Positions 1-21,632 of a stretch of 21,632 nt of DNA are shown here, piece by piece. Within the stretch, counting starts at the first letter, position 1. Each line of letters begins with the position of its first letter. A program made the position numbers and the translations under genes. Source of the stretch: Candidatus Bathyarchaeota archaeon (GTDB taxonomy: Archaea; Thermoproteota; Bathyarchaeia; Bathyarchaeales; Bathycorpusculaceae); contig CAVTZU010000025.1 of assembly GCA_963739305.1 (NCBI GenBank), positions 1 to 21,632 of the forward strand. The letters are read 5' to 3'. The notes beneath the pieces are model-generated. The model was not told the origin of the DNA. It saw nothing but the letters and a program-made list of their open reading frames with translations, and searched no databases.

Positions 1-138
1 TAAAACCCAAAGAGATCCAGACTCCTACCGTCCCACACCGAAAGCACGCACAATACAACACGCAAAAATCATATGTCCGAACTCTTCAACAGGAAGACAT
101 GCAAAACAATCGGTCAAATATGTTTTGCGACATGAAAT

Positions 139-690
139 CTAGTTGATAGTCGTTCCAGCTTGTCTTCTTCCGCCAGTCGCTTTCATGAAGCTATATGTTT
201 TTTGTCCTTTTCGCAACAGCGTGAATAACTCTGTCTTAGTCAACCTCAACACGATCTCGTTCTCTTTCAGGTGATGGTCACTAAAAGACAGGATTCCATC
301 TGACTTCAACACACGATGCAGTTCTTCTAGTACAGCATCGGGGTCTGTCAAGTCATGAAAGACATCATATAACAAAACCCTGTCCATGCTATTGCCTGGT
401 AGTCCAGTCTTGCGGTCCGAAAGAATTGTCTCCACATTCGTCAGCTGTTTCTTTGCAACGATTTTCTTAACCATCTCGATGGCAAGAGGCTGAATATCCA
501 AAGCATAAACCTTCCCTGACTTTCCAACCAACTTGGCGACAGCTTTTATGTAGCTTCCCGACCCACAACCATAATCCAGAACACGAAACCCTTCTTTTAT
601 GTCTACTTCCGTCACTATGTCCGTGCGTGGTCTGAAGAAATCCCGAATCTTGAATGTGAAAGCCATAGTTTTGAAACCGAAATTTGACAT
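139..690 (-). CDS. Class I SAM-dependent methyltransferase (UbiE-like)
   Basis: Motif I VLDYGCGSG, motif II VYALDIQ, and the later ELHRVLKSDGIL segment. Confidence 0.85.
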   Translation of the reverse strand: MSNFGFKTMAFTFKIRDFFRPRTDIVTEVDIKEGFRVLDYGCGSGSYIKAVAKLVGKSGKVYALDIQPLAIEMVKKIVAKKQLTNVETILSDRKTGLPGNSMDRVLLYDVFHDLTDPDAVLEELHRVLKSDGILSFSDHHLKENEIVLRLTKTELFTLLRKGQKTYSFMKATGGRRQAGTTIN

Positions 691-727
691 TTAGCAGTCC
701 TCGACTATTCTGCTAGATCCTTCCGGT

Positions 728-1900
728 TTAGCTATAACTTTTCTGCCAAACTAGAAGTCCCAGAAACTTTTCTTTCTGTTCTTCCGTGTATCCTTTCGCT
801 TCTCTCTCCAAGTGCCAGATTTCGCGCGCCACGCTTAAAGCCAAAGCGCGCGGCTTTTTGCGTTTGATCCATTTCGCCAGCAAAAATGGGAGAACTAGAG
901 TAACCCCCAGCGCGGTCAGTAGTATTGGCAGAAAGCGTCGGGCAAGCATTGTCAAGTCTTGGCTTTCGAATGCGAAGGGCACGACTGTGCTATTATCGAT
1001 GCTTGGAAAATCCCATAACACTTTTCCAGAAGCCAACGTATTGTTGTTGCAGGAAAAGATGATTTCGTAGGGGTTTTGCAGAGGATGCTTATAATATTGT
1101 GCATCTACGCCGGGATAGGTTGCACCTCCCCACATTAAGTCGTGGTCAAGGTAGGAGTGGTCGCCTTGAATTGACCAGGCTTTATCCACTAGTGCCCAGC
1201 CCGTTTGTCTGAGCATCCTGGGTTCTTTCAAGTCGACGTGCCAATGAGAATCGGTCATGGGCTGATTGCTTATAATACCGAACTGAAAGTAGTTGATGTA
1301 TCGGCTGAATGGAAACGGATCGATGACCACGTTTCCAGCGTAGAACTTCGTTATTATGTTCTGGCAGTTGGGCATGCTGGTCACGTTCACTGAGGTGAGT
1401 GCCTCCGTTCTTCCAGAAAAGGAGAGTGAATAGTCCACGAAGCCTTTGCTGTTCCAGTTCTGGAGCAAAGTGATCGGCGTTGATGCGCTGATCCCTGAGA
1501 TTTGCCAAGTGTAGCTGTAGACGAGAGAGGACATTGGGTATTGGAGTGGAGGCGTCTCTTCCTCTGTTTGATGAAGCCCAAAATCCACGAAAAGCCTGCC
1601 TGAGGCGTCGAGCACGAGCATCATGTAAAAACCATAATCCACGTTTCGAAAAATATGATCTTGACCTTGGACGAACATCCCGCCACCGAGCCAACAACCA
1701 GGTGGGAAAAGCTCTGGCTGGGTTGAGGGGAAGCTGACGGTTATCTCGGTGGCATTGACCGTTTCCCGAAGGCTCAGGTCATCAGCTATCACATGAAAAC
1801 CCGCAGCGTAAGGTAGATTGGAATTAAGCGCGGCTACGTGGTGTTCGGTGGTGGGCGCTATTTGGAACAAATTGGAGCCCTTTGCTGGGGAAATAGGCAA
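728..1900 (-). CDS. Hypothetical membrane-anchored secreted protein; signal peptide apparently detached by a 1-bp frameshift near 1916
   Basis: 390-aa beta-rich ORF with a C-terminal TM helix (FLPILLTALGVTLVLPFLLA) and basic KRKK. Adding one base near 1916 joins GTG at 1944 and gives the signal-like MRLHSALLAILISCALPISPAKG. Confidence 0.6.
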   Translation of the reverse strand: MPISPAKGSNLFQIAPTTEHHVAALNSNLPYAAGFHVIADDLSLRETVNATEITVSFPSTQPELFPPGCWLGGGMFVQGQDHIFRNVDYGFYMMLVLDASGRLFVDFGLHQTEEETPPLQYPMSSLVYSYTWQISGISASTPITLLQNWNSKGFVDYSLSFSGRTEALTSVNVTSMPNCQNIITKFYAGNVVIDPFPFSRYINYFQFGIISNQPMTDSHWHVDLKEPRMLRQTGWALVDKAWSIQGDHSYLDHDLMWGGATYPGVDAQYYKHPLQNPYEIIFSCNNNTLASGKVLWDFPSIDNSTVVPFAFESQDLTMLARRFLPILLTALGVTLVLPFLLAKWIKRKKPRALALSVAREIWHLEREAKGYTEEQKEKFLGLLVWQKSYS

Positions 1901-2038
1901 CGCGCATGAAATGAGATAGCAAGAAGGGCAGAGTGAAGCCGCACAGTTTCAGCAACGCGACCCCTACACGGAGAATTCAAAGTCGCTTTCTATAAGACTT
2001 GCGCAAATCTTAACTTCAAATGGAACTGACTTGTTTCC

Positions 2039-2542
2039 ATGATTTCACTGCGTCTGAGACGCGGCAAACATATGTCATTTAGGATAGTCGACGACGGGCT
2101 TCATGGAGACAGGTCTGATTCTGAAAGAAGAATTGCGAACGTGACAGTTGCGGAAACGATGATGATTGTGGCGACGTTGGGTTCACTAATTGTCTTCATT
2201 CTTTCAGTGGTAGCCCTGCAGGGCATCTATGGATGGTATCCTTCATTCGTCGCTCAGCAATGGTTTATTTACGATCAGTTTTTCGCAGTTTTTTCCTTCT
2301 TGGGAATGGTGTTTGGAGCTTTCGCAACTTCTTTTTTGCTCTCCAAGAAAAGCTGTTGGGCAGTGGTGGCGTCTGGGACAGCTTGCACCGTTTCAGGCGC
2401 GGGTGTTTTTGTCGTCTCGTTGATCCAGCCTTTGGCACTTTTATGGCAGGCTATAACCTATTATTTTCTACCACTATTCATAGCTCCATTGATTGGAACT
2501 CTCATAATCTACGTGAGAAAAGACGAAAAGAACGAAATTTGA
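2039..2542 (+). CDS. Hypothetical integral membrane protein (~4 TM)
   Basis: Four hydrophobic segments and a charged C-tail; true start may be ATG 2072. Confidence 0.6.
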   Translation: MISLRLRRGKHMSFRIVDDGLHGDRSDSERRIANVTVAETMMIVATLGSLIVFILSVVALQGIYGWYPSFVAQQWFIYDQFFAVFSFLGMVFGAFATSFLLSKKSCWAVVASGTACTVSGAGVFVVSLIQPLALLWQAITYYFLPLFIAPLIGTLIIYVRKDEKNEI

Positions 2543-2610
2543 ACAGAGTTGATGTGCCTAATCCAAGTGTCCCGCGGCGTCGAATCTATCAATCGCAGTG
2601 GACCCTGCCT

Positions 2611-3751
2611 TTAGCACGCGTTTATCGCACGCTTTCTTTTGTAGACTACAACTGTCAGTAGAGTTGCAAATACGATCAATAGCAAGATAAGAGTTGATGG
2701 AAACTCTGGACCAAAAGCCCTCAGTCTTATAGTCACATTTTTGTTTTCGTTCATCGTTACCGTTGTCTGGTTGAGATGGCCATCCTTCGCTGCTATGACA
2801 ACGTGGTTTTCCACATTGTGCATTCCAGAAGCATTGATTATCTTTTCTGCCAGTACCAGCCTGGTCTGGCCACCTGAGTCGGTGACGGTGTATAGCCATA
2901 TTTTGTTTTCGTCAGTGTATGTGATGTTTGAGTAAGGAACCATTTGACCGATGCTGTCTTCTACTTGAATGTCGAGCCACCAGCCTACAAATACCCGAGA
3001 CTCATCGTACGCGACGCAATTGCTGTAGTTGCAGCTGATTAATCCGGTTGATGACTCGTTGTGCGTGAAAACCGAGTCTACTGTGGACCATTGTATGTCT
3101 TGCCCCGAAGAGTCAAAGGTTTGAGCCTGGGCTATTGAGCACTCGCCTATTAGCACTAAGCTTGAACCATAACTGTTGGATTGGGTAATGTTGCTGTAAT
3201 TGATATCAGCTAGGCCGTAGATGTTCAATATATCTATAGAAGAGCCATCAATAGTAGTGTAGTTGGCCTTCGTCATTGAGTCCAAGCCGTGAACAGTCAC
3301 ATTCTGAAAAGAACCAGATGAAGAATCGTGGAGTAATATCCAAGCCATAGGCTGGTGTTTGTGCTGTAAAATTGGAGTCGTGAACAGAGATCGAACTGTT
3401 TTGGTAAGCATGAATTGAGTATTTGTAGGTTGAGTTTATGATTGTGTTGTCAACCTCTAATGTTGGTCGCCCGCCAGATGAATTTGTTAGAACAATGTCA
3501 TGCTCAAAATCCCAGTGTTGCACGATATTTACGATGGCATTTCTAAGAATCAGAGTGGCATTCTGCGTAACAATTACGTTTCCATCAATGTCAAATTGCC
3601 CCTCAATAATTGTAACATTGTTACCAGCTAGATTCAAGTCTCCTGAAAGAACCCCCTTAAAGGTCTGAGGAGCAAAATTGTTTCGTCCCAGCACACGTGC
3701 AGATGCTAAACACAAAGCCAAGGTCAATAGAACCAATCCCAACCTTTTCAT
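2611..3751 (-). pseudogene. Frameshifted beta-helix-like cell-surface protein with PEF-CTERM sorting signal
   Basis: ORF 3751 has a signal peptide and an Asn/Val/Ile-rich body. ORF 3411 ends GPEFPS-TM-KRKR. Removing one base near 3343-3346 joins them (TPAY-AWILLHDSS). Confidence 0.7.
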
Positions 3752-3970
3752 GAAATGCCCCCTTGCTTAGAGTTTTCGTTGTGACTAGATATGCTTTTTG
3801 TAGGATAATTAAGCGTGTACTTGAAAAGAGAAAGGGGGGAATTATGCGGGAGATGGCGCCAACTTTTTCGCTTCTGATTAAAACCTTCCTGTCTAACGAT
3901 GCACGGCTACTGTTGAATCAGTATCATTTGTAAAGATTCAAGATTGGTGGATAGGATATTCTCGACAGAA

Positions 3971-3986
3971 CCGTAAAGCTTATATA
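3971..3986 (+). promoter_or_regulatory. Probable BRE/TATA promoter of tfb
   Basis: CCGTAAAGC followed by TTATATA upstream of tfb; its position favours the start at 4091 over 4001. Confidence 0.45.
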
Positions 3987-4090
3987 GCTAAAGATGGGAG
4001 TTGGATAGCTACGCGGAACCGAACGTTCTCCTTTCTGAAAATCGTGAAGAATCACGACGGTTCTACGAAAAAAGTTTGAGGCGAGATAGG

Positions 4091-5029
4091 TTGAGTAAAA
4101 AAGAAAGCGGTGTTCGCCAACGCTTAATCGACAAGTGTCCCGAGTGTGGTAGTTCTAACCTTGTTCATGATTATGATACCGGCGAAACTGTTTGTGGCGA
4201 TTGTGGACTCGTCTTATACGAGCAAATGATGGACAAAGGACCAGAGTGGCGTGCTTTTACGCAGGAAGAGAAGGCGTCAAGAAGCCGCGTTGGAGTGCCA
4301 ACGTCGTATTCAGTCCACGACAAAGGGTTATCAACCGCCATCAGCCAAGTTGATCGAGATGCTTTCGGCAGAAAGCTTCCGTTATCCACCCGCCTGCAGA
4401 TGTGGCGTCTGAGGAAATGGCAGATACGATCCCGAGTTCACTCTTCAATAGACAGAAACCTTGCCCAAGCAATGGCTGAACTCGACAGATTATCTGACAA
4501 AGTCTACATTCCACCACCGATAAAAGAAAAGGCAGCAGTGACCTATCGCAAGGCGCTGGACAAGGGCCTAGTCAGAGGCAGATCAATAGCAGCCATCGCA
4601 GCAGCCGCACTTTACGCGGCATGCCGTGGAACTGGAACACCAAGAACCCTTCGAGAGATCGCAGAAGCAAGCCTAGTTGATAAGAAGGACGTTGCCCGAT
4701 GCTACAGACTCTTGCTCCGAGAACTCGAGGTCCACATGCCCATAGCCGACCCGTTAACGTACGTTTCAAAGATCGCAGAAAGAACAGGAATTTCAGGGAA
4801 AACACAAGGAATCGCCATAGGAATCCTGAGAGAAGCCAGGAGAAGGAGGGCTGCAGCCGGAAAAGATCCTATGGGTCTGGCAGCTGCATCACTGTACATT
4901 GCGTGTTTGAAGAATAACGAGAAGAAGACGCAGAAAGACATAGCTGAAGCGGCAGGCGTAACCGAAGTCACGGTGCGAAACCGGTATAAAACGTTGAAAA
5001 AACAGTTGAATCTTGAACTACCCGACTGA
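4091..5029 (+). CDS. tfb: Transcription initiation factor IIB (TFB)
   Basis: Zn ribbon CPECGS...CGDCG, B-reader GPEWRAF, two cyclin repeats, TQKDIAEAAGVTEVTVRNRYK HTH. TTG 4091 chosen as start (ORF track opens at 4001). Confidence 0.97.
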   Translation: MSKKESGVRQRLIDKCPECGSSNLVHDYDTGETVCGDCGLVLYEQMMDKGPEWRAFTQEEKASRSRVGVPTSYSVHDKGLSTAISQVDRDAFGRKLPLSTRLQMWRLRKWQIRSRVHSSIDRNLAQAMAELDRLSDKVYIPPPIKEKAAVTYRKALDKGLVRGRSIAAIAAAALYAACRGTGTPRTLREIAEASLVDKKDVARCYRLLLRELEVHMPIADPLTYVSKIAERTGISGKTQGIAIGILREARRRRAAAGKDPMGLAAASLYIACLKNNEKKTQKDIAEAAGVTEVTVRNRYKTLKKQLNLELPD

Positions 5030-5049
5030 CCGACTTTTTTTGGGTCAGT
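5025..5049. terminator. Hairpin/oligo-T terminator between convergent genes
   Basis: ACTGACC...GGTCAGT inverted repeat enclosing a T7 tract right after the tfb stop. Confidence 0.5.
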
Positions 5050-5252
5050 TACTCTTTCTCTTTTTCGAGCTCCATGACCAATGGACCTGAGTATTTGCAG
5101 TCATGGCAAACGTACTGCTTCGTAACCAGAAAAATATCATTACGAAAAGAGGTGTGAATTGCCGCGCTCCCACATCGAGGACAGTATATCTTTGAAGGCT
5201 GCCGACGCTTTGTGGTCTTTAAAACTTCACGTATGTCACGCATGAATCCCAT
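5049..5252 (-). CDS. Small zinc-ribbon protein
   Basis: CPRCGS...YVCHDCKYSGP; lies directly downstream of SUI1. Confidence 0.75.
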   Translation of the reverse strand: MGFMRDIREVLKTTKRRQPSKIYCPRCGSAAIHTSFRNDIFLVTKQYVCHDCKYSGPLVMELEKEKE

Positions 5253-5278
5253 GTTGGCTTGCACCTTTAACGCCGTGG

Positions 5279-5587
5279 TTACTGCAGTTCTATGTTCTCG
5301 TCTGGATATCCAAGTTTAACCAAGAACTGTCGGACCCTATCGCGATGGTCGCCCTGAAGCATGATTTGACCATTCTTCGCGGTTCCGCCGCACGCACAAT
5401 AGCCTTTCAAGTTCTTGGCAATTTCCGCAATGTTGCTGTTCTTCTCGTCCAAGCCATCGACTATGGTCGATGGTTTTCCAAATTTCCTTGTTTCAAGGCG
5501 TATGCGGATACGTTGTTGCTCTTTCTCGATTTCACCACAAGCACATAAGTCCTTCGGTAGCCCGCACGTGGAACAAATTTCAGCCAT
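5279..5587 (-). CDS. sui1: Translation initiation factor aIF1 (SUI1/YciH family)
   Basis: MAEICSTCGLPKDLCAC, CACGGTAKNGQIMLQGDHR signature; start ATG 5587. Confidence 0.95.
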   Translation of the reverse strand: MAEICSTCGLPKDLCACGEIEKEQQRIRIRLETRKFGKPSTIVDGLDEKNSNIAEIAKNLKGYCACGGTAKNGQIMLQGDHRDRVRQFLVKLGYPDENIELQ

Positions 5588-5826
5588 TTCGCTCAAACGT
5601 ACAATCGCACTTTGGGTATATAAAACTTTCAAATCATAACTCTATAATCAAATTCCATTTTCCGGGCCATCTAAGCAACCAAAGCCTAACGTAAACCCAC
5701 CGCAAAGGTGAATTGTGGAAACGAATAGCGCCGACTCGATGTTTCTCGAATTGCTCTCGGACTAGAGGTAGACTTAAATGCCATCATTGAAAGCATAACT
5801 TCTGATCGACCATAGAAGGTGTATTT

Positions 5827-7023
5827 GTGCAGAACCGTCCAGCGATAGTTGGTGCTGGAAGAACACGATTCGGAGAACACTACGAGAAACAGCCTGAGAA
5901 GCTAATTGAGGAAGCTTGGCTTAAAGCATCGACCGAAGCCAACATAGAGCGCAAAGACCTTGAAGCTTGTTATCTCTCGGATTATTTTCTCCCAATAACG
6001 AACAAGCTTGGTCTTGAGGAAGGTTTCCTTTCAGAACTCACTGGAATTCACACTCCGATGGAAGTCACCCGCTCATTTGGATCCGCGCTTTCAAACGCCT
6101 GCAACGCCATTCAAGCCGGAAAGTTCGACATGGTCCTGGTGGGCGGAATAGAAAAGATGACCGACCGCTGGGACAAGATACGAGACGACCTCATGCTTCT
6201 CGAAGATCCATGGAGCTACTACGCCGGATGCACTCCAGAAGCAAATCATGAGCTGATGCTAAGAGCCTACATAAAGAAGTACGGTTTAAAAGGTGAAAAC
6301 CTCAAGACCCTTCACATCGCCTTGGCCCAGATTGCGGTCAAGAACCATTTCCACGCCTCCAAGAACGAATATGCTCAGTACCAAAGAAAAATAACCGTGG
6401 AGCAAGTGCTAAACGCCAGAAAAGAAGCCCACAAGCCCTTAGGGCTCTACGACTACGCCCCGATCTCCGATGGCGCAGCCATACTCGTGCTCACTAAAGA
6501 AGAAGTCGCAAAGAAGTACACTGAAAAACCAGTTTACGTTCTCGGCTCGGGTTCATCAACGGACTACCTGACCTACCCGGCGAGAGAAGACATGACTCAC
6601 TTCCTAGTAACTCGAAACTCGATCAAAAACGCTCTAAAGATGGCCCGAAAAAGCCTGTGGGATATTCAAGTCGCAGAAGTTTATGACCAATCAACAGTCA
6701 TGGAGATGATCTCGCTCGAGGACATGGGCTTCTGCGAACCCGGGACAGCTTGGAAAAGCGTATACGAAAGTTGCAGAGACTACAAAGGCTACTACGAGTT
6801 CGACGACCATCGACTCTTCGTCAACATGAGCGGCGGCTTGAAAGCCGACGGCAACCCCTTGGGAGCCAGAGGAGGCGCCGAGGTTTTTGAAATTGTCAAG
6901 CAATTGAGAGGCGAAGCCGACGAACGCCAAGTCAAATGCGACCGAGACCTGAACTGTGGTTGTGTGCTGGAGCTTGAGGGCTTCGGAACAAAGGGTTACG
7001 TGTACATTCTAGGGAGAGACTAG
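5827..7023 (+). CDS. Archaeal/SCP2-type thiolase family protein with degenerate catalytic residues
   Basis: AIVGAGRTRFGEH, GGIEKM, AQIAVKNH, APISDGAA, VNMSGGLKADGNPLGA; adjacent to DUF35-HMGS. Confidence 0.85.
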   Translation: MQNRPAIVGAGRTRFGEHYEKQPEKLIEEAWLKASTEANIERKDLEACYLSDYFLPITNKLGLEEGFLSELTGIHTPMEVTRSFGSALSNACNAIQAGKFDMVLVGGIEKMTDRWDKIRDDLMLLEDPWSYYAGCTPEANHELMLRAYIKKYGLKGENLKTLHIALAQIAVKNHFHASKNEYAQYQRKITVEQVLNARKEAHKPLGLYDYAPISDGAAILVLTKEEVAKKYTEKPVYVLGSGSSTDYLTYPAREDMTHFLVTRNSIKNALKMARKSLWDIQVAEVYDQSTVMEMISLEDMGFCEPGTAWKSVYESCRDYKGYYEFDDHRLFVNMSGGLKADGNPLGARGGAEVFEIVKQLRGEADERQVKCDRDLNCGCVLELEGFGTKGYVYILGRD

Positions 7024-7025
7024 AT

Positions 7026-8534
7026 ATGAGCAGTGAACCGATAGAGAGAAGAGTCTCGTACCTCGGTGACAGACTGAGAGGCAACCGCTGCCTCATATGC
7101 GGCAAGGAATACTTCGAAATCAGAGACTACTGCGGGAACTGCGGAAGAAAAAGCTACGGAAAAATGGCCGAAACCGACCTGTTCTACGAGAAAGGCACAC
7201 TTGAGGTGTGCACCCTAGTCAACGAACCCACGAACAAATTCACTAAACTCTGCAATTACGTCTACGGCATCGTGTCATTCCACGACGGAAGGATACGTGT
7301 CCCAGGAAGACTCACGGATCGCATGCCAGAATGCAACGAGAACCTTGATTTCTCATCTCTTGAAGGAAGAAGCGTGACGCCGAGGTTTCGAAGACGCTAC
7401 TCGGTTGATAGAGGAGACGTGATCCCTACAATCTCTCTCACGTTCACGTTCACCGACGAATACTATCCGCACCAGGAGTACAAGTGCTCAAAACCGAAGA
7501 AAGAATACGAGTTACCGGGCATAGTGGGCTACGGAGTTTACGCCTCAAGATTCAGGATCAAAGAAGAAAACATCGAACGGTCGGTTCCTTTCATAGATGA
7601 AGACTCTATCACAGCCGCAGTAGAAGCCGGAAAACTCGCTCTAATTCACTCTAGAGTTCCCAGTTCACAAGTGGGAAAGATCTACGTCGGTTCCGAATCA
7701 AACCCCTACGCTGTTAAGCCCATAGCATCAAAAGCGGCGCAAGTCCTTAGGCTTGGAGAAGAAGACGACGATGTCCAAGGAGTCGACGCCGTCGACACCG
7801 AGTTCGCCTGCAAAGCAGCAACCAGCATGTTCAAAGACGCAGTTGCACTCGTCAACTACCCGAAATCGAACATCGAGTACGCCATGGTCACGGGCACCGA
7901 CAACTCGCAGGCGGCGCCAAGAGGCTGCCCGGGGGGAGAACTGGACCTCTTCGTCGGGTACGGCGCGGCGTCCTTCATATTCGGCAAGTGGGATGTCATC
8001 GCAGAGGTGGAAGGATGGTACTCCTGCACTTCTGACACCCCGGACTTCTGGAGGAGGGACGGTGAACCCTATCCGAGTCACGGTGGGAGATACACGGGAG
8101 ATCCAGCCTACTTCAAACACGTCAGAAAGTCCTCGAAAAAGCTGATGGAAAAACTGAGCTTGAAAAACACGGACATAAGCTACTTTGTTGCGCATCAACC
8201 AAACGTGCAGTTTCCCGTGCGAATCGCCAAAGAACTCGGCTTCAAAGAAGAACAGTATCTGCCCATGCTTCAAGTGGCAAAGTTCGGCAACACGTACTCT
8301 GGCGCGTCACCAGTCGGTTTGGCTGCCGTGTTAGACATGGCAAAACCGAACGACCGAATCCTAGTTGCCAGTTATGGCTCTGGAGCCGGGAGCGACGCCT
8401 ACTCATTCATCGTCACAGATCAGATATTGGAAAAACGAGCGAACCAAAAGCTCACCGTTAAGTATCAGGCAGAAAACCCATACATCGTGTATGTTGACTA
8501 CACAACCTACAGAAGATTGAAGGCTGGGATGTAG
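7026..8534 (+). CDS. DUF35 (Zn-ribbon/OB-fold) - hydroxymethylglutaryl-CoA synthase fusion
   Basis: N-terminal LRGNRCLICG...RDYCGNCG plus OB region. HMGS part has GIVGYG, DEDSIT, YVGSES, DTEFACKA, DFWRR, HQPN, GNTYSGA, SYGSGAGSDA. Confidence 0.92.
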   Translation: MSSEPIERRVSYLGDRLRGNRCLICGKEYFEIRDYCGNCGRKSYGKMAETDLFYEKGTLEVCTLVNEPTNKFTKLCNYVYGIVSFHDGRIRVPGRLTDRMPECNENLDFSSLEGRSVTPRFRRRYSVDRGDVIPTISLTFTFTDEYYPHQEYKCSKPKKEYELPGIVGYGVYASRFRIKEENIERSVPFIDEDSITAAVEAGKLALIHSRVPSSQVGKIYVGSESNPYAVKPIASKAAQVLRLGEEDDDVQGVDAVDTEFACKAATSMFKDAVALVNYPKSNIEYAMVTGTDNSQAAPRGCPGGELDLFVGYGAASFIFGKWDVIAEVEGWYSCTSDTPDFWRRDGEPYPSHGGRYTGDPAYFKHVRKSSKKLMEKLSLKNTDISYFVAHQPNVQFPVRIAKELGFKEEQYLPMLQVAKFGNTYSGASPVGLAAVLDMAKPNDRILVASYGSGAGSDAYSFIVTDQILEKRANQKLTVKYQAENPYIVYVDYTTYRRLKAGM

Positions 8535-8581
8535 AAAACAATTAATAACCCTCTCGCAGATTAAGTGCGGAGTTCAAAAGG

Positions 8582-9763
8582 TTGCAGATACCCAACATTC
8601 TTGAAGTCATATATGCACCTCATAAGGCTCTAAAGAAATTGGCGGAACACCCCACCATCGTGGCTCCTATCCTTGTGTTGTTGATTTACCTCGTTGCCAA
8701 CGTTGGCTACTTCTACGTGAGCGCAGCAAAGGTAAACCTCGAACAAACGGTGCCTGCGGGTACCATCGATAATGAATGGACACAGAACGTGACGCTGTGG
8801 ACTTCAAACGTTCAAAACATTTCGTTGAGCGACGACTTCCTCAACGGAACAACTTACCTGCTATCCCAATACTACGGCAACTCAAGCCTAGCCTTCTCAA
8901 CGGCGAACAACACTGAAGTCTGGATGCAGCTCCAGGGCATAGGTCCAATCAACTGCACTAGCCCTGAAGCGTATGATAAGTTGTCTTTCCGACTTAAGTG
9001 GAGCGGGCCTTCGGCGAACCCTGTTAACGTCACGATTCAGCTTTTTTCTGCAAACTCCTCCGGAAGTTTCTACAAGAGCCTCGAACCGGATTTTGCGAGC
9101 TCAGTCGGCGGCCAGTGGAACAACGAAACGACACTCCTTGGCGCTGAAGGTTGGTCCGCAACCAGCGGTACCTCCGATTGGAGTAATATCGTAGGCTTGA
9201 AGCTGGATTTCACTTGGCAGGAGAGCTCCAACATAACCCTGCAGATCGATGGCGTGTTCTTCCACGGACCGCTTGAATCGTACTTTGACATTTACGGCTC
9301 GGGTTATCTGCTCAACGTTGCGCTTTCAAACGTCCTGCAGTTCACCATAACATGGGTGATTCTCTCTGCTCTGGTCTACCTGCTAGCAAAATTCCTCAGG
9401 GGACAGCTTGTCTGGAGGATCGTCCTCATTCCGATCGGAGCGGTCCTTATAACATTGTTCGTGCTCGCTGTCGTGAACCTGATCGGGACCGCTTCGGTGC
9501 CTAACGTCAACTATTCGTTTGAGCTGCTTTCAGGCTTCAAAGGAGAGCCTGCCACTGATTCTGCTTATAATAGCATAATCAACCAAACTCAAATTGCCAA
9601 TCTAGTCGGGATGTACGGATGGTACGCTATACAGATCTGGACGGCTATACTCTGTTCAGTCGCCGTACGCGTGCTGGCAGGATTCACTTGGATGAAAAGC
9701 ATTCTCGTCGGTGCAATGGCTTACTTGATCTGTTTGATAATAACATCACTGTTGAACTTCTGA
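8582..9763 (+). CDS. YIP1-family membrane protein with a large extracellular beta-sandwich (CBM-like) insertion
   Basis: N-terminal EVIYAPHKALKKL plus TM, Asn/Ser-rich loop (DKLSFRL...DWSNIVGLKL...LQIDGVFF), four C-terminal TMs. Confidence 0.6.
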   Translation: MQIPNILEVIYAPHKALKKLAEHPTIVAPILVLLIYLVANVGYFYVSAAKVNLEQTVPAGTIDNEWTQNVTLWTSNVQNISLSDDFLNGTTYLLSQYYGNSSLAFSTANNTEVWMQLQGIGPINCTSPEAYDKLSFRLKWSGPSANPVNVTIQLFSANSSGSFYKSLEPDFASSVGGQWNNETTLLGAEGWSATSGTSDWSNIVGLKLDFTWQESSNITLQIDGVFFHGPLESYFDIYGSGYLLNVALSNVLQFTITWVILSALVYLLAKFLRGQLVWRIVLIPIGAVLITLFVLAVVNLIGTASVPNVNYSFELLSGFKGEPATDSAYNSIINQTQIANLVGMYGWYAIQIWTAILCSVAVRVLAGFTWMKSILVGAMAYLICLIITSLLNF

Positions 9764-9920
9764 GCACCGCAGTTTAAGTAACTCGGACGGTTCGCAAAAT
9801 TTATATTGCTGAAGGACTTTTCTGCAAATAACCAGTCCTAACCGAGGCTCAAGTGTCAACTTTGGCACCATGGGTTTTTGCGTGAATAGGCTGGCTCCGC
9901 GAATAGGACGAAAACACAAC

Positions 9921-10202
9921 ATGCCAAGGCTACCAGACAAAACCAAGAACGCCCCGCCTAAGCCAAGGAGGTTCGGAAGTCAGAGCAGGTATCGTGCGAG
10001 CAGACCATTCCTGCAGACGAGACCAGTCAAGGAAAATCAAGAGATCGACGTCGTAATAGATGACATTGGAAGCCGAGGCGATGGAGTGGCGAAGATAGAA
10101 AGCTACTTGATCTTTGTTCCACGCAGCAAAATTGGGGAACGAATCAGAGTTAGAATCAGATCGGTGAGTGAGAAATTCGCCCTCGCGGAAGAAATGGCTT
10201 GA
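9921..10202 (+). CDS. Single TRAM-domain protein (RNA chaperone)
   Basis: PVKENQEIDVVIDDIGSRGDGVAKIESYLIFVP; basic N-terminal extension. Confidence 0.88.
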   Translation: MPRLPDKTKNAPPKPRRFGSQSRYRASRPFLQTRPVKENQEIDVVIDDIGSRGDGVAKIESYLIFVPRSKIGERIRVRIRSVSEKFALAEEMA

Positions 10203-10211
10203 GCTGAGAAC

Positions 10212-10508
10212 ATGAGTGTGAAAGTCAAAGAACTTCGCGATGGAATGAAACGCGTCAACATAAAGGGCACGGTGACCGAGAAATCTGACCCGCGTGAGGT
10301 GACGTCAAGATTCAAAGATCAAACGTATCGTGTCGCCACTGTAGTTATGGCAGACGAAACAGGGACTATCAAACTGACGCTGTGGAACGACCAGATTGAA
10401 ATGGTGAACGTTAACGACGTAGTAAGGATCGAAAACGGTTATGTCACGAGCTTCAGAGGCGAAATACAGCTGAACGTTGGAAAGTTCGGCACTCTGACTA
10501 TTGAATAG
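10212..10508 (+). CDS. ssb: Single OB-fold ssDNA-binding protein (SSB/RPA)
   Basis: KVKELRDGMKRVN, ADETGTIKLTLW, IENGYVTSFRGEIQLNVGKFG. Confidence 0.88.
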   Translation: MSVKVKELRDGMKRVNIKGTVTEKSDPREVTSRFKDQTYRVATVVMADETGTIKLTLWNDQIEMVNVNDVVRIENGYVTSFRGEIQLNVGKFGTLTIE

Positions 10509-10548
10509 ACCTCTAGAAACCGAGAGGTTATCAAAAACAGAGTGAGAG

Positions 10549-10845
10549 GTGAGATCATTGGGAGAAAAAAGAGGATTTGGTCCCAGAAGAGGAGAATTCA
10601 GGGAACGCGGAAGAGGCGATTTTACGCCGAAGCCGGTTGAGGTGGGAAAGGTGTATGAAGTGGACATTCAGGAAATGAGCCGTCGGGGAGAAGGCATAGC
10701 CAGAATAGAAGGATTAGTGATATTTGTGCCGAACGCAAAGCAAGGAGAACACGCAAAAATTAAGGTTACGAAGGTGAGTAGAAGATGCGCCGAGGCTGAA
10801 GTCGTCACAGAGACTCAGGGCCAAGAAGAAGAGAAGGAACAGTAA
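10549..10845 (+). CDS. Single TRAM-domain protein
   Basis: PKPVEVGKVYEVDIQEMSRRGEGIARIEGLVIFVP; RG-rich N-terminus and acidic tail. Confidence 0.9.
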   Translation: MRSLGEKRGFGPRRGEFRERGRGDFTPKPVEVGKVYEVDIQEMSRRGEGIARIEGLVIFVPNAKQGEHAKIKVTKVSRRCAEAEVVTETQGQEEEKEQ

Positions 10846-10888
10846 ACAAGATAATCCGCCGTTCTTTGCTCAAGTGCCTCGCATGTGG

Positions 10889-11329
10889 TCATTTTTTCTT
10901 GAAGAAGATCCAGTTTTTCCCGCTTTTCAACCTTACAAGCACGTAGGCGCCTTTGAGCTTTTGACCGTTTATTTCGACGATCAACTTGTCTTCCTTCCGA
11001 TCTACAAGAGCGTAGGTTCCTTTGTCCCAGATCTCCACTTTTCCTGCACCGTACTCTCCTTCAGGGATGGTTCCTTCGAAATTCGCGTAGTCTAGCGGAT
11101 GATCCTCAACCTGCACGGCAAGTCTCTTGACACCCGGAGCGACGGGAGGTTCTTTTGGGACGGCCCAACTCTTCAGCGTACCGTCCATTTCAAGCCGCAG
11201 ATCGTAATGAAGATGCGAAGCATAGTGTTTCTGGACCAGATAGATATTTCCAAGGTCAGAGGAGACTTTGCTCTTTGGCTCCGTGGTTTTTTCAAAGTTT
11301 CTCTTGTCTTGGTACTCTTTTAGGCTCAA
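10889..11329 (-). CDS. Stand-alone LigD 3'-phosphoesterase (NHEJ PE domain)
   Basis: [61 protein letters not shown]. Confidence 0.92.
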
Positions 11330-11361
11330 GTCGCCATTTCCCTCTCGACTTCTTTAACGAC

Positions 11362-12389
<1,028 letters not shown>

Positions 12390-12488
12390 TGTTGTTTGGT
12401 CTCCTTTAGGCTTGGTTTGGTGTTGTATATGAGTTCTGCGAGTTTTTGGTAAAAGATTGCCTTGTCCTTCTTCTGTTGGTTCAATATT

Positions 12489-12674
12489 TCAACTCATTTT
12501 TGGTTGAGTTTCGATTTCTCGGAGTGTGACCACTAGGACTTTGATTACTCCTCTTGGAGTTCTGTACGTTCCTATGTGGTCTAGGGCGATTATCTGTTCA
12601 CTCGGGTTCTCGGTTCTCAACATATCCATCACACATCCATTCACTTTCGTTGCGTTGACGCGACGAGAAGGCAA
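12489..12674 (-). CDS. Small hypothetical element protein
   Basis: Short ORF co-directional with and upstream of int(N); start uncertain. Confidence 0.3.
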   Translation of the reverse strand: MPSRRVNATKVNGCVMDMLRTENPSEQIIALDHIGTYRTPRGVIKVLVVTLREIETQPKMS

Positions 12675-12810
12675 TACGCATTTCTAAAAGGGAGTCTAGA
12701 AGGAAGCTAACGCATAGTTGCAAGATTGGCTTCCGTACGGAATGAGAGACGACTTTTCCTCTTAAATTTCTAATGAGGGAAATGCCTATGCCTTCGAGGA
12801 GATCGTTCAT
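12598..12810 (-). CDS. Small hypothetical element protein
   Basis: 70-aa ATG ORF in the element backbone; no recognisable motif. Confidence 0.3.
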   Translation of the reverse strand: MNDLLEGIGISLIRNLRGKVVSHSVRKPILQLCVSFLLDSLLEMRIAFSSRQRNESEWMCDGYVENREPE

Positions 12811-12958
12811 GCATCATTCAGTTTAGTCGTGGTTTCACGTTTAGCGATCGGGTGTTTCAGTGCCTGTTCCATTGTATTTTTAGCTCTATTAGTGTTGCAT
12901 TTCCCGTTTTTCGCGTAGTGAGTGCCTACGATTGACGTGTGTTCGTAGTTTAGCTGTC

Positions 12959-12970
12959 GTGCGCGCTAAT
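12959..12970 (+). repeat. Cargo-boundary motif copy 1 (GTGCGCGCTAAT)
   Basis: Intergenic, 16 nt beyond the NosD gene stop. Confidence 0.7.
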
Positions 12971-12986
12971 CAGACAGAACTGAGGT

Positions 12987-14492
12987 TCAAGCTTTTTTCT
13001 TTCTTTTCTTGATTGCTGTTAGTGCGAAGGTTAAGAAGGCAAAGAGCAGAAGGTAAATAACAAACTGAAACTCGGGCACCGTGTATGGGTTCATTAACGG
13101 ATAGTTGTCCATGTTGTCGTTGGGTACCTCGTACGGTGTGTCTCCTATGCCGTCGTGGTTCTTGTCTATGCCTGTGTAGTCGCCCCAGTGGTTTCCTCCT
13201 GATGGGTAGCCGTTATCCCAAACGTTGGAAGCTTGCACAGTATATGCTTCTATTTCGTTGTTTACGATGTTGTTGTGGAAGAACGAGTTGTTGTTTGCCT
13301 GCATTATTTCAATACCGTAGTAGTTGCCTTCAATAAGGTTCTCGACGATGGTGTTGTTGTCCGAGTAATAGTTGAGGTTGATGCCCATCTCGTACTGAAT
13401 GCTGCTGCCTGACATGTTTCCGACTATTCGGTTTCCTGAAATTGAGTTAAAAGAGGAATTGAAAAGCTCAAGTTGCGAAAAGAAATTCATCTCAATTTGG
13501 TTGCTGGACACGTTGTTGTTGTAGGAATGGTCAATTTTGATGCCAAAGGAGTTGTTGAGTATCTTGTTCGCGATAATCATGTTATGATCTCCCATTACGT
13601 GAAGACCGCCATAGCCCCTATTGTTGTTGAGTATCGTGTTCTCGCTTATCGTGCTGAACGATCCACCCAGAATTACTGCGTCGCCCTGTGTCACGTTTGT
13701 GATGATGTTATTGGTGAAACTTGACTGGTTAAAATTCCACAAACCAACTCCTGAAGTGCTGTTGTTGAACAAACTGTTCCGGATCGTGCAGTTATTTGCG
13801 CCAATGGTCTGCAAAGGAGTTTGCGTTTCTGTGATGGTCGCGTTTTCTATGAGACAATCCTTCACGTTGATGAGTACTATGCCGTCTTTGGTGAGGGCGG
13901 GTTCTTGCACCGTCACGTTGTTGCAGTTGATCAGCGCCACGTAGCCCGCGTCGCTTGGGATTTGCCCGTTTTCCCTGTTGATCCAGAAGTACACGGGTTT
14001 ACCGTCAACTGTGTTCGATTCGTCTATGTCTTCGGTAGTGTTTTGAAGGCTAAGGGGGTCAAACAAAATAATATTTTGTTGGTTGCTTCTTAGACTGATG
14101 TTTCGGAGTTTCGTGTAGTTGGCGTTGCCTAGGAAGAGTCCAGCCGTTCCGTTCTGCACCGTTAGATCTTGAATTGTCGCGTTTGACACGTCATAGATAC
14201 TGAGAACTGAAATATTAGGGATGCCGTTTCCGTCGATAACCGTTGCGTCTTTGTTCTCACCGACAAGCGAGATCGTCTTGTTGACCTCAACGAGTTCATA
14301 GTATGTTCCATTTCGAACGTACACAATGTCTCCCGCGTTTGCAGCATTTATCGCTGCTTGTATTGATGAATAGTCGTCTGGAACGGTTATGGTGTTAGGT
14401 GCAGCATAGAGTTGGCAGGTTGCGTGATTAAGAGGCATGAAACTGATGATGATCGAGATGAGAATGATCGGGAGGAAAAGTTGCCCTCTCAA
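12987..14492 (-). CDS. NosD/right-handed beta-helix cell-surface protein with PEF-CTERM
   Basis: Signal peptide, ITVPDDYSSIQAAINAANAGD, Asn-rich PbH1 repeats, WDNGYPSGGNHWGDY...DGIGDTPY...DNYPLMNP, VPEF-TM-KKRKKK. Confidence 0.9.
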   Translation of the reverse strand: MRGQLFLPIILISIIISFMPLNHATCQLYAAPNTITVPDDYSSIQAAINAANAGDIVYVRNGTYYELVEVNKTISLVGENKDATVIDGNGIPNISVLSIYDVSNATIQDLTVQNGTAGLFLGNANYTKLRNISLRSNQQNIILFDPLSLQNTTEDIDESNTVDGKPVYFWINRENGQIPSDAGYVALINCNNVTVQEPALTKDGIVLINVKDCLIENATITETQTPLQTIGANNCTIRNSLFNNSTSGVGLWNFNQSSFTNNIITNVTQGDAVILGGSFSTISENTILNNNRGYGGLHVMGDHNMIIANKILNNSFGIKIDHSYNNNVSSNQIEMNFFSQLELFNSSFNSISGNRIVGNMSGSSIQYEMGINLNYYSDNNTIVENLIEGNYYGIEIMQANNNSFFHNNIVNNEIEAYTVQASNVWDNGYPSGGNHWGDYTGIDKNHDGIGDTPYEVPNDNMDNYPLMNPYTVPEFQFVIYLLLFAFLTFALTAIKKRKKKA

Positions 14493-14539
14493 TGATAATC
14501 GAGTAGATAATATTTTTCTGGGCTTTTATCGCTTTCGTC

Positions 14540-14551
14540 GCGCGCGCTACT
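14540..14551 (+). repeat. Cargo-boundary motif copy 2 (GCGCGCGCTACT)
   Basis: Intergenic, 5 nt beyond the SIR2 gene stop and upstream of NosD. Confidence 0.7.
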
Positions 14552-14556
14552 GGCGA

Positions 14557-15684
14557 TCATTTTTGCGTGATGTTATCCACGTATTCTCCCAAATGGCGAT
14601 CGTAATGACTCTTGCTTACGGAACGAATTGCACAGTTCAATTTTTGGAAGACTTTTTCATCTCCGAAATTTCCTTGAACGGGGATTATTCGGTTGTCAAG
14701 CTCAGTTGAGACAGAAGCTACCATATTTTGAATGACTTTTTCTGGCTCTGGATTAACCACGATTAAGACACTGCTAGGGACTTTCTCAAGATTCTCGACG
14801 ATTGCAGTATTCACTGGATCATCCCTGAATGAGTATCCAATTGCGACCAGTTTTTGCCACTTCTGGTTTTTGAAAACACTGTAGTAATTAAAATAAGGAC
14901 ATTTCAGAATCTGTTTCTCTCCAGTTGGATAAATTATCATCTTTTCTGTTATGTTTACAGGAATCTCACGGCCTTGGGGATCATCTGTGGACTTGAAGAT
15001 GCCATCTTTCTCTCTGAACTCGTATATTGAACCGTGAAGTTTGACTAGCCACTGATCAGATCTACTGTAAGTGGTAAAATCTTGCTGTTTTAACGTGTGA
15101 TCTCCTTGTACAATTTCAAAACCATCGGCGAAAGGTTGAGCACGCGAGCGCTTTGTCCTGAAATACGATTCAACAACCATGTCATAATTTGTTGTAACGA
15201 TTGTCTCCCATGTTCTAACTTCAAAGGCTCTTACTTGACCCATCTCGGTTGTCCAGTATCGCGTGTCAAGAACGTCACATTCCCTCAAAACACCGAATAG
15301 TCTATCATACGTTGGTTCGATCAATTTTTTCAGTTCAGGTTTCAGTCTGCATTCATTGTACAGAAAGTCTCTAAAAACTTGCCCCAGCTCACTTGATTTG
15401 TCTGTACGTTCTATGTCTTTAAGATCCTTGCTTACATAGGCCATTACGGGGTTGCTTGATCTTATTGTCTCTTCTATGTTCGCCAATCCTTCTATTATCG
15501 TGAACACGGCTTCAAAATCGGGTTCGACGCCATATCTTTGCAGACTCGACACAATTTTCTGAGCTATGCTGCTGAAACCACGATCTATCATGATTTGGAT
15601 AAGATCGCTGCTCATTTCCTTCAGAGTTTTTATGCCGAAAATCTTTGATGCTCCAGCACCAAGAAAGATCATAGTGAACAGCAA
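14557..15684 (-). CDS. SIR2-like (SIR2_2) domain protein, putative NADase defence effector
   Basis: IFLGAGAS, IVTTNYD, VKLHGS, IIYP, IGYSFRD motifs. Confidence 0.88.
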   Translation of the reverse strand: MLFTMIFLGAGASKIFGIKTLKEMSSDLIQIMIDRGFSSIAQKIVSSLQRYGVEPDFEAVFTIIEGLANIEETIRSSNPVMAYVSKDLKDIERTDKSSELGQVFRDFLYNECRLKPELKKLIEPTYDRLFGVLRECDVLDTRYWTTEMGQVRAFEVRTWETIVTTNYDMVVESYFRTKRSRAQPFADGFEIVQGDHTLKQQDFTTYSRSDQWLVKLHGSIYEFREKDGIFKSTDDPQGREIPVNITEKMIIYPTGEKQILKCPYFNYYSVFKNQKWQKLVAIGYSFRDDPVNTAIVENLEKVPSSVLIVVNPEPEKVIQNMVASVSTELDNRIIPVQGNFGDEKVFQKLNCAIRSVSKSHYDRHLGEYVDNITQK

Positions 15685-15719
15685 TCAACTAGAATGCTAT
15701 GCTGTTTAAATCATTTTAC

Positions 15720-15731
15720 ATTAGCGCGCAC
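15720..15731 (-). repeat. Cargo-boundary motif copy 3 (reverse complement GTGCGCGCTAAT)
   Basis: ATTAGCGCGCAC, just upstream of the TTTAAA box (15705-15710) of the SIR2 gene. Confidence 0.7.
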
Positions 15732-15882
15732 TAGTTGTTGTTTTGAGTTTTGTGGGTTGGAGCACGAGCGTGATGCGAGCGCGACAAGCGTGATGAATAT
15801 GAAGCTGGATAGAAGTCGATAGAAATTTAGAGGTCTTGACTCTATTTAGATATGATAGATGTGAAGTGGAGGGATATATTTC

Positions 15883-16101
15883 ATGGGTGGCGGTGGCGCG
15901 GCTGCTGCTGGTTTGCTCCTCATTCTGCAGGGACAGCTTAGGCGACTCATTGAGGTCGGAGCGGTTTCATATGAGACCCGCAAGAGCGCTAAGGAGATAG
16001 GACTCAATGAGAATCAGCTTAGAACATTGGTATCAATGAAGTGGGCACAGGTTTCTGACGATGGAAAGTATTATGCCATAATTAGAGTCAAACGACGCTA
16101 G
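15883..16101 (+). CDS. Small hypothetical protein (hydrophobic N-terminus, possible wHTH-like C-part)
   Basis: 72 aa, GGAGG SD-like sequence upstream, KSAKEIGL...TLVSMKWAQVSDDGKYY. Confidence 0.6.
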   Translation: MGGGGAAAAGLLLILQGQLRRLIEVGAVSYETRKSAKEIGLNENQLRTLVSMKWAQVSDDGKYYAIIRVKRR

Positions 16102-16104
16102 GAC

Positions 16105-16116
16105 ATTAGCGCGCGC
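16105..16116 (-). repeat. Cargo-boundary motif copy 4 (reverse complement GCGCGCGCTAAT)
   Basis: ATTAGCGCGCGC, 3 nt after the 72-aa ORF stop; ACATTAGCGCGC is identical to 15718-15729. Confidence 0.7.
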
Positions 16117-16185
16117 TCTGTGTTTTTGCGATTGAAAAAAGGGGGTTTGGTTTAATGGCTTTGCGTTGTCGTCTGGAACGTGCGA

Positions 16186-16203
16186 GTGAGCCGAACGGCT
16201 CAC
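16186..16203. other. Perfect GC-rich hairpin GTGAGCC-GAAC-GGCTCAC
   Basis: 7-bp stem with a 4-nt loop between convergent genes. Confidence 0.55.
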
Positions 16204-16247
16204 GAGCTACCTTGCTCTGGGGCGAATCCTCAAAATCCTGCAATCAT

Positions 16248-16862
16248 CTATTTTTCAGTAGTTTTCGTTTTGATCTGCGTTCGAGCTTCTTTCAAACCGT
16301 CGTCATTCAACCAGAATGGCTTATCCCTTCCTTTCTTGGCTTGAGAAGCATCTATAAAATGCTTTCTTCGAAGTGATCTCAAAGCCAACCCAAAATCTCG
16401 ACCAGGAAGTGGAATTCCATTTGGACCTTTCAGAAGTCTTTTCATGTAAGATACTTCAACTGACTTTTGCTGCATGCCTACTTGAAGCGTGTAGGTGATG
16501 AGGAGTATCGCTTCTTCTACGTCCTTCGGTTTCTTTGCCAGAAATGGAACCAAAGTTTCAAATTTCGCATCTTTTCTGAGTTCTATGACTTTCCCAACGA
16601 GATCTTTGGAAGTATCGAGATCCCTGACTATTTGATCATATTCTCTTCCTTCGGCGGGTGGCCCTCGCGGTGTTGGCGGATGAGCTTCTTGTTGCTTTTC
16701 GGTTGATGGTTCACCAGTAGTTGACCCTTGAACAGGTAGGTTTTTGATGTGATCGAATACCTCCTTGAAGACCTCCTGTACTGAATCACCATAGTATTCG
16801 ATCTCCTTGTCAGCCCATTTAATTCTGAACCCAGAATGAGCATTTTTCCTTTCTTCAGTCAT
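16248..16862 (-). CDS. Hypothetical protein with probable C-terminal winged-helix domain
   Basis: Short N-domain (FRIKWADKEIEYYG), Pro-rich linker, C-terminal ALRSLRRKHFI...FWLNDDGLKEA wing pattern. Confidence 0.65.
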   Translation of the reverse strand: MTEERKNAHSGFRIKWADKEIEYYGDSVQEVFKEVFDHIKNLPVQGSTTGEPSTEKQQEAHPPTPRGPPAEGREYDQIVRDLDTSKDLVGKVIELRKDAKFETLVPFLAKKPKDVEEAILLITYTLQVGMQQKSVEVSYMKRLLKGPNGIPLPGRDFGLALRSLRRKHFIDASQAKKGRDKPFWLNDDGLKEARTQIKTKTTEK

Positions 16863-16930
16863 TTTTTATCAAAATAAGTTACACCGAAAGGCAATTTAAG
16901 CATATCACCTTATCGTAGGCTAGACCTGAA

Positions 16931-17890
16931 TTGTCTGAACGCCCTAAGAAGTATCCTGATGAAGATGTAATAGAGAAAATACTTGATCAAGTTCATGACG
17001 TCGCTTGGAATAATTTGATTCTGGATAAGGGTCAGGAGAATAAACTCCTTGAAGATCTAAAGTGGGTACTTGACATCTGGAACAAACAGTATTTGGGTCA
17101 TGATCGGCTGACAGAAATCGTGAGTCAGAACTACCTTTCAGCATTGCCAACTTGTGGAGACAAACCTCGAATCTGTAAAGAACTGGATTTGGTGATTTGT
17201 TTCTTTCAGCATTACATCTATGCTTTTGAGGAGTTTATGACTCGTGGATTTCGTGATTCAGTAATTCGATGTGGACTTGTATGCGAAAGACTTGTAAAAA
17301 GACTGGCTGTTGCTGATGGGCATCCCGAAGTACTCAATATTTTCAGGTTTGAGGATAGAGCGAACAAAGTCATGAGTCTTCTATCAGGTCGTGTCAATGA
17401 CATTCAATTTCTGATAAGTCGAATGAAATACATCTATTCCAAAAGGACAGAAAGGGGAGCACATGACACAGGAGCAGCAGGGATCCTGATAGCAAAATCT
17501 TGCATCAGTGAGATTCCAATAACTTACATGGAGTATCTTAATGCTCTTGAAAGACTAGGTCATAAGATTGGACCTAAGAATGAGTTGATTGAACTTGTCA
17601 ATGAAACGGTTAGTATTGGCACCACGATGATCGTTATCAGACCAGGAGAACCTACTGACCCTGAATCTATCTTGATTTCCATGTTTTCACAGAACTATTT
17701 TGCGCAACCTAGATCATTTGCTGAGATAACCGCTGCAGTTGTGAATCAAGAGTTTAATATACCCAAAACAACTCTTTGGCAGGCTTTGAAAAATCTATGT
17801 GCAAAGAAGATCTTGACTAGGAGCGGGCGTGGTATATATGTTCAAAGAACACCACCAGAGAAGTACTACAATAAGGAGATCACAAAGTAA
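16931..17890 (+). CDS. Putative HEPN/Abi-like protein with C-terminal winged helix
   Basis: DSVIRCGLVCERLVK helix and Rx5H motif (RTERGAH); C-terminal PRSFAEI...TLWQALKNLCAKKILTRSGRGIY. Confidence 0.65.
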   Translation: MSERPKKYPDEDVIEKILDQVHDVAWNNLILDKGQENKLLEDLKWVLDIWNKQYLGHDRLTEIVSQNYLSALPTCGDKPRICKELDLVICFFQHYIYAFEEFMTRGFRDSVIRCGLVCERLVKRLAVADGHPEVLNIFRFEDRANKVMSLLSGRVNDIQFLISRMKYIYSKRTERGAHDTGAAGILIAKSCISEIPITYMEYLNALERLGHKIGPKNELIELVNETVSIGTTMIVIRPGEPTDPESILISMFSQNYFAQPRSFAEITAAVVNQEFNIPKTTLWQALKNLCAKKILTRSGRGIYVQRTPPEKYYNKEITK

Positions 17891-17963
17891 AATCCTGTGC
17901 GCACTACCGCCCTTAGTTTTGCTCTCACACGCTTGTTGTCAATAAAAAAAGATAGATTTGTGT

Positions 17964-18899
17964 TTATTTGCGTTTTCGGTATAGTTTGATTCCATCTATG
18001 TCTTGTATGTATTCGAATCCTGCTTCTAGGAGTGTGGTGGCTTCTTTGACGTTGGTGGCTGTTCTGGTTATGTATTGTTGTTCTTCTTGGTTGTCCAGTA
18101 AGTGGGTGTATCGGTCTGTGGTGTTTGAGTGTTTGTGTCCTAGTAGGTATTGGGTTCTTTTTAGGTCTGTTTTGTAGTATGTTGTGGTTGCGAAGTAGTG
18201 TCTTAGGTCGTATAGTCTGATTCTGTGTATTGATGGGTCGTTTACCTTTTTGGCGAGTCGGTTTCTGACGACTCGGTATTCTTTGCCGTATCTTGTTTGG
18301 TCGCCTTTGAACAGCTTGTCGTTGGGTTGTTTGTTTTCTCTGGTTATGTAGTCTCGGAGAAGTAGTGTTAGCTGTTCGGGGATTTTGATTTTTCTTGGTG
18401 CTCCGTGTTTTGCGGTGGTTGGGAAAACATATCTTTGTTCTAGGTCTATGTCTTTGGTTTTGAGTTCGAAGATTTCTACGGGTCTTAAGCCTGTTTCCAT
18501 GCTGAAGCGTAGTTTGAGGGCTAATAGTTTTCCTGCGTCTGCTATGATTTGCTCGATTTTGGTTCTTGCTGGTATTTGTATTTCTTTGGCGTTGTCGTAG
18601 AATCTTTTGGGTTTTTTCCATTGTATTTGGTTGTATTCACAGAATTTTTGATAGGCGTACAAGTATCGGTTTTTATAGTTGTTGCTTCGTTCGAGTTGTT
18701 TGACAAATACTTCTACTGTGTGGGGGTTGTTGAGGTCTGTGTTTTTGTCTAGGCTGCTTATCATCCATTCGTAGTTTCTGATGTCGGTTTTGCATGTTCC
18801 GTTTTGTTTTAGTTGGTTGAGGAATTTGGCTACGGCGTTAAGATTTCGGGTGTTGATGCGTGTTTTTGGGCTTATGAGCCATAAGTCAACACCTGTCTT
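17964..18899 (-). CDS. int: int(C): catalytic fragment of tyrosine recombinase/integrase (first internal ATG 18764)
   Basis: ETGLRPVE (R), AKHG (K), YDLRHYFAT, LLGH, TDRY (Y). The frame is open from the att core to the stop, with no ATG between the upstream stop at 18969-18971 and 18764. Confidence 0.92.
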   Translation of the reverse strand, partial: KTGVDLWLISPKTRINTRNLNAVAKFLNQLKQNGTCKTDIRNYEWMISSLDKNTDLNNPHTVEVFVKQLERSNNYKNRYLYAYQKFCEYNQIQWKKPKRFYDNAKEIQIPARTKIEQIIADAGKLLALKLRFSMETGLRPVEIFELKTKDIDLEQRYVFPTTAKHGAPRKIKIPEQLTLLLRDYITRENKQPNDKLFKGDQTRYGKEYRVVRNRLAKKVNDPSIHRIRLYDLRHYFATTTYYKTDLKRTQYLLGHKHSNTTDRYTHLLDNQEEQQYITRTATNVKEATTLLEAGFEYIQDIDGIKLYRKRK

Positions 18900-20791
18900 T
18901 CGCCAGCTTCGTTGGTTAGAATTCTCTTCAGAGCGTCGTAAACTTCGGTCGTCGACATCGGCCTCCCATTATATTTGAGGATTCGGAAGTTAGCATTGAT
19001 TCCCGTCTTCTCCTTCAGTATCTCTGCAAGCTGCCCCGAGTAGTTGTTCTCGATCCCGATAACTCTCCTTTTATCCTTCAGCAACCCAGCGACATATTCT
19101 TTCGGAAAAGGATTGATCACCCGAACCTGCAAGAACCCGACTTTGAAGCCTTCTCCCTCTAGTTTGGTGATTGCCTCGATGACCGCTCCTTTCGGAGACC
19201 CCCAACTGATGATCATGTTCTCAGAATTCTCTTCACCGAACACGTTGAGCCTTTCTTCAGTCGGTATTTCTTTGTCAGCAGTTTCTAGCTTCTTCATTCT
19301 TTTCTCCATCATCATATTCCTGTTTAGAGGTTCTTCGCTTATGTGCCCAACTTCGTTGTGTTCATCACCAGTGTACCATTGAATCCCGTTTCTTGTTCCC
19401 AGAAAAGCTCTCGGGGAAATCCCGTTTTCTGTGAAACGAAAGCGCCGATACTGTTGACCTTCAAGATCTTTTTCACCGATAATCGTCCCTCGTTGAATCT
19501 TGAATTGACCAACGTCAAAGATCTTGTACGTTTGGGAACTGTTGGCCAAAGCCTTATCGATGAAATGGATGACGGGCATCTGATACTTCTCTGCATAGTT
19601 GAAGGCCAAGGCTGCATCGTAGAAACACTCCTTTATGTCGCCTGAAGCGAGGACTATCCGCGGGAAGTCTCCGTGTCCAGCATGAACGGCGAACTGCAGG
19701 TCGGATTGGCCAAAACGCGTGGGCAAACCGGTTGCGGGTGCCCCCCGTTGATAATAAGTGATCACGAGCGGAACCTCACAGTTTCCTGCCCAGCTCAAAC
19801 CTTCAACCATCAATGAGAACCCAGGTCCAGAAGTTGAGGTTGCAGCTCTTGCTCCAGTCAACGCAGCTCCTGAAGCAGAGTTCACAGCGGCAATTTCATC
19901 CTCGGTTTGAACTACCACTATCGATGCCTCACCTTCCCTCGTCTTGAACACCTCGTGAGCCTCCAAGTACTCACTCTCGTCCGCAGCCGGGGTGATTGGA
20001 TAGTACGTTTGCACTCGGCATCCGCCCAAGATTTTACCTATCGCCACAGCTTGATTCCCTGAGATGAATATCCTTTCCTCGTTGGTCTCATTCTTCTTTA
20101 GAACTTGAGGGAACGTTTCCTTGAAAGCCTGCTCCGCATAATCGTAAGCTTCGTTCAGGGCTACCACGTTCATTGCGGCGATCTTTGGCCTGTCCGAAAA
20201 CACGTCGTTAACGGCCTTCTCCACTACTCCTCTGTCGTACTTCAGAAGGGCAAAGGAGACTCCAACGGTCAGTACATTGATCATGCGTGCCAAGCCAGCT
20301 GTCTTGTCGGTTTTCAGTTTCGCAGCCACTTGTTTCAGCAGATCCATGTATGGAACCATGAATGTCTCCACTCCTCTCTTGCGTGCCGCACCAAGCAAAT
20401 CGGCCACTGTCTCACCTACCCCAGCTTGACTCATCTCGTTTCGAACTTGGTCTTTGTATTCATTCGGCAAAGTGTAGATGCTGAGCACTTTCGTTCCGAC
20501 CTGGTCTTTGTCAACGATCACCCCGCCGTTAGAAACAACTTCGTTTATATGCCTGACGACGGTTTCAGCATCAAATGCCGCAAGCAAATGTACGTCATTC
20601 ACGTTTGCCTGAACTTCCTCGTCTGAGATGCGCAGATGGAAGTAGCTGTGAAGACCTTTGATATTAGAATGATACTCTCTCTTGCCGTACACGTAGAGAC
20701 CGCCGTAGCCGCAGGCTCTGCCGAAAATGTTAGCTGCAGAATCAACCCCCGAGCCTTGTGGCCCACCAGCCATCCAACTAACATCCTTCAT
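18872..20791 (-). CDS. korA: 2-oxoacid:ferredoxin oxidoreductase alpha subunit (fused gamma-alpha)
   Basis: GGPQGSGVDS, REYHSNIKG, YYPITPA, QTEDEIAA, TSGPGFSLMVE, GDEH, WGS, ENNYSGQL; GGAGGA SD before ATG 20791. Confidence 0.93.
   Translation of the reverse strand: MKDVSWMAGGPQGSGVDSAANIFGRACGYGGLYVYGKREYHSNIKGLHSYFHLRISDEEVQANVNDVHLLAAFDAETVVRHINEVVSNGGVIVDKDQVGTKVLSIYTLPNEYKDQVRNEMSQAGVGETVADLLGAARKRGVETFMVPYMDLLKQVAAKLKTDKTAGLARMINVLTVGVSFALLKYDRGVVEKAVNDVFSDRPKIAAMNVVALNEAYDYAEQAFKETFPQVLKKNETNEERIFISGNQAVAIGKILGGCRVQTYYPITPAADESEYLEAHEVFKTREGEASIVVVQTEDEIAAVNSASGAALTGARAATSTSGPGFSLMVEGLSWAGNCEVPLVITYYQRGAPATGLPTRFGQSDLQFAVHAGHGDFPRIVLASGDIKECFYDAALAFNYAEKYQMPVIHFIDKALANSSQTYKIFDVGQFKIQRGTIIGEKDLEGQQYRRFRFTENGISPRAFLGTRNGIQWYTGDEHNEVGHISEEPLNRNMMMEKRMKKLETADKEIPTEERLNVFGEENSENMIISWGSPKGAVIEAITKLEGEGFKVGFLQVRVINPFPKEYVAGLLKDKRRVIGIENNYSGQLAEILKEKTGINANFRILKYNGRPMSTTEVYDALKRILTNEAGERQVLTYGS
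18879..18899 (+). repeat. Right att site (CCATAAGTCAACACCTGTCTT)
   Basis: Identical to 12324-12344; lies within the last codons of korA. Confidence 0.93.
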
Positions 20792-21118
20792 CAAATTCCT
20801 CCGTTCCTGAATATTCAAGGCAATCTGGCATCGAGTCTGAGTCTTAACCACCAGTTGATTTGTCGGCGCCTATACAGCACTCGCAACCTGAAGATTCACC
20901 GCAGTACGGGCATACGCACTTGCAATCGTCAATCGGAAACCCACAATTATCGCATATAGGTACGCCTTTATTGATTTTCATTTTCATCATCCAAGTTCTT
21001 CTAATCGATGTCTTTGGGAATTAAGCTTTCGTAACACCTCGCCGAAGGAGAGTGCTTGTTGAAAACGAGAAAAAGAGGAGATGATGGTTGCCGAATTCAC
21101 TTTAACAAAGTGCTACTG

Positions 21119-21559
21119 CTATATTTCCGCAAACAGTGTTTCGAATGTATCGTGATGGTCTTCTTCGTCTTTGAGTATTTCCATGAACAAGAGGGCTGTT
21201 GCTTCATCGTTTTCTTTTCGTGCCATTTCAATAATCATTTTGTACAAGTCGATAGCTGTCTTTTCATCCTTCATGTCCTGCGTTACCATTTCTCGTAGGT
21301 TCTTGCCCACGTTTATCGGATCTGGCTTTGTCGTGGGCGCAATTTTGCCATCGCTCAAATATTACAGCCTTTCAGCAATCATTTCAGCGTGCTTCATCTC
21401 TTGTTTCGCAATGTCCTCAAAAGCGTCCTTAGTCGCATATCCCTTAACGCCTTCCCATTGAACGTGCTGCCACATGTACTGCACTGAAACCTGTATCTCA
21501 CGTGCGATCGCATCGTTGAGCGAATCCAGCAGCTTCTTTGACACTTTTGTCACTGGCAT
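21119..21559 (-). pseudogene. Ferritin/bacterioferritin-like di-iron protein interrupted by an in-frame TAA
   Basis: EIQVSVQYMWQH, EMKHAEMIAERL*YL, DEKTAIDLY, DEEDH all in one frame; TAA at 21364-21362. Confidence 0.85.
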
Positions 21560-21599
21560 ACATTTTCACCTAGTCTGTTTGCTTCAGTTTGTTTCCAAC

Positions 21600-21611
21600 G
21601 CGCGCGCTAAA
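21600..21611 (+). repeat. Copy of the boundary motif outside the element (GCGCGCGCTAAA)
   Basis: 11/12 match to copy 4; intergenic, at the window edge. Confidence 0.5.
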
Positions 21612-21632
21612 CTTTACCCCCAAACCCAAACA

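What the first reader, a model, noticed from the sequence alone, without database searches (positions are those of the whole stretch)
12959..16116. Cargo genes delimited by a second 12-bp motif (GYGCGCGCTAAT) in > > < < orientation: candidate cassette or shufflon system
Seen: four intergenic copies at 12959(+), 14540(+), 15720(-) and 16105(-), each at a gene boundary; three lie 3-16 nt after a stop codon. Direct pairs enclose NosD (1581-bp unit) and the 72-aa gene (385-bp unit), and an inverted pair encloses SIR2 with its TATA box. A degenerate copy at 17897-17908 (GTGCGCACTACC) separates the HEPN-like gene from the integrase. The motif is unrelated to the att core and lacks the long attC hairpin of classical integrons. 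Inference: these are recombination sites or scars through which single genes are captured, excised or inverted, an integron-like gene-capture platform with minimal sites.
Basis: partly seen in the sequence, partly recalled or inferred. Interest (0 to 1): 0.88.

Follow-up and report, generated by a model that had tools for sequence, protein, structure and literature searches.

The report
GC-repeat motif bounding archaeal gene cassettes
A 12-base GC-rich palindrome that sits between the cargo genes of this archaeal island occurs at hundreds of gene boundaries in the variable part of the genome, and recently copied or swapped DNA segments often begin and end at it.

Summary
The motif is real: 3 exact copies plus 1 one-mismatch copy, against 0.00 expected. 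It is not special to this island. It is the local form of a palindrome, TA-(GC)4-TA. The host is a Bathyarchaeia MAG with 424 intergenic (GC)n runs. The 12-mer was found in 8 of 10 other same-genus genomes and 3 of 30 outside the genus.

The finding passes its own refutation tests. The motif lies in 3% of spacers between syntenic orthologs, against 17-25% beside non-conserved genes. Ends of repeated or exchanged DNA fall on it 5-15 times more often than on control words. That share rises with sequence identity: 22-35% at 95% identity or more, 1-7% below 80%.

Co-assembled strain variants show a 4.2-kb cargo segment between two motif copies opposite a single copy. They also show a cassette replaced exactly between motif copies. 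The window's NosD unit is homologous to a paralog from motif to motif.

The integron and shufflon readings are not supported. There is no IntI, no attC, no inversion and no tight recombinase linkage. The mechanism is unknown.

The parts
12959..12970 (+). Motif copy 1 (GTGCGCGCTAAT), 16 nt after the NosD-like stop. It is the 3' edge of the NosD unit.
   Evidence: Homology to C11 ends here.
14540..14551 (+). Motif copy 2 (GCGCGCGCTACT, one mismatch; run 14539-14547). It lies 5 nt after the SIR2 stop and 8 nt upstream of the NosD TATA-like box. It is the 5' edge of the NosD unit.
   Evidence: Two HSPs end here (C11, C13).
15720..15731 (-). Motif copy 3, 9 nt upstream of the SIR2 TATA box (TTTAAA, 15705-15710). 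It is the left edge of repeated module A.
   Evidence: Five HSPs start here. The motif is kept at this place in other metagenome copies (loose ends).
16105..16116 (-). Motif copy 4, 3 nt after the stop of the 72-aa gene and followed by a T-run.
   Evidence: No repeat end falls here.
17897..17908 (+). Degenerate copy GTGCGCACTACC, 6 nt after the stop of the 319-aa gene.
   Evidence: It is not a (GC)3 run and no repeat end falls here.
21599..21609 (+). Fifth copy (CGCGCGCGCTA), upstream of the OFOR alpha gene and 25 nt from the contig end.
   Evidence: Relatives G001 and G002 also carry a run upstream of their OFOR alpha gene.
12987..14492 (-). NosD-like beta-helix gene. It is the cargo of the motif-to-motif unit 12966-14543.
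   Evidence: Pfam NosD 4.4e-23. It belongs to a paralog family of 28 members. It is 65% identical at protein level to the C11 paralog.
14557..15684 (-). SIR2-like gene (probable ATG at 15672), lying between motif copies 2 and 3.
   Evidence: Pfam SIR2_2 5e-10. PADLOC Aga_SIR2 3e-22.
15883..16101 (+). 72-aa gene of no known family. It lies inside the segment 15787-16155, which other copies of the element lack.
   Evidence: Joints 15786->16156 occur in all 4 runs.
15720..15830 (+). Module A, a repeated non-coding module whose homology starts at motif 3.
   Evidence: About 9 copies in the genome.
16146..16210 (+). Module B, a conserved non-coding module (hairpin GTGAGCC-GAAM-GGCTCAC) that lies near the integrases of this element family.
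12314..12347 (+). attL-type direct repeat of the island, at the start of the OFOR beta gene.
   Evidence: 34 nt, 88% identical to 18869-18902, with a 21-nt identical core.
18869..18902 (+). attR-type direct repeat, at the end of the OFOR alpha gene.
   Evidence: A metagenome contig joins 12323 to 18879, skipping 6555 nt.
17964..18764 (-). Tyrosine recombinase of the island.
   Evidence: PF00589 7.7e-21. It scores below the cut-offs of both the XerA and the integron-integrase models.

Best explanation
The 12-bp motif is the local form of a genus-specific intergenic palindrome, TA-(GC)4-TA. This palindrome marks the ends of self-contained accessory-gene cassettes: motif, BRE/TATA promoter, gene, stop, motif. 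Neighbouring cassettes share one copy. Shown: the sites are concentrated in the flexible genome, and homology between paralogs, strains and species tends to stop at them, most strongly for recent events. Shown in single cases: one site opposite two sites flanking 4.2 kb of cargo, and two different cassettes between the same pair of sites. Inferred: DNA joining at or between motif copies inserts, deletes and replaces cassettes. This could be integration and excision of a one-site circle, or double exchange with incoming DNA that carries the same sites. The enzyme is unknown and acts in trans, because the cassettes carry no recombinase. The island's own integrase works at a different site, the 21-bp att core at the OFOR alpha/beta junction.
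For: Enrichment. There are 742 (GC)n runs of 6 nt or more, and 424 lie in the 14% of the genome that is intergenic. Only GC/CG dinucleotide runs show this bias: 8-15 fold, against about 1 fold for the others.

Clade limits. TAGCGCGCGCTA occurs at 29 sites in the own genome. It was found in 8 of 10 other same-genus genomes and in 3 of 30 genomes outside the genus. The reversed control gave 0 everywhere.

Flexible genome. The motif is in 8/285 spacers between syntenic orthologs. It is in 25/141 at synteny breaks, 103/620 with one ortholog and 171/689 with none. In convergent plus divergent spacers alone, which cannot be operon-internal, the counts are 4/79 against 16/60 (p=4e-4). G001 replicates this: 13/295 against 33/179, 173/662 and 207/675.

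Homology ends between species. Within 5 nt of the point where G000/G001 flank homology stops there are 12 motifs against 4.0+-1.8 permuted (G000) and 15 against 4.5+-1.9 (G001). Inside the homologous part there are 4 against about 28.

Repeat ends. 96/742 motif sites carry a self-BLAST end, against 0.4-4% for six control words. In G001 the figure is 159/989 against 0.9-3.0%. The share of ends at the motif rises with identity. In G000 it is 17/78, 11/65, 27/384 and 27/1906. In G001 it is 14/40, 49/157, 196/999 and 168/2502. Between species it is 4/12, 16/68, 22/231 and 24/2190.

Single cases. C2 has a 4.2-kb two-gene insert between two TAGCGCGCGC copies, while C3 has one copy. C13 and C17 hold replaced segments of 1985 and 2881 nt, with the motif at all four junctions. 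None of these segments encodes a recombinase.

The window. NosD unit 12966-14543 equals C11 13469-15069. Seventeen HSPs are bounded by the motif at both ends, where about 3.4 are expected.

Contig ends. 7/72 lie within 20 nt of a run, against 0.62 expected.
Against: The motif accounts for a minority of junctions. Only 24/285 interspecies homology ends have a motif within 5 nt. Among chained structural differences, no junction has the motif in 2/3 indels and 13/17 replacements (G000 self), 2/2 and 16/19 (G001 self), and 26/30 replacements (G000 against G001). Simple one-ORF insertions between conserved neighbours rarely carry it: 3 of 45 at either border.

Natural variants of the island (L225-L227) lose homology 10-45 nt from motif 1 and have no run there. 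Metagenome joints in the island lie 40-55 nt from motif copies. HSP ends scatter from -12 to +5 nt around the run edge.

No enzyme tracks the motif. C5-methylase and IS110-type transposase were not found in G000 or G001, and integrase counts are as high in motif-free genera. Twelve bp is shorter than any known tyrosine- or serine-recombinase site.

Gene calls are crude ORF calls, so the 'no ortholog' class includes spurious ORFs. The high-identity repeats of G000 are partly co-binned strains (contamination 7.8%). Only one relative was compared genome-wide.
Confidence: 0.55

Rival explanations
1. The motif is a boundary signal of transcription units, such as an insulator, an operator for a dimeric DNA-binding protein, or a 3'-end element. 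Accessory genes carry it with them. Homology stops there because function stops there, or because it is the only short homology that unrelated cassettes share.
For: The motif is a palindrome, as expected for a dimeric binder. It is enriched 0-10 nt after stops: 34 against 13.7 in tandem spacers, and 31 against 19 in convergent ones. It is also enriched 40-60 nt upstream of starts (33 against 21.3) and avoided at 0-40 nt (23 against 50). In the window it sits 8-9 nt upstream of two TATA boxes, abutting the BRE position. Spacers with 2-5 copies number 63. Presence in the flanks of orthologs co-occurs: OR 6.5 for the 3' flank and OR 5.9 for the 5' flank.
Against: It is nearly absent beside conserved genes, even in convergent and divergent spacers (4/79). 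None of the 21 motif-bearing syntenic spacers is shared between the two species. Differential decay predicts no rise with identity, yet ends at the motif rise from 1-7% to 22-35%. At 96-98% identity, homology runs through about 600 nt of shared spacer holding two other copies and breaks at the third. No T-run or further conserved flank is seen. No RNA data were available.
Confidence: 0.25
2. There is no dedicated system. Short alternating GC tracts are fragile or Z-DNA-prone microhomologies. Illegitimate, microhomology-mediated or topoisomerase-linked joining happens at them, and the tracts spread as a by-product.
For: The core is 8-10 bp of perfect self-complementary sequence, present hundreds of times. 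The C2/C3 pair fits deletion between 10-bp direct repeats. HSP ends scatter within and around the run. No enzyme was found. That alternating GC tracts are deletion hotspots is recalled knowledge, not a result of any call.
Against: This does not explain the preferred TA flanks and the 8-bp length peak. It does not explain the 15-fold intergenic excess confined to one genus. It does not explain precise replacement of one cassette by another at both ends.
Confidence: 0.12
3. The motif is a restriction site (GCGCGC class). Cutting and re-ligation of cohesive fragments inserts DNA and regenerates a site on both sides.
For: The core is a 6-8-bp palindrome. One site opposite two sites flanking an insert fits. 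In-vivo restriction-ligation recombination is recalled from the literature, not from a call.
Against: No C5-cytosine methylase (PF00145) was found in G000 or G001, and it was found in only 2 of 10 other same-genus genomes. Restriction sites are usually avoided, not enriched. N4/N6 methylases were not tested.
Confidence: 0.04
4. Chance or assembly artefact.
For: G000 is a MAG with 7.8% contamination and overlapping contigs.
Against: Shuffles give 0.00 expected copies. The motif is far shorter than assembly k-mers. The pattern replicates in a single-contig genome of another species.
Confidence: 0.02

Closest known systems
Neisseria dRS3 repeats and intergenic mosaic elements (NIMEs); passages read in PMC1797815
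   Same: Both are short repeats with inverted symmetry, present in hundreds of intergenic copies in one genus and often several per spacer. Both flank short variable segments. Both are associated with diverged or exchanged neighbouring genes. In both cases a binding site for a site-specific recombinase acting on incoming DNA has been proposed, not shown.
   Different: dRS3 is 20 bp with 6-bp arms and a variable centre. Here there are 12 bp with an invariant GC centre. dRS3 is a proven integration target of a phage with an IS110/Piv-type enzyme, and none was found in G000 or G001. Here whole promoter-bearing genes lie between copies. The host is an archaeon.
Integron cassette arrays (IntI, attI, attC), including archaeal integrons; passages read in PMC9668308
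   Same: A single gene or a few genes sit between recombination-site-like repeats placed just after stop codons. The one-site against two-site (empty/filled) logic fits. Cargo is accessory.
   Different: There is no IntI, no 60-140-bp structured attC and no attI or common promoter. The cassettes have their own TATA boxes and both orientations. Sites are scattered over the whole genome, not in one array.
dif modules bounded by Xer sites on Acinetobacter plasmids (recalled; not read here)
   Same: Discrete gene modules are bounded by short sites for a host recombinase that acts in trans. The modules lack their own recombinase.
   Different: Xer sites are 28 bp, with two 11-bp arms and a 6-bp spacer. 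No such extended conservation exists here. XerA involvement was not tested.
Shufflons (Rci with sfx sites) (recalled)
   Same: Short repeats lie between gene segments, near a tyrosine recombinase in the window.
   Different: No inversion was seen. The segments are whole genes with promoters. The sites are genome-wide.

Membership tests
Integron | Integron integrase with the IntI-specific domain | tested here: not met
   TIGR02249 scores 44.8 bits against a 265-bit cut-off. NF011946 scores 24.2 against 435.
Integron | attC sites of about 60-140 bp with imperfect inverted repeats | tested here: not met
   Only T-A-(GC)4-T-A is conserved and the flanks are at background (n=257).
Integron | Promoterless cassettes in one orientation behind attI/Pc | tested here: not met
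   The SIR2 and NosD units each have their own TATA-like box 8-9 nt from the motif. Gene orientations are mixed.
Integron | A cassette flanked by two sites where the empty locus has one | tested here: inconclusive
   One clear case, C2 against C3. The other 2 of 3 G000 indels and both G001 indels show no motif.
Shufflon | Inversion of segments between inverted sites by a linked recombinase | tested here: not met
   No strand-changing joint appears among the 15 of 35 joints listed. Linkage to integrases is weak: 2.93 against 1.80 per 10 kb. Contigs cannot exclude rare inversions.
NIME/dRS3-like intergenic recombination repeats | Hundreds of intergenic copies of a short symmetric repeat, specific to a clade | tested here: met
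   424 intergenic runs in G000 and 593 in G001. Genus-limited.
NIME/dRS3-like intergenic recombination repeats | Arrays with short variable segments between copies | tested here: met
   63 spacers hold 2-5 copies. Repeated blocks of 68-99 nt are bounded by the motif at both ends.
NIME/dRS3-like intergenic recombination repeats | Association with exchanged or diverged neighbouring DNA | tested here: met
NIME/dRS3-like intergenic recombination repeats | Use as an integration target by an IS110/Piv-type enzyme | tested here: not met
   PF01548 has no match in G000 or G001. It matches 2 of 10 other same-genus genomes.
Xer/dif-type modules | A 28-bp site with two arms and a central spacer | tested here: not met
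   No conservation beyond 12 bp.
Restriction site (GCGCGC class) | Cognate cytosine methylase in motif-bearing genomes | tested here: not met
   PF00145 is not found in G000 or G001. N4/N6 methylases were not tested.
Archaeal oligo-T terminator | A T-run next to the element | tested here: not met
   T frequency in the flanks is 25-34% beyond the TA. Only copy 4 in the window has a T-run.
REP/BIME with RAYT | A 20-40-nt hairpin repeat plus an IS200-like Y1 transposase | not tested
   The repeat is too short for a hairpin. PF01797 was not searched.

The most novel reading that the evidence does not exclude
This Bathyarchaeia genus runs a genome-wide cassette-exchange system. An as yet unidentified trans-acting enzyme recombines a minimal 12-bp palindrome, TA-(GC)4-TA. 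Promoter-bearing single-gene cassettes (surface proteins, STAND ATPases, defence genes such as SIR2) move as one-site circles or by two-site replacement, within and between species. This would be an archaeal, dispersed counterpart of integrons that needs neither attC hairpins nor an adjacent integrase.
Probability: 0.3. Interest if true: 0.92.

Novelty: new variant of a known kind. Interest (0 to 1): 0.78.

Why it matters
Bathyarchaeia are among the most abundant archaea in peat, soil and sediment, and none of this clade is cultured. How their large accessory genome turns over is unknown.

A short site that marks where cassettes of surface, sensing and defence genes are gained, lost and swapped gives a sequence handle for predicting variable loci. 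It can also help delimit cassettes in fragmented MAGs and guide a hunt for the enzyme. That enzyme would have an unusually small site and possible tool value.

The work also shows that a motif which looks like a local integron-like feature is a property of the host genus. This changes how the island should be read.

Tried and rejected
Ideas considered and set aside:
- General microsatellite slippage: rejected, because only GC/CG runs are intergenic-enriched.
- Operon confound for the synteny result: rejected by the convergent/divergent test.
- A single paralog family or MITE driving the signal: no family dominates among motif neighbours, best p=0.004 before multiple-test correction. Eight of the ten representatives were sent to Pfam; the two longest were left out. 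The eight comprise a glycosyltransferase, an SDR, a wHTH regulator, an M29 peptidase, a dockerin protein, a NosD-like protein and two with no hit.
- Simple insertions between conserved neighbours: 45 were found and only 3 carry the motif at a border. Many are probably spurious ORFs.

Searches that led nowhere:
- Rfam on 15500-18200: only sub-threshold snoRNA-like noise.
- ARAGORN: no tRNA in the window.
- Module B folded as RNA: z = -1.0, unremarkable.
- Module B in viral contigs: 0 exact matches.
- Enzyme hunts: PF00145, PF01548 and PF00589 do not track the motif.
- Literature: GCGCGCGC + intergenic + archaea gave 0 papers. Two broader searches gave nothing on this motif; I saw listings and abstract starts only. 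Supplements are closed and might hold motif lists I could not see.

Sequencing runs:
- No RNA holder was listed.
- Depth over NosD-SIR2 (0.4-13) is lower than over the flanks (about 30-60). The tool warns that contig depth cannot rank parts, so I do not use it as evidence.
- The 20 joints not shown were not seen.

Orientation of the TA-rich flank relative to the gene, and further G001 examples, could therefore not be computed.


Full report
**The observation.** The exact 12-mer GYGCGCGCTAAT occurs three times in the window: 12959 (+), 15720 (-) and 16105 (-). Dinucleotide-preserving shuffles expect 0.00. The fourth copy, at 14540, has one mismatch (GCGCGCGCTACT). The 8-mer core GCGCGCTA occurs five times against 0.37 expected, and the fifth copy is at 21602. 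The degenerate copy at 17897 exists but is weak.

**Setting.** The window is a whole contig (C25) of a 2.32-Mb, 47% GC archaeal MAG. Record titles of same-genus loci name Bathyarchaeia from peat and soil.
- The window encodes TFB, SUI1 and an HMG-CoA synthase/thiolase cluster.
- The cargo genes lie in a 6.55-kb island between the beta (11362-12327) and alpha (18872-20851) subunit genes of a 2-oxoacid:ferredoxin oxidoreductase (OFOR).
- The island is bounded by 34-nt direct repeats with a 21-nt identical core.
- In five relatives the two subunit genes overlap by 8 nt with nothing between them. A sixth relative (G005) has a different island, with a 32%-identical integrase, at the same junction.
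- A metagenome contig joins 12323 to 18879, so the island-free allele exists in nature.
- The island integrase is a generic tyrosine recombinase, not an integron integrase.

**The motif belongs to the host genus, not to the island.**
- Genome-wide there are 29 exact copies of the 12-mer against 1 for the reversed control.
- There are 742 alternating GC runs of 6 nt or more. Of these, 424 lie in intergenic DNA, which is 14% of the genome by my crude ORF calls.
- Aligning 257 intergenic GCGCGCGC sites gives a symmetric consensus, T-A-GCGCGCGC-T-A, with nothing conserved outside it.
- No other dinucleotide run shows such an intergenic excess.
- The 12-mer palindrome was found in 8 of 10 other genomes of the genus (7-19 copies in five of the six that are 86-98% complete, 0 in G003 at 89%). 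It was found in only 3 of 30 genomes from other genera, with zero control hits.
- In OFOR loci, runs of (GC)4 or longer occur at 1.19 per 10 kb in genus-level relatives and at 0.03 in the next tier.

I fetched the complete single-contig genome of a same-genus species (G001; median protein identity 74% over 1220 reciprocal best hits).
- The motif is present in 8/285 spacers between syntenic ortholog pairs.
- It is present in 25/141 at synteny breaks, 103/620 with one ortholog and 171/689 with none. This holds within spacer-length bins.
- Operons do not explain it. In convergent and divergent spacers alone the counts are 4/79 against 16/60 (p=4e-4).
- Seen from G001 the pattern repeats: 13/295 against 33/179, 173/662 and 207/675. 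None of the 21 motif-bearing syntenic spacers is shared.
- Motif density falls with the ortholog fraction of 10-kb bins (Spearman -0.43).

**The second refutation test: do breakpoints coincide with the motif?** They do, well above chance, but only for a minority of breakpoints.
- I extended alignments outward from orthologous gene ends. In 285 flanks the homology stops within 400 nt. Motifs are almost absent from the homologous part (4 against about 28 permuted) and pile up within 5 nt of the endpoint: 12 against 4.0+-1.8 in G000 and 15 against 4.5+-1.9 in G001. Only 24/285 endpoints have one.
- Within the genome, 96/742 motif sites carry the end of a self-BLAST match, against 0.4-4% for TTTAAA, (AT)n, GGAGGAGG, T6/A6, G5/C5 and other GC palindromes. 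In G001 the figure is 159/989 against 0.9-3.0%.
- The share of match ends that lie on the motif rises with identity. In G000 it is 1.4% below 80%, 7% at 80-90%, 17% at 90-95% and 22% at 95% or more. In G001 it is 6.7, 19.6, 31 and 35%. Between the two species it is 1.1, 9.5, 23.5 and 33%.
- A boundary that merely marks where selection stops would not show this trend. Junctions formed at the motif would.

**Single cases.**
- Contigs C2 and C3 are 96% identical strain variants. C3 has one TAGCGCGCGC where C2 has two copies flanking 4.2 kb. That segment holds a dockerin-type protein and a 904-aa binding protein, with another motif between them.
- C13 and C17 are 98% identical. They share about 600 nt of spacer containing two motif copies, then diverge exactly at a third copy. 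They rejoin at another copy after 1985 nt (two NosD-like genes) or 2881 nt (a 938-aa STAND/TPR protein).
- None of these segments encodes a recombinase.
- Seven of 72 contig ends lie within 20 nt of a run, against 0.62 expected. The window's right end is one of them.

**In the window.**
- The unit 12966-14543 (NosD-like gene with its TATA-like box) matches C11 13469-15069 at 73% nucleotide identity. The homology starts at motif 2 and stops at motif 1.
- A second match (C13) also ends at motif 2.
- Five matches start at motif 3, which is the left edge of a repeated non-coding module A.
- Motifs 2 and 3 lie 8-9 nt upstream of the NosD and SIR2 TATA boxes. The array therefore reads motif 3, SIR2, motif 2, NosD, motif 1, with neighbouring units sharing one copy.
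- Motif 4, the degenerate copy and the copy at 21599 are not repeat ends.

**Evidence that limits the claim.**
- Most chained structural differences have no motif at any junction: 13/17, 16/19 and 26/30 replacements.
- Small insertions between conserved genes rarely have it.
- Natural variants of the island that share the 70-aa gene at 90% protein identity lose homology 10-45 nt from motif 1 and have no run there.
- Metagenome joints inside the island lie at the edges of modules A and B, 40-55 nt from motif copies.
- Match ends scatter from -12 to +5 nt around the run edge.
- Enrichment near 12 integrases is slight.
- None of three enzyme families tested tracks the motif.
- My gene calls are crude, and G000 contains co-binned strains.

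**Reading.** I judge it most likely (0.55) that the palindrome is the place where cassettes are joined. Joining could be by site-specific exchange of one-site circles, by two-site replacement, or by an assisted short-homology process. The enzyme is unknown and encoded elsewhere.

The main rival (0.25) is a transcriptional boundary or operator element carried by accessory genes. Its position just after stops and just upstream of promoters, and its palindromic form, fit that view. Its absence beside conserved genes and the identity trend do not. The two readings are not exclusive.

The closest described system is the dRS3/NIME repeat of Neisseria, for which the same hypothesis was proposed (passages read). 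Integrons, including archaeal ones (passages read), share the cassette logic but fail three defining features here.

My searches found nothing in print on this motif. I saw only listings and abstract starts, and supplements are closed.

Noticed in passing
window 12314-12347 and 18869-18902; island 12348-18868: A 6.55-kb integrase island sits exactly at the junction of the overlapping OFOR alpha and beta genes and regenerates both gene ends with a 34-nt repeat. Five relatives have the intact junction. G005 has an unrelated island at the same spot. A peat metagenome contig carries the empty site.
   Followed up: partly
window 16146-16210; G000 C15 6996, 108313, 110178, 114027; G001 848536-859876: Module B is a 35-45-nt non-coding element kept at 0-3 mismatches across species that share only 74% protein identity. 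It was found in 5 of 10 other same-genus genomes and in none of 30 outside the genus. The copies whose surroundings I checked lie within about 8 kb of an integrase of this element family. It contains the hairpin GTGAGCC-GAAM-GGCTCAC, and most copies are followed by a T-run. Function is unknown, there is no Rfam match, and it was not found in viral contigs.
   Followed up: partly
window 15720-15830; G000 C8 10926, C30 61, C15 7076/52215/54164, C26 12673/13922, C28 33869: Module A is a roughly 110-nt repeated non-coding module that begins with the (GC)n motif and holds a GC-rich mirror repeat. The copy at C15:54164 is followed within about 70 nt by a tRNA-like end. Metagenome depth over modules A and B is about ten times that of the host flanks, which points to many copies in the community.
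   Followed up: partly
window 12598-12810 (-): A 70-aa gene of no known family recurs at the far end of related integrase elements (C15 49146 and 10391; G001 852826 and 862119). It is 90% identical in three metagenome contigs whose neighbouring cargo differs.
   Followed up: partly
window 14557-15684 (-) and 16931-17890 (+): The SIR2-like gene matches defence-type SIR2 models (PADLOC Aga_SIR2, 3e-22). The 319-aa protein has only a weak AbiEi-like winged-helix hit at its C-terminus (4e-4). I could not confirm a HEPN domain with Pfam, NCBIfam or PADLOC.
   Followed up: partly
G000 contig pairs C2/C3/C6, C13/C17, C12/C21, C7/C31/C8/C30, C23/C35/C29, C33/C5/C34: Many contig ends overlap other contigs at 95-99% identity. 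This fits co-binned strain variants and the reported 7.8% contamination. It is useful for finding structural variants but inflates repeat counts.
   Followed up: partly
window 823-829 and 846-852: Two (GC)n runs 17 nt apart lie inside the 390-aa ORF 728-1900 (-), which has no Pfam hit. The ORF call there may be wrong.
   Followed up: no
L229 (metagenome contig, 8.1 kb held): This locus has 9 distinct (GC)n runs in 8 kb: 16 overlapping GCGCGC hits against 1.7 expected. It is a further motif-dense region in an uncultured relative.
   Followed up: no
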